Shown here piece after piece: positions 1-64,000 of a DNA stretch of 64,000 nt (the first letter of the stretch is position 1; each line of letters begins with the position of its first letter). The position numbers and the translations under genes are program-made. Location: the NCBI GenBank assembly GCA_963773905.1, contig CAVZDB010000005.1:181624-245623 (forward strand). Reading direction: 5' to 3'. Below the pieces are notes generated by a model. The model was not told the DNA's origin, made no database searches, and worked only from the letters and a program-made list of their open reading frames with translations. Origin of the DNA: an uncultured Acidobacteriota bacterium (GTDB lineage Bacteria; Acidobacteriota; Thermoanaerobaculia; UBA5066; Gp7-AA6).

Positions 1-928
1 GTGGGAGCTCGACGCGGTGCTCGCGACCTTTCGAGGCGCCTCCGTCCCGGAGGAGGCTCTCGGGCAGGCCGTCCTGTCTCTGGGGCGCATCGTCGAGATC
101 CAGCGTGTCCTGATCCAGCAGGTCGACGTTCTGGAGACCATGACGCCTCTCGACTTCCTTGATTTCCGGGACTATCTGATCCCGGCTTCGGGCTTTCAGA
201 GCGTTCAGTTCCGCCTGATCGAGAACACGCTGGGAATGCGGCGCGGGGACCGCCTTCAGTTGAACGACGCCCCCTACACGTCGCGCTTCACCAGGGAAGA
301 TGCCGCGCGGGTCGAGGCTTCCGAGAAGGAGCCTTCCCTCTTCGACCTGATCGAGGGCTGGCTCGAGCGAACGCCCTTCCTCCACTTCGGCGAATTCGAC
401 TTCTGGCAGGAGTATCGACGAGCGGTCGACGCCATGCTCGCCGCCGACCGCTCCACGATCCGGGGCAATCCCACCCTGACGGAAGACGAGAAGGCCACAC
501 AGCTCAAGGGAGTCGAGGCGATGGTCGGTAAGTTCGCGGACCTGTTCCGGCCGGACGCCGGTGAACCCGCGTCCTCGCCGGGGCGTCACTTTTCACGGCG
601 TGCGCTCCAGGCGGCGCTGCTGATCAATCTCTATCGCGACGAGCCGATCCTGCACCTGCCCTTTCAGCTGCTGGCGATCCTCGCCGACATCGAACGGAAT
701 TTCACGACCTGGCGCCAACGCCACGCCCAGATGGTGATGCGCATGATCGGCACCCGCATCGGCACGGGCGGCTCGTCGGGTCACGAGTATCTCGACCGGA
801 CGGCCGAGCGTCACAAGGTCTTCGCGGACCTCTCGGCGCTTTCGAGTTTCTTCATTCCCCGATCGGCGCTGCCAAGGCTTCCTCCCGACGTGAGGAGCCG
901 GATGGGATTCCGGTTCGAGACTCCTTGA
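1..928 (+). CDS. kynA: Tryptophan 2,3-dioxygenase, long eukaryote-like form, 5'-truncated by the window edge
   Basis: Motifs LETMTPLDFLDFRDYLIPASGFQSVQFR and RMIGTRIGTGGSSGHEYL; the frame is open back to the window start (WELDAV). Confidence 0.93.
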   Translation, partial: WELDAVLATFRGASVPEEALGQAVLSLGRIVEIQRVLIQQVDVLETMTPLDFLDFRDYLIPASGFQSVQFRLIENTLGMRRGDRLQLNDAPYTSRFTREDAARVEASEKEPSLFDLIEGWLERTPFLHFGEFDFWQEYRRAVDAMLAADRSTIRGNPTLTEDEKATQLKGVEAMVGKFADLFRPDAGEPASSPGRHFSRRALQAALLINLYRDEPILHLPFQLLAILADIERNFTTWRQRHAQMVMRMIGTRIGTGGSSGHEYLDRTAERHKVFADLSALSSFFIPRSALPRLPPDVRSRMGFRFETP

Positions 929-947
929 TGATCGCCGGGGCAAGAGT

Positions 948-1035
948 CCCTCACCCCGACCCTCTCCTCCGAGGCCGGGGAGAGAGAGCAGGGGTGAGTT
1001 CCCTGTCCCGGCGGGAGAGGGTCAGGGTGAGGGGG
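948..1035. repeat. CCCTCACCC...GGGTGAGGG palindromic intergenic repeat, copy 1
   Basis: ccctcaccccgaccctctc...gggagagggtcagggtgaggg; related copies at 7171, 15517 and 46246. Confidence 0.75.
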
Positions 1036-1037
1036 CT

Positions 1038-1442
1038 TTACGTCCGGCCTTCGGCGATCACCTTCAGCTCGACCGAAATCGGCACCGGGAGCGCGACGAC
1101 GCCGACGGTCGTTCTCGTCGGCCGGCTCTCGAACGCCGCGAAGTACTCCCCGTAGACTCGATTGAACGCGGCGAAGTCGCGGTCGATGTCCGTCAGGAAG
1201 ACCGTCACGTCGACCACCTTCTCGAGCGAGCTCCCGGCGTCCTCGAGAATCGTCCTGACGTTCTCGATGCACGCGCGGGTCTGAGCCTCGATGCCGTCGG
1301 GGATCTGCTCGGTCTTCGGATGCCGCGGGCCGATCCCGGAGAGGAACAGCAGATTTCCGACCCGGCGCGCGTGCGGATAGGGACCGAGGGGCCGCGGCGC
1401 GCGGGAGGAAACGGTTTCCGGCTTCCCCGGGGTCGGAGTCAC
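1038..1442 (-). CDS. RidA/YjgF family protein, probable 2-aminomuconate deaminase
   Basis: [29 protein letters not shown] and PTRTTVGV motifs; the specific function is inferred from the kynurenine cluster context. Confidence 0.85.
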
Positions 1443-1468
1443 GCCGCATATACTACGGGACCAACGCC

Positions 1469-1993
1469 ATGGAATCGAAGGCGCTCAATTTCCAGCGGTG
1501 GATCGACGAGCACCGGAGCCTGCTGAAGCCGCCGGTCGGCAACAAGAAGGTCTTCGAGGAAGACGACTTCATCGTCATGGTCGTCGGCGGGCCGAACAGC
1601 CGCAAGGACTACCACATCGACGAGGGGCCGGAGTTCTTCTACCAGCTCGAAGGCGAGATGGTCCTGAAGACGATCCAGGGCGGCAAGGTCGTGGACGTCC
1701 CGATCCGCGCCGGCGAGATCTATCTTCATCCGCCGCGCGTTCCGCACTCGCCGCAGCGGATGCCGAACTCCGTGGGTCTCGTCATCGAACGCAAGCGGCT
1801 CCCGCACGAGAAGGACGGGCTCCAGTGGTACTGCGACAACTGCACGTCGTTGCTCTACGAGGAGTTCTTCACCCTCGCCAACGTCGAGAAGGATTTCCCG
1901 CCCATCTTCGACCGGTTCTTCGCCGACGAGAAGAAACGCACGTGCAAGACGTGCGGCACGGTGATGCCCAAGCCGCCTGCGCCCGGCGCCTGA
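1469..1993 (+). CDS. nbaC: 3-hydroxyanthranilate 3,4-dioxygenase
   Basis: [25 protein letters not shown] and rubredoxin-like CDNC...CKTC motifs. Confidence 0.95.
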
Positions 1994-1994
1994 C

Positions 1995-3012
1995 TTGCTG
2001 AAGATCGACGTTCATACCCACATCCTTCCCGAGAGGCTGCCCGACTTCCGCAACACATCGGGGGGCGAGAGGTTCGTCCGGATCGTGCACGAGTCGCCCC
2101 GCAGCGGCCGCGCGCGGATGATGGTGAACGGTTCTCTTTTCCGCGAGATCGAGAGCAACAGCTGGAGCGTCGAGGCGCGCCTGGCCGAATGCGACGCGGA
2201 TGGCGTCGGCGTCCAGGTCCTCTCGACGGTCCCGGTCCTGTTCAGCTACTGGGCAGAGCCCGATCCCGCGATCGAGCTCGCGAGGCACCTGAACGACCAC
2301 ATCGCCGGGGTCGTGGCCGCGTATCCTCGGCGCTTCATCGGCCTCGGAACGGTCCCGATGCAGAGCCCCGACCTCGCGATTCGGGAGCTCGAGCGCTGCA
2401 TGAGCGACCTGGGGCTCGTAGGCGTAGAGATCGGCTCGAACGTCAACGGGGCGAACCTCGACAGCCCGGAGCTCTTCCCGATCTTCGAGGCGGCCGCGTC
2501 GCTCGGCGCCGCCGTCTTCGTCCACCCGTGGGAGGTGGCCGGCCGCGACCGGATGGAGCGTTACTGGCTCCCCTGGCTCGTGGGGATGCCCGCCGAGACT
2601 TCGCTCGCGATCTGCTCGCTCATCTTCGGCGGAGTGCTCGAGAGGCTGCCGGCCCTGCGGATCGCCTTCGCCCACGGCGGCGGCGCCTTTCCGGCGACGA
2701 TCGGGCGAATCGCCCACGGCTTCGACGTGCGGCCGGACCTGTGCGCCGTGACCAACGGCGTCTCCCCGCGGGAGTATCTGCGTCGGATCTACCTCGACTC
2801 GCTCGTGCACGACCCGCTGATGCTTCGCTACCTCGTCGACCTGATGGGCGCCGATCGCATTGCGCTGGGCAGCGACTATCCCTTCCCGCTCGGCGAGGCT
2901 CGCCCGGGAGCGCTGATCGATTCGTGCGGGTTTCCGGAGGAGACGCGCGCGCGGCTGCTGCACGGCACCGCGCTCGAGTGGCTGGGGCTTCCCGCGGGCG
3001 CGCTTCCAGTGA
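1995..3012 (+). CDS. 2-amino-3-carboxymuconate-6-semialdehyde decarboxylase (ACMSD, amidohydrolase); read as fused to kynU in the ORF track
   Basis: IDVHTH, FVHPW, WLVGMPAET, FAHGGG and GSDYPFPLGE motifs; probable true stop is TGA 3010-3012 if one G near 2996 is an error. Confidence 0.88.
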
Positions 3013-4304
3013 ACGCTCCCTTTCAGACAGGACGCGACTTCGCGCTTGTCCAGGACCGAGAAGACCCGCTCGGCCGGTTCCGGGAGGAGTTCCGCATTCC
3101 GAAGACCGAGCGCGGCGAAGACGAGATCTACTTCGCCGGCAACTCGCTGGGGCTGATGCCGAAAAGAGCTCCCCGGTACGTCGTGGAGGAGCTGGAGAAG
3201 TGGAAGCGGCTCGCCGTCAAGGCGCATTTCTCCGGGGAGAATCCCTGGATGCCGTACCACGAGTTTCTCGCGGAGCCGATGGCAAACCTCGTGGGCGCCT
3301 CTTCGTCGCCGAGCGAAGTCGTGACGATGAACTCGCTCACCGTCAACCTTCATCTGATGATGGCCAGCTTCTACCGTCCCACCCGCGAGCGTCATCGGAT
3401 TCTCCTCGAGGACCATGCGTTCCCCTCCGACGACTACGCGCTGGAGTCTCAGGCCATTCTCCACGGCTTCGACCCGGCCGAAGCGCTCCAGCGGCTGCGC
3501 CCGGTCGAGGGGAAGCATTCGATCGACACTGCGGAAATCGCCGATGTCCTCGAGCGCGATGGTGGGTCGATCGCGTTGGTCCTGCTTCCGGGAGTCCAGT
3601 ACTACACGGGCCAGGCCTTCGATATCGAGGCGATCACCCGACTCGCGCACGCGAAGGGCTGCGTCGTCGGCTTCGACCTCGCGCACGCGGCCGGGAACCT
3701 GGTGCTGCGCCTCCATGACTGGAACGTGGATTTCGCCGTGTGGTGCACCTACAAGTACCTCAACTCGGGCCCGGGCTCGGTGGGCGGCTGCTTCGTCCAC
3801 CAGCGGCACGGCATGAAGAAAGATCTGCCGCGTCTGGCCGGCTGGTGGGGCCACGACAAGGAATCGCGCTTCCGGATGGAGCCCGGGTTTCGACCGATCC
3901 CCGGCGCGGAGGGATGGCAAGTCTCGAACCCTCCGATCCTCTCTCTCGCGGCGATTCGCGCCTCGCTCGACGTCTTCCGGGAAGCGGGCGGCATGGACCC
4001 GCTGCGGGAAAAGTCGCTCCGCCTCACGGGCTACCTCGAGTGGCTCCTTCAGCGGGAAGCCGCCGATTCGGTCGAGATCCTCACTCCCGCGGATCCGCGC
4101 CAGAGGGGATGCCAGCTCTCGTTTCGCGTGAAGTCGAGCGGCTCCTCGAAGGGGTCCGGAAGATCCGTCCTCGAAAACCTCGAAGCCTCCGGCGTCACCT
4201 GCGACTGGCGCGAGCCGGACGTAATTCGCGTGGCGCCCGTGCCGCTCTACAACCGGTACGAGGAGGTCCACCGCTTCGTCGGGATGCTTCGGAGCGCGCT
4301 ATGA
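3009..4304 (+). CDS. kynU: Kynureninase
   Basis: IYFAGNSLGLMP, FDLAHAAGN and WCTYKYLNSGPG (PLP lysine) motifs; GTG start at 3009. Confidence 0.95.
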   Translation: MNAPFQTGRDFALVQDREDPLGRFREEFRIPKTERGEDEIYFAGNSLGLMPKRAPRYVVEELEKWKRLAVKAHFSGENPWMPYHEFLAEPMANLVGASSSPSEVVTMNSLTVNLHLMMASFYRPTRERHRILLEDHAFPSDDYALESQAILHGFDPAEALQRLRPVEGKHSIDTAEIADVLERDGGSIALVLLPGVQYYTGQAFDIEAITRLAHAKGCVVGFDLAHAAGNLVLRLHDWNVDFAVWCTYKYLNSGPGSVGGCFVHQRHGMKKDLPRLAGWWGHDKESRFRMEPGFRPIPGAEGWQVSNPPILSLAAIRASLDVFREAGGMDPLREKSLRLTGYLEWLLQREAADSVEILTPADPRQRGCQLSFRVKSSGSSKGSGRSVLENLEASGVTCDWREPDVIRVAPVPLYNRYEEVHRFVGMLRSAL

Positions 4305-4317
4305 GGCGCGTTGTCGC

Positions 4318-4396
4318 GGGATCCTTCGTCGCTTCGCTCCTCGGGATGACTGGCGAACATTCTTTGCCGTCATCCCGAGCGATTGCGAGGGATTCC
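4318..4396. repeat. GTCATCC...GGATGAC palindromic repeat (half elements)
   Basis: gggatccttcgtcgcttcgctcctcgggatgac followed by gtcatcccgagcga; same family as 5823, 7065 and 42853. Confidence 0.75.
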
Positions 4397-4436
4397 GTCA
4401 CCGGCAGGCTCTGAGCCGACCTCTGCCAGCCGCGCA

Positions 4437-5789
4437 ATGAAATCCCCCCGCTCCACCCCCGAGATCACGCTCGTCGGCGCCGGTCTCGCCGGATCGCTCC
4501 TCTCGATCTTCCTGGCCCGGCGCGGGCATCGCGTGACGCTCCTCGAGCGCCGCCTCGATCCCCGGAAGACCAGCGCGTCGGCCGGCCGCTCCATCAACCT
4601 GGCGCTCGCCAATCGCGGCATCGCCGCGCTCGAAGAGGTCGGCGTGATGGAGAGCGTCCGCCGCGAGCTCATCCCCATGGCGGGAAGGATGCTCCACGAC
4701 GAGGAGGGGCGGCTCAAGCGCATTCCCTACGGCAACAAGCCGCACGAGGTCATCTACTCGGTCTCGCGTGCGGGCCTGAATACGCTCCTGCTCGATGCGG
4801 CGGAGGCGACCGGCAGAGTCTCCATCCGGTTCGGCGAGACCGTCGGCGGCGTCGATTTCGCGAACCGCCAAGTGCGGCCGCAAGCGTCGCCCTACGAGGT
4901 CCTCATCGGGACGGACGGGAGCGCCTCGGCGATTCGCGCCGCGATCCTGGAACGCGCGGGCGGACGGCTCGACGAGGAGCCGCTCGGCCACGGGTACAAG
5001 GAGCTCACGATCCCCGCGGCCGAGGGCGGGCAGTTTCGGATGGAGAAGAACGGCCTCCATATCTGGCCGCGCGGCGAATACATGCTGATCGCGCTCCCCA
5101 ACATCGACGGCAGCTTCACCGTGACCCTGTTCCTACCGAACCAGGGAGAAGAGAGCTTCGAGGCCCTGACGACTCCCGCGGCCGTCCACGCGCTCTTCGA
5201 GCGCCGGTTCGCCGACGCGATTCCGCTCATGCCTCGCCTCGCCGAGAACTTCTTCGCGAACCCCATCGGCCATCTCGAGACGATCCGCTGCGCGCCCTGG
5301 TCCTTCGAGGATCAGGCGCTCGTCCTGGGCGACGCCGCGCACGCGATCGTTCCCTTTCACGGACAGGGCATGAACGCGGCGTTCGAAGACTGCAGCGCCT
5401 TCGACCGATGCCTGGAGAACCCGGACCGCCCGTGGGACGCGATCTTCGAGGAATTCGAGAAGCGCCGCCGGCCCGATACCGACGCGATCGCCGACATGGC
5501 GCTCGAGAACTACGTCGAGATGCGGTCGACGGTCCGGGAGCCGAAGTTTCAGCTGAAAAAGGACCTGTCCTTCCGCCTCGAGGAGCGGCATCCCGGACGG
5601 TTCATTCCCCGCTACTCGATGGTGATGTTCCACACGATTCCCTACGCCGAGGCCAAGCGGCGGGGAGCGATCCAGGAGCAAATCCTCGACGAGCTGACGA
5701 GCGCGACGAGCGCGACAGGGAAAGTCGTGGGCCTCGACGAGGTCGACCTCGCGCGCGCCGACCGGCTCATCGCCGAGCGGCTGGAGTAG
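4437..5789 (+). CDS. kmo: Kynurenine 3-monooxygenase
   Basis: GAGLAG FAD motif, GRSINLALA, LHIWPRG, GDAAHAIVPFHGQGMN and DMALENYVEMR. Confidence 0.93.
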   Translation: MKSPRSTPEITLVGAGLAGSLLSIFLARRGHRVTLLERRLDPRKTSASAGRSINLALANRGIAALEEVGVMESVRRELIPMAGRMLHDEEGRLKRIPYGNKPHEVIYSVSRAGLNTLLLDAAEATGRVSIRFGETVGGVDFANRQVRPQASPYEVLIGTDGSASAIRAAILERAGGRLDEEPLGHGYKELTIPAAEGGQFRMEKNGLHIWPRGEYMLIALPNIDGSFTVTLFLPNQGEESFEALTTPAAVHALFERRFADAIPLMPRLAENFFANPIGHLETIRCAPWSFEDQALVLGDAAHAIVPFHGQGMNAAFEDCSAFDRCLENPDRPWDAIFEEFEKRRRPDTDAIADMALENYVEMRSTVREPKFQLKKDLSFRLEERHPGRFIPRYSMVMFHTIPYAEAKRRGAIQEQILDELTSATSATGKVVGLDEVDLARADRLIAERLE

Positions 5790-5822
5790 GAGCGACTGCT
5801 CTCAGGAGCGCGCCCCATAGCC

Positions 5823-5909
5823 GTCATCCCCAGCGGAAGCGATTGATCCCGTCACTGCCGCCATCTCGGCACGAACGCACGGGATCCTTCGCCTTCGGCT
5901 CAGGATGAC
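5823..5909. repeat. GTCATCC...GGATGAC palindromic repeat
   Basis: gtcatcccc...gatcccgtcactgcc...gaacgcacgggatccttcgccttcggctcaggatgac. Confidence 0.8.
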
Positions 5910-5941
5910 CACATTCAGGACCGGCTTTCCCCAGGCGGAAA

Positions 5942-6982
5942 TCAGGACCCCGGCCGACTGCGCTCCCCCGTCACGTCGAGGAACACGTCCGCGACGTAAG
6001 GGAGCGCCTCGCGGATGCGCCGGTCGAGGTCGTCCATCGCGCGGCCGAGGCGGTCGATGTCGAGCTTCCGCGATGGCCGGATCTTGGCCACGACGATCAC
6101 CTCCTCGGGCCCCGAGTACATCGCGCGCAGCGCCAGCACTTCCTCGACCGCCGCATCCCCCTCGAGAATCGCGCGCAGGCGCTGGAGCTGGCCCTCGGGG
6201 ATCGAGCGCCCCACCAGGAAATCCGCGAACGGCCGCGCGAGCGCGAACGCGGTCACCGCGAGCAGCACGCCGATCAAAAGCGACGCCACCGAGTCCGGGG
6301 TGCCGGTGCCGAGGATCTGGCTCAAGGCGAGGCCGCCCGCGGCCAGGATCAGGCCGATGAGCGCCGCGCTGTCCTCGACGAGGACCGCGCGCACGACCGG
6401 ATCGCTCGAGAGCGCGAGATAGCGCGGCACGGTGACGCCGTAGTCCCTGGCCTGAAGCCGCGCCTGCCGCAGCCCCTGCAACCAGGACGCCCCATCCGCC
6501 AGGAAGGAGACCGCGAGGACGATCCACGCCCACGACGTGCCTCCGACCGTGTGGTGCGACCTCAGCCTCGCAATCGCGATGGCGATCGAGAGGCAGCCTC
6601 CGATCAGGAACGAGGTGATCGCCGCCATGAAGGCCCAGAGGAAGCGCTCGCGCGCATGACCGAGGGGATGCGCCGCGTCCGGCGGCTGGCTGGCACGGTA
6701 GAGGCCGATCGCGAGGAACAGCTCGTTGACGCAGTCGGCGGCCGAGTGCGCGGCCTCCGCAAGCAGCCCGCCGGACCGGGAGACGATTCCTGCGAACAGC
6801 TTGGCGGCGGCGATGGCGGCGTTGGCGGCGAGCGCGATGACGATCGTGCGCACGCTCTCGCCCTCCTGGGCGCGGCGCAGCGCGGTGGCGGAACGCGGCG
6901 CCGCCAGGAGGATCCGCATGCTCCTCGTCAGCTTCGCCGCGGGACTGCTTCGAACGAGCGCAACGTCCGGCTCCTCACGCAT
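5942..6982 (-). CDS. Cation diffusion facilitator family transporter
   Basis: AEAAHSAAD, HPLGHARERFLW and LVEDSAALIGL motifs; several TM helices plus a C-terminal cytoplasmic domain. Confidence 0.88.
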   Translation of the reverse strand: MREEPDVALVRSSPAAKLTRSMRILLAAPRSATALRRAQEGESVRTIVIALAANAAIAAAKLFAGIVSRSGGLLAEAAHSAADCVNELFLAIGLYRASQPPDAAHPLGHARERFLWAFMAAITSFLIGGCLSIAIAIARLRSHHTVGGTSWAWIVLAVSFLADGASWLQGLRQARLQARDYGVTVPRYLALSSDPVVRAVLVEDSAALIGLILAAGGLALSQILGTGTPDSVASLLIGVLLAVTAFALARPFADFLVGRSIPEGQLQRLRAILEGDAAVEEVLALRAMYSGPEEVIVVAKIRPSRKLDIDRLGRAMDDLDRRIREALPYVADVFLDVTGERSRPGS

Positions 6983-7064
6983 GGCGAGCGCATTGTCTCT
7001 CGGGGTCAGTAGACATCACGGGGTGAGGACGAGCCTCCCTACGCCGTCATCCGTCTCTTAGGCC

Positions 7065-7156
7065 GTCATCCTGAGGAGCGAAGCGACAAAGGATCCCGTC
7101 ACTGCCAGCCTCATGGCTTGAACGCACGGGATCCTTCGCCTTCGGCTCAGGATGAC
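7065..7156. repeat. GTCATCC...GGATGAC palindromic repeat
   Basis: Closely matches the 5823-5909 copy, in the same orientation. Confidence 0.8.
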
Positions 7157-7170
7157 GAGAGAGGAGGGCT

Positions 7171-7276
7171 CCCCTCACCCCAACCCGGTCCCGCCGGGAG
7201 AGGGGGTAAGAGGAGCACGGCGATCAAAAAGACATTCCCTCTCCCCCGGCGGGGGAGAGGGCCAGGATGAGGGGGG
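7171..7276. repeat. CCCTCACCC palindromic repeat, copy 2
   Basis: cccctcaccccaacc...gggggagagggccaggatgagggg. Confidence 0.7.
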
Positions 7277-7281
7277 CTCCC

Positions 7282-8049
7282 CTACCACCCCTTCGCGGGG
7301 CGGAAGATCGCGAAGACCGCTCCCTGCGGGTCCGCGAGCACGGAGAAGCGGCCCATGTCCGGGATGTTGGTCGGCGGGACGATCGTCTTCCCGCCGCTCT
7401 TCTCCGCCTTCGCGGCGGTCGCGTCGACGTCGTCGGCCGCGAAGTAGACGAGCCAGCTCGGCGGCATGGGCCCCCACTCCTCGGGGATCTTCATCATGCC
7501 GCCGATCGACGTGTCGTTCTTCTGCCACTCCGTGTACTCGGGGCTGACCTTCGCGCCCCAGCCGAAGAGGCCCGTGTAGAACTTCTGCGCGCTCACCGTG
7601 TCGTTCGTGTCGAGCTCGGCCCAGCACAGCGCGCCCGGCTCGTTCACGACCTGGGCGCCGATGTGCTGCTTCGCCTGCCAGAGGCAGATCGTCCCGCCCT
7701 GCGGATCCTGGACGACCGCCATCCGGCCGTACTCCATGACGTCGAAGGCTTCCGCGACGACCTTGCCGCCGAGGTCCTTCGCCTTCTTCGCGGACGCGTC
7801 GGCGGAGGCAACGGTCACGTACGTGTTCCAGTGCGGCGGGATGTTCGTCTGCTTCGGGTCCTTGTACAGCGCGCCGACGCTTCGGCCGCCCTTCTTGAGC
7901 GTGGTGTAGACCATGTCCGGACCCGCCGGTGAATCCTCGAACCCCCAGCCGAAGAGGCCCGCGTAAAAGGTCTTGGCCGCGGCGGGGTCGCTCGTCGCGA
8001 GTTCGGCCCAGCTGAAGCTTCCGGGATCGTGCTTGTCGACCTGAGTCAT
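7282..8049 (-). CDS. Two-domain VOC/glyoxalase family protein
   Basis: Repeated WAELxT...FYxGLFGW and GRxAVxxDPQG motifs; ATG at 8049. Confidence 0.9.
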   Translation of the reverse strand: MTQVDKHDPGSFSWAELATSDPAAAKTFYAGLFGWGFEDSPAGPDMVYTTLKKGGRSVGALYKDPKQTNIPPHWNTYVTVASADASAKKAKDLGGKVVAEAFDVMEYGRMAVVQDPQGGTICLWQAKQHIGAQVVNEPGALCWAELDTNDTVSAQKFYTGLFGWGAKVSPEYTEWQKNDTSIGGMMKIPEEWGPMPPSWLVYFAADDVDATAAKAEKSGGKTIVPPTNIPDMGRFSVLADPQGAVFAIFRPAKGW

Positions 8050-8343
8050 GCAGAGTCCTCCTGAGCGGACGTACGGTTGAACGGGGACGAGGGTTTCCGG
8101 TCGAGAGCGCCTCAATCCACTCCCCGGCGGCAAAGGTCTTCTGGTCTGACCCCAGTCCCTGGCCGTTTGAGTTTCTGATGAATCGCTGATCGAAATCCAG
8201 ATTGCGCGTGTCGACTCTCGCGGCGTACACCCGTGGTTGGGGTTCCGAAGGGGTTGGCCATGAAGGCATCACGAAGGGTCGAAGATTGGGACGGACGCCT
8301 CGACGCACCTGGCATAGTCTCGATCCTCCCGAGGAGGCCCGTC

Positions 8344-10385
8344 ATGCGCGACTCGCTCTCCCGCGGCCTTCCCCGGCTGTTCGCTCTGCTCGCCGCTCTC
8401 GCGGTCCTGCCGCCCGACGCCGCGCGAGCCGCCACGTCGTGGGCTCCCGTTGGGCCGACCGACGTCGGCATGATCCTGGCCATCGCCGGCGGCCGCAGCG
8501 CCATCTACGCCGCGACGTGCAATGGCATCTACCGCTCCGACGACGGCGCCGCGAGCTGGCACGAGAGGGGCCTGCAGCAGCATTGCGTGATCCGTCTCGC
8601 CGTCGACCCGCGGGGCGACGCCGACACCCTCTATGCGATCGTCGATCTTGGCCTCGTCTCGGCCGATCCCGAGCCCAGCGCCCTCGCGACTTCGGTCGTC
8701 ACTTTCTCGGGCCTTACCTTGTTTTCCACGCTGTGGGTCTCGATAGACGGCGGCCAATCGTGGTCGAACAGAGAGCTCGCGAGCGGCGATGCCCTCGCGG
8801 TCGATCTCACCCAGCCCGGGACCGCCTATGTGTCCAACGTCGACCCGATCTACGCGCCGCTGGCGGTGACCCACGATTTCGGAACGACGTGGAGGACCGT
8901 GCCGGACGCCCCGGGTACGCTCTTCTCACAGCTCGCGGTGGACCCCCGCGACGGAGTGCTTTATGGGGCAAGCGGCTTCCTCAGCACCCTTTCGGCAGGA
9001 GCGTGGTCCAACCTCGCGATTCCTGTAACTACCGTCGCCGTCGGCTCCGGTTCGGACGGCGCCGTCTACGCCGCCGGGCAGAATACGTTCTGCCGCAAGA
9101 CGAACGCCTCGTCATGGAAGTGCGGCGCGATTTCCGAAGGCACGGTGCTCGATATCCTGGAGATCCCCGCGCAGTCGCCCAGGGCCAGGGCCCGCGGGTC
9201 CTGGTGCTCGCCTTCGAGGGCATCCTGTCGAGCGACGACGGCGGCGCGAGCTTCTCGCTCGTGGCGAGCAGTCCGCCGGGTTTCACGCCCGTCGCCGCGC
9301 TCGATCCGTCCGGCGCGAGCGTATACGCCGGGAATGACATCGGCGTGTATCGCAGCGGGGATCGTGGCGCGACCTGGACGAAGTCGAGCGCCGGCTTGCG
9401 GTCGACGTGGGTTCGAGCCCTGGCGGTCGACTCCAAAGACCCGTCCACGATCTGGGCGGGTGCGGAGGCACGCATATCGGACGTCTTCCAGGTAGGTCCG
9501 GGGCTCTTCCGTTCGACCGATGGCGGCGACTCCTGGACGTCGGCCTCTGTGGCGGGCGAGCCCGGATACGTCTTCAGCCTCGGAATCGACCCCTCGAATC
9601 CGCGAAACCTCTTCACCGCATCGTTCAACAGGGTGGATCGCTCGACCGACGGAGGCGCGAGCTGGGGGGAGACCGGGTCCGGTATTTTTCGGGGCTTTGT
9701 TCACGCACTCGCCGCGGACCCGACATCCTCATCGGAGGTGTGGGCGGCCGGCGAAGGTTTGCAAGCGAGCGACGACGGCGGCGAGACCTGGAGGACCGCC
9801 CTGCCCGACAAGGTCTACAGCCTTCTCTTCGACTCCCGGCATCCCGGAACGATCTATGCCGGCGAGGCGGACCAGGGCTCCTACTATCCCTACGGCACAG
9901 GTTTTGCGGTTGCGACCAGTCGCGACGGCGGCGCCACCTGGAGGCGCGCGGGGAGCACGTCCGAAGGCGCAGTGACGGCGTTCGCGGCCGATCCGTTCAC
10001 CGACGGTGTCATCTACGCCGCCACGTACGTGGGAACGATCCTTCGAAGCACCGACTCCGGCGCCACCTGGACGCATTGGAATACGACGGATCTGGGATTC
10101 AACATCTTCACGCTCGTCGCCGACCCCATGCGATCCGGCTCTCTGTACCTCGGGGGATGGGCCGGCGCGTATCGCTCGCTGGACGGAGGCAAGAGCTGGG
10201 ATCCCTTCGTCGAGGGCCTCGAGCCCTATGGGGTGCTCGGGCTCGCCGTGTCTCCCGACGGCAGATTTCTGTACGCAGGCACGACCGGCGGCGGTGTGTT
10301 CCGCTCCGATCTCGTCTTGTCCGATCGCGCGCCGGTCAACCCGTTGAGCGGTGATCGAACGACGAGAGAGGTGATTCGGCCTTAG
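8344..10385 (+). CDS. Secreted Asp-box/BNR beta-propeller protein (sortilin/VPS10-like), frameshift near 9190
   Basis: Signal peptide and many SxDGGxTW repeats; colinear with the intact paralog at 22531-24576 once the frameshift is corrected. Confidence 0.8.
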
Positions 10386-10426
10386 GCGCGCCGAGGTCAG
10401 AGCGGATTCTCCGGGTCTGGGCTACT

Positions 10427-10936
10427 TCACTTCCCCGGAGCCGATGGGCAGGACATGCCTCCCACGATCTGCCATCCCGTTGAGGCCTTGATCCACGTGT
10501 GGGTGATTCGGGTCGTCTCGGGTGGCTCTCCCTTGCCGGTCTTGTCGGACCAGAACGCCGTCACCCAGTAGTGCGTGACGACGATGTTCTCGGTGGCCTG
10601 GCTGGCTGCCGGCTCGATCGAGTACCACTGCAGCCGGAGCCCCTTCTCCGTGGACGCGGTGATCCAGTCGGTGATGTGGTCCTTTCTCGCGGGCTGCGCG
10701 CTCGAGGAGGGCCAGCCGACGAAGTCCTGGTGCCACAGCGTTCGATAGCCGTCGAGGTCAGCCGCCTTCACGTAGCTCCAGTACGCGGTCTCCAACTTCC
10801 AGACCGCCTGCTCGTTCGCGGACTGCTGAGCGGCGGCGGGCAGCGCCGCGCAAAGGCCGGTAATCGCGAGCAGCAGCATTCTCTCGCCGAAATCCCGCCG
10901 CCGCCGCGCCAACGCGCGCTCTTCACGAAGCCTCAT
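10427..10936 (-). CDS. Secreted NTF2-like (DUF4440-type) protein
   Basis: Signal peptide, LWHQDFVGWP and RITHTW...WQIVGGMS; start uncertain. Confidence 0.7.
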   Translation of the reverse strand: MRLREERALARRRRDFGERMLLLAITGLCAALPAAAQQSANEQAVWKLETAYWSYVKAADLDGYRTLWHQDFVGWPSSSAQPARKDHITDWITASTEKGLRLQWYSIEPAASQATENIVVTHYWVTAFWSDKTGKGEPPETTRITHTWIKASTGWQIVGGMSCPSAPGK

Positions 10937-11158
10937 GTCTCCTCCTCTGCTGAGAGTGGATGCAGGAGATCAGGTCGATCGCGGGGAATCAAGAGGAGCG
11001 CCGGAGCCGCAGCGCTCGTCCGCGGCGGCGGGGATCCTGCAAAGACCGTGGACCTTCGGGCAAGAGAGCAATGGCGGCAAGATCCAGGTCGAAGCCGAAG
11101 TCGAAGACGCTGCGGTTCCCCAAGATTCGGAGACCGACGCCGGCTTGAAGGGGGCGGA

Positions 11159-11186
11159 GGGGCCAGTCCTGATTTCTGATTTCGGG
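11159..11186 (+). repeat. GGGGTCA-family site (degenerate)
   Basis: ggggccagtcctgatttctgatttcggg versus ggggtcagtcctgatctctgaactcggg at 35282. Confidence 0.7.
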
Positions 11187-11246
11187 AGCTCCTCACGAGC
11201 AGACCAGGACCGACCCTCCCCTTCCGATGTCAACGACCTCTTCGGC

Positions 11247-11675
11247 TCACCGCGCGCGAGGCGAGGACACCGTCAGCTTGAAGCCGTCGGGGTCGATCAG
11301 CCGAAAGACTCGCGTTCCGTAGGGCGTGTCGAGGGGCCCGTCCGCGATCGAGCCTCCCCGATCCACGATGCGCGCCGCGATCGCGTCGATGTTCTGCTCG
11401 GTCGTGAATTGCACCGAGAAGCCTTCGCCCTTGACCCGCTCCCAGCCTTTGGCGCCGTCGTCCTGACCGATCACGATCTGCACGTCGCCCGCCCTCAGGG
11501 ACACCGCCCTGAGCTTTCCGTCGCGCTCGTGTTTCTCGTCGATCGTGAGGCCGAGAACGTCCCGATACCAGGCCGTGCTCCTCGCGAGATCCTTCACCGT
11601 CAGGGACACCCTCAGGGCGCTCGCCCGGAACGGCTGGACGGCAATGCGTTCGTCGACAGGGGATTCCGTCGTCAT
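11247..11675 (-). CDS. VOC/glyoxalase family protein
   Basis: LTVKDLARSTAWYRDVLG and TPYGTRVFRLIDPDGFKL; ATG at 11675 preceded by GGAGG. Confidence 0.85.
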   Translation of the reverse strand: MTTESPVDERIAVQPFRASALRVSLTVKDLARSTAWYRDVLGLTIDEKHERDGKLRAVSLRAGDVQIVIGQDDGAKGWERVKGEGFSVQFTTEQNIDAIAARIVDRGGSIADGPLDTPYGTRVFRLIDPDGFKLTVSSPRAR

Positions 11676-11920
11676 GAGACCTCCTCCATGCAGGTGGCCG
11701 AGACTCGACCAGACCGGATCGTATCGCGTCGCGTTCGCCACTCCGACCGACCGCGCCGTCACCCTGCCGAACTCTCTCAGAGAATCAGCCCTGGCTCCAT
11801 TCCCGGTCCATCCGGGCCGGCGGGCCGCTGTCACGTTTCGCCGCGCTGCGCGGTCTTCTCCTTTGGCCGGGTTGAGAGTCGTCGAAAACGATCGGGCCCG
11901 GCCGGGAAAGGGGACCTGCC

Positions 11921-12403
11921 GTGTCATCGGAGACGAAAGCCAACAAAGACAAGAGGATCTACTGGATCGCGACGGGGCTCGTGTGCGGGGTCATGGCCTA
12001 CAGCGCCGTCAATTTCAACCTGAAGCATCCGCTGGGACCGATGAAGGACGCCTTCCATCATCTTCTCCTCCCGGACTACTTCCGCATCGAGCTGACGGCC
12101 GCGAAGGTGCTGGGCGTCCTGGCCATGCTCCTTCCGGGGGTGCCGTCGAAGATTCGCGAGTTCACGTACTTCGGGTTCGGGATCACGCTGATCTCGGCCG
12201 CGATCGCGCACTTCTCCGTGGGCGACCCGGCCTTCTTCGTGATAGATCCGTTGCTGTTCTTCGGAGCCCTGGTCACGTCGTACGTCTACTTCTTCAAGCT
12301 CGGCCGGCGCGAACCGGATCGCACACGCCGCCGGACCGCTCGAGAGAATTCCTCCGACGACCCGCTCGCGGCGTCCGGATCCGCGATGAGCCAGTCCGCC
12401 TGA
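11921..12403 (+). CDS. DoxX family membrane protein
   Basis: IYWIATGL, LPDYFRIEL, AKVLG, REFTYFGF and AHFSVGD motifs. Confidence 0.85.
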   Translation: MSSETKANKDKRIYWIATGLVCGVMAYSAVNFNLKHPLGPMKDAFHHLLLPDYFRIELTAAKVLGVLAMLLPGVPSKIREFTYFGFGITLISAAIAHFSVGDPAFFVIDPLLFFGALVTSYVYFFKLGRREPDRTRRRTARENSSDDPLAASGSAMSQSA

Positions 12404-12410
12404 GGGCGCG

Positions 12411-13350
12411 ATGACGAACGACCCGCCGGACGCCTCCGGATCGCTGCCGAAGCCCAAGTCCGAGCCCGACGGGTCGCGCGCGCTCGCTGTCTTCGAGGAG
12501 CACCGCCGGCTCCTCTTCTCGATCGCGTACCGCATGCTCGGGAGCGTGGCCGACGCGGAGGATGCCGTCCAGGAGACCTTCCTGCGCTGGCGGAAGGCGT
12601 CCGAGGATCGAGATCCGCTCGCCGAAGGCCTTTCTCGTCACGATCGTGAGCCGCCTCTGCATCAACCAGCTCGAGTCCGCGCGCGTGCGGCGCGAGGAGT
12701 ACGTGGGCGAGTGGCTGCCGGAACCGCTCGTAACGGACCCGGGAGGCGACGCCGGCGAGGCGGTTCGCGTGGACGAGTCCGTCTCGATGGCGCTGATGCT
12801 CCTGCTCGAACGCCTCACCCCGGCGGAACGCGCGGTCTTCCTGCTCCACGAGGTCTTCGACTACCCCCACGCGGAGATCGCGGAGGCGCTCGGCGTGACC
12901 GAGGCCAACTCGCGGCAGCTCTTGAGGCGGGCGCGGCAGGACGTCCGCCTGACGCGTCCCCGGTTCCGGCCGCCGACCGGCGAGCACCTCGAGCTCCTCC
13001 AGCGCTTCTCCGACGCGGCCGGCCGCGGCGACATGGAGCGGCTGGTTTCGCTCCTCTCGGGCGACGTCGTCATGCATACCGACGGAGGCGGCCGCGCGTC
13101 GGCGCTCCTCCTCCCGATCCAGGGCCCCGAGAAGGTCGCGACCGCGGCCGTGCACGGCCTCCGAAGGCTCCTGGAGCTCGGCGTGACGCAGCGGTTCGTC
13201 GAGATCAACGGCCTGCCCGGCGTCGTGAGCTACCGGGACGGGCGGCCGCAGTCGGTGTTCACGATGGAGGCGCGGGACGGCCGCATCCACGCGATCTACG
13301 TCGTGACCAATCCCGAGAAGCTGTCCCACCTGCCGCCGCCGCCGAGCTGA
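12411..13350 (+). CDS. ECF sigma factor of SigJ/ECF41 type with C-terminal SnoaL-like domain, frameshift near 12600
   Basis: LFSIAYRMLGSVADAEDAVQE in one frame; YVGEWLPEP, DGGG and NPEKL in the next. Confidence 0.88.
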
Positions 13351-13375
13351 ACGGAGTCGGCGCGGGCCGCTCGGC

Positions 13376-13678
13376 CTACCGAATCGGGTCGATCGGAGTG
13401 CGCCGGGGCTCCTTGCCGAATCGGATCCGCGATCGCTCGATGTGCTTCTTGATCTCGACGTCGCGGTCTCTCGGCGGGGCGCCGGTGACCCATCCCCGGA
13501 TCAGCCGCTCCGCGGCCGCGGCCACCTCGTCCACGGCGCGCTGGAACAGTTCCTCGTTCGCCTTCGACGGCTTGTTGGCGCCGCTGATCTTGCGAACGAA
13601 CTGGAGGGACGAGGCCCGGATCTCGGCCTCGGTCGACGGCGGAGCGAAATTGGCGAGCGTTCGGATGTTGCGGCACAT
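13376..13678 (-). CDS. DUF2277 family protein
   Basis: MCRNIRTLANFAPP...EIRASSLQFVRKISG signature. Confidence 0.85.
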   Translation of the reverse strand: MCRNIRTLANFAPPSTEAEIRASSLQFVRKISGANKPSKANEELFQRAVDEVAAAAERLIRGWVTGAPPRDRDVEIKKHIERSRIRFGKEPRRTPIDPIR

Positions 13679-13742
13679 GGGGAGACTGTAACCGGAGAAC
13701 GAGACGCAGGAATACGCGATTGACCTCGAGGGCGTGCCTAGA

Positions 13743-14249
13743 ATGGCCTTCATGAAGAGACACCCTCGCCGGCTGATCTTGCGCATCCTCGCTGCGATGC
13801 TCCTCCTCATCCCCTGCAGCTCTCTCGCCTTCTCCCAGGATGCCGGCCGGCTGCGATCCCAGGCCGCCGGCTCGCCGGGACAGGAGGAGCTGGCCGTGCG
13901 CGAGGCCGAGGCGCGGTGGGTGGAGGCTCTCGATCGCCGGGATGGCGCGGCGCTTCAGGCGCTCCTGGACGAGGACTTCGTGGACGTCACGTGGAAGGGC
14001 GAGGTTCGGGATCGCCGCGCGGCGATCGCGGCCCTGAGCGCTCCGGGACGCCCGTCGATGACGCAGACGCTTGCGGAGGTCCGCGTCCGATTCGCCGTCC
14101 CGGACGTCGCGGTCGTCACGGGCTTGAACGCGATCTCGAGCAAGGCGCCCGAGTTCACGGCTCGCATCCGGTTCACCGACGTCTTCGTGAAGCGAGGAGG
14201 CGCCTGGAGGGCTCTGTCGGCACAGGAGACGCTCGAGCGGGCCCAGTGA
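13743..14249 (+). CDS. Secreted NTF2-like (DUF4440) protein
   Basis: Signal peptide, LLDEDFVDV and RFTDVFVKRGGAWR. Confidence 0.8.
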   Translation: MAFMKRHPRRLILRILAAMLLLIPCSSLAFSQDAGRLRSQAAGSPGQEELAVREAEARWVEALDRRDGAALQALLDEDFVDVTWKGEVRDRRAAIAALSAPGRPSMTQTLAEVRVRFAVPDVAVVTGLNAISSKAPEFTARIRFTDVFVKRGGAWRALSAQETLERAQ

Positions 14250-14331
14250 GGGACAAGGCTCTCTGCACGCAGATCACCAGATCGAAGCCGACCTGGCCCG
14301 CAGGCGACCCCGCGTCGGATAGCATCGCTCC

Positions 14332-14631
14332 ATGGCCGACAAACTCAGGACGTCCTTCGAGCTCGCGATGGAACGGCTCCGTGAAGCCGATCCGGCCGGC
14401 GGCAAGGGAAAGCCCCTGACCTCCGCGCAGAAGGAGAAGATCGCCGAGGCCAGGCGCGTCGCCTCTTCGCGTCTGGCGGAGGTCGAGATTCTCTTCAACG
14501 ATCCTCTGAAGCGGCTCCGCGACCCCGCCGAGCAGGAGAAGGCCGAGGCCGAATACCAGATCGACCGGCAGCGGATCAATGCGGACCTCGAGCGCGCGAT
14601 CGAGTCGATCCGGCGAGGGGGTCAGTCCTGA
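14332..14631 (+). CDS. Conserved hypothetical protein; stop codon lies within a GGGGTCAGTCCTGA site
   Basis: SFELAMERL N-terminus; ends GGQS* encoded across the site at 14618-14631. Confidence 0.7.
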   Translation: MADKLRTSFELAMERLREADPAGGKGKPLTSAQKEKIAEARRVASSRLAEVEILFNDPLKRLRDPAEQEKAEAEYQIDRQRINADLERAIESIRRGGQS

Positions 14632-14655
14632 CGGTTCGGATCGACCCGACCTCTC

Positions 14656-15429
14656 ATGGCTCGCATCTTCATCACCGGCTCGACTGACGGGCTCGGGCTC
14701 GCCGCCGCCCGCACTCTGATCGACGAGGGCCACGAGGTCGTGCTGCACGCGCGCAGCCAGGAGCGCGCGGCCGCTCTTTCCGAGCTGGCCGCGCGAGCCG
14801 AGTGTCCGGGCGTGGCCACCGGCGACCTCAGCAGCGCCGCCGAGACCCGCGCCGTCGCCGACCAGGTCAACGCGCTCGGCCGCATGGACGCCGTCATCCA
14901 CAATGCCGGCGTCTATCTGGAGCCGGCGCGCGGAAGGACACCCGAGGGTCACGCCCGGACGCTCGCCATCAACGTCCTCGCTCCCTACCTGCTGACGGCG
15001 TGGATTGACCGACCGGACCGCCTCGTCTACACCAGCAGCGGGATGCACCGCGGAGGCGACGGCTCGCTCTACGACGTCGACTGGATCGAGCGGCGCTGGA
15101 ACGCCAGCCACGCGTACTCCGAGAGCAAGCTCTATCTCACCGCGCTCGCGTTTGCCGTCGCGCGCCGCTGGCCGGACGTGTTGAGCAACGCCGTCGACCC
15201 GGGCTGGGTCCCGACGAAGATGGGCGGGGCCGGCGCTCCCGACGATCTCGAGATGGGGCACCTCACCCAGACCTGGCTCGCCGTCAGCAACGATCCCGCG
15301 GCAAGAGTCAGCGGCGGGTACTGGCATCACCGGAAACGGCAGACGCCGGCCGCGGAGGCTCCCGATGCCGGCTTCCAGGACCGGCTCGCCGAGAAACTCG
15401 CTGAGCTCACGGGCACGGCGCTCTTCTAG
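14656..15429 (+). CDS. SDR family oxidoreductase
   Basis: TGSTDGLG, HNAG, YSESK and VDPGWVPTKMGG motifs. Confidence 0.9.
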   Translation: MARIFITGSTDGLGLAAARTLIDEGHEVVLHARSQERAAALSELAARAECPGVATGDLSSAAETRAVADQVNALGRMDAVIHNAGVYLEPARGRTPEGHARTLAINVLAPYLLTAWIDRPDRLVYTSSGMHRGGDGSLYDVDWIERRWNASHAYSESKLYLTALAFAVARRWPDVLSNAVDPGWVPTKMGGAGAPDDLEMGHLTQTWLAVSNDPAARVSGGYWHHRKRQTPAAEAPDAGFQDRLAEKLAELTGTALF

Positions 15430-15516
15430 CTTCCAGGCAACGTACCCAAGCAATCTCCGCCGCCGCGGCCTGTGGAAAAGGAGGACGCGATCATCCCAGC
15501 CAGAGGGAAAGGGTGT

Positions 15517-15651
15517 CCCCTCACCCCAGCCCGAGGGAGATCACGAGAGTCCGTGCGGCTACCAACGTCTCCTCTCCCGCCGGGAGAGGGAGTTTGTGCA
15601 GCTATCAAGTCTCCTCTCCCCCCGGCGGTGGGAGAGGCACGGTGAGGGGGG
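15517..15651. repeat. CCCTCACCC palindromic repeat, copy 3
   Basis: cccctcacccc...gggagaggcacggtgaggggg between convergent genes. Confidence 0.7.
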
Positions 15652-15669
15652 CGAATCGCCCGACGACAT

Positions 15670-16122
15670 CTACGCCTTCTCGATCAAGGCCGTCTTGCGC
15701 TCCTCCATTTCCTCTCCGAGCTGTTCCAGCATCTCCTTCGTCAGACGCTTGCGGGTGTTCGGAAAGAGCTCGCCTTCCTCTTCCTTGACGTGGTGCTCGA
15801 TGTTTTCCTTCAGGACGGTCACCTTGGCGTCGTACTGCTCGTCCTCGGGCTTCATCCTCGAGATCTCCTCCATCAGGAGCTTCGCGACGTGGTGCTCCTC
15901 ATCGGCCTCGCGAATCTCGTCCTTGAGCTCCTCGGAGGGCTGCGACTTGACCGTGGGATAGAAGATCGACTCTTCGATGTCCATATGGACCAGCAGCTCG
16001 CTCCTGATCGTCTCGAAAATCGCCTGCTTGGTCCGGTAGGCGGCATCGCCCGCGGCTTCGAACTGCTCGAAGAGCTTCTTCACGGCGTCGTGATCCTTGG
16101 TGAGAAGGGTCGTTGCGTCCAT
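15670..16122 (-). CDS. Hemerythrin domain protein
   Basis: LLTKDH, HMDIEESIFYP, EEH and HHVKEEEGELFP motifs; ATG at 16122. Confidence 0.9.
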   Translation of the reverse strand: MDATTLLTKDHDAVKKLFEQFEAAGDAAYRTKQAIFETIRSELLVHMDIEESIFYPTVKSQPSEELKDEIREADEEHHVAKLLMEEISRMKPEDEQYDAKVTVLKENIEHHVKEEEGELFPNTRKRLTKEMLEQLGEEMEERKTALIEKA

Positions 16123-16229
16123 TTGCGGTTCCTTTCTGAATGACGACTCTCGGCGGCTTCGGGCCGCCTGCTGGGCCCAATGCACGAATCCGGCCAAGGC
16201 ACGGATCCCAACGTCGGCGCTCGACCCGT

Positions 16230-16442
16230 CTAGACGGGGCGGGCTCGGCGCGCATGCGGACCGCCCAGGAGGCGGCCCGGAAGCAGGATGATCGCGGTGA
16301 GCAGGCGGACACCTTCCACCGTGATTCCCACGAGGCGAAAGGGAAGAAGAAGGAGCCACACGAGCGGGTAGAGAGCCAGCGCGAGAAGCGCGAGCGGCCA
16401 GCAGAGGACGAGGAGCAGCAGCCAGACGAGGAAGGTCGCCAT
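16230..16442 (-). CDS. Small hydrophobic membrane protein
   Basis: LLLLVLCWPLALLALALYPLVWLLLLPFRLVG. Confidence 0.65.
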   Translation of the reverse strand: MATFLVWLLLLVLCWPLALLALALYPLVWLLLLPFRLVGITVEGVRLLTAIILLPGRLLGGPHARRARPV

Positions 16443-16543
16443 ATTGTCCATTACGGCGACAGCGCCAGAAAGTTCGCGCGAGTGCCCCCAGCGGGAATCC
16501 AGGGCCCTCTCGGACGCTTAATTGGAAAGGGAGGTCCTGATCC

Positions 16544-17105
16544 ATGTCCCAACGTGCATCTGCCGGCCATTCCGATCGCCGGCGCGCCGAGCTGCTCGCC
16601 GATCGAATCGAGGAGGGAGCCGCGAAGCTCGCCGCCTTCGTGGAGAGTCTCTCGGACGCGCAGTGGCATCAGCCGGTCAGCGCCACGGACCGCCGGCCGA
16701 TCGGTGTCGTCGTCCACCACGTCGCCTACATCTATCCGATCGAGATCGAGGCCGCCCGCGCCATCGGCCGCGGCAAGGCGGTGGAGACGGCGTGGCCGGC
16801 CATCAACGTGCTCAACGCCCGCCACGCCGCCGACAATGCGGCCGTCAGCAGGGCCGAGGCGCTCGAGATCCTCGCCCGGAACAGCCGCGAGGCGGCGGCC
16901 GCGGTGCGAGCGTTCACGGACGAAGAGCTGGATCGCGCGGCACCGTTCGGCCTGAGCGACGGCGCGCCGGTCACGGCGCAGTACGTCATCGAGGACCACG
17001 CGCTGCAGCCACGCGTGGCATCACCTGGCGAAGATCCGCGACGCCGTCGGGAGCGAAACCGCGCTGAGCGGCCGCACGGCGGCGCCGCTCGGAGCGCCGC
17101 GATGA
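16544..17105 (+). CDS. DinB-like four-helix hypothetical protein, frameshift near 17008
   Basis: VVVHHVA; removing one base gives EDHALRHAWHHLAKIR and a TGA overlapping the next ATG (ATGA 17102-17105). Confidence 0.65.
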
Positions 17106-18566
17106 CCGCGCATGCGGTGGTGATCGCCGGCGGAGGGCCGACCGGATTGATGCTGGCCGGCGAGCTCGCGCTGGCGGGGATCGACGCCGCCGTCGTCGAG
17201 CGTCGTCCGAACCAGGACCTCGCCGGCAGGCGCGCGGGCGGTCTGCACGCGCGCACCATCGAGGTCCTCGACCAGCGCGGGATCGCCGATCGGTTCGTCT
17301 CCCGGGGAAAGACGTATCCGGTCGTGAGCTTCCACACCCCGTTGGACATCGGCGATTTTCCGAGCCGCCACAACTACATCCTCGGGCTCACGCAGAACCA
17401 CATCGAGCGCATCCTGGCCGAGTGGGTCGGCGAGCTGGCGGTGCCGATCTACCGCGGATGCGAAGTGACGGGTTTCGCGCAGGATCAGACCGGCGTCGAC
17501 GTCGCGGTCTCCGACGGCCGGCCGCTCCGGGCGGAGTACCTCGTCGGGTGCGACGGCGGCCGCAGCCGGATACGCAAGGCCGCCGGCATCGAGTTCCCCG
17601 GTTGGGATCCGTCGACGAGCTGGCTGATCGCCGAGGCCGAATGGACCGAGGAGCCCGCCTGGGGGTTCCGCGAGGACGCTCGCGGCATCCATGCCCTCGG
17701 CAAGATGGAGAAGGAAGGCGCGGTGGGGATCGTGCTCGTCGAACGGGAGATCGCGCACGCGGGAGAACCCACCCTGCGCGACGTCCGAGAGGCGCTCGTC
17801 TCCGTCTACGGGACCGACTACGGGATCCACAGTCCGACCTGGATCTCCCGGTTCACCGACATGGCGCGTCAGGCCGCCGCCTACCGCGACCGGCGTGTTC
17901 TCCTGGCCGGCGACTCCGCGCACGTGCATGCCCCGGTGGGCGGACAGGGCCTCAACATCGGCGTGCAGGATGCGGTGAACCTGGGATGGAAGCTGGCGCA
18001 GGTGGTCAAGCGGATTTCGCCGGAGAGCCTCCTCGACACGTACCATGCCGAGCGCCACCCGGTCGCCGCGCGCGTGCTGCGCAACACGATGGCACTGGTC
18101 GCGCTTCGACGGACGGACGACCGCACCCGGGCCCTGAAGGAAATCCTTTCCGAGCTCGTCGGCATGGACGAGCCGCGCCGGCAACTCGCCGGCATGATGT
18201 CCGGCCTGGACGTGCGTTACGACCTCGGCGAGGGACACCCGCTGCTGGGACGCCGCATGCCGGACCTCGACCTGGTCACCGCAAACGGGCCGCTGCGCGT
18301 CTTCACCCTGCTGCACGGTGCCCGGCCCGTGCTGCTCAACCTCGGCGAGCCCGGCGGCATCGACATCGCTCCCTGGGCGGATCGCGTCCGGTCGGTCGAC
18401 GCCCGTTACGCTGGCCAATGGGAGCTCCCGGTGATCGGAGCGGTCTCTGCTCCCACCGCCGTGTTGATTCGGCCCGACGGATACGTGGCATGGGTGGGAC
18501 GAAGGGACTCAGGCGGGACTCGCCGACGCGCTCACGACGTGGTTTGGACCGCCGGCCGAATCGTAG
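17102..18566 (+). CDS. FAD-dependent aromatic monooxygenase (Rox/PheA-like class A flavoprotein), frameshift near 18500
   Basis: VIAGGGPTG, GCDGGRS, AGDSAHVH, GGQGLNIG and LIRPDGYVAW; C-terminus LADALTTWFG in another frame ending at TAG 18564-18566. Confidence 0.85.
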
Positions 18567-18616
18567 GGCGTAGCGGCATCGGGGTCCTGGTGCCTTCTCC
18601 TCGCTATGATCTGCCC

Positions 18617-19159
18617 GTGCGGATCCAGACCGATCGTCTCGAGCTCGTCGCGGCGACGCTCGCCCACATCGAGGCGGACATGGAGTCTCCCGAGGGACTC
18701 GGCAGGCTGCTCGGGGCCACGGTCCCTCCGAGCTGGCCGCCGGGCGAGTACGACCGATCCGCCATGCAGTTCTTTCACGCTCGCCTCTCCGAGAGCCTGG
18801 ACGCCGTCGGCTGGTACGGCTGGTACGCGATTTATCGTCCCGACGGTGGCGACGCCACGGTGATAGGCGCGGCGGGATATCTCGGCCCTCCGGGTCCCGG
18901 CGGGGACGTGGAGATCGGCTACTCGATCGCGCCCGAGTTTCAGGCCCGCGCCTTCGCCACGGAGCTGGTCCACGCGCTGAGGGTGCGGGCGTTTTCGGCG
19001 GCGGGCGTCGAGCGGGTGATCGCCCACACGAATGCGACGAACGCCGCGTCCATAAAGGTCCTGGAGCGCTGCGGCTTCACGCAGGTCGGGCACGGAACCG
19101 AGCCGAACACCGTCCGGTACGAATGCCGGCGGCCGGGATCAGCGAATCGGGACTGCTGA
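18617..19159 (+). CDS. GNAT (RimJ/RimL-like) N-acetyltransferase
   Basis: IQTDRLELV, VEIGYSI and NAASIKVLERCGF motifs. Confidence 0.85.
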   Translation: MRIQTDRLELVAATLAHIEADMESPEGLGRLLGATVPPSWPPGEYDRSAMQFFHARLSESLDAVGWYGWYAIYRPDGGDATVIGAAGYLGPPGPGGDVEIGYSIAPEFQARAFATELVHALRVRAFSAAGVERVIAHTNATNAASIKVLERCGFTQVGHGTEPNTVRYECRRPGSANRDC

Positions 19160-19401
19160 TCGTTCTCTCGCCGCGCGAGACTGCTGCGCAACCTCGCCCG
19201 GCGGGACTCTCACCGGCTCACCGCTGGTCAGAATTTTGCATGATTCCCGATTGCCACCGCGACGCTCTCGACGAAGCGGCGAAGAAACGCCTGGGCGCTT
19301 GCGCGAACGGCCACGTCGCAGGATGCTTCGGCGGCGGAATCGCCAAGGGGACGCGTAGACCGGACCGTTCGCGTTGATCGAACACGAGGAGGCACCCGAA
19401 C

Positions 19402-19880
19402 ATGAAGCCAAAGAACACGATCTGCCTCTGGTTCGACAAGGACGCGCATCGAGGCGGCGCGCTTCTACGCCGCCACCTTTCCGGACAGTGAAGTGACCGC
19501 CGTTCACAAGGCGCCCGAGCGACTACCCGGGCGGCAAGGAGGGCGATGTGCTGACGGTGGAGTTCACCGTTCTGGGCATTCCCTGTCTCGGTCTCAACGG
19601 CGGCCCGACGTTCAAGCACAGCGAGGCCTTTTCCTTCCAGATCGCGACGGACAATCAGGAAGAGACGGACCGCTACTGGAACGCGATCGTCGGCAATGGC
19701 GGCAAGGAAAGCGCGTGCGGCTGGTGCAAGGACCGCTGGGGCCTCTCCTGGCAGATCACCCCGCGCGCGCTGACCGACGCGCTTGCGGCCGGCGGCGCTG
19801 AGGCAAAGCGTGCCTTCGAGGCGATGATGCCGATGAAGAAGATCGACGTCGCCACCATCGAGGCCGCGCGGCGGGGCTGA
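19402..19880 (+). CDS. VOC family PhnB-like protein, frameshifted
   Basis: MKPKNTICLWFDKDA, LNGGP and ESACGWCKDRWGLSWQI; indels near 19450 and 19520. Confidence 0.85.
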
Positions 19881-19883
19881 CGG

Positions 19884-20093
19884 TCAGCCGAGAAGCGTCA
19901 CTCCGCCTTTCCGGCCGGCGAGCTGTTCTCCTGCGGCGCCTTCGTCTCCGGGGCCGGGCCCTGGAGGCGCATCCGCGGCTTTGATCGAGTCCTTGAAACC
20001 ACGAATCGCCTCGCCCAGGCCCTTGCCGAGCTCGGGAAGTTTTTTCGGACCGAAGACGATCAGGGCGATGAAGAGGATCACAACCAGATGCAT
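19884..20093 (-). CDS. tatA: Twin-arginine translocase TatA/E subunit
   Basis: [26 protein letters not shown]. Confidence 0.88.
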
Positions 20094-20207
20094 CGGTTGA
20101 AGCAGGCCTTCACCCGAATCTCTACAACTCCTGTCCTGACGTCATGACGCATCCTCCCCAGTGGGGAACGGGCCTTCACCCGCGTTCGTTACCGCCGCCC
20201 CGCTAGA

Positions 20208-21002
20208 ATGCCGCCGATGCCTCCTCGCGCTCCCCGATCCCCGTCCCCGCGGCCCTCGGCCGGCGGAAAACGCGGCGTGCGCAAGAGTCTCGCGGAGTCC
20301 ACCTCCCGGCTCATCCGCCACCTCGAGAAGAGAAACGACATCCTGCTGCTCACCACGAGCACCCGCTATCGAAAGGACACCTGGGACGTCCCGAAGACGA
20401 CCCAGCTCGCGCGGCGTGTCCGGGATCACTTAAAACAGAAGAAGAGACGCGTCACCCTGCTCGACGTCGCGGAGCTGAAGATCTACACCTGCGAGGGCAA
20501 CGTCAGCGGAGGGAAGGGAAACCGGTGCGGGCTGCTCGAGGCGAGGCTGCGCGATCGCTCCAAGAACCCGACCGGCCATCATCGCTGCTGGGCCTCGATC
20601 AACAACGAGGACGATCAGCTCTACAAGATCAGCCGCGAGCTCTTCCGCTCCCGGGTGGTCGTCTTCTTCGTCTCCGTCCGCTGGGGGCAGACCAACAGCG
20701 TGTATCAGCGTCTCTTCGAGCGTCTCAGCTGGATCGAGAACCGGTTCACCACTCTGGGAGAGGCGCCCATCCCGCAGCTCAAAGGGCTCGAGGCCGGGAT
20801 GGTGGTCTTCGGCCAGAACTGGAACGACGCGCAGGTCCTGAAGACCCAGCGTCAGAATTTCAAATGGTTTGCCTGGAAGACTCCTTCCCCGCTCAGCTTC
20901 TACTGGCAATTCACGAGGGATGCGGAGGACGAGTCGCCCGAGTCCTACCTCGGCGCGATCGAGGAATTCAAGGCGCTGCTGAGGGCCGAGTTTCCCAACT
21001 GA
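20208..21002 (+). CDS. Flavodoxin-like fold protein (NADPH-dependent FMN reductase-like)
   Basis: LLLTTS...PKTTQLA, CEGNVS, HRCWAS and SVRWGQ; family assignment tentative. Confidence 0.6.
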   Translation: MPPMPPRAPRSPSPRPSAGGKRGVRKSLAESTSRLIRHLEKRNDILLLTTSTRYRKDTWDVPKTTQLARRVRDHLKQKKRRVTLLDVAELKIYTCEGNVSGGKGNRCGLLEARLRDRSKNPTGHHRCWASINNEDDQLYKISRELFRSRVVVFFVSVRWGQTNSVYQRLFERLSWIENRFTTLGEAPIPQLKGLEAGMVVFGQNWNDAQVLKTQRQNFKWFAWKTPSPLSFYWQFTRDAEDESPESYLGAIEEFKALLRAEFPN

Positions 21003-21012
21003 TCGGCGGACC

Positions 21013-21931
21013 CTACGATCGACGACCGCCGAACTCATCCGCGTGAAGCGACACAAATTCCCGGACGCTCATCGCCGGCCGGCCGGTCACCCGCTCCACG
21101 CCGTCCGCCAGCCGGTCATACCGACCCGCCCGGTTCAACTCGGCCATCGTCACCAGATGCCGGGTCAGGTGCTCCGGCAACCCCGCCTTTTTCAGCTCCC
21201 GTTCCCAATCCTCGGGGGGGATGTCCGCGTACGTGACCTCGCGGTTCAGCGCGTCCGAGTATTCCCGGGCGACCCCGTGCATGTCCTGCGACCGCGGGCC
21301 GGTGAGTTCGTAGATCCGGCCCAGGTGCGGCCCAGGGTCGGCGAGGACGGCAGCGACTACCCGAGCGACATCGGCCGCGGCAACCGGAGATGGTCTTGCC
21401 CCGCCCGAACGGCAGTTCGATGCGGCCTCGGTCGCGGACGCTCGGACCGGTGAGCGGGAGGAAGAAGCCCTCCAGGAAGACCGTCGGCCGGATGGTGACG
21501 ACCGGCAGGCCGGACCACGCGAGCGCCTGCTCGCTGAGCCAGTGCTGCCGCTGCTGCGGGCTCGGGGTGGTGTTCTGGATGCTCATCTGGGAGACGGTCA
21601 TCTGGGACATGTTGACCAGGGCGTCCACCCCGACTTCCCGGGCGACCGCCGCCATGGTCACGGTCGCCTCCAGGTACCCGGCGGACACGGACATGCCGAA
21701 GTAGACCCGCCGACAGCCGCTGACGACCCGATAGACGTCGGCCGGTTCGAGCAGGTCTCCGACCACCACCTCGGCGCCGGCGGCCCGCAAGGCCGCCGCC
21801 CGGTCGTCCTCGCGGCGGACCATGGCGCGAACCGGAAGCCCGCGATCGAGGAGCAGGCCGGTCACGGTTCGCCCGACCGCCCCGAGTTGACCGGCTGCCC
21901 CGGTTACGAGGATCGATCCGTCATCGGCCAT
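21013..21931 (-). CDS. NmrA-like NAD(P)H-binding protein, frameshift near 21385
   Basis: ILVTGAAGQLG, IRPTVFLE and GVERVTGRPAMSVREFV across two frames. Confidence 0.85.
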
Positions 21932-21952
21932 AGGACGATTCCTTTGGGCCTT

Positions 21953-21999
21953 GGGGTCAACGCTGAAAAACTGAATTCAGGGATTCAGCATTTGAACCC
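21953..21999. repeat. GGGGTCA-family inverted dimer (GGGGTCAACGCTGAA variant)
   Basis: ggggtcaacgctgaa...ttcagcatttgaaccc; similar copies at 26969 and 31118. Confidence 0.85.
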
Positions 22000-22021
22000 A
22001 TTCCTGTTTGGGGTCTACCGT

Positions 22022-22291
22022 CTACCGGCGTTTTCCGGTCGCGGGGGACTTGGCCTTCCTGGGCTGGGAGGCCGCTGCCTTCTCGACCGCCTTGGTGAGA
22101 CTCTCGGCGAGCTTCTGCGAGTCCTTGCTGGCACGGCCGAGCTCGCCCGCCGGAGCGGTCTCGCGCTTCCCGAGCACCCACTCCAGGGCGTAGGTCATCG
22201 CAGCGCCTTCCGCGATGTAGAAGCCGCTGAGCTCCTTGACGCGTTCGCGGATGGCCGACACCTGGCTCTTGATCTCGTTTTCGGATTTCAC
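22022..22291 (-). CDS. Small hypothetical protein, cassette A copy 1
   Basis: Near-identical to 27032-27310 at DNA and protein level. Confidence 0.75.
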   Translation of the reverse strand: MKSENEIKSQVSAIRERVKELSGFYIAEGAAMTYALEWVLGKRETAPAGELGRASKDSQKLAESLTKAVEKAAASQPRKAKSPATGKRR

Positions 22292-22326
22292 GGCAGGATC
22301 CTGACATAGGCGCGAGGCCCAGGGCA

Positions 22327-22340
22327 GGGGTCAGTCCTGA
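22327..22340 (+). repeat. GGGGTCAGTCCTGA site
   Basis: Exact core, 36 bp from the start codon of cassette A copy 1. Confidence 0.8.
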
Positions 22341-22530
22341 TCCCCAACCCGGCCTCAACAGACTCCTTTAGGCCTGGTGATGAATCGCTGATCGAAAAAC
22401 AGCTTGCCCGTGCCGACCCTGGGGCGTAGATCGGGGGATGGATTCACGAGAATGAGTCTCTACCCAACTGCCCGGCCTCCTGTTCCGCGAAAAATCAAGA
22501 CTGACCCCTACCCTCTCGAGGAGGCACGTC

Positions 22531-24576
22531 ATGCTCAAAGCGATCCCCCGCGTCCTCCCTCGCATTCTGGCTCTCGGCCTTGCGGTCGGCCTCGGACTCG
22601 TCACGCAGCCGGCCGCCGCGTCGGCCGGCGAATGGACCCCGATCGGGCCGACGGGCGTCGGCATGGTGACCGCCATCGCCGCCGGCCGCACCGCGATGTA
22701 CGCCGCGACGTGCGGCGGCGTGTACCGCTCCGACGACGGCGGCGCGAGCTGGCGCGAGACGGGACCCGCGCGCGCCTGCGTCGTCCGGCTCGCCGTGGAC
22801 CCGCGGCCGGACGCGGACACGCTCTATGCGATCGTCGACACGCACTTCTTCGTCTCCCCGCGTCCGGAGCCCAGCTTCATCGGATTGTCGGGACTCTTCG
22901 TGGAGTCCACGCTCTGGGTCTCCCGCGACGGCGGGCAGTCCTGGACGCAAACGTCGGTCTTCAGCGGCCATTCGGTCGCGGTCGATCTCAGTCAACCCGA
23001 GACCGCGTACGTGGCCAACTACGACCCGGCGTATGCCCCGCTGGAAGTGACCCACGACTCCGGAGCGACCTGGAGCCGCGTTGAGAACGCTCCGGACGCG
23101 ATCTTCGCCGAGATCGCATCGGATCCGCGCGACGGGACCCTCTACGGAGCAAGCGGATTTGGAGCAAGCGGATTTCTCAGCATCTATTCCGGGGGGTCAT
23201 GGTCCGCCCTCGCGATCCAGGTCATCAGCGTCGCAGCCGGCTCCGGCTCCGATGGCGCCGTCTACGCGGCGGGGTTCGAGAACTTCTGCCGCAAAACGAC
23301 CGCCGCGCCCTGGAGCTGCACCGGGCTTCCCGGAACCACGGTGATCCACATCGCCGAGATTCCTGCCTCGCAGACGCAGCCGGCGCGAATCCTCATCGGC
23401 ACCTTCCACGGCTTGATGTCGAGCAACGACGGCGGCGCGACCTTCTCGCCCGTGTCGTCCGTCCCCGCCGCCTTCCTCCCCGCGGCCGCCGTCGATTCCT
23501 CAGGGAGCATCGCCTACGTCGGGAACGACACCGGCGTCTACCGCAGCGCAGACCGCGGGGTGACCTGGACCAGCTCGAGCGCGGGCCTGAGCTCCACGTG
23601 GGTGCGGGCGCTGGCCGTCGACCCCTCCGACCCCTCCACGATCTGGGCCGGCGCGGAGAGCCGGATCTACGACGTCACCCAGGCCGGCGCGGGAATCTTC
23701 CGCTCGACCGACGGCGGCCAATCGTGGACCAGCGTCTCCGTGAACGGGGAGCCCGGATATGTCTTCAGCCTCGGCCTCGATCCGTCGAATCCACACAACC
23801 TCTACACCGGCTCCATCGGCAAAGTGGATCGCACATCCGACGGCGGCGTGAGCTGGTCGATCGCCCAGGCCTTGTCGAACTTCGTTTACGCGCTCGCGGT
23901 CGACCCCGACTCGTCTGAGGTGTGGGCGGGGTCCGACGGCTTCTTGACGAAGAGTACCGATGGCGGAGAGACCTGGTCGGTCGCCCTGTCCCAGAGCGTC
24001 TACTCCATCCTCTTCGACTCGCGGCATCCGGGGACGATCTACGCCGGCGCCGCGAGGGAGGACCAGGGCTCCTACTATCCCTTCGGATCCGGTTTCGCGG
24101 TCCAGACCAGCCGCGACGCCGGCGCCACGTGGAAGCGCGTCGGCACCGCGCAGGAGGGCGGGGTAACGGCGCTCGCAACCGATCCCTTCTCCGACAACGT
24201 CGTCTACGCCGGCACATACGCGGGGACGATCCTCCGCAGTCCCGATGCCGGCGCGACCTGGGAGCGGTGGGATTCGCACTACGACGGCTACTCGGTCTTC
24301 GCTCTCGTTGCCGATCCCGCGCGATCCGGCCAGCTCTACATCGGAGGCTGGAACGGCGTGTATCGCTCGCAGGACGGAGGCCGGTCCTGGGTCCTCTTCT
24401 CGGAGGGTCTCGAAACGTATGGCGTCTTCGGTCTCGCCATCACGCCCGACGGCGCGCGGCTCTACGCGGGTACGACCGGCGGCGGCGTGTACCGCCGCGA
24501 CCTCTTCACCGCCGAGCGCGAGCCCCCGAACCCCGTGAGCGCAACGCGTGGGGCTCGAATCGTCCTGCGGCCCTGA
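22531..24576 (+). CDS. Secreted Asp-box/BNR beta-propeller protein
   Basis: GAGGAGG RBS, signal peptide and repeated SxDGGxSW; paralog of 8344-10385. Confidence 0.88.
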   Translation: MLKAIPRVLPRILALGLAVGLGLVTQPAAASAGEWTPIGPTGVGMVTAIAAGRTAMYAATCGGVYRSDDGGASWRETGPARACVVRLAVDPRPDADTLYAIVDTHFFVSPRPEPSFIGLSGLFVESTLWVSRDGGQSWTQTSVFSGHSVAVDLSQPETAYVANYDPAYAPLEVTHDSGATWSRVENAPDAIFAEIASDPRDGTLYGASGFGASGFLSIYSGGSWSALAIQVISVAAGSGSDGAVYAAGFENFCRKTTAAPWSCTGLPGTTVIHIAEIPASQTQPARILIGTFHGLMSSNDGGATFSPVSSVPAAFLPAAAVDSSGSIAYVGNDTGVYRSADRGVTWTSSSAGLSSTWVRALAVDPSDPSTIWAGAESRIYDVTQAGAGIFRSTDGGQSWTSVSVNGEPGYVFSLGLDPSNPHNLYTGSIGKVDRTSDGGVSWSIAQALSNFVYALAVDPDSSEVWAGSDGFLTKSTDGGETWSVALSQSVYSILFDSRHPGTIYAGAAREDQGSYYPFGSGFAVQTSRDAGATWKRVGTAQEGGVTALATDPFSDNVVYAGTYAGTILRSPDAGATWERWDSHYDGYSVFALVADPARSGQLYIGGWNGVYRSQDGGRSWVLFSEGLETYGVFGLAITPDGARLYAGTTGGGVYRRDLFTAEREPPNPVSATRGARIVLRP

Positions 24577-24612
24577 GTTTTGGCCCGGGTCCGCTTCGAG
24601 CTTCGGTGCTGC

Positions 24613-24640
24613 GCTGCTACGCTGCTACGCTGCTACGCTG
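24613..24640 (+). repeat. Short tandem repeat (GCTGCTAC) x3.5
   Basis: gctgctac gctgctac gctgctac gctg, intergenic. Confidence 0.7.
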
Positions 24641-24672
24641 TCGCCGCGATCGCTGGAGGGTAGGAGGTGAAC

Positions 24673-25098
24673 ATGAAGGCTTCCCTGCTCTATCGAACCG
24701 CCGCGGTTCTCTTGCTGCTCTTTGCCGTCGGCCACACGCTCGGGTTTCGCGAATCCGATCCCGCGTGGGGCGTCGATGCGCTTGTTGGCTCGATGCGGTC
24801 ACTTCACTTCGACGTGCAGGGATTCAGCCGGACCTATTGGGATCTCTTTCTCGCGGCGGGATTCTCGGTCGGCGTGCTCTATCTCTTCGCGGCGGTGTTG
24901 GCGTGGCAGCTCGGTGGCCTTCCGGCGGAGACCCTGGCGGTCATGCGCTTGACCGCGTGGGCCTTCGCCGTTTGCTTCGCCGCCATCACGGTCGTGAGCT
25001 GGAGATACCTCTTCATCCTGCCCCTCGCGTTTTCGGGCGTGATCACGCTGGCTTTGACCGCGGCGGCGTGGCGTTCAGGCTCGAGAGCTCAGGCCTGA
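24673..25098 (+). CDS. Hypothetical membrane protein
   Basis: AGGAGG RBS, about four hydrophobic segments, LFAVGHTLGF. Confidence 0.75.
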   Translation: MKASLLYRTAAVLLLLFAVGHTLGFRESDPAWGVDALVGSMRSLHFDVQGFSRTYWDLFLAAGFSVGVLYLFAAVLAWQLGGLPAETLAVMRLTAWAFAVCFAAITVVSWRYLFILPLAFSGVITLALTAAAWRSGSRAQA

Positions 25099-25160
25099 TC
25101 CTGCCGGTCTCCGCGCCGTCTCTTGGCGTGAACAGGTGGCAAAGAAGCTTCCTCGTGCGA

Positions 25161-25186
25161 AATACACGAATACACGATTGACTCCC
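25161..25186 (-). repeat. GGGGTCA-family site matching the RAYT terminal repeat
   Basis: aatacacgaatacacgattgactccc versus tacaggaatacacgattgacccc at 34984. Confidence 0.8.
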
Positions 25187-25198
25187 AGGCCATCCGGC

Positions 25199-25594
25199 CT
25201 AACCGTGAACGTACTTTTGAAGCTCGATCACTGCGCCCGAGCGGGTTCCAAGCTGGTAGACGAGCACCTTGTCTTTCCCAATCGTCAGGACGATGCCGTG
25301 CGTGAGCTTGTCGTCGCTCCTGGTCTCTTTCGCCTGCGGCAACGCGTGGCGATACCAGTCCTCCACCACACCGAGGGAATCCCTGGTCTGCGCGGTGTAG
25401 ATGGAATACGTCAGGCCATTCGTGGTGGAGGGCGGGTACTGGGTTCCGGTCGTGGCGCTCGGGTAGAGCGGCAGGCCCGTCTCGTTCTTCTGATTTTCCT
25501 CCGCCAACGACCGCCCCGGCGCGACAAGCCCGGCGATGACAAGGACAAGGGCCGCGGCGACGATGAGGCCACCGTGTCGGAACTTCATGACCAC
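25199..25594 (-). CDS. Secreted hypothetical protein (cassette-like)
   Basis: GAGGAGG RBS, signal peptide, GLPLYPSA. Confidence 0.75.
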   Translation of the reverse strand: MVMKFRHGGLIVAAALVLVIAGLVAPGRSLAEENQKNETGLPLYPSATTGTQYPPSTTNGLTYSIYTAQTRDSLGVVEDWYRHALPQAKETRSDDKLTHGIVLTIGKDKVLVYQLGTRSGAVIELQKYVHG

Positions 25595-25826
25595 CTCCTC
25601 GAATTCACGTTCTCCTGCGCCAGTCTAACGTTGTCGAGTCTCGCCGTGAGATACAGGAGTGCGCGTCGGCCCCAGAGAGACAGCGAAGTCAGGAAGTCCA
25701 GACTGACGCTGGGGCGGCACTAGAATGCCGGCGATGCCTCCTCGCGGCTGGCGATCCGTATACCCATCCACGCGGCGCTCGGTCGGTGCACCACGCGGCG
25801 TGCGCGAGAGCCCTCGGCGCGACGAT

Positions 25827-26618
25827 CTAGATCATTGTGTAGTGAATCTTGGCTCCGCCGTCTTTCTCGCCAAGGACGAGTGTTGCCTGGATGACATAAG
25901 GCGCCTCGCGTGTGACCCACCACGTGCTCGAGCCGTAGAGCTTCGTCTCGATCTGGACGACCCACGTCTCCGCCGTCTTGCCCTTTCCGGCCGGCACGGT
26001 CTCACGGCCACTGACGCGCAGATGGATCCAGTCCACCGCGGCGCGATCGGTGTCGAACCCCGAGAAGCTGACCTCGTAGCCCTCGCGTAAGGGAAACGCG
26101 TCGATCAGGATTCCGTACATCCCGTCGTAGAAGTCGAGGACGCGGTGGTCCAACTTCGCTACGTAGTCCTGAGCGAAGTCGTCGTCCGAGCCGGGCCTCC
26201 TGAGGAAGCGGATCGACTGGCCGTCGGACTCGAGGTGCCGGGACTCGCCGTTGTCGCTCCGCGTGTAGTCGAAGACATGGACCGCCATCGACTTCGGGTC
26301 GAAGACGTCCACGAACGTGATCCGGATCCCCTTCTTGTACTCGGCGACTTGAGTGCGCTTCAGAGCCGGACGCCCTCCAAAGGAGACCGACTCCATCACG
26401 TCCGTCCACACTCCGGCCTCGACCGGCGCCGACCCCGGCTTCTCGATCGAGAACGACCAACGGTTTGTGTAGGGGTGCAGAAACGAACCATTCACCACCG
26501 GATCGCCGCCCTCGACGCGAGGCCACTCCTCGGCGCTCATCCCTTCGCCGACGAGAAGACACAGCACGGCGCAGGCTGCGGCAGATGCCACCCGTCTGCC
26601 GATGATTGGGATTCGCAT
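25827..26618 (-). CDS. Secreted hypothetical protein, possibly DUF3108-like
   Basis: Signal peptide; VSGRETVPAG...ETWVV beta-rich pattern. Confidence 0.7.
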   Translation of the reverse strand: MRIPIIGRRVASAAACAVLCLLVGEGMSAEEWPRVEGGDPVVNGSFLHPYTNRWSFSIEKPGSAPVEAGVWTDVMESVSFGGRPALKRTQVAEYKKGIRITFVDVFDPKSMAVHVFDYTRSDNGESRHLESDGQSIRFLRRPGSDDDFAQDYVAKLDHRVLDFYDGMYGILIDAFPLREGYEVSFSGFDTDRAAVDWIHLRVSGRETVPAGKGKTAETWVVQIETKLYGSSTWWVTREAPYVIQATLVLGEKDGGAKIHYTMI

Positions 26619-26746
26619 GCGAGCCTCCAAGCCTGGCGCCTCGACCCATCGACGAGGCCGCACTGCCCTTGTTACCGTCCTCCCTGCCGGAATCCAACGA
26701 CGAAGGGTCGAACGACCATTTCGGCCGGCCGAAGCCGTGTCTGTGC

Positions 26747-26770
26747 GGGTCAGTCCAGATCTCTGATCTT
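26747..26770 (+). repeat. GGGGTCA-family site
   Basis: gggtcagtccagatctctgatctt. Confidence 0.75.
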
Positions 26771-26968
26771 GTGCGCAGTCAATGCGCTGGCCACGTCTCT
26801 GTGATCTTCACGAAGCGACCTCGCGAGGGCGTCTGACCCGTGCACGTCGCCAACGTGCTTTCAACCAGTGTTTCGATGCCCTTCGCCACAGCCATGGCCG
26901 ACAGCATCACCCGGGATCAGACGGGTGGCTTCCATTGCAAAGGCCTCCGTTTGATCTGGTCGCGGCCT

Positions 26969-27016
26969 GGGGGTGAACGCTAAAAAGCTGAATTCAGGGG
27001 TTCAGCGTTTGAACCC
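26969..27016. repeat. GGGGTCA-family inverted dimer (AACGCTGAA variant)
   Basis: gggggtgaacgctaaaaagctgaattcaggggttcagcgtttgaaccc. Confidence 0.8.
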
Positions 27017-27031
27017 ATTCCTGTTCGGAGC

Positions 27032-27310
27032 CTACCGGCGTTTTCCGGCCGCGGGGGACTTGGCCTTTTTGGCCTTCTTGGCCTGGGAGGCCGCCGCCTT
27101 CTCGACCGCCTTGGTGAGACTCTCGACGAGCTTCTGCGAGTCCTTGCTGGCGCGGCCGAGCTCGCCCGCCGGAGCGGTCTCGCGCTTCCCGAGCACCCAC
27201 TCCAGGGCGTAGGTCATCGCGGCGCCTTCCGCGATGTAGAAGCCGCTGAGCTCCTTGACGCGCTCGCGGAGGGCCGACACCTGACCCTTGATCTCGGTCT
27301 CGGATTTCAC
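27032..27310 (-). CDS. Small hypothetical protein, cassette A copy 2
   Basis: MKSETEIKGQVSALRERVKELSGFYIAEGAAMTYALEWVLG. Confidence 0.75.
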   Translation of the reverse strand: MKSETEIKGQVSALRERVKELSGFYIAEGAAMTYALEWVLGKRETAPAGELGRASKDSQKLVESLTKAVEKAAASQAKKAKKAKSPAAGKRR

Positions 27311-27351
27311 GGCAGGATCCTGACACAGTCAGGACGGACGCCAGCTAGCCC

Positions 27352-28239
27352 TCATGCCCCTTCGATCGGACCGGGTACACAAACGGTGATGGCACCAGCC
27401 TCCACATGGACATCGAGACGCTTCACCGGAGCCCGGGTGCTTCCATCGAGCTCATACGCCTGCTTGTGACGGAACTCAACGACGATCCTCTTTGCCTGCC
27501 TGATGTCGACGAGCGGGGAGCGGTCGGGGCGACCTCCCGCGACTCGTGAGAAGACCCTCAACCACTGGAAGGCGGTCCGCGCGGTGACGACCCCAACGTC
27601 GAGCTGACCGTCGGAGGGCGAGGCGTCCGTGAAGACGGTGACCCCACCCGTAATCGTACCGATGTTGCCGATGAGCAGACAGCTCGCGTTACCCTCGAAC
27701 CAGATCGTGTCGTCCAGACGGACTTGCATCCAGAGCCGCTTCGCAAACATCGCTTTCACACCGTTGCCCAGGTAGGCCAGGCGCCCCAATCGCCTCTTGG
27801 CCTTGCCCTTCGTGTCGGCGATGATCGCGTCGAATCCCGTCCCGGCCATCGCCGCGAAGCGCTCTCCGTTCAGGACACCGACGTCGAGGCGCCGGTGAGT
27901 CCCCGTGAGTCCGATCTCGACGCATTTCGCGATGTCCCTGGGAATCCCAAGACTCGTGGCCAGGAGATTGCCGGTGCCGGCAGGCAGGATGGCCATCGCC
28001 GTCTCCGATCCGGCCAGGACATCGATGCAGCGCTGGACCATTCCGTCGCCGCCCCAAACGAAAACGAGCGTTGCGCCGTCCTTGACTGCCTTGCGCACCG
28101 CATCAGGCGCCTTCTTGCTCTTCGGTACCTCGTACCAGATGGGTTGCCGATACCCGCGGGCGGCGAGCGCTCCTCGCAACTTCTCCAGACCACCTCCCAG
28201 CGTCTTACCGCTGTGAGCAACGACGGCAATCTCGGCCAC
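27352..28239 (-). CDS. Diacylglycerol kinase family (YegS/DagK-like) lipid kinase
   Basis: WGGDGM, LPAGTGNLLA, GTGFDA and YELDG motifs. Confidence 0.9.
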   Translation of the reverse strand: MAEIAVVAHSGKTLGGGLEKLRGALAARGYRQPIWYEVPKSKKAPDAVRKAVKDGATLVFVWGGDGMVQRCIDVLAGSETAMAILPAGTGNLLATSLGIPRDIAKCVEIGLTGTHRRLDVGVLNGERFAAMAGTGFDAIIADTKGKAKRRLGRLAYLGNGVKAMFAKRLWMQVRLDDTIWFEGNASCLLIGNIGTITGGVTVFTDASPSDGQLDVGVVTARTAFQWLRVFSRVAGGRPDRSPLVDIRQAKRIVVEFRHKQAYELDGSTRAPVKRLDVHVEAGAITVCVPGPIEGA

Positions 28240-28360
28240 GAGGGGAAAAGTCTACTTCTCGCGGGGCCGAGGCGACGGTCCGGGGGGTCCGTACATCAGG
28301 CGTTGGATTCGGCGGCGCAGGAGTATCACCGAACTCGTCGCACGGCGCCCGAGGCTCAGA

Positions 28361-28383
28361 ATCAAAGGATCAGGACTGAACCC
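28361..28383 (-). repeat. GGGGTCA-family site
   Basis: atcaaaggatcaggactgaaccc, 13 bp from the stop codon of the adjacent gene. Confidence 0.8.
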
Positions 28384-28395
28384 ATTGAGTCCCGT

Positions 28396-29123
28396 TCAGT
28401 GCCCGACCTTCGTGTCCTCCGTCCCATCCGACCACTTGGCGACCGGAATCAGGAACACGGTCAGTGCGATTCAGCTTGTCCTCGGCTCCGAAGATCGGAG
28501 AGCCCGGCAGGTCTGCGCCCCACGCCGAAGATTCCGTGAGCGGCATGAAGAACATCAGGTGAGGATGCCAGTGCCCGCCACTATCGCCCAGGTACTGCTG
28601 CTTCGACAGCATGTAGCACATGGCGCCGGGTCCCGGCGCCTGGAATTCCTTCTTGTCGAAAGCGGCCTGGATCGCCTCGGCCATCCGATCCTTGGACTGT
28701 CGACGCCAGGATCGATTCGGTCCTCTTCATCGAGATGGGAACGTAGGACCGCACGGCGGCCGCATTAAAGCAGATCGGACCCCGCAGCTTGGGATTCCAG
28801 AAGTTCGGATCGTCGAGGGGGGCGGACCATCCTCGTTCGACCAGGCACAGGAAGCCGTTCTTTCCCTGGACCGCGGTCTCGTAGCCATGTTGGCCGAGGA
28901 CCATGACCGAGGCATCCCGCGAGATGGATTCCGGAGCGGCGCTGCGCGCCAGCGCGATCTCGGCATCCCGTTCCATCCGATACTGCTCCACCGGCGCCAT
29001 GTTCGGATACGGCGTCGTCTTGGCATCCTGTGCAAGCGCAGCACCCGCCGCGCCCGCGGCGCCGAGCACGACGGCCAGCGCCAGGCGTCTCGAGGCGAAC
29101 GATCCGAGAGTCTTTCGCGACAT
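28396..29123 (-). CDS. Secreted conserved hypothetical protein, frameshifted near 28700 and 28460
   Basis: YPNMAPVEQY, EIALARSAAP, AMCYMLSKQQYL, HWHPHLMF and KWSDGT across frames. Confidence 0.75.
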
Positions 29124-29143
29124 GTGGTCCTCCTTGGGGAGTC

Positions 29144-29548
29144 CTACTTCTTCAGGCTCGTCTTCCAGGTGCCGGTGTCGACGACCTTGCCCTTGTACAA
29201 CGTCTCGAACTTTCCCGAGAACGTCGGGCCGGCCTTCGTGCCCGTGATCCGGGAAGAGGCCTTGTGGCCCTTGACCTCGAAGTCGTAGGCGGCCTCGATG
29301 GAGTCGCCCTTCACGACGAGCGAGGTCACGGGGGATTTCGTTGGCTGCCCGTCCAGCACGGCGATGACTTCGCCGGTCCAGTTGCCGCCTGGGCCCGGGC
29401 TAAAAGTGAGTTGATAGCCGCCGCTCTTGCCTGCCTTATTGACGTATTCGCCGACGTACGTTCCGGCGATATCTTCCTCGGCGCGCACTACGACGGACAT
29501 CAGAATCAGGGCCGCGAGGGTAAGCACAATCGCAAGGTTTCGTCTCAT
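29144..29548 (-). CDS. Secreted hypothetical protein, cassette B copy 1
   Basis: Signal peptide; near-identical to 32939-33337. Confidence 0.75.
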   Translation of the reverse strand: MRRNLAIVLTLAALILMSVVVRAEEDIAGTYVGEYVNKAGKSGGYQLTFSPGPGGNWTGEVIAVLDGQPTKSPVTSLVVKGDSIEAAYDFEVKGHKASSRITGTKAGPTFSGKFETLYKGKVVDTGTWKTSLKK

Positions 29549-29633
29549 GGAGGCAAAGTTACCATCACGGCGAGATGTGAATGAGATGGCGCCGATGACA
29601 GGACTTGAACTGGTGAGCTGCGTGCGGGCGAAA

Positions 29634-29909
29634 TCAGAAATCAGCCGATCGGCGGAAGGGAACGAGTCGGCGGATCCGGCGGTCCCGCAAGTACAGGCCG
29701 CCCCAGGCGAGAATTCCTACGGCCAACGGAATCGCCGCGCGCGCCGCGTCGCCAACCCGCAAATGCGCAGCCACCGCGCCGCCGAGATAGCCAGTCATCA
29801 GGATTGCGGCGAGGACAGACGTTTGCGGGACGAGGTAGAGCACCACCAGGGCGCATTCCGCAATGACGATCGGGAGGATGGCCGATTCGGGATAGCCATA
29901 GCCCGTCAC
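29634..29909 (-). pseudogene. N-terminally truncated DoxX family gene
   Basis: LYLVPQTSVLAAILMTGYLGGAVAAHLRVG is the C-terminal half of DoxX; the 5' part is absent beyond the site at 29916. Confidence 0.7.
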
Positions 29910-29924
29910 GATTTCGGTCAGTCT

Positions 29925-31089
29925 CGATCGCCCGCCTGGAAGTTAGTTCTCCTTGTTCTGGCTGAAGTTGACCTGGTACGGCTTCCCGCTCTGCGCGATG
30001 GCGAGGAGGCGGTGGCAGAGCTTGCGCGAGACGGCCACGATGGCGCGCTTCCCGCCGCGGCGAGCCTTAATCCTGTCGTAGAAGCGCCGCATCTCCGGGT
30101 CCTTGCCGATCAGGATCCAGGAGCTCTCCACGAGGACGCTGCGAACGACCGGGTTACCCTGGCGCGTGATGTGACCGTGGCGGATGCGCTCGCCGCTGGA
30201 ATGCTCGGAGGGAGTCAGGCCGGCGTAGGAGCTCAATGCCTCGCCGTCGGGGAAGCGGGAGAAGTCCACGATCTCCACGACCAGCGTAAGCGCCGTCAGC
30301 CAGCCGATCCCAGGAATGGTCGACAGCAGCTCCACCATCGGCGCGTAGTCTTCGGACCGGGTCATCTGGCGCAGCTCCTTTGTCAACGCATCCACGCGGG
30401 CGTCCAGATCGAAATAGATACCGCGCAGCTCCTCGAGCACGCGATCGAGCGAGCGATCGTCAAGCTTCAGCCCGCGCAGCCACGCCTCGAAGTCCCCGCT
30501 CCAGTGCGCGCCCGCCTCTTCGGGAATCTCGATGTCGTAGGTTAAAAAGAACGACTTGATCCGCACCATCGCCGCGCAGCGCTCCCGCTGCACCCGGTGG
30601 CGCTGGCGAACCAGCTCGCGATCTGCACGCTGCCGCACTTCCGGAACGAAGATCGGCCTCAGCAACCCGGCCTCCAGAGTCCGCGCCAGCTTAAGCCCGT
30701 CCCGACGATCCGTCTTCACCCGGTTGCCGATCTCCCCAGGCACGTGCGCCGCGGACACCACCATCGAATCCACCTGGCGCAATCGCAGCCAGTCGTGTAG
30801 CCAGTATCCAAACGGCCCCGTCTCGTACGCGCTGTGGACCCGACATCCCTCAAACCGAGCTAGCAGCCCGTTAAGCGCCTCTCGCCTAGGAGGGAAGCTC
30901 GCACTCAGCAGCGTCTCGCCTCCAGACCGAGCCGTCACGTGCCAGGACGTCTTCGAAATATCCAGCCCCAGAAACACCTCGGATCCGCTCGCCAACCTCA
31001 CTCCATCGCGCATGGCCCTCCTCCTCACCCTCAGAGTGCCACGCAAGCCTCCCTTCCTCCGCCCGTCAGCCACGGCCCTAACATAGCGG
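29925..31089 (-). mobile_element. IS110-family insertion sequence inserted within a GGGGTCA-family site
   Basis: Flanks ggtcagtct (29916-29924) and tgattctttgattttt (from 31091) rejoin into ggtcagtcttgattct, matching the reverse complement of the intact site at 36101-36121; no TIR or long TSD. Confidence 0.8.
29943..31013 (-). CDS. IS110 family transposase/recombinase (DEDD RuvC-like plus Tnp20 domain)
   Basis: FLGLDISK, YETGPFG, VKTDRRDG, TIPGIG and YAGLTPSEHSSG; GAGGAGG RBS before ATG 31013. Confidence 0.95.
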   Translation of the reverse strand: MRDGVRLASGSEVFLGLDISKTSWHVTARSGGETLLSASFPPRREALNGLLARFEGCRVHSAYETGPFGYWLHDWLRLRQVDSMVVSAAHVPGEIGNRVKTDRRDGLKLARTLEAGLLRPIFVPEVRQRADRELVRQRHRVQRERCAAMVRIKSFFLTYDIEIPEEAGAHWSGDFEAWLRGLKLDDRSLDRVLEELRGIYFDLDARVDALTKELRQMTRSEDYAPMVELLSTIPGIGWLTALTLVVEIVDFSRFPDGEALSSYAGLTPSEHSSGERIRHGHITRQGNPVVRSVLVESSWILIGKDPEMRRFYDRIKARRGGKRAIVAVSRKLCHRLLAIAQSGKPYQVNFSQNKEN

Positions 31090-31117
31090 TTGATTCTTTG
31101 ATTTTTCGGCGGGTCTT

Positions 31118-31276
31118 GGGGTCAACGCTGAAAGGCTGAATCCAGGGATTCAGCGTGAACCCCATTCCTGCCCCATCGAATCAGATTCAGGGCTGACCCC
31201 AGCTAGCCCCAACCCGACAGCCGTGGTCAGCAGCGAATTCAACGTGGCGAACAATCAAAGAATCGGCACTGACCAC
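31118..31276. repeat. Cluster of GGGGTCA-family sites
   Basis: Dimer 31118-31163, then gaatcagattcagggctgacccc 31178-31200, then degenerate aatcaaagaatcggcactgacc 31253-31274. Confidence 0.8.
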
Positions 31277-31318
31277 TTAACGCTCCTCTCGCACGAGAGT
31301 CTCGAACTCGGCGTTCCG

Positions 31319-32747
31319 CTACCTCCTTGACCCCGGTCGACTAACAATGTGCGTGCAACGGAAACAGCCAATCCTGAAGTAGAGCGTGTTCGACACGATG
31401 GCCCCGGGGTTCTGCAAGCACTCGACGCTCGCTTCGCCCAGCGCACTCAATTCTGAAGCCGATACTTCAGTCGTGATCAGGTTCTCGGACTGGACCGTTG
31501 ACGGCCGCGGTTGGCCCCGCCACAGGACGACAGCGCCTGGAGCATGTGATTTCCCAAAACGTAAAGCGTTGTTGCCGGAGATCTCAACCGGACGTCGGTT
31601 GGGTCGAGATTGATGATCTTGGCTTCACGGCTTGGTAACGCAATGCCGTACCCCATCCGATTCAGGGCGTAGAGGTCCCACCCGTAATGTTGTCGTGTTC
31701 GCCACTCGCAAGAGTTGGGTCCATGATTCCAACGTAATAGCCGAATAGTTCATTCGCTTTCCAATGGCTTGCCTGTTGATGATCGCCACCGGAGCCATCA
31801 GGGCGGCCGGTCGATAGGGGGGCGAAACTCCCCTGGCTCCAGTAATCGTGGTCGCCGCCCGACGAGAGAACTCGATCTTCAGATGCGAAGGTAACTGGGC
31901 CCGGCCGGAAACGGTTGAAGTCCCACACGGACGCGACGAGGGGCAAACTCGGATCCAGCTCGGTGAATCCGACTGCCGACAGGAAACCCAAGGCGTGGCC
32001 GATTTCGTGCGTCGCGGTGCTAGAGAAGTCTGTCAAGAAGGGCTCGATACCGTCCGTAGGATCGAAATCCCAGGAAAATGCAGAATTGAAGCCGATTTGG
32101 GATGCTGGATCTGATGATGTCGCCGCTCGCAAGAGTCCGAGCTCCCGCATGACGGGCGACGGCGCCACCACGAGACTCACCGGGCCGATATCCGTCGGCA
32201 GACTTCCATGCGGCAGCGATTGGATTTCTGAGCTCGACCTGTAGAGGCTCGTTAACGCGGACCTAACGTCGGAGTAGTACTCGACGTCCACATCGGGTGA
32301 AGTTGAACCTAGGGTTTCCGGGTCCGAAAACGGCTCGCCAAATGCCGCCGGCCCGAAATCAACGTCGATGTACACGGTCATCGCGTTGGTTAGCAGGCTC
32401 TCCCAAAGGTCGGCTGCACGAATAAAGGCCGCCTTCGCCTCGGGATAACGCTCGAGTTGAGCGGTGCCGCGCAGGACGATCTTTAGGCCCGCTGCAACTT
32501 CGGAGATGGCCTCTCCTGATTCCGGCAAATGATTAATTTGATTCAGCTCGAGCCGGCTTCCGGCACGCCTTTCTATATCGCCTCGTCCAGAGAGTTCTGC
32601 TTCGCACCTGACCCGCCCCTCGCCTTTTCGAAGAACAAAGCGGATATCTCGGAACCCTCTTGAAGAGTAGTCCTCGCCAAAGGCGGCCCCAGTAAGGGCA
32701 ACGAAAGCGATCGCGGTCACGATCCACCGGCGTCGTTGCATACACAC
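31319..32747 (-). CDS. Secreted zinc metalloprotease (HEXXH) with probable C-terminal Ig-like domain, frameshifted near 31680 and 31550
   Basis: HEIGHALG, QASHWK and IMDPT; other frames continue to SNTLYFRIGCFRCTHIVSRPGSRR*; visibly lower GC. Confidence 0.75.
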
Positions 32748-32825
32748 CTCTCGACGAAGATCTACTACCCAACGTTCTTGCGATCGAGATGACTGAGGGA
32801 CATTTTACATGATTGGGCATTTGGC

Positions 32826-32890
32826 GGTCAGTCCTGATCTCTGATCTCGGGCTAGTTCGCAGAGCGCAATCAGAAATCAGGACTGAACCC
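32826..32890. repeat. GGGGTCA-family inverted dimer
   Basis: ggtcagtcctgatctctgat...atcagaaatcaggactgaaccc. Confidence 0.88.
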
Positions 32891-32938
32891 AATTAGCCCA
32901 AGAACAACCCACCCTGTGCTGCTCTCGACCCGTGAGTC

Positions 32939-33337
32939 CTACTTCTTCAGACTCGTCTTCCAGGTGCCGGTGTCGACGACCTTGCCCTTGTACAACGTCT
33001 CGAACTTTCCCGAGAACGTCGGGCCGGCCTTCGTGCTCGTGATCCGGGAAGAGGCCTTGTGGCCCTTGACCTCGAAGTCGTAGGCGGCCTCGATGGAGTC
33101 GCCCTTCACGGCGAGCGAGGTCATGGGGGATTTCGTTGGCTGCCCATCCAGCACGGCGATGACTTCGCCGGTCCAGTGGCCGCCTGGGCCCGGGGTGAAA
33201 GTGAGTTGATAGCCGCCGCTCTTGCCTGCCTTGTTGACCTACTCGCCGACGTACGTTCCGGCGATGTCTTCCTCGGCGAGCGCTGCGACGGACATCAGCA
33301 TCAGTGCCGACAGGGCAAATGCAAGGTTTCGTCTCAT
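32939..33337 (-). pseudogene. Cassette B copy 2 with an in-frame TAG
   Basis: Colinear with 29144-29548; the Tyr codon TAC is TAG at 33239-33241. Confidence 0.75.
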
Positions 33338-33368
33338 GGAGGCGAAGTTACCATCTCGGCCAGATGTG

Positions 33369-33390
33369 ATCAGAAATCAGGGCTGACCCC
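33369..33390 (-). repeat. GGGGTCA-family site
   Basis: atcagaaatcagggctgacccc. Confidence 0.85.
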
Positions 33391-33402
33391 AATTAGGCCG
33401 GT

Positions 33403-33690
33403 TCATTCGCTATAGTCGACCCATGTGACAGAGTTATAGGTACGCCAGTAATAAATGCGGTCGTCGCTATCGACATAGATCTGTGTCACGGCGTTCGGAT
33501 AGCTACCCCAAATGAGGATGTGTCCGCCGCGGCCATCGGGGCGGACATCCTCGGGTGGGCCCATGCCAGCGCCGGCGATAAATTCTGCTCCCGTGCTTCC
33601 CATCCATGAGTTCATTAACTTTTGTGTGCTTGTACACGATTGGGCCGCGAGTACGGATAGCAGCAGTAGGCTCCGCAGCAAGCGCTTCAT
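33403..33690 (-). CDS. Small putative lipoprotein
   Basis: MKRLLRSLLLLSVLAAQSC signal with Cys; GGAG RBS. Confidence 0.7.
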   Translation of the reverse strand: MKRLLRSLLLLSVLAAQSCTSTQKLMNSWMGSTGAEFIAGAGMGPPEDVRPDGRGGHILIWGSYPNAVTQIYVDSDDRIYYWRTYNSVTWVDYSE

Positions 33691-33814
33691 AGATTGCTCC
33701 TTCGACGACAGCAGGAGGGCTGGCCCAATTGTGCGCCTCCCGCCGCTTCTCGGCAATCGGCTTTTGATTCCGATCCTAGAAATGCGGGGCGCCTTTCAGC
33801 GCCCCGGTGTGCGA

Positions 33815-33894
33815 GGGGTCAGTCCTGATTCCTGACTTTACGGTTCGGCCGGCCCGCGGGACGGTTCAGGCAATCAGGGATCAGGACCGAACCC
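33815..33894. repeat. GGGGTCA-family inverted dimer
   Basis: ggggtcagtcctgattcctga...aatcagggatcaggaccgaaccc. Confidence 0.85.
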
Positions 33895-33939
33895 ACCTTC
33901 CCGCCTGGTCGCCGCCTTGCAGTCTTAATGCAATGATCC

Positions 33940-35006
33940 GGGGTCAATCGTGTATTCCTGTATTTCCCGCTTCGAAGAGGCAAGCCAGGCGGTCGACGTG
34001 ACCGCGAACTGAGTCGTCTCGCGTCATCAACTTCTCGAGCCTGGTCAGACCGCGGTGAAACGTCGACTCCTCGCGCCTGAAGCATCTCGCCATCCGGGCA
34101 ATCGAGAATCCCTCACGACAACCGAGATACGCAGCGATCAGCCGGGTCCGTGAGGCCGCCGAAGACTTTCCGGCCCGCCTCAGCTCTTCCAGGGAGAAGC
34201 CCTCCGCCTTGGCGACCGCATCGGCCAGGCTCTCAGGGGTCCACCCGCTGGGAAGTCGGACGGTCTCCCCCACGATCGCCATGGATCGCTGGACGAACTC
34301 CGGATCTCCCTTGACTGGGAAGCCGCCGGCGACGTCGTCGTAGGACTGCTGGTCGCGGTCTCCCATCATTCGCCGGTAGGCCGCCGCGGCCCCCCTCCGA
34401 TCCGACGCGAGTCGCCCCATCGCGACGTCCAGATCCAGCCAGTCTGGGCCACGTCCGCTTCGGTAGTAGCGATCGCTCGACCACGAGTACGACTCGGGCC
34501 GACTCACCATCCCGGCTCGGACCGGGTTGAGGTGGATGTATCGAAGCAGCGCGAAGAGGTACTTCTCATCTTGAATGAGAAAGGCCTTGTACCGCCCTTG
34601 GAAGAGATGGCCCGATCGCCGGTGCTTCGAGTTGAAACGCTGTGCGTAGAACGAATGCAGCGCCAGCATCGCGCGAGAGAGCGGAAACGGTCCACGCTCC
34701 ACCGCCACGTGAATGTGGTTGCTCATCAGGCAGTACGCCAGGATACGAAGCCGGAATCTCTCCCGGCACTCCGCAAGCCGCTCGAGGTAGATCTCACGAT
34801 CCCGGTCGTCGCGAAAGATGGCCTTGCGTTCGTTGCCGCGGGCAATCACATGGTAGACCGCCCCGGTGAGCTCAACCCGAAACGGCCGCGCCAACGACAC
34901 CTCCGCAGACACCGAGATCCTCTCCCTGCGTCTATCTAAGGTTGTCGCGAACGGTCACGCCCGCGGCGCGGCGAGCGAAGAATTACAGGAATACACGATT
35001 GACCCC
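33940..35006 (-). mobile_element. RAYT-like Y1 transposase unit bounded by perfect 23-bp inverted repeats
   Basis: ggggtcaatcgtgtattcctgta (33940-33962) and tacaggaatacacgattgacccc (34984-35006). Confidence 0.85.
33944..34894 (-). CDS. REP-associated tyrosine transposase-like Y1 HUH nuclease with C-terminal DnaA-C-like helical domain
   Basis: ARPFRVE..GAVYHVIARGNERKAIF, HUH motif YCLMSNHIH, GHLFQGRYKA, catalytic RYIHLNPVRAG and YSWSS; the stop codon lies in the left IR. Confidence 0.9.
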   Translation of the reverse strand: MARPFRVELTGAVYHVIARGNERKAIFRDDRDREIYLERLAECRERFRLRILAYCLMSNHIHVAVERGPFPLSRAMLALHSFYAQRFNSKHRRSGHLFQGRYKAFLIQDEKYLFALLRYIHLNPVRAGMVSRPESYSWSSDRYYRSGRGPDWLDLDVAMGRLASDRRGAAAAYRRMMGDRDQQSYDDVAGGFPVKGDPEFVQRSMAIVGETVRLPSGWTPESLADAVAKAEGFSLEELRRAGKSSAASRTRLIAAYLGCREGFSIARMARCFRREESTFHRGLTRLEKLMTRDDSVRGHVDRLACLFEAGNTGIHD

Positions 35007-35029
35007 TTAGAGCTCTTAGAGCTTCTCGA

Positions 35030-35224
35030 TCACGGCGTCGTCCGAGTGATCCGGGATCTCGAGAAGCGTGAGACAGGGCTTCTGAACCGCTTTCTCTCGT
35101 TTGCGGCTTTCGCGATTCGTCGCGTCTCCCACACGTACCACCCCAAACCAAACAGGGTAAGGATCCCGAGCACCGTGCTCACAACATGAAAGGAGGCATC
35201 TGTCATAGAGAGACAGGCAATCAA
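35030..35224 (-). other. Probable gene fragment (one TM helix) between sites
   Basis: VLGILTLFGLGWYVWETRRIAKA; short, bounded by sites at 35006 and 35282. Confidence 0.4.
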
Positions 35225-35281
35225 ATCACGAAGTCAGCACCGATCGGACCCAGAGCAGTACCAGACTAACCCCGGGACTCT

Positions 35282-35348
35282 GGGGTCAGTCCTGATCTCT
35301 GAACTCGGGCTGCTTCGGAGGGCGAAGTCAGAAATCAGGACTGACCCC
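35282..35348. repeat. GGGGTCA-family inverted dimer (best-conserved copy)
   Basis: ggggtcagtcctgatctctga...tcagaaatcaggactgacccc. Confidence 0.9.
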
Positions 35349-35394
35349 GATTAGCCGCCGAGGCCACGCCGGCGGCGCAGCGGCGGGACAAATG

Positions 35395-35412
35395 GGAATA
35401 CACGATTGACCC
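35395..35412 (-). repeat. Further copy of the RAYT terminal repeat
   Basis: ggaatacacgattgaccc, 16 bp from the stop codon at 35428. Confidence 0.85.
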
Positions 35413-35427
35413 GCTGGAGCTCCGCGA

Positions 35428-35985
35428 TCAGTAGTCCTTCGTCGTCATTGTGATTCGGAGTCGCGTCGTCGGCTGGAGCGATGCCGCGGGTAGAGACCAT
35501 GTCACCTGTTCTTGCTGGCCCTCGCCATTGTCGGGCGCCTTGAACTGCACAATCTCCGACTTCACCGACTCCTCCCCGTTCACTGCGTCGAGCCTCACGC
35601 TGACCATCTTGTCGTGGTTGTGCTTAGGGTTCTGTACCGCGACCTCCATCTCGACTTGGACTTGCCCGCCTGGGAGATCCTTGACGCGCATCCGGATGCC
35701 GGGGTCCCACTGCTTCTTGCGATCAAGGTCTGACCGGAAGAAGACTCCGTCACAGGAGAACTTGCCGAGCTCCCACCATTCGTGCAGGGTGAACCAGCTC
35801 CCGGAGCTCCCGGCCGGCCACTTTACCCGATCGCCGGCGGCAAAATCGGTCTCGAGAACCATCGGTGAATGAAAGGCGTTCGCGTCGACCGGCGTCGAGG
35901 CCTCCGATCCCTGTTTAGCCACGACCTGGGCGCCGGAAGTCGACGCCAATGTCAAAATCCACAATGAAATCAGCGCTATTCTCAT
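35428..35985 (-). CDS. Secreted hypothetical protein
   Basis: Signal peptide MRIALISLWILTLASTSGA; GGAG upstream. Confidence 0.75.
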   Translation of the reverse strand: MRIALISLWILTLASTSGAQVVAKQGSEASTPVDANAFHSPMVLETDFAAGDRVKWPAGSSGSWFTLHEWWELGKFSCDGVFFRSDLDRKKQWDPGIRMRVKDLPGGQVQVEMEVAVQNPKHNHDKMVSVRLDAVNGEESVKSEIVQFKAPDNGEGQQEQVTWSLPAASLQPTTRLRITMTTKDY

Positions 35986-36021
35986 AACTTCTCTCCATCA
36001 GCCGGATCGGAACGGCTCGAA

Positions 36022-36121
36022 GTCAGTCCTGATTGTCTGCAGATCGAAAAAGCAAAGAATCAGTACCAACTCCTTTCTCGACCCCATTTCTACCCGGAAA
36101 AGCAAGAATCAAGACTGACCC
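36022..36121. repeat. GGGGTCA-family sites (degenerate dimer)
   Basis: gtcagtcctgatt (36022) ... agcaagaatcaagactgaccc (36101-36121). Confidence 0.75.
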
Positions 36122-36143
36122 TCCACAAACCCATCGGAGCTAC

Positions 36144-37058
36144 TCAGCTCTCATCGAAATAATCCGAATCCAGGCGCTTCACTTGATACGTCCGAGCTTG
36201 TGAAACACCAATCTCAAAGTCGATCATGAGTTCGGCCAACCGACGCCCATCGATTAAAGCGACCTTGGGATCGATGTGCTCCACGTAGGCGAGTGCTTCC
36301 GCCGAAAATGACCCGGTCGTGATGAAGACGCCCTTCTTCGCGCGTTTGCCGTGCAGAGCACCCACAAACTTGTGGATTTCGGGGCGGCCCACCGTTCCGT
36401 CCCACCGCTTCGCCTGGAGGTAGACCACGTCGAGGCCAAGCCGATCCTCGCTGATGACGCCATCGATCCCTTCATCCCCCGACTTACCGATAGCCTGTCC
36501 AGCGTCCTTCCGCGAGCCCCCGTAGCCCATCTTCAGCAGCAACTCGACCACCAGTTCCTCGAAGAACGAAGGCGATGCCGCCTTCACGCGGGCGATGACT
36601 TCTGCTGCGAGACCTGCTCTGATCCTTGCGTGGGCCGCCTCAAGGGCTTCTTCCGGTGTTTCAGTTTCCTCTTGCGACGTCGCGCTCATGCCAGGCGTCG
36701 CTTCCTCTTGAGACCGGGCCGTCCTGAACTCGACAAACTCCGGATATCGATCGAGAAACTTGATGTCGACTCGGGTGGGAGGATTCTTGAGGACCTCCCG
36801 ACCTCTCTCGGTCAGCTGGAAGTGGCCGCGTCGCGGTGGAGCTGAGGAGCCCGGCTTGCTGAAGGTAGCTTCTCGCCCAAGCGACGCGATTCGCAAATCT
36901 GGTCTGCCGCCCGCTCGGAAGAAGCTCTTCCTTGTCGTCAGGAGTCAGCTGAACTCAACCGCGAGGGCGTTGGCCGCCGCAGCCAATGAATGGGCTTCGC
37001 CGTCGGCGGCAATTTGTAGGAGGGGCAGCATGAATGATTGGAAGTCAGGCACAGTCAT
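36144..37058 (-). CDS. mrr: Mrr type IV restriction endonuclease, frameshifted at about 36850-36960
   Basis: N-terminal MTVPDFQSFMLPLL and LLPSGRQ; C-terminal FFEELVVELL, SGDEGIDG, YLQAKRW and KGVFITT. Confidence 0.9.
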
Positions 37059-37124
37059 GAGGGCTATTATCTGCTCTCTGAGTGGAGTGGTCGCGCACGC
37101 CCCGCCAACGGTCGCAAGCGACAA

Positions 37125-37147
37125 TTCAGAGACTCAGGACTGACCCC
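37125..37147 (-). repeat. GGGGTCA-family site
   Basis: ttcagagactcaggactgacccc. Confidence 0.85.
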
Positions 37148-37171
37148 ACTCCTGCCGAACTAACGTTGCGC

Positions 37172-37459
37172 TTAGGGGCCAGGCAAGTTAACCCATTGAC
37201 CCGAAAACCGCTCATACCAAAGCTTCCGTACTTCTCTTTTGAGATCCCGATCGGTGAGTTTGCGGTAGTCGAGGTGGACTTCGATAATCAGGTCTCCGCC
37301 CATGTGAAGCGCGGAAGCCTCTTCGCTAGTCAGAATGACCGTCTTCATGAGCGGCGCGTCCATCCCATCGCCGATCATTAGGGATTTATTTTGAGGGACG
37401 ACCTCATCTTCTGGGGTCGATGACCGGCCCTCCAGAGTGATGACCGAGTAGGCATTCAC
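37172..37459 (-). CDS. Hypothetical protein; probably extends upstream through frameshifts
   Basis: Lower-GC ORF whose stop is 25 bp from a site; no recognisable motif. Confidence 0.4.
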   Translation of the reverse strand: MNAYSVITLEGRSSTPEDEVVPQNKSLMIGDGMDAPLMKTVILTSEEASALHMGGDLIIEVHLDYRKLTDRDLKREVRKLWYERFSGQWVNLPGP

Positions 37460-37991
37460 GTTGAGGGCTACCGACGTTCCGACGTTGCGGACGTGCGGCA
37501 GCAGGTTAATGGGGCCCGCCAGCCAACTGCCTTCCTAGCGACGGCGCCTCAACCATGAACTCGGGACTCTGAAGCGCCTGAGAGACGTGGAGAGTTCTGT
37601 CTGCTATTAACCAAGCTGCGACAACCGCGAAAATACGCGGCTCCCAGGGTAAGCTGAGCGATTGTTAGAGTTCGCCTGGCTACAACAAGGCTACTCTCAG
37701 CAATCTCAACCGACCTGTCGGCGATACCGTTCGCGCGGCGCGCGAGTTCGTTCGCGTCGCGTGTAAGCGGAAGACGATTGCTTTCCGCTAAAAGATGCGC
37801 GTGCAGGACTTCGAGGCTTGCGCTTCCCCCACATGGTGCGCGCTACGTTTTCGAACCGGGAGACGATTAGGTCGAAGCTCTTCTCGCCAGGGCCGCGTCA
37901 AACCTCGCTTTCATCTCGCCCAGGCGTTCGGTGACTTGTCGGGTTTCAGAGTCTGCGCGTAACGGGGCGCGTGTACGCTAGATCCTGAGCT

Positions 37992-38315
37992 TCAAGGCTT
38001 CTTCTCCTGCAAGGGTGTTGACTCACAAGAATAAGCCTCTCCAGATGCGTGAATGCCTGATGCGACGACGAATACAACATTTCCTCCCAAGTCCGCGGTC
38101 TTGTTTTGAAGTGTCTTCTCGGTGTTCGAGAGCCCGCCAGGCCGGTTCCTGCCGAGCCACCCCATCCCGAAGTCGCCTTGACATTCCCCAGGAACTTGCA
38201 ACCCTTGACAACGTCAGGGTTGCTCGTGACGCGCGCTGCTTTCACCCGCGGGAGTTGTCGACACGCAGGCATTGAATGTCAGCATCGCGACAGCCGTTAG
38301 GATCCTCGAGCTCAT
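37992..38315 (-). CDS. DUF4156-like lipoprotein, frameshifted
   Basis: MSSRILTAVAMLTFNAC lipobox; VKGCKFLGNV...LQNKTADLGGNVV...GEAYSC. Confidence 0.7.
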
Positions 38316-38583
38316 GCCAAGCAGCTCCTTTCGGTGGCCCGCCTCGCAGATGGAGATCGCCAGATTTCAACTCAAGAGTGCGGGGCGCTTTTCGGCGCCC
38401 GCATCGGCCTCAAAAAGCGGCCCCACCCCTTTGAAAACTGGTTTGCAATTCCTACCCTACCGCAAAACCCTCCCGAAGGATCCTGCACGAAAGTGCAGGT
38501 CCGTCATGCCGGCTCCAGGGACGGGATCGGCTCGGAGAGGTCGGGATTCTGGATGACAGGCGTGACGACGATGGGCGCGGAGC

Positions 38584-38788
38584 GGGCGGGCGCGAGGCCC
38601 GCCCCTACGGTTTCGGGGATGGAATCAACGGCGGAAAGCGAGGGAGAAGAAGAGTGCAGCGTGGCGTGGTTGGGGTCCGCCGTGGCGGGCGGACGCGAAT
38701 GGACGGGCACCGAGAGGGCGGGCGCGAGGCCCGCCCCTACGGTCGTGGCGGCGACAGGACGACGGGCGGGGGCAAGCCCCGCCCCTGC
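38584..38788 (-). repeat. Three GTAG-type REP palindromes
   Basis: gggcgggcgcgaggcccgcccctac at 38584 and 38716, variant at 38764; the minus strand reads GTAG plus a GC hairpin. Confidence 0.85.
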
Positions 38789-38811
38789 GTCCGGATCGTC
38801 GAAGTTGCCTT

Positions 38812-41629
38812 CTAGCTGCATCCTGACGTCGCGCCGCAGTTCATGCACTTGTAGCAGGCCGCGGACCTGACCATGATCGAGCCGCACTCGTGGCACGCGG
38901 GCGCGTCCGTGCTCGTCTCGAAGAGCAGCTTGCTGACGATTTCGCCGCTGGCCTGGCGCGCCGCCACGGTGCGCTCGATGACGGGCACCGGGCCCGTCGA
39001 GCTCGTGTCCCGCGCGATCACGCCCACCGCGTTCTTCTCCTCGGCGCTCATGAACTTGCTCGCCAGCCACTTGAAGATGTAGTCGATCAGCGACTTCGCG
39101 ATCGGGACCTCCGGGTTCTTCGTGAAGCCCGCGGGCTCGAACCGCACGTGGGTGAACTTGTTGACCAGGGCCTCCAGCGGCACGCCGTACTGGAGGGTCA
39201 GCGAGATCGCCGTCGCGAACGCGTCCATGAGGCCCGAGATCGTCGAGCCCTCCTTGGACATCCGCAGGAAGATCTCGCCGGGCTTGCCGTCCTCGAACAG
39301 GCCCACCGTCACGTAGCCCTCGTGGCCCGCGACCGAGAACTTGTGGGTGATCGAGCGGCGCTCGTCGGGGAGCTTGCGGCGGAACGGCGCCGGGACCGGG
39401 GCCGCGGCCTTGCCGACGTACTCGAGCGTGCCGCGGGCGACCGGGGACTTGGTGTCGCTCTTCGAAGCCGCCGTGTTCAGCGGCTGCGTGCGCTTGCAGC
39501 CGTCGCGGTAGATCGCGATGGCCTTCAGGCCCTGCTTCCAGCCTTCCATGTAGACGCCCGCGATCTCCTCGGGCGTGGCGTCCGGCGGCAGGTTGACGGT
39601 CTTGCTGATCGCGCCGGAGAGGAACGGCTGCGTCGCCGCCATCATCTTGACGTGGCCCATGTAGTGGATCGAGCGGGTGCCGTTCAGCGCGCGGAACGCG
39701 CAGTCGAACACCGGCAGGTGCTCCTGCAGGAAGTTCGGCGCGCCCTCGATCGTGCCCTTCTCGTCGACGTAGTCGACAATTTCATTGATTGCGTCGGTGG
39801 AATATCCCAGGCGCTTCAGCGCCAGCGGCACGGTCTGATTGACGATCTTGATCGTCCCGCCGCCCACGAGCTTCTTGTACTTGACGAGCGCGAGGTCCGG
39901 CTCGACGCCGGTCGTGTCGCAATCCATCATGAAGCCGATCGTGCCGGTCGGCGCGAGCACCGTGACCTGGCCGTTCTTGTAGCCGTGCTCCTTGCCGGTC
40001 TCGAGCGCCGCGTCCCACACCGCCTTCTGCGCCTTGTGGAGCTCGGCCGGAACGCCGCGCGCGGGAACCTGCGCGGCGGCGTCGCGGTGCATGCCGATGA
40101 CCTCGAGGAACGCGTCGCGGTTGGGGGCGTAGCCCGTGAAGGGCTCGAGCTCCGCCGCGACCCTGGAGGACTGCAGGTACGCCTCGCCGCACATCAGGGA
40201 AGTAATCGCGGCGGCGTGGGCACGACCTTCGTCTGAGTCATAGGGAACCCCCGCCGCCATCAAGAGAGCCCCGAGGTTCGCGTAGCCGAAGCCGAGCGGG
40301 CGGAACTTGTGCGAGTTCGCCGCGATCGCCGGCGTCGGGTAGGAGCAGTTGTCGACCAGCATCTCCTGCGCCGTGATGACGACGTCGCACGCGTGCTTGA
40401 AGGTCGGCACGTCGAAGCTGCCGTCCTCGGCGTTGAAGAACTTCATGAGGTTCAGCGACGCGAGGTTGCAGGCGGAGTCGTCGACGAACATGTACTCCGA
40501 GCACGGATTGCTCGCGTTGATGCGGTGCGTCGCCTTCACCGGGTTCCAGCGGTTGATGGTCGTGTCGTACTGCATGCCCGGATCGCCGCAGACCCACGCG
40601 GAGTCGGCGATGTCGGCCATGAGCTGACGCGCCTTGAAGGTCTTGTACGGCTGGCCGGTCAGGACCTCCTTGGTCTGCCACTCGCCGTCCTTCTCGACCG
40701 CCTCCATGAACTCGTCGGTGACGCGGATCGGAGTGGTTGGCGTTCTGGTAGAAGATCGACGCGTACGCCTCGCCGTTGAAGCTGCCGTCGTAGCCGGCGT
40801 CGATCAGCGCCCAGGCCTTCTTCTCCTCGTTCGCCTTCGAGCAGATGAACTCCTCGATGTCGGGATGGTCGATGTTCAAGATGACCATCTTGGCCGCGCG
40901 GCGCGTCTTGCCGCCCGACTTGATCGCGCCCGCGAAGGAGTCGAAGCCCTTCATGAACGAGAGCGGGCCGGAGGCGGTGCCGCCGGAGGACAGGCTCTCG
41001 TGCGCGCCGCGAAGGTTCGAGAGGTTGCTGCCCGTGCCCGAGCCGTACTTGAACAGCATGCCCTCGGTCTTGGCGAGCGAGAGGATCGAGTCCATCGAGT
41101 CGCCGCACGAATTGATGAAGCAGGCCGAGCCCTGCGGCTTCGGCTCGATGCCGACGTTGAACCAGACGGGTGAGTTGAAGGAGGCGACCTGGTTGACGAG
41201 GATCGCCGCGAGCTCGTCGTGGAACGCGTCGCGGTCCGCGGCGGTCTTGAAGTAGCCGCCCTTCTCGCCGTAGGCGGTGATGGTTCCGGCCACGCGCTCG
41301 ATGAGCTGCCGCACCGAGCTCTCGCGCTCGGGGGTCCCGACGCGCCCGTGGAAATACTTCTGAACGACGATGTTCGTGGCGGTCTGCGACCAGCTCTTCG
41401 GGACCTCGACGTTCTTCTGCTCGAAGATCGTCTCGCCCTTCTCGGACATGATCGCGGCCGTCCGAAGCTCCCACTCGATCGCGTCGTAGGGCGAAACCGA
41501 GGGGTCCGAATACACGCGTGTGAACGTCAGTCCCTTGAGGCCCCCCTGGCTTCCCTGAAGGGTCTGCCGGGACGTCTCACGCCGTTCCTCCCCGATCGCC
41601 CTCTCCACCCCTTTTTCCGTCGAGCTCAT
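38812..41629 (-). CDS. nrdJ: Class II (adenosylcobalamin-dependent) ribonucleotide reductase, frameshift near 40730
   Basis: FNSPVWFN, SACFI, SGGKTRRAAKM, SNPCSEY, LAPTGTI, YRDG and a C-terminal zinc ribbon (CHEC/CMNC). Confidence 0.95.
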
Positions 41630-41718
41630 CCCCTCTTCCTCCTTCCTCCTCGAATCTCAGAACGCTCAAAACGCCTCAAAAACGCCGAATGCTCCGCCGT
41701 GTCCTACCCCCTGGGCTC

Positions 41719-41822
41719 CCACCACCTGTAGTAGCTAGTAGTGCGAAGAAACCGCCAGTGTTGCCTTCGAGGGTAAGACTGGCAGGAACCGCGAGTCAAG
41801 TTAAAAACACAAGATGTAGTGG
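41719..41822 (-). promoter_or_regulatory. NrdR boxes flanking a putative sigma70 promoter of nrdJ
   Basis: acacaagatgtagtgg (41807-41822) and weaker ccaccacctgtagtag (41719-41734) resemble acaCwAtATaTwGtgt; TTGACT on the minus strand at 41794-41799. Confidence 0.7.
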
Positions 41823-41850
41823 TGTGCACTGGGTACGGTGCAGGGAATAG

Positions 41851-41866
41851 TGGCACGGCGATTGCT
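41851..41866 (+). promoter_or_regulatory. Sigma54 -24/-12 promoter
   Basis: TGGCACGGCGATTGCT fits TGGCAC-N5-TTGC(W), about 60 bp before ORF 41924. Confidence 0.7.
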
Positions 41867-41923
41867 GTTGCGTGTGGTGTGAAGAGGACCAGCCTGCGCT
41901 GACGCAGCCTCAAAGGATGTAGC

Positions 41924-42310
41924 GTGAAGAAGACCTTGTTTGAACCGATTGCAGGGACATCAAACGGCCGACCGGGCCGGGATACTGACTCCGTGACAGC
42001 GAGAAGGGCCGGAAAATCGACACTCCTGGAGGCCGCGAATACTGCTGCGAGGGTGACCGTCCGCTCGGTTTTCGACGTGGGCCCGGAGCCCTCGAGGCTC
42101 GCGATCGGGCACTTCAACCGGCCCCTCCTGACCGAGGAGGTTGCGAGCCTCAAGCGCGCCTACGAGCGCTCGAAACTGCCCGAGGTCGTCGACTTCGAGG
42201 TCACGCCAAAGCAGGTCTCTTTTCTCTCGCCGGCGCCCAAGGTCGCGGCGACGTGGAGCTCGATCGAATCCGTCCTCGCCGCAAACTCCTCACTGGCCAA
42301 GGCTTCCTAG
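41924..42310 (+). CDS. Hypothetical protein
   Basis: 128-aa ORF, with host-like codon use in its distal part, downstream of the sigma54 motif. Confidence 0.55.
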   Translation: MKKTLFEPIAGTSNGRPGRDTDSVTARRAGKSTLLEAANTAARVTVRSVFDVGPEPSRLAIGHFNRPLLTEEVASLKRAYERSKLPEVVDFEVTPKQVSFLSPAPKVAATWSSIESVLAANSSLAKAS

Positions 42311-42369
42311 CCATTGCATCGTATCGGTCCTACGGACCATAATTCTCCTCTGGAAGAGAGGTCTAAATA

Positions 42370-42750
42370 ATGTCGTCCACAATGGAATCGTCCACTCCCG
42401 TCCCGATCACCACGGCCGACGGGCCTCTGCTGACGCTGACGGATAAGGCCATCGAGAAGGTCAAGTACTTCGCCGGCTCGATGCCGGACTCCGAGAACAA
42501 GCCCCTTCGCATCTTCGTTCAGGGCGGCGGCTGCTCGGGCTTCCAGTACGGCTTCACGTTCGACGAGAAGAAAGAGGGCGACGCAGTCATGCAAGCCGGC
42601 GGCATCGAAGTCGTCATCGATCCGCAGAGCGCCCAGTACCTGAAGAACTGCACCGTCGATTACGTCGAAGACTTCCGCGGCGCGGGATTCTCCGTAACCA
42701 ACCCCAACTCCACCGGCGGTTGCGGGTGCGGGAAGAGCTTCCAGGCGTAA
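42370..42750 (+). CDS. erpA: Iron-sulfur cluster insertion protein ErpA/IscA
   Basis: GGGCSGFQY and NPN...CGCGKSF motifs. Confidence 0.9.
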   Translation: MSSTMESSTPVPITTADGPLLTLTDKAIEKVKYFAGSMPDSENKPLRIFVQGGGCSGFQYGFTFDEKKEGDAVMQAGGIEVVIDPQSAQYLKNCTVDYVEDFRGAGFSVTNPNSTGGCGCGKSFQA

Positions 42751-42770
42751 GAGCCAACATCACGAATGAG

Positions 42771-42802
42771 GAAGGGCGGCCGTGAGGCCGCCCTTCGTGT
42801 TT
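42771..42802 (+). terminator. Putative intrinsic terminator after erpA
   Basis: Hairpin gaagggcggcc-gtga-ggccgcccttc followed by gtgttt. Confidence 0.6.
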
Positions 42803-42852
42803 GTAGGGGCGGCCGGAAGGCCGTCCTCGTGTTTCGGGGCTGTCATCCCCCC

Positions 42853-42943
42853 GTCATCCTGAGCGAAGCGAAGGATCCCGGACTCGATTGCCGGCGCGGC
42901 TAGAAAGCACGGGATCCTTCGTCGCTGCGCTCCTCAGGATGAC
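42853..42943. repeat. GTCATCC...GGATGAC palindromic repeat
   Basis: gtcatcctgagcgaagcgaaggatcccg...cgggatccttcgtcgctgcgctcctcaggatgac. Confidence 0.85.
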
Positions 42944-43083
42944 AGCGAATTTCGCGTCTCAGGATGAGTTCAAGGCCCCGCTCCTCGGACTGTGGAGCGT
43001 TCTTCTCGAACGTTTCTGCGCTCCAAACAAACGGGGCGGGGTCTCCCCCGCCCCTCCGAACCTGTCGCGTGTAGCGACTCTCG

Positions 43084-45849
43084 CTAGAACCTCACCACCG
43101 CGCTGACCTGGTACGCGCGCGGGGCCTGCAGAGCCGTGCGGGTCGACGGCAGGCCGTAGGTGTCGCCGGGGGTCAGAACGATCCGGGTGGGATCGACGAC
43201 CGTCTGTTGATTCGTGATGTTGAAGATGTCGCCCTTGATCGCGACCTCGACCGGCTGCAACACCTTGAGCGCGGCCTCGAGCGAGAAGTTGACCTGGTAC
43301 CAGTCCTTCAGGCGCGAGGATCCCTGCGGCGTGTCGTAGTAGGTGTCCGTATCGCCGTTGATCTGCAGAAGCCGCGTCTGCTGGTACGTGAGGCCCGCGT
43401 TGTACGTGAACGACGGCGCGGCCGTGAGGTTCATGAAAGAGAACGGGAACGTGTACGCGGCGAACAGCTTCGCGGAGTGCGTCGTGTCCCACGGAAGGTA
43501 GCCGCCCTTGTTGTGGCCCAGGATCTGCGGGCACGGGCCCGACACCTCGGGCAGGTTGCCGGCGGCCGGGACGTCGCAGATGTCGTTGGGATAGTCGAGG
43601 AGCTGCGAGGTGAACGCCACCAGCGAGTAGGAGCGGTCCGCGTTGCCCTTCGCGCTCGAGAGCGTGTAGCTGGCGAGCGCCTGGAAGTTCCTCGAGAAGC
43701 GCCGCTCGAAGGTCACCTCGACCGCCTTGTATTGCCGGTTGATGATGCTGCTGTCGAAGTTGATCGGCGTGAGGATCTTGTTGCCGTCGTCGTCGAGCAC
43801 CTTGACGTCGTCGATGATGTTGCCCCACTTGCGGTAGACGCCCCGGACGGCCACCGCCATCGAGTCGCAGACCTGCTGCTGGAAGGCCACGTTGTACTCG
43901 TCGACGTGCGAGGCCTTGAGGTTCGGGTTGACCGGCTGGTTGAAGGTGCGGATCGGGTACGCGAACTCGAAGGCATCCCCGTTCCACGCGAAGACGTCGG
44001 CCTGTCCCTCCTGGGGATTGCCGGCGAAGATGGAGTCCACGAGCGACTGCGCGATGAACTCGTAGTAGCGCCCGTAGCCGGCGGAGACCAGCGACTTGCC
44101 GGCGCCCGTCACGTCCCACGACATGGAGAGGCGCGGCGCGATCGAGTGCGTGTCGACGGCTCGGATCCCGACGTCGCTGTCCGCACTCTGGATGTCGGCA
44201 CGCACGCCGAGGTTGAACGACAGGCGGCTGCCCATGTCGAAGCGGTCGAGGGCGTAGATGCCCCAGATCGTCCCGGTCGAGATGGACGCCTGCGGCGGGA
44301 GGAAGTCGTACCGGAGGTCGCCGACCTGCAGGAGCGGCTGCCGCGCGACCGGGTCGTAGTCGGACACGATGAAGAGCTGGTTGCTCGGCGTCGTGTAGTT
44401 GTTCTCCGACTTGATGTCCTGATAGTCGACGCCGACCTTGAAGTTGTGGGTGTGGCCGCCGATCGTCGTGAAGTAGTTCACCGCGCCGTTCGCCTGGTTG
44501 CGCGGCCGCAGGACCGAGCCGACGAACGCGCCGCCGTTGTAGGTCAGGCCGTCGGAGAGGTTGATGTACGGCGGCCCGTCGCCGAGGTGGTTGGTCACCT
44601 CGAGCCCGCCCCGCTGCTGCGCGTAGGTGCCCTCGACCGAGACGTTGGCGCCGAAGACGCCGGTGTAGCGCAACTGCCAGATGCATGCCCACGGGCAGTT
44701 GTCGGATTGGTTCTGATCGGTCAGCGACTGCAGGTCCGCCGCGGCGCCCCAGTAGTCGCGGACGTCGCCGGTGAACGGATCCGCCTGCGCCGAGAACTGC
44801 AGCGCGTGCGACGGCGTCACCTGACCCGAGATCTTGCCCTGCCAGGCCTCGTAGAGACGGCTGCGCGAGTAGCTCTCGCCCGTGCCCTCGGGGTGGAGGA
44901 ACGAGGTCTGCGTCTGCTGCTCGGGAGTCGTCTGAGGATTGCGCTCGAAGGCGCCGAAGAACCAGACGTGGTCCTTCCAGACCGGCCCGCCCAGGGTGAA
45001 CAGGTAGTCGTAGATGTTCTCGTCGAACTTGTTGCGGTTGAACGCATTCCCGGAGAGCGGGTTGATGCCCTTGTTGTCGGCGTTCCAGTTGTCGTTGGTC
45101 ACGTTCACGCGGCCCGAACCGTGGAAGATGTTCGTGCCCGACTTCGTGATGACGTTGAACACGCCGCCCTGGACGCGCCCGTACTCGGCGGACACGCCCG
45201 TGTTCGAGACGACGACCTCCTGGATCGTGTCGAAGTTGTTGTTCGCGCCGAAGGTCCCGGTCGTCGGATCCGTCGTGTCGACGCCGTCGAACAGAAACAG
45301 GTTTCCGGAGTCCGGCGCGCCGCGCGAGTTGGGATTGCCGTCGCCGTCGATGTCGTCGGTCCCGGGCGCCATCGTGAGGACGTTCTGGTAGCCGCGGACG
45401 ACCGGCAGCTTGTCGGTCAGCTCGGCGCGAACCGTCGTCGTGTCGGTCGTGTTGGTCCGGTCGATGAGCGGCGTCGTGCCGACGACCTCCACCGTCTCGC
45501 GCGTCGACGCGAGCTTGAGGCTGATCGTCACGTCGGTCGTGCGCTCCGCCTGAATGACGTCGCCGTCCGAGACGAATCCCTCGAAGCCGGAGAGGGTGGC
45601 CTTCGTCGTGTAGCGGCCGGGCGGCAGCAGCGGAACGGAGAAATTGCCGGAGGCGTCCGTCACCGCGGTCCGCACGAAGCCCTTCTCGATGCTGCGGACC
45701 TCGATCGTGACGCCGGGCAGCGCGCCGCCCGACTCGTCCTTGACCCTGCCGGCGAGCGTGCCGAACAACGATCCGTCCGCAAAGAGCGGACAGACGCCCG
45801 CCGTGGCGAAGGCGAGAACGAGGAAAGTCGATCGCACGAATCTGGTCAT
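43084..45849 (-). CDS. TonB-dependent receptor with N-terminal carboxypeptidase-regulatory-like domain
   Basis: Signal peptide, GRVKDESGGALPGVTI, SAEYG..GGVFNVITKSGTN and terminal Phe (VVRF). Confidence 0.92.
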   Translation of the reverse strand: MTRFVRSTFLVLAFATAGVCPLFADGSLFGTLAGRVKDESGGALPGVTIEVRSIEKGFVRTAVTDASGNFSVPLLPPGRYTTKATLSGFEGFVSDGDVIQAERTTDVTISLKLASTRETVEVVGTTPLIDRTNTTDTTTVRAELTDKLPVVRGYQNVLTMAPGTDDIDGDGNPNSRGAPDSGNLFLFDGVDTTDPTTGTFGANNNFDTIQEVVVSNTGVSAEYGRVQGGVFNVITKSGTNIFHGSGRVNVTNDNWNADNKGINPLSGNAFNRNKFDENIYDYLFTLGGPVWKDHVWFFGAFERNPQTTPEQQTQTSFLHPEGTGESYSRSRLYEAWQGKISGQVTPSHALQFSAQADPFTGDVRDYWGAAADLQSLTDQNQSDNCPWACIWQLRYTGVFGANVSVEGTYAQQRGGLEVTNHLGDGPPYINLSDGLTYNGGAFVGSVLRPRNQANGAVNYFTTIGGHTHNFKVGVDYQDIKSENNYTTPSNQLFIVSDYDPVARQPLLQVGDLRYDFLPPQASISTGTIWGIYALDRFDMGSRLSFNLGVRADIQSADSDVGIRAVDTHSIAPRLSMSWDVTGAGKSLVSAGYGRYYEFIAQSLVDSIFAGNPQEGQADVFAWNGDAFEFAYPIRTFNQPVNPNLKASHVDEYNVAFQQQVCDSMAVAVRGVYRKWGNIIDDVKVLDDDGNKILTPINFDSSIINRQYKAVEVTFERRFSRNFQALASYTLSSAKGNADRSYSLVAFTSQLLDYPNDICDVPAAGNLPEVSGPCPQILGHNKGGYLPWDTTHSAKLFAAYTFPFSFMNLTAAPSFTYNAGLTYQQTRLLQINGDTDTYYDTPQGSSRLKDWYQVNFSLEAALKVLQPVEVAIKGDIFNITNQQTVVDPTRIVLTPGDTYGLPSTRTALQAPRAYQVSAVVRF

Positions 45850-46245
45850 GAGCTCCTGGCTCCTCTCCGCGGATTCGCGTCGCATTCGGCGATCCGCGGA
45901 GGAGTCGCAAGAGCAACACCGCTGCCACGCGCTTGCTCGAAATCGCGCTTGACGAAACCGCGCGTTCGGAGGACGACGCGCGCGGAACGCGTGACGAGTG
46001 AGAGCCAAGAAGTTTCCGAATTCGGCGGATTGGAGTGTCGATCAAGAAAGCGGACGCGCGCGGAAATTCGTCGCGGTCGAGAGAGCCGCTCTTTCCCGTC
46101 ATCGGCATTCGCGTCTTGCGGGACCCGACCAACAACGGCGAGCCGGCCACCAACGGCAAACCCCGGCAGTAGGCAACGCTGCGCGCAGCGCAGCGGTATC
46201 CCCCCGGCAGTAGGGAACGTCGCGCGGAGCGCGGGGTTATCGGGC

Positions 46246-46341
46246 AGGGGTGAGGGGCGCTCTCACGACAAGTTCCAAGCAATCGACCTCGGGAAGAGGC
46301 GCCCCCTCACCCTGACCTCTCCCCCGCCGACGGGGAGAGGC
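46246..46341. repeat. CCCTCACCC palindromic repeat, copy 4
   Basis: aggggtgagggg...ccccctcaccctgacctctccccc...ggggagagg. Confidence 0.65.
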
Positions 46342-46491
46342 CAATTGCCAATCGGACGCCGGCTCGAGCTCTCTCTCTGGCGCGCGCTATGCAAAGAGAG
46401 AGGTGGAGGTGATGTGTCGAGAGGCGCGGCGCGCCCTGCAACCGGCGCCTCGCGCGCGAAAACGATGCGACGACGTTACAACCCACGCGAA

Positions 46492-46830
46492 ATGTCCTGG
46501 GACCCGGCGCGGATCCGGCGCCAGCGGGAATACGGCTGGTTCCGACAACACGAGGCGGAGATGATCGAAAAGGCGCGGGAGGCGCGCCGGGCCGAACGGG
46601 AGCGGCTCGAGAACGAAGAGACGGAGCGCCTGCGCGCGCTCCACTGGAAGAAGTGTCCCAACTGCGGACACGATCTGGTCAATCAGGAGATCGAAGGAGT
46701 CGAGACCGACAAGTGCTCCTTCTGCCAGGGAATCTTCTTCCGGCGCGGCGAGCTCGAGAGACTGCTCGTGCGGCACGACGAGGAGAAGCGCGGATTCTTC
46801 CGCCACCTCCTCGGCTTTCACCACGACTGA
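46492..46830 (+). CDS. zf-TFIIB zinc-ribbon domain protein
   Basis: LHWKKCPNCG...DKCSFCQGIFF..GELE. Confidence 0.8.
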   Translation: MSWDPARIRRQREYGWFRQHEAEMIEKAREARRAERERLENEETERLRALHWKKCPNCGHDLVNQEIEGVETDKCSFCQGIFFRRGELERLLVRHDEEKRGFFRHLLGFHHD

Positions 46831-47048
46831 TTCGAGGGCGCCCCCCCCCCGCAACATCTCGAGCGAAGAGAGAAATCCCGCGACCGCCCGCCTCGGCGGC
46901 CATGGCGAATGCGATCCCTCGCGACGGGTCCGTCGCGCTCGGCTGACTGTATCAGCCCGCTGCCCTTTCGGGCTGACCGTTCCGGCCTCTCTTCGTGAAA
47001 TAGAATACGCCGCAACTCGGGGTTGGGAGGCCGCGCGGCAGTCGATTC

Positions 47049-47706
47049 ATGCAGATCTTCCATCGCAGCACGAATACGATCTCGCGCGTCTCCGTGTTCG
47101 GAGGCGTCCTTTTCCTCGGCCTCATGCTCTGGCTCTTCTACGACCTCGAGGCCTCGCCCTACACGACCCAGCAGAACGTGGCCCGCGACCAGCCGGTCCA
47201 GTTCTCCCACGCGCACCACGCGGGCGCGATCGGGATCGACTGCCGCTACTGCCACACCTCCGTCGAGAAGGCCGCCTTCGCGGGCATTCCGCCCACGAAG
47301 ACCTGCATGAACTGCCACTCGCAGATCTGGGCCCAGAGCCCGTACCTCGAGCCGGTGCGCGAGAGCTTCCGCGACGAACCAGTCGATCGAGTGGACGCGC
47401 GTGCACGACCTGCCGGACTTCGTCTACTTCAACCACTCCATTCACGTGAACAAGGGCATCGGCTGCGAGACCTGCCACGGCCGCGTCGACGAGATGCCTC
47501 TCGTCCGGCAGGCCGCGCGCCTGCAGATGGCGTGGTGTCTCGAGTGCCACCGCCACCCGGAGCGATTCATCCGTCCCCGGGAGGAAGTCTTCACGATGGG
47601 TTACGTCCCGGCCGCGGACCAGGCGACGCTGGGGCCGGAGCTGGTCAAGAAGTACGAGCTGAGGAGCCGGGCGGTGCTCGAGAGCTGCTCGACGTGTCAC
47701 CGATGA
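47049..47706 (+). CDS. actA: Alternative complex III pentaheme cytochrome c subunit, frameshift near 47375
   Basis: Five CxxCH motifs (CRYCH, CMNCH, CETCH, CLECH, CSTCH); QPVQFSH. Confidence 0.9.
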
Positions 47707-50700
47707 GCACAGCGAAGACGAACGAGAAGATGAGCGCGAACGCCTCGCTCCTGCCGACGCGGGGAGCCCCCGAGCCGCCGTCGCTCGATTTCGACGCCCT
47801 GCGCCGGCGCCTCGAGACGGAGCGCGGGCGGGGCTACTGGCGCAGCCTCGAGGAGCTCGCGCGCACGCCGGAGTTCGAGCGGATGCTGCGGCGCGACGAG
47901 AACGCCGTCGCGGCCGAGGGCTTCGACCGCCGGGACCTGATCAAGTTCATGGGCGTGTCGCTCGCCCTCGCGGGCCTGACCGGGTGCACCCGCCAGCCCA
48001 CCGAGAAGATCGTCCCCTACGTCCGCCAGCCCGAGGAGATCGTGCCGGGCGGCCGGCCGCTCTTCTTCGCGACGGCGATGACCGTCTCCGGCTACGCGAC
48101 CGGGCTCCTCGTCGAGAGCCACTCCGGACGCCCGACGAAGATCGAGGGCAACGCGCTGCATCCGGCGAGCCTCGGCGCGGCCGACCTCTTCTCCCAGGCC
48201 TCGATCTACACGCTCTACGACCCGGACCGTTCGCAGACCCTGGAGCATCTCGAAGAGATCCGCCCCTGGGCCGCGTTCCTCGCTGCGGCGCGCCGGACGG
48301 CGGACTCGGAGCGCAGGAACGGAGGCGCGGGGCTGCGCATCCTGACCGAGACCGTCTCCTCCCCGACGCTCGGCCTCCAGCTCCGCAACCTCCTGTCCGC
48401 GTTTCCGGGCGCGCGGTGGATCCAGTGGGAGCCGGCGGGGGCCGACAACGTCCGCGAGGGCGCGCGGCTGGCGTTCGGCGAGGACGCGGACGTCCTGGCG
48501 GACCTCGGGGGCGCCGACGTGATCCTCTCGCTCGGCGCCGACTTCCTGGCGTGCGGGCCGGCGCACCTCGCGCTGACGCGCCAGTTCGCGCGGCGCCGGA
48601 GGCCCGAGAGCGGCGCGATGAACCGCCTCTACGTCGTCGAGACCGCGTCGACGGTGACCGGCGCGAACGCCGACCACCGGCTGCCGGTGCCGGCCCGCGA
48701 CCTCGAGCGCGTCGCGCGCGCGATCGCGGCGCTTCTCGGCGTCGGCGGCGCGGCGGAGGCGACTTCGACCTCGTCGTCTCAGGAATCCGCCTTCGCCGCG
48801 GCGGTCGCGGCGGACCTCAAGGCGCATGCCGGCAGGAGCGCGGTCCTCGTGGGCCCCGAGCAGCCGCCGGCCGTGCACGCGCTCGGCCACGCGCTCAACC
48901 ACGCGCTCGGCAACTTCGGCAAGACGGTCCGCGCCATCGAGCCGGTCGCGGAGCGCCCGTCGAACCAGCTCGCGGGGCTCAAGGAGCTCTGCGCCGACAT
49001 GGCCGGCGGGCGCGTCTCGACGATCGTGATCCTCGGCGGGAATCCGGTGTTCACCGCCCCCGCCGATCTCGACTTCGGTCAGGCGCTCACGAAGGTTCCC
49101 AGCCGGATTCATCTCTCGCTCTACAAGGACGAGACCTCCGCCGCGTGCCAGTGGCACATCCCGGAGACCCACTACCTCGAGGCCTGGAGCGACGCGCGCG
49201 CGTTCGACGGCACGGCGTCGATCGTGCAGCCGCTGATCTCCCCCCTCTACGACGGGCGCTCGGCCCACGAGGTCATCGCGGCGCTCGCCGGGCTGCCCGA
49301 GTCCGCCGGCTACGACGTCGTCCGGGGCTACTGGCGCGGGCGCCTCGGCCACGACTTCGAGACCGCGTGGCGGCGGGCGCTGCACGACGGCGTCGTCGCC
49401 GACACCGCGTCGCCCGAGAAGAGGGTCTCCATCGTCCAGGTGCCGCCGCCCGCGCCCCCCGGCGCGCCGACTCCGACTCCGACAGGCGGCGCCCTCGAGC
49501 TCGTCTTCCGGACCGATCCGAAGATCTACGACGGCCGCTTCGCCAACAACGGCTGGCTCCAGGAGCTGCCCGACCCGATCACGCGGCTGACCTGGGACAA
49601 CGCCGTCCTCTTCTCGCTCGAGACCGCGCAGAGGCTGGGCCTTCAGAAGCAGGACGTCGTCACGCTCACCGTCGGCCAGCGCTCGCTCGAGGCCGCCGCA
49701 TGGGTCGAGCCCGGGCTTCCCGACGGAACGGCCGTCCTGCGGCTCGGCTACGGGCGCCGGCGCGGCGGAAGGGTCCTGTCGGGCGTCGGCTTCGACGCCT
49801 ACGGGCTGCGCACCTCCGAGGCACTGTGGGCCGCGGAGGGGCTGACGGTCCGGAAGACGGGCAAGACGCATCCGATCGCGTGCACGCAGATGCACCAGAA
49901 CATGGAAGGGCGCGACATCGTACGCGCCGAGTCTCTCGCGGACTTCTCGAAGGCGAAGACGGCGGAGGGCGGCCACGGCGAGGAGGCGGCGACGGAGCAG
50001 CCCGGCTCGCTCTACGCGCCCCACCCGCCGGACACCTACGCGTGGGCGATGGCGATCGATCTCTCGGCCTGCGTGGGCTGCAACGCCTGCGTCCTCGCGT
50101 GCCAGTCGGAGAACAACATCCCCGTCGTCGGCAAGGACCAGGTGCGGCGCGGGCGCGAGATGCACTGGCTCCGCATCGACCACTACTACGGCGGTGCTCC
50201 GCAGAACCCGCGGCATTTCTTCCAGCCCGTCCCCTGCATGCACTGCGAGGACGCGCCTTGCGAGCTCGTGTGCCCCGTCGGCGCGACCGTCCACAGCGCC
50301 GAGGGGCTGAACGACATGGTCTACAACCGCTGCGTCGGGACGCGGTACTGCTCGAACAACTGTCCCTACAAGGTGCGGCGGTTCAACTTCTACCACTACG
50401 GGACGGACTTTCGCGCGCCGAGCATGCGGATGCTCGCCAATCCCGACGTGACCGTCCGCTGGCGCGGCGTGATGGAGAAGTGCACGTACTGCGTCCAGCG
50501 CATCAACGCGACGAAGATCGACTCGGAGCTCGCGGGCCGCCGCGTGCGCGACGGCGAGATCACGCCCGCCTGCGCACAGACCTGTCCGGCCGAGGCGATC
50601 GTCTTCGGCGACCTCCAGGACAAGGAGAGCCGGGTCGCGAAGTTGCGCGCGAACCCGCGCAACTACGCCCTCCTGGGGGACCTCGGAACGCGCCCGCGGA

Positions 50701-50804
50701 CGACGTACCTGAGCGCGATCCGCAATCCGAACCCCGCGCTTGCGGACCCCGTCACCACCACCTTCCCGCACACGGCGCTCGACGACGAAACGGGCCAGAA
50801 ATGA
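47703..50804 (+). CDS. actB: ACIII molybdopterin-oxidoreductase-like / 4Fe-4S subunit
   Basis: [11 protein letters not shown] motif [32 protein letters not shown] and [14 protein letters not shown]. Confidence 0.93.
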
Positions 50805-52213
50805 GCCGCACGCCGCCGATCGACGATCCCCGCAGCACCGAGATCCTCGAGCCGGGGCACACGTTCGCCTCGGTCACGGACAAGATCTCGGCGATCGTCC
50901 TCGCCAAGCGCACGCCGCGCTTCTGGTGGGTCGGATTCCTGCTCGCGTTCTCCGTCACGCTGTGGCTCTTCGCCGCGATCGGCTACCTCCTGCTGAAGGG
51001 CATCGGCATCTGGGGCATCAACATCCCGGTCGGCTGGGGATTCGCGATCGTCAACTTCGTCTGGTGGATCGGCATCGGACACGCCGGCACGCTCATCTCC
51101 GCGATCCTGCTCCTGCTCCACCAGGAGTGGCGGACGTCGATCAACCGCTTCGCGGAGGCGATGACGCTCTTCGCGGTCGCGCAGCGCGGGGCTCTTCCCG
51201 CTCCTGCACCTGGGCCGGCCCTGGCTCGCCTACTGGCTGCTGCCGTATCCCAACACGATGGCGCTGTGGCCGCAGTTCCGCAGCCCTCTCGTCTGGGACG
51301 TCTTCGCCGTGTCGACCTACGCGACGGTCTCGCTGCTCTTCTGGTACGTCGGCCTCATCCCCGACCTCGCGACGCTGCGCGACCGCGCCAAGCGCGAAGT
51401 TCTTCCAGGTCGTCTACGGCATGGTGCGCGCTCGGCTGGCGCGGCTCGGCGGCGCACTGGCACCGTTACGAGGTCGCGTATCTGCTGCTCGCCGGGCTCG
51501 CGACGCCGCTCGTCGTCTCGGTCCACACGGTCGTCAGCTTCGACTTCACGATCGGGATCATCCCGGGCTGGCACTCGACGATCTTCCCGCCCTACTTCGT
51601 GGCGGGCGCGATCTTCGCCGGCTTCGCGATGGTCCTGACGCTCGCGATCCCGCTGCGCGCCGTCTATGGGCTCGAGGGCTTCATCACGCTGCGCCACCTC
51701 CAGAACATGGCGAAGATCATGCTGGCGACGGGCCTCATCGTCGCGTACGGCTACATGATCGAGGCGTTCATGGGCTGGTACAGCGGGAACGTCTTCGAGA
51801 AGTACTCCGTCTGGAATCGCATCACCGGGCCGTACCGCCACTACTACTGGGCGCTGATCGCGTGCAACATCGTCACGCCGCAGCTGCTCTGGTTCAAGCG
51901 CAACCGCTCGACGCCCTGGATCCTCTGGTGCATCGCGATGGTCGTGAACGCGGGCATGTGGCTCGAGCGCTTCGTCATCGTCGTCACGAGCCTCCACCGG
52001 GACTTTCTGCCCTCGTCGTGGGGCATGTACGCGGGCACCTTCTGGGATTGGTCGATCTTCATCGGCACGATCGGCTTCTTCCTCGCGCTCGTCTTCCTCT
52101 TCATCCGGCTCCTGCCGATGATCTCGATCTTCGAGATGCGCACGCTGGTTCCCGAGGCGGACGTCCATGGAGAGCCGCAGCCCTCGCCGGGACGCCTGGA
52201 GGACGAGGTATGA
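50801..52213 (+). CDS. actC: ACIII NrfD-like quinol-binding membrane subunit, frameshifted at about 51185-51425
   Basis: [41 protein letters not shown] and GMWLERF. Confidence 0.92.
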
Positions 52214-52784
52214 GCGGGCCGGCGAACGCCCACACGCCGGCCGTGACGAAGACGGGTCCCGTGCTCTACGGGCTCATCGCGGAGTTCGACAGCCCGGGCG
52301 ACCTCCTCGAGGCGGCGGGCCGCACGCGGGCGGAGGGCTACCGCTACGTCGACACGTTCAGCCCGTTCCCGATCCAGGAATGGACAAGGCCCTCGGGCTG
52401 AAGCGGACGAAGCTCCCGCTCATCGTCCTGATCGGCGGCCTGACAGGCTGCGGAACGGGCCTGCTCATGCAGTGGTTCTCGGCCGCGGTGCACTACCCCG
52501 TCAACGTCGGCGGCCGGCCGTTCGCGAGCTGGCCGATGTTCATCCCGATCACCTTCGAGCTGACGATCCTCTTCGCCTCGTTCGCCGCGGTCCTCGGCAT
52601 GATCGCCCTGAACGGCCTCCCCATGCCCTACCACCCCGTCTTCAACGCGCCCCGCTTCGCGCTCGCGTCGCGAGACCGCTTCTTCCTCTGCATCGAGGCG
52701 CGGGATCCGAGCTTCGACCGCGACGGCTGCCGGCGATTCCTCGAGACCCTCGGCGCGCACGACATCTCCGAGGTGGAGGAGTAA
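52210..52784 (+). CDS. actD: ACIII subunit D (DUF3341), frameshift near 52378
   Basis: YGLIAEFD, FSPFPI, NVGGRP and PITFELTIL motifs. Confidence 0.9.
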
Positions 52785-53441
52785 GTGCGCAATCTAAAGT
52801 TGTTGATCGCTGCCGGCCTGCTCGCATCGCCCCTCGCGTGTCGTCAGGAAATGTACGACCAGCCCAAGTACAAGGACTTGCGCCGCAGCGACTTCTTCGA
52901 GGATCGCCGCCAGGCCCGGCCGCTGCCGGAAGGCACGGTCGCGCGCGGCTTCCTGCGCGAGGACTCGCGGGTCTTCGCCGGACGCGACGCCGGCGGCGCG
53001 CTCGTGACCGCGTTTCCGATGAGCGTGGACGAGCCTCTGCTCGAACGGGGCCGGCAGCGCTACGACATCTTCTGCTCGCCCTGCCACGACCGCACCGGCA
53101 CCGGCGATGGCATGGTCGTCCGGCGCGGCTACCGGCCGCCGCCGTCGTTCCACATCGCGCGCCTGCGCGAAGCTCCGGTCGGCCATCTCTTCGACGTCAT
53201 CAGCAACGGGTTCGGCGCCATGCCGGACTACTCCTCGCAGATCGAAGTCCCCGACCGCTGGGCGATCGTGGCCTACGTGCGCGCGCTCCAGCTCTCGGAG
53301 AACGCCCCGATCGACAGCCTGCCGGCGGAGGAGCGCGCGCGGCTCGAGGGCCAGCCGGCCGTCGCCCAGACGCCGCTGCCGACGCCGGCGCCGGCGCCGT
53401 TTCCTCTCTCGGGGCGGCCAGGCGGGGGAGCGTCGCGATGA
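52785..53441 (+). CDS. actE: ACIII monoheme cytochrome c lipoprotein
   Basis: Lipobox LAC, MYDQPK, GTVARG, CSPCH and DRWAIVAYVRALQ. Confidence 0.9.
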   Translation: MRNLKLLIAAGLLASPLACRQEMYDQPKYKDLRRSDFFEDRRQARPLPEGTVARGFLREDSRVFAGRDAGGALVTAFPMSVDEPLLERGRQRYDIFCSPCHDRTGTGDGMVVRRGYRPPPSFHIARLREAPVGHLFDVISNGFGAMPDYSSQIEVPDRWAIVAYVRALQLSENAPIDSLPAEERARLEGQPAVAQTPLPTPAPAPFPLSGRPGGGASR

Positions 53442-54637
53442 GCGCGGCTCCTCTCATCGGCCCCGCCCCGGCGGATCTCACGGCCGCGGTCTCCCGCGCG
53501 CGCGGGCCGGTGCTCCTCGCCGGCATCGTCGGGTGCGCCCTCTGCGTGGCGGGTGCGATCCTCCAGCCGGTCCAGTTCTTCCGGTCCTACCTCTTCGCCT
53601 GCGTGTTCTGGGCCGGAATCGCGCTCGGCGCGCTCGCCGTGCTCATGCTGCGGTACCTGACCGGGGGCGCGTGGGGCGTCCCGATCCGCCGTCCGCTCGA
53701 GGCGGCGACGCGGACGCTGCCGCTCGTGGTCCTCTTCTTCCTCCCGATGCTCGCGGGGCTGAAGACGCTGTATCCCTGGGCCCGGCCGGAGGAGGTCGCG
53801 CGGGACCCGATCCTGCGTCACAAGGCGCTCTACCTCAACACGAGCTTCTTCCTGGGACGCTTCGTCGTCTACGCCGCCGTCTGGCTACTGCTCGCCTACT
53901 TCCTCAACCGCTGGTCGCAGGAGGAGGACCGTTCCGCGGACCCCTCGGTCCTGCGGCGGCTCCAGCTGATCTCCGGGGCGGGCGTCCTGACGTACGGGCT
54001 CACGATCACGTTCTGGTCGATCGACTGGCTGATGTCGCTCGAGCCGCACTGGTACTCGACCATGTATGGCGTTCTGCTCATGGCGGGCCAGGCGCTCTCG
54101 GGCCTCGCGTTCGTCACGGCGGTCACGATCCTCCTCGCGCGGTTCGAGCCGCTGTCGAAGTTCCTGAGCCCCGAGCACCTCCACGATCTCGGCAAGCTCC
54201 TGTTCGCCTTCATCATGTTCTGGGCGTACGTGTCCTTCTCCCAGTACCTCATCATCTGGGCCGGCAACCTGCCCGAGGAGATCCCCTGGTATCTCGAGCG
54301 GCTGCACGGCGGGTGGGGCTGGTTCGGCGTCGCGATCGTCCTCCTGCACTTCGCGCTGCCGTTCCTGCTGCTGCTCCCCGCCGACGCGAACCGAAACCCG
54401 CGGCTCCTCGCGTCGGTCGCTCTGTTCGTCGTCGCGATGCGCGCCGTGGATCTTTTCTGGCTCATCCGCCCGGTCTTCTCACCGGGACGCCTCGAGGTCC
54501 ACTGGCTCGACTTCGCCGCCTGGATCGCGCTCGGCGGCGTGTGGCTCTGGTTCTTCCTCTGGCAGCTGCTCCGCCGGCCGCTGCTCCCCCGCTACGATCC
54601 GGACCTCGCCGGAGCGATCGAACATGCCGCCCACTGA
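53438..54637 (+). CDS. actF: ACIII membrane subunit F
   Basis: DWLMSLEPHWYSTMYG, HDLGKLLFAF and SQYLIIWAGNLPEE motifs. Confidence 0.9.
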   Translation: MSAAPLIGPAPADLTAAVSRARGPVLLAGIVGCALCVAGAILQPVQFFRSYLFACVFWAGIALGALAVLMLRYLTGGAWGVPIRRPLEAATRTLPLVVLFFLPMLAGLKTLYPWARPEEVARDPILRHKALYLNTSFFLGRFVVYAAVWLLLAYFLNRWSQEEDRSADPSVLRRLQLISGAGVLTYGLTITFWSIDWLMSLEPHWYSTMYGVLLMAGQALSGLAFVTAVTILLARFEPLSKFLSPEHLHDLGKLLFAFIMFWAYVSFSQYLIIWAGNLPEEIPWYLERLHGGWGWFGVAIVLLHFALPFLLLLPADANRNPRLLASVALFVVAMRAVDLFWLIRPVFSPGRLEVHWLDFAAWIALGGVWLWFFLWQLLRRPLLPRYDPDLAGAIEHAAH

Positions 54638-55083
54638 GCCCGGCCCGGTCTCCCAGGCGGGTATCGGTCGCGAGGAGCGCGACGTCGAGACCTCGGCGGT
54701 CGTGTGGTTCGGCATCTGGCTGTTCGTCGGATGCGTCCTCGCGGCCGTCGCCGTGCTGGGTCGTCTTCCGGGTCTTCGCGGCGCAGGAGAGGGCCGCGCA
54801 GCCCGTCCTGTCCCCGCACCTCGAATTGAGCCTGAGACGAACGCCGGCCGGACCGCGGCTCGAGCCCCTGCCGCTCGAGCCCAGGCTCGCGCTGCGCGCC
54901 GCCGAGGACGGGCAGCTCTCGACGTACGGGTGGGTCGACCGCAAGGCGGGCATCGCGCGGATCCCGATCGACCGCGCGATGATGCTCGTCGTCGAGCACG
55001 GCGTTCCCGGCGGGATGCCGCTTCCGGAGCCAACTCCGGAGCCCGTGCCGGCGCCGGCCGCCGACGGAGGGGCGCGCCCATGA
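54624..55083 (+). CDS. ActG-like small subunit, frameshift near 54755
   Basis: One TM segment then LSTYGWVDRKAGIARIPIDRAM; lies between actF and SCO. Confidence 0.7.
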
Positions 55084-56020
55084 GGGTCGTGGCCGGACTC
55101 GCCATGGCCGCCGCTCTCGCCCTCCGGGCGCTCCCGGCGGCCGCTCAGACCGCGTCCCTGCCACCGAAGACGGCGGCCTCGGCGCCGAAGATTGCGACGG
55201 CCATCGCGCCGGCGACGACGCCGGCCTCGGCGAGCCCGGCCCTCGACCAGCGGCCGGCGATCCTGCGCCAGGTCGGCATCGACGCAGCGGCTCGGCGCGA
55301 GCCTGCCGCTCGACGCGGTCTTCAAGGACGAGAGGGACGCGCCGTGCGGCTCTCGCCAGTACTTCGGCAACTCGCCCGTCGATCCTCGTCCTCGCCTATT
55401 ACAACTGCCCGATGCTCTGCACCGCAGGTGTTGAACGGGCTCCTCGGCTCGCTGAAGGCGCTCTCCTTCGACGTCGGCAAGGAGTTCGAGGTCGTGACCG
55501 TCAGCTTCGACCCGCGCGAGCGGCCCGCCGACGCCGCCGCGAAGAAGAAGGCCTACCTCGACGCCTACGGCCGCTCCGGCGCCGCCGGGGGCTGGCACTT
55601 CCTGACCGGGCGCCCGCGCGTCGATCGAGCGGCTCACGGAGGCCGTCGGCTTCCGCTACGCGCTGCGACGAGCGGACCGGCCAGTTCGCGCACGCGGCGG
55701 CGATCTTCGTCGCGACGCCGGACGGCCGCCTGTCGCGCTACTTCTACGGCATCGACTACGCGCCGCGAGACCTGCGGCTGGGCCTCGTCGAGGCGTCCGA
55801 CCGGAAGATCGGCACGCCCGTCGACCAGCTCCTGCTTACTGCTACCACTACGACCCGACGGTCGGGACGCTACGGCGCCGTCGTGATGAACATGCTGCGG
55901 GTCGGCGGCGCCGGGGCGGTGCTGATCCTCGCGGCCTTCGTCCTCGTGATGCGTCCGGCGCGAGCGGCGGCGCGAGGCCAGCCGCGCCCTCCGCGAGTCC
56001 GGCGGGCAGGCGCGAAGCTA
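55080..56020 (+). CDS. SCO1/SenC family copper chaperone, multiple frameshifts (end approximate)
   Basis: Fragments YYNCPMLC, VVTVSFDP, GWHFLTG, QFAHAA and SRYFYGI. Confidence 0.8.
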
Positions 56021-56022
56021 CG

Positions 56023-57086
<1,064 letters not shown>

Positions 57087-57090
<4 letters not shown>

Positions 57091-58732
57091 CCGCCGAATT
57101 GACCCCGCCCCTCGCCGAGACGCCTCCGCGCGCGACCTACCTGAACGCCGGCTACGGCGTGAAGTAGCTGGCTGCTCACGCGCGACCACAAGCGGATCGC
57201 GCTGCTCTACCTCGCGTCGATCACGTTCTTCTTCTTCCTCGGCGGCCTCTTCGCGCTGCTGATCCGGCTCGAGCTGTTGACGCCGGAGGGCGACCTCGTC
57301 CAGCCCGAGACCTACAACAAGCTCTTCACGATGCACGGCGATCGTCATGGTGTTCTTCTTCCTGATCCCCTCGATCCCGGCCGTTCTCGGCAACTTCCTC
57401 ATCCCGATGATGATCGGGGCCAAGGACCTGGCGTTTCCCCGCCTGAATCTCCTCTCCTGGTACATCTACATGGTCGGAGGGCTCTTCACGCTCTGGGCCA
57501 TCGTGCACGGCGGCGTCGACACCGGCTGGACGTTCTATGCGCCCTTGAGCACCATCTCCTCGACGAGCTCGCGCGTGATCCCGGCCGCGCTCGGCATCTT
57601 CATCACCGGCTTCTCCTCCATCCTGACGGGCCTCAACTTCATCGTGACGATCCACACCATGCGCGCGCCGGGAATGACCTGGTTCCGGCTCCCGCTCTTC
57701 GTCTGGTCCTCCTACGCGACGAGCATGATCTTCGTGCTCGGGACGCCGGTCATCGCGGTGACGCTCCTGCTGGTCGCCCTCGAGCGCATCTTCCACTTCG
57801 GGTTCTTCGATCCGGCGCTCGGCGGCGACCCGGTGCTCTTTCAGCATCTCTTCTGGTTCTACTCGCACCCGGCCGTCTACATCATGGTCCTGCCGGCGAT
57901 GGGTGTGGTCTCGGAGATCGTCCCGACGTTCTCGCGCAAGAGCGTCTTCGGCTACAAGTTCGTGGCCTACGCGTCGATCTCGATCGCCGTCCTGGGCTTC
58001 CTCGTCTGGGGCCACCACATGTTCGTGTCCGGGCAGTCGGTGTACGCCGGACTCTTCTTCTCGCTCATGTCGTTCTTCGTGGCGATCCCCTCGGCCATCA
58101 AGGTCTTCAACTGGACCGCCACGATGTACAAGGGCTCGATCTCGTGGCGCACGCCGATGCTCTACGCGTTCGGCTTCGTGGGGCTCTTCACGATCGGCGG
58201 CCTGACCGGCCTCTTCCTCGCGACGCTCGGCGTGGACGTGCACGTGCACGACACGTACTTCATCATCGCGCACTTCCACTACATCATGGTGGGCGGCGCC
58301 ATCATGGGATACCTCGGCGGCATCCACTACTGGTGGCCGAAGATCTCCGGCAAGATGTACCCGGAGGGGCTCGCGAAGTTCGCGGCGTTCGTGGTCTTCG
58401 TCGGCTTCAACCTCACCTTCTTCCCGCAGTTCATCCTCGGCTACCTGGGAATGCCGCGGCGCTACCACTCGTATCCGCCCGAGTTCCAGGTCCTGAACGT
58501 CATGTCCACCGCCGGCGCCTCGATCCTCGGCTTCGGCTACGTCCTGCCGCTCGCCTATTTGTTCTGGTCGATGCGCTACGGGAGGGACGCGTCCTCGAAC
58601 CCCTGGGGCGCCACCGGCCTCGAGTGGCGCACGACCTCGCCCCCTCCGACCGAGAACTTCCCGGTCACGCCGGTCGTCGACTGGGAGCCCTACGAATACC
58701 GCCCGAAGACGGAGGTCGCCGCCGTTGGCTGA
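57087..58732 (+). CDS. coxA: Cytochrome c oxidase subunit I, A2 type; apparent stop at 57165 and frameshift near 57340
   Basis: [36 protein letters not shown] and GMPRR motifs. Confidence 0.95.
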
Positions 58733-59402
58733 CGCAAGACCGCTCTCTCGTGAGGAATACGCCGCCTCCCGCCTGCAGCACCACTTCGTGTCGATGGAGC
58801 AGCAGCGCGACGCGTCGACGCTCGCGATGTGGGTCTTCCTCGTCACCGAGATCCTGTTCTTCGGCGGGTTCTTCCTGACCTACACCGTCTACCGCTGGCA
58901 GGACCCCGTCGGTTTCGCGCACGCGAGCCAGCACATGGACATCCTGCTCGGCACGATCAACACGGCCGTTCTGATCATCAGCAGTCTCACGATGGCGATG
59001 GCCGTGCACAGCGCCGCGACGGGGCGCCGGAAGCCCCTCCTGGCGTACCTCTCGGCGACCATCGTCCTGGGATTCGCGTTTCTGGGGATCAAGGCCGTCG
59101 AGTACACCGACCACATCCGCCACCACCTCCTTCCCGGCCCGGGCTTCCACTTCCCGGGTCCCGACAAACCGGCGGCGGAGATGTTCTTCTCGCTCTATTT
59201 CGGGATGACCGGCCTCCACGCGCTGCACATGATCATCGGCATCGGCATCGTGGGCACGCTGCTCGTGATGGCGTATCGCGGCCGCTTCACGCCCGAGTAC
59301 CACAGCCCCGTCGAGGTCTCCGGGCTGTACTGGCACTTCGTGGACATCGTGTGGATCTTCCTCTTTCCCCTGCTCTACCTGATCGGGAGGCACCTGAAGT
59401 GA
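58725..59402 (+). CDS. coxC: Cytochrome c oxidase subunit III
   Basis: [21 protein letters not shown] and [19 protein letters not shown]. Confidence 0.93.
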
Positions 59403-59455
59403 GCGACCCCGGCGCCACCCACCGGGGCGGAGGCGAAGCGGTCCGGTCGCCGGCG

Positions 59456-59764
59456 ATGAGCGAGCACATCGTCTCGCCGCGGATCTACGTCGCCGTCTTC
59501 GCCATCCTCCTCCTGATGACCGGCACGACGACCGCGGTGTCGTTCGTGGACCTCGGGCCCTGGAGCACGGTCGTGGCGCTCGGGATCGCCGCGTTCAAGG
59601 CGACACTGGTCGTGCTCTTCTTCATGCACATCAAGTACAGCCGGCGGCTCATGCAGATCGTCATCGCCGGCGGGCTCTTCTGGCTCGCGATCCTGCTGCT
59701 CCTCACCCTGTCGGACTTCATGACCCGCGGCTGGCTCCCGGTGTTCCAGCGCTTCGAGCCGTAG
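59456..59764 (+). CDS. Cytochrome c oxidase subunit IV (CtaF-like)
   Basis: YVAVFAILL and IAAFKATLVVLFFMH. Confidence 0.88.
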   Translation: MSEHIVSPRIYVAVFAILLLMTGTTTAVSFVDLGPWSTVVALGIAAFKATLVVLFFMHIKYSRRLMQIVIAGGLFWLAILLLLTLSDFMTRGWLPVFQRFEP

Positions 59765-59773
59765 ACGCGGCCC

Positions 59774-61159
59774 GTGTCTCCGTTTCGATTTCCCGAAGGC
59801 TTCCTCTGGGGCGCGGCCACGTCGGCGTACCAGGTCGAGGGCTCTCCCCTCGCCGACGGCGCCGGGCCGTCGATCTGGCATCGGTTCAGCCACACGCCCG
59901 GTCTCGTGAGCGGCGGCGACACCGGAGACGTCGCCTGCGACCACTACCGCCGCTGGCGGGGCGACGTCGAGTGGATGAAGCGCCTGGGGCTCACCGCGTA
60001 CCGCTTCAGCATTTCGTGGTCGCGCGTCCTTCCGGAGGGGACCGGCGCCGTCAACGCGAGGGGCCTCGACTTCTACCGCCGGCTCGTCGACGCACTCCTC
60101 GAGGCGGGGATCCGGCCGCTCGCCACGCTGTACCACTGGGACCTGCCGGCGGCGCTGGACGACCGCGGGGGCTGGCTGAACCGGGACATCGCACGCTGGT
60201 TCGCCGACTACGCCGCGACGGCGGCGCGCGCGCTCGCGGGCGTGCCGATGTGGGCGACGCTCAACGAGCCGTGGGTCATCACCGACGGCGGCTACCTCCA
60301 CGGCAAGCTGGCGCCCGGGCACCGAAGCCTCTTCGAGGCGCCGATCGCGTCGCACAATCTGCTCCGCGCCCACGGCGCGGCGGTCGACGCGCTTCGCGCG
60401 GAGGCGGGCGCGGCCCGGATCGGCCTCGTCGTCAACCTCGAGCCGAAGCACCCCGCTTCCGAGTCGGAGGACGACCGCGAGGCGGCCCGGAGGTCCGACG
60501 CCTACATGAACCGCCAGTACCTCGATCCGGCGATCCTCGGCCGCCATCCGGAGGAGCTGCCGGCGATCTTCGGCGAGGCGTGGCCCCGATCCGCCGACGC
60601 GGACCTCGACGCGATGCGCCGGCCGATCGACTTCCTCGGCGTCAACTACTACACCCGCGGCGTCATGAAGCACGACGACGACGCGTGGCCGGTCCGCGCC
60701 GCGCGCGTGCGCCAGCCGGGCCTGCACACGGAGATGGGCTGGGAGGTCTACCCCGACGGGCTCGCCGAGACCCTGCTCTGGGTGCGCGGACGCTACGGTG
60801 AGATCCCCCTCTACGTCACCGAGAACGGCGCCGCGTTCGCCGACGAACCGCCGCCGGAGGGCGCGGACGTGTCGGATTCCCTGCGCGTCGCCTACCTGCG
60901 CGATCACCTCGGCGCCGTCCACGCCGCGATCGAGGCGGGAGCCGACGTGCGCGGCTACTTCGTCTGGTCCCTCCTCGACAACTTCGAATGGTCCGAGGGG
61001 ACGTCCAAGCGGTTCGGCCTGATCCGCGTGGACTACGAGACGCAGGAGCGGAAGGCGAAGGCGAGCGCGCGGCTCTACGCGCGCGTGATCGCGAGCCACG
61101 GCGAGGCGCTCGACGACGACGACGACCACGCGCTCGCCGCGGCCGACGGCGGGCGCTAG
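59774..61159 (+). CDS. GH1 beta-glucosidase
   Basis: FLWGAATSAYQVEG, TLNEP (acid/base), YVTENG (nucleophile) and WSLLDNFEW. Confidence 0.95.
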   Translation: MSPFRFPEGFLWGAATSAYQVEGSPLADGAGPSIWHRFSHTPGLVSGGDTGDVACDHYRRWRGDVEWMKRLGLTAYRFSISWSRVLPEGTGAVNARGLDFYRRLVDALLEAGIRPLATLYHWDLPAALDDRGGWLNRDIARWFADYAATAARALAGVPMWATLNEPWVITDGGYLHGKLAPGHRSLFEAPIASHNLLRAHGAAVDALRAEAGAARIGLVVNLEPKHPASESEDDREAARRSDAYMNRQYLDPAILGRHPEELPAIFGEAWPRSADADLDAMRRPIDFLGVNYYTRGVMKHDDDAWPVRAARVRQPGLHTEMGWEVYPDGLAETLLWVRGRYGEIPLYVTENGAAFADEPPPEGADVSDSLRVAYLRDHLGAVHAAIEAGADVRGYFVWSLLDNFEWSEGTSKRFGLIRVDYETQERKAKASARLYARVIASHGEALDDDDDHALAAADGGR

Positions 61160-63560
61160 GGCACGCGGACCCGGACCCGATGCCGGCCGGCCGCCGACGC
61201 GGACGCGGCCGCCGCGGGGATCCGGTTCTCCGGGAGAGGCCGGCCGTCGAGCTCGACCTCGACCCGCCCGGGCGCCCCCTCCCCGCGCGCGATCTCGATC
61301 TCCCAGCTCTCCCCGCGCCACGGGCGGACCATGCGCGCGCGGTCCCAGCCCGGCGGCAGGCAGGGGTCGATCCGGAGACCCTCCCACTCCGGCCGCACGC
61401 CCAGGATCCACTCGGCCACGACGCGATGCAGCCACGCGGCGGAGCCCGTGTACCACGTCCAGCCGCCGCGGCCGTGGTGCGGGGAATCGGGCCCGTCCAC
61501 GTTGCCGGGCAGGACGTAGGGCTCCGCGAAGTAGCGATCCGGATCCTTCTCGGCGGGGTTGATCGCCGCGAGCAGCCGCCCGGCGAGCTCCGCGTCCTTC
61601 GCCTTCGCCGCGGCCGCGATCGCCCACGTCGCCGCGTGGGTGTAGACGCCGCCGTTCTCGCGAAGGCCCGGAGCGTAGCGGGTGATGTAGCCGATCTCGG
61701 GAACGGGCTCGTCGAACGCCGGCGCGAGCAGCAGGGCGCCCGCATCCGAGACGAGGTGTCGCCGGACCGCGGCCAGGCATCGCGCGACGCGCTCGGGCGG
61801 CAGCGACGTCGGAGAGGATCGCCCAGGTCTGCGGATTCAGGAAGATGCGCGCCACGCGGTCCGCCGAGGCGCCGATCGGGCGGCCCGAGTCGGTCGTGCC
61901 CCGCAGATACCATTCGCCGTCCCAGCCGTGGCGATTGATCGCGGCGACCAGCGCCTCCCGCCGGTCCGCGAATTCCGCGGCGAGTCCGGGGAGCCCGCGG
62001 CGAGTCCAGATCTCGGCCCAGTCGCGGAGGAGTCCCGCGAGGAACTCCGCGAGCCAGAACGATTCGCCGCGCTCGGAGAGCCCCATCGCCGACAATCCGT
62101 CGTTCCAGTCGCCGGCGCCCATGGACGGGATGCCGCGGGGGCTCGTCCGCGCGAAGACGCGTCGAAACGCGCGCAGGACGTGGTCGGAGAGCGGGGCCGG
62201 CGCCGGCGCGTCGAGGTACGGGGACTCGTCGTCGAGGATCCCGAGCTCGCCCGGTCTCGCGGATGTGGCTCGCGGCGACGAACGCGAGCCACAGCAGGTC
62301 GTCCGTCATGGTCGTGACGTGGCCCTGCTCGGTCAGCGGATGCCACCAGTGGTAGACCGAGCCGTCGGCGAACTGGTGGGCGGCGTGGAGCCGCAGCTGC
62401 CGCCGGCAGCGCTCGGGTTCGATCGTGAGCCAGACCTGGGAATCCTGGAGCTGATCGCGGAACCCGAAGGCGCCGCTCTGCTGGTAGTAGCCGCAGCGTC
62501 CCCAGAGCCGCGCCGAGATCGCCTGGTAGCGGGCCCAGTCGTTGACGACCGCGTCGAGGGAGGCCTCCGGCGTCTCGAGGCGGTGGGCGGCGAGCCGCTT
62601 CTCCCAGGCGGGGCCCACGCGCGCGAGCGCGGCGTCGATCGCGTCGAGCCGGCCGAAGCGATCCAGGAGGTCCGCGGTCTCGCCGGCGTCGCCCGCGGTC
62701 GCCAGCGCGAAGCCGAGGCGCCGCGTCTCGTCGGGAGCGAAGGCGATCGGGACGCGCAGCGCGCCGATGGGATCCTCGTGGCGGCCGAAGCGGGACGCCC
62801 AGGCCGCCTCGCGAAGCGCCGCCGGATCCGGGAGGTCGCCGAAGCGCCCCAGGAACGCGGCCTTGTCCCCCTCGGCGTCCACGTCCGCGTCCACGGCCTC
62901 GGTCGCGGCGAACGCGCTGACGAACGGGAAGCTCGTGTTCCAGTGCCCGAACGCCTTCGAGGGGACGTCCCACATGTGGTTGCGGGCGAACACGGCGCGC
63001 CGCGGCTCGTCGCGCCAGGTCTCGAGGAAGAGCCGGGCGAACTCGCGGCGCGGCGAGGGCGACACGCCGCAGCACCACTCGAGGAATCCGCTTGCCGACA
63101 GCCGCCGCGCGCGGCCGGAGACGTTCGTGAGCTCGACCAGCCACAGCTCGACGGTCTCCTCCACGTCGACGAAGAGGGTCCAGCGCGACGCGATCCCGTG
63201 GTGGAGCGCCTCGAACACGGTGTAGCCGAAGCCGTGCCGGCACGCGTAGCGCTCGAGCGGCGCCCACGTCGGCGAGGGCGAGAGCGACCAGACGCGGCCG
63301 TCCTCCGCGTCGCGGACGTAGACGAACTTGCCGGAGCGGTCGGCCGCCAGATCCTGCTGCCACCGCGTCACCGTCGCGAGCTGCGAGTTGTCGATCCACG
63401 AGAAGCCGCTGCCGGTGTGGCTGACGGCGAGTCCCACGCGCTCGTTCGCGATGACGTTGACCCACGGCCGCGGAGGCCGCGGGTCCGTGATCACGTATTC
63501 CCGGCCGTCGGCGGAGAAGCGGCCGTAGCGATTCGCGGGGAGCGCGCGCGGCGGGCTCAC
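61156..63560 (-). CDS. GH94 glycoside phosphorylase, frameshifts near 62255 and 61790
   Basis: YGRFSADGREYVI, PRPWVNVIAN, GAFGFRDQLQD, GDWNDG, RENGGVYTH and WTWYTGSA. Confidence 0.9.
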
Positions 63561-64000
63561 GGGCGTCCCCGCAGGACGACCTCCGCCGGCAACCGGCGAA
63601 CGACGATCTCGGCGGCCGCGGGGACCGGGCGCCCGTCGACGGTGGCAGAGACGCGATCTCCCGGCAGCGGCCAGGGGATCGCGAAGCCGCCCGCAGGGGC
63701 CGCGGTGCCGCCGAGCCGTACACGAACCGTGGCGACCTCGGCTCCGGTGGCCGACAGCGCGAGGTCGAGCGTGCCCCAGCGCGTGCGGAGCCCCGAGATC
63801 GCCACGCCGGAGCCCTCGCGCATCCATTCGAGCGGGATGCCCGCTCCCACGACCAGCGCGTCGTCGCCGTCGCGCTCGTAGGCGAACAGGTCGAGGAACG
63901 ACCGGAGGAAGTCGGCGGCCACCCACCCGTGCGGCATGTCGCCGATGAACTTCGGCTCGCGCACGCGCGGCCAGACGACCTCCGCCCACTGGCTCCAGCC
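63557..64000 (-). CDS. C-terminus of a probable six-hairpin glycosidase-like protein (partial)
   Basis: QWAEVVW...FIGDMPHGWVAADF; its stop overlaps the GH94 start and it runs off the window. Confidence 0.6.
   Translation of the reverse strand, partial: GWSQWAEVVWPRVREPKFIGDMPHGWVAADFLRSFLDLFAYERDGDDALVVGAGIPLEWMREGSGVAISGLRTRWGTLDLALSATGAEVATVRVRLGGTAAPAGGFAIPWPLPGDRVSATVDGRPVPAAAEIVVRRLPAEVVLRGRP

Follow-up and report, generated by a model that had tools for sequence, protein, structure and literature searches.

A TIRtron in the genome of an uncultured Acidobacteriota bacterium, with neighbouring repeat dimers that are probable relics of sibling elements

RAYT-like genes that are bracketed by terminal inverted repeats, and not by REPs, were described by Di Nocera, De Gregorio and Rocco (2013, BMC Genomics 14:522), who named the element the TIRtron and its enzyme the TIRYT. 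As the class is characterised there, many of the repeats have GGGGWSAS in common, the repeats can overlap the end of the gene, and some of them make up moderately abundant families of single units, dimers and clusters; Acidobacteria supply one sharply defined group of TIRYTs. In the classification of Quentin, Siguier, Chandler and Fichant (2018, BMC Genomics 19:475), most TIRYTs are assigned to subclass 2.1 of TnpA_REP, whose C-terminus is Bac_DnaA_C-like or a short HTH, with a role which that account gives as unknown. "Group 1" of the RAYTs in Bertels et al. 2017 may correspond to the same class. Our literature search found no experimental work on TIRYTs. Elements of the IS200/IS605 family, by the accounts consulted, carry subterminal hairpins and are without terminal inverted repeats.

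We analysed a window of 64,000 nucleotides (the whole stretch of DNA under study, G000:C5:181624-245623) from a 4.19 Mb assembly of 9 contigs, about 69.5% G+C and 82% complete. An earlier note on this DNA had described a Y1 transposase gene enclosed by a perfect 23-bp inverted repeat, with the TGA stop placed inside the left arm. Both arms are indeed there: the 23-mer GGGGTCAATCGTGTATTCCTGTA is perfect at 33940-33962 (+) and at 34984-35006 (-), and a third copy with 2 mismatches in 23 lies at 25163-25185 (-), so that 3 matches are observed when as many as 3 mismatches are allowed, where 100 shuffles give an expectation of 0.00. At 96% the inverted repeat is 27 nt long, and 1013 nt separate its arms. 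A single ORF of 322 aa runs between them (33944-34912, -), and its TGA stop (33944-33946), which is the TCA of the left GGGGTCA, falls within the left repeat just as the note had it. We refer to the gene's own repeat as variant A, which comprises the two ends and the solo copies in the window. Two additional single copies that the note had listed are real, and a weak further one lies at 13705. The element and these copies are:

33940..35006, minus strand: complete A-type TIRtron, 1067 bp with both of the perfect 23-nt repeats that bound it
33940..33966, plus strand: terminal inverted repeat overlapping the 3' end of the gene, whose final residues (NTGIHD) and TGA stop it encodes
33944..34912, minus strand: TIRYT gene, 322 aa, with the predicted Y1/HUH domain at about residues 12-145 and the DnaA-domain-IV-like HTH at about 219-312
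34980..35006, minus strand: upstream, non-coding terminal inverted repeat, 72 nt before the gene's GTG start
25163..25185, minus strand: solo A-type repeat, 13 nt downstream of ORF 25199-25594
35391..35413, minus strand: solo degenerate A-type repeat, oriented like the upstream repeat; 30 nt are 87% complementary to 33941-33970

As judged from its sequence, the protein combines a Y1/HUH tyrosine transposase of the RAYT-like type with a DnaA-domain-IV-like HTH. Its identification as a Y1 transposase, already made in the note, is borne out by the Pfam model Y1_Tnp (6e-14, residues 18-127) and by the NCBIfam equivalog for REP-associated tyrosine transposases, REP_Tyr_transpos (86.1 bits, cut-off 80). 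H66 and H68 of the HUH motif are invariant in an alignment of 18 homologs, as is Y125, which we take to be the putative catalytic tyrosine. When the first 160 aa were compared by sequence with solved structures, all matches were at chance level (E 0.13) and no solved Y1 transposase was among them. Towards the C-terminus, the Pfam model Bac_DnaA_C matches the protein alone weakly, under the Pfam cut-off (residues 227-285, 0.014, 15.8 bits), and the family profile, compared with solved structures, matches DnaA domain IV over residues 219-312 (3pvp, 1.5e-9; 1l8q, 3.3e-8; 1j1v, 4.2e-4), with the GREEST segment of the family aligned to GRDHTT of DnaA. Among relatives, Y1_Tnp is found in 63/63 homologs scanned and Bac_DnaA_C at E<=0.01 in 38/63, 11 of them over the Pfam cut-off, and shorter homologs match other HTH models. 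The family is very large, with 7111 clusters at E<=1e-10 among 8000 candidates scored.

The element at 33940-35006 belongs to the TIRtron/TIRYT class, in print since 2013. What the note had presented as an atypical recognition site had already been published, together with the GGGGWSAS motif, in the description of that class (Di Nocera et al. 2013). The traits shared with it, as far as that description sets them out, are a RAYT-like tyrosine transposase longer than RAYTs, terminal inverted repeats in place of REPs, paralogs within one genome that have differing repeats, a repeat that overlaps the 3' end of the gene, repeat families of moderate size made of singles, dimers and clusters, and an Acidobacteria group. 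The A-type end, GGGGTCAA, fits GGGGWSAS at 7 of 8 positions, the eighth base being A where the consensus has S; nearby B-type units (see below) and 43/49 homolog repeats read GGGGTCAG or GGGTCAG. The locus differs from the class as described in that repeat families B and C lie next to the element, without a cognate gene in the genome.

We also placed the protein in TnpA_REP subclass 2.1 (subgroup 2.1.2), by its description and not by position in the tree of Quentin et al. 2018. Like the members described there, it is among the longest proteins of the superfamily, has a Bac_DnaA_C-like or short HTH C-terminus and lacks REP-like hairpins nearby, and the paper equates the subclass with TIRYT. It departs from that account on one point: repeats near the genes were not found for the subclass in Quentin et al. 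2018, whereas here flanking repeats are present in 50/66 loci.

Two better-known systems share the catalytic domain, and the note had argued that the gene's repeat sites fit neither of them, which our results confirm. With IS200/IS605 elements (IS608, ISDra2) the TIRtron shares a Y1 HUH transposase and the absence of a target duplication; unlike them it has terminal inverted repeats and a hairpin in neither end, and the NCBIfam IS200 model NF033573 fails on its protein (19.3 bits against a cut-off of 55). Single repeat units form no secondary structure of their own (z +0.7 to +0.9). With RAYT/REPIN systems (E. coli TnpA_REP, Pseudomonas REPINs) it shares the Y1/HUH catalytic family, with the NCBIfam equivalog over its cut-off, inverted copies of its own repeat around the gene, hairpin dimers and one repeat type per paralog. 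Here the differences are that single TIRtron units have no palindrome or GTAG tag, that the enzyme has an extra DNA-binding domain, and that the repeat families of this genome are small and clustered, its true GTAG REP family being separate. In fact, neither of the marks of a strict RAYT, a flanking GTAG-type tag and a GC-rich palindrome, occurs in the gene's flanking units; nor do the dimers around the gene form a REPIN population, which would be dispersed over the chromosome and built of the repeat at the genome's own single-copy transposase: they are of B and C types, the gene is of A type, and 15 of the 23 B units (nhmmer E<1) are concentrated in the window. The GTAG-type REPs that the note had pointed to at 38584-38788 are real and belong to a large dispersed family, for which GTAGGGGCGGG gives 69 exact copies on 8/9 contigs and 260 with at most one mismatch. 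This family has a degraded RAYT of its own on another contig, a remnant flanked by GTAG REPs (C4:574.7-575.1 kb), split over two frames, with its N-terminal part missing. An Rfam scan of 20-40 kb of the window found no family at gathering score.

If the repeats belong to the gene, as the note reasoned, homologs should carry flanking GGGGTCA repeats too, and these should vary along with the protein phylogeny. We examined the best 80 of 593 confirmed loci, one genome per species; dropping 14 without a flank left 66. A significant flanking inverted repeat, defined as one above the maximum (14) of 198 shuffles, was found in 50/66 loci and was not found in the remaining 16/66. GGGGTCA stands in both arms in 38/66 loci and GGGTCA in both arms in 48/66, and in 23/66 the TGA in TGACCCC serves as the gene's stop. 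The C-terminal NTGIHD of our protein is retained in 6/17 aligned homologs. The nearest homologs, among those best 80 loci, come from metagenome-assembled genomes of Thermoanaerobaculia (Acidobacteriota), and the hosts extend to Nitrospirota, Thermodesulfobacteriota, Pseudomonadota, Omnitrophota, Methylomirabilota and others. The same arrangement of gene plus repeats is kept by relatives across many phyla. The second expectation also held: a quick maximum-likelihood tree with SH-aLRT support only puts the genes flanked by each variant into a subclade of their own (SH-aLRT 91, 99 and 95 for A, B and C), all within a single Acidobacteriota clade, and the inner part of the repeat follows these subclades. 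The sharing of a repeat variant among sister genes may reflect common descent, not specificity. Beyond close relatives, the variable inner parts of the repeats saturate.

Is this unit discrete, and is it mobile? Three A-type sister elements (L004, G003, G006) measure 1040-1053 bp. The left repeat (33940-33966) is identical to theirs at 24-26/27 nt and the upstream repeat (34980-35006) at 24-25/27 nt, whereas the interiors are 63-69% identical. On these alignments, both ends are under selection and are conserved far more than the gene. BLAST matches to A-type elements of the same genus start at 33940; the match in G049 stops at 35009, 3 nt past the right repeat, and the one in G003 stops inside the gene. 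We found no counterparts of the element's neighbour proteins on either side of 5 related loci: A-type elements occupy unrelated neighbourhoods in different genomes. A target-site duplication was not found in 43/49 elements. In 15 genomes sampled from the genus, TIRYT genes number 0-4 per genome, with 1-4 paralogs in 10/15, and the best identity to our protein is 61%; the assembly studied here has one only. Among public sequencing runs, one soil run contained 0.05 of the sampled words.

One could suppose instead that the gene has been domesticated and no longer moves, its repeats and dimers serving the host, for example as terminators or as mRNA-stabilising hairpins after stop codons. This would agree with the presence of one copy per variant and the absence of identical duplicates, with the stable hairpins formed by the dimers, and with the positions of the 30 mapped repeat units, which include 10 sites in the window where a unit ends 7-45 nt past a predicted stop, according to rough GC3-based gene calls. 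Full-length relatives were not found on plasmids either: 8/72,556 plasmid records match, partially and over the N-terminal part, and 0/8 cover at least 80%. A domesticated gene is, however, hard to reconcile with a distribution as patchy as 0-4 copies per genome in the genus at a best identity of just 61%, with the unrelated contexts of A-type elements, or with the conservation of both ends as a pair along with the gene. We regard domestication as an unlikely explanation.

The element does not stand alone. The note had listed five short dimers near it, all of which exist. Three of them are built of variant B (GGGGTCAGTCCTGAT...), two of variant C (GGGGTCAACGCTGAA...) and none of variant A, and several of their arms are degenerate (GGGTTCA, GCGGTCA, GTGAACCCC). 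With a sixth, degenerate one, the dimers in the window are:

35280..35352, no strand assigned: B-type dimer, hairpin of -24.2 kcal/mol, z -7.5
33812..33898, no strand assigned: B-type dimer with a degenerate right arm
32822..32895, no strand assigned: B-type dimer, both arms slightly degenerate
31118..31163, no strand assigned: compact C-type dimer, within a cluster of degenerate units at 31092-31276
21953..22000, no strand assigned: compact C-type dimer with a degenerate right arm
about 26970..27017 (26966-27020), no strand assigned: degenerate C-type dimer, z -2.0 only

The five listed dimers are all predicted to form hairpins as single-stranded DNA (z -3.1 to -7.5), with energies of -12 to -24 kcal/mol in 5/6 dimers, the C dimer at 26966-27020 giving -8.6. 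Variant B, GGGGTCAGTCCTGATTTCTGATT, has 23 units genome-wide (nhmmer E<1). The window holds 15 of them; 4 others lie close to the end of contig C1 and 4 close to the start of contig C4. The units are thus clustered in three regions and not dispersed, and the 15 in the window lie at 11-37 kb, within 26 kb. Variant C, GGGGTCAACGCTGAA, makes three compact dimers in the genome.

The note took these dimers for derivatives of the element, arisen by internal deletion. Spelled out, that idea is one autonomous element whose enzyme makes and moves every GGGGTCA dimer in the genome, with A, B and C all substrates and all descended from it by internal deletion. GGGGTCA is common to all the variants, the assembly has no intact TIRYT gene other than this one, the B-type units of the window surround that gene, and B dimers lie on either side of the element, at distances of 41 and 273 nt. 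In related genomes, however, the other variants have genes of their own. The B repeat flanks its own TIRYT at L014, L017 and L019, on C10 of G003 and on C178 of G008; the C repeat flanks another TIRYT at L011, L015 and L016, in G006 and on C59 of G008. These B- and C-flanked TIRYTs are distinct paralogs, 44-47% identical to our protein, and two types sometimes occur in one genome. C-type units number 28 in G006 and 34 in G008, both of which have a C-type gene, against 3 here and at most 3 elsewhere. The arms of the C dimers have decayed here, and G006 has a perfect copy of the compact dimer (L110, the same compact form as 31118-31163). A-type dimers are absent from this genome, where the extra copies are solo only.

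Short A-type dimers do exist elsewhere, at four sites in the same-genus genome G003. Their spacers, of 28-40 nt, are all different from one another and have no match to the parent's subterminal sequence, so they give no support to a simple internal deletion of one master copy. To see in the dimers gene-less forms of TIRtrons was right for the class, as G003 illustrates, and wrong for their parentage here: the dimers in the window belong to sibling lineages. Weighing these points, we find the descent and mobilisation of all the dimers by a single enzyme improbable. The B and C dimers are most likely relics of sibling TIRtrons whose genes were lost or are unassembled, and not derivatives of A copies. 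A B- or C-type TIRYT gene was not found in this assembly; since it is 82% complete, such genes may exist unassembled. Nor do repeat families simply track the presence of genes, because G001 (66% complete) has 17 B-type units and no TIRYT gene was found in it. Because all variants share GGGGTCA, it is conceivable that the A-type enzyme cross-mobilises B and C repeats, and it may do so. Overall, we think it likely that 33940-35006 is a TIRtron encoding a TIRYT and that the neighbouring B and C dimers are relics of sibling TIRtrons.

A quite different origin for repeats of this kind would be an array of integron-type cassettes, in which they would be attC sites following small co-directional genes. 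About 14 predicted minus-strand genes do lie between 25.2 and 37.5 kb, at 58-63% G+C, with hairpin-forming repeats after many of their stops; the genome encodes an integron integrase on contig C4 (TIGR02249, 431 bits, cut-off 265), and the C-type core, GGTCAAC...GTTGACC, is one base off the attC core pattern. The attC family on C4 is, however, canonical and different. It has 11 core pairs, 9 of them GCCTAAC...GTTAGGC and 2 with one-base core variants; 9/11 pairs span 61-76 bp and two are longer or irregular. The existence of this distinct attC family at the genome's own integron, with 0 matches in the window, led us to reject the attC array. Variants A and B moreover have no RYYYAAC/GTTRRRY cores, and, unlike integron cassettes, the repeats flank Y1 genes as single inverted half-units in 48/66 loci of many phyla. 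An integron origin is accordingly extremely improbable.

How might a TIRYT recognise its ends? The repeat has two parts. A comparison of 49 repeats shows a conserved stretch, GGGGTCAG and then (G/T)YCT, and a lineage-specific inner part. The inner part often consists of two direct sub-repeats: exact ones of at least 5 nt occur in 18/49 repeats against 4.6% of shuffles, and of at least 4 nt in 29/49 against 18%, with a period of 7 or 8 nt in 27/29. In the A-type repeat here they are TGTATTCC/TGTATTTC. By analogy with other Y1 enzymes, the substrate of the Y1/HUH domain would be single-stranded DNA, which it would cut at the conserved GGGGTCAG end or next to it. On the single strand, the two inverted ends could pair into a stem with GGGGTCAG:CTGACCCC at its foot; the dimers, being short, would do so easily, and ends separated by the 1-kb gene more rarely. 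The conserved HTH, whose GREEST helix aligns with the GRDHTT helix of DnaA, would most likely dock on the conserved core, and the inner sub-repeats, with their 7-8 nt period, would mark each lineage's own ends. For TIRYTs we infer all of these steps: the cut itself, the strand that is cut and what the HTH does. Combining them, we tentatively propose that TIRYTs, unlike every studied Y1 transposase, find their ends in two parts: a DnaA-domain-IV-like HTH found throughout the family would dock on the double-stranded core GGGGTCAG(G/T)YCT, and tandem sub-repeats just inside the core, again with a period of 7-8 nt, would give each paralog private ends. We hold this to be a possibility, and somewhat doubtful as yet.

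As a whole, the finding is a rediscovery of a described element and leaves existing knowledge of the class unchanged. What we add is modest: the arrangement is confirmed in a wide comparison, the repeats are seen to be built of sub-repeats, and the repeat families next to the element stand as orphans. The locus and its relatives nevertheless form a useful comparative set, in which three repeat variants (A, B and C) come with cognate paralogs in one genus, the ends are so much better kept than the gene between them (24-26/27 nt against 63-69%), and the repeat also encodes the C-terminus and the stop. Such a set would make specificity-swap experiments straightforward. Were the two-part proposal true, a Y1 enzyme would be reading true terminal inverted repeats by means of a DNA-binding module of the kind used in replication initiation, and not by DNA hairpins. 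We envision that several TIRtron lineages could then live in one genome without interfering with one another, each leaving orphan repeats behind when its gene is lost.

Genes of other kinds stand among or beside the window's TIR units, the repeats of the TIRtrons (Y1 tyrosine transposase genes bracketed by GGGGTCA terminal inverted repeats); type A belongs to the window's own gene, types B and C to sibling TIRtrons.

29144-29548, minus strand: gene for a 134-aa signal-peptide protein, copy one
29943-31073, minus strand: IS110-family transposase gene (Transposase_20, 3e-26; DEDD_Tnp_IS110)
32934-33369: signal-peptide protein gene (134 aa), copy two, with an in-frame TAG
36144-36896, minus strand: Mrr-type restriction endonuclease gene (Mrr_cat, 3e-36)

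The two copies of the signal-peptide gene are 93% identical, and the truncated 71-aa ORF of copy two found no match in Pfam. Over many same-genus genomes this segment of about 430 bp keeps 80-93% identity, well above the conservation of the adjoining sequence; clusters of TIR units are often close by. The IS110-family gene directly adjoins a repeat nest (31092-31276) whose B-type arms are degenerate and which also includes a C-type dimer and a GCCC-type unit. The Mrr-type gene lies within the window's low-G+C stretch, and its stop is followed 21 nt later by a B-type unit.

In two same-genus genomes, B-type units cluster over about 20 kb (G001:C14, 54-75 kb; G007:C4, 17-28 kb), and their orientation is strongly biased: 15 forward versus 2 reverse in the first, 14 versus 6 in the second. 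Unlike these clusters, the window's B-type units showed no such bias. Some TIRtrons (L007, L047 and L105, the last at G006:C1:2149350-2150850) carry the repeat doubled in tandem on each side, forming nested pairs with inverted repeats of up to 54 nt. The window's extra A-type unit at 35391 makes a similar outer pair, enclosing the A-type element and a B dimer.

A separate family, the GTAG REPs, is spread through the source assembly, G000, whose contig C4 also bears an integron.

window 38584-38788, plus genome-wide: classical GTAG-tagged GC-rich REPs (GTAGGGGCGGGGCTYGCCCCCGCCCG)
G000:C4:584516-590789, at the contig end: chromosomal integron (583016-586990 covered by locus L118)
G000:C4:574.7-575.3 kb (locus L002, 1407-1986), minus strand: short classical RAYT (REP-associated tyrosine transposase), GTAG REPs on both flanks

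The integron integrase scores 431 bits against a cut-off of 265. After it come 11 attC-like core pairs, nine of them GCCTAAC...GTTAGGC and two with a one-base core variant; nine of the 11 span 61-76 bp and one 149 bp. The REP 11-mer GTAGGGGCGGGGCTYGCCCCCGCCCG has 69 exact copies on eight of the nine G000 contigs and 260 at one mismatch or fewer; four REP copies sit in a 123-bp tandem array at G000:C4:580799-581178. The L002 RAYT looks degraded: the tyrosine and HUH motifs fall in separate frames and the first ~50 residues are without a match. This leaves the abundant GTAG REPs lacking an intact RAYT in the G000 assembly, although an assembly error may instead be the cause.
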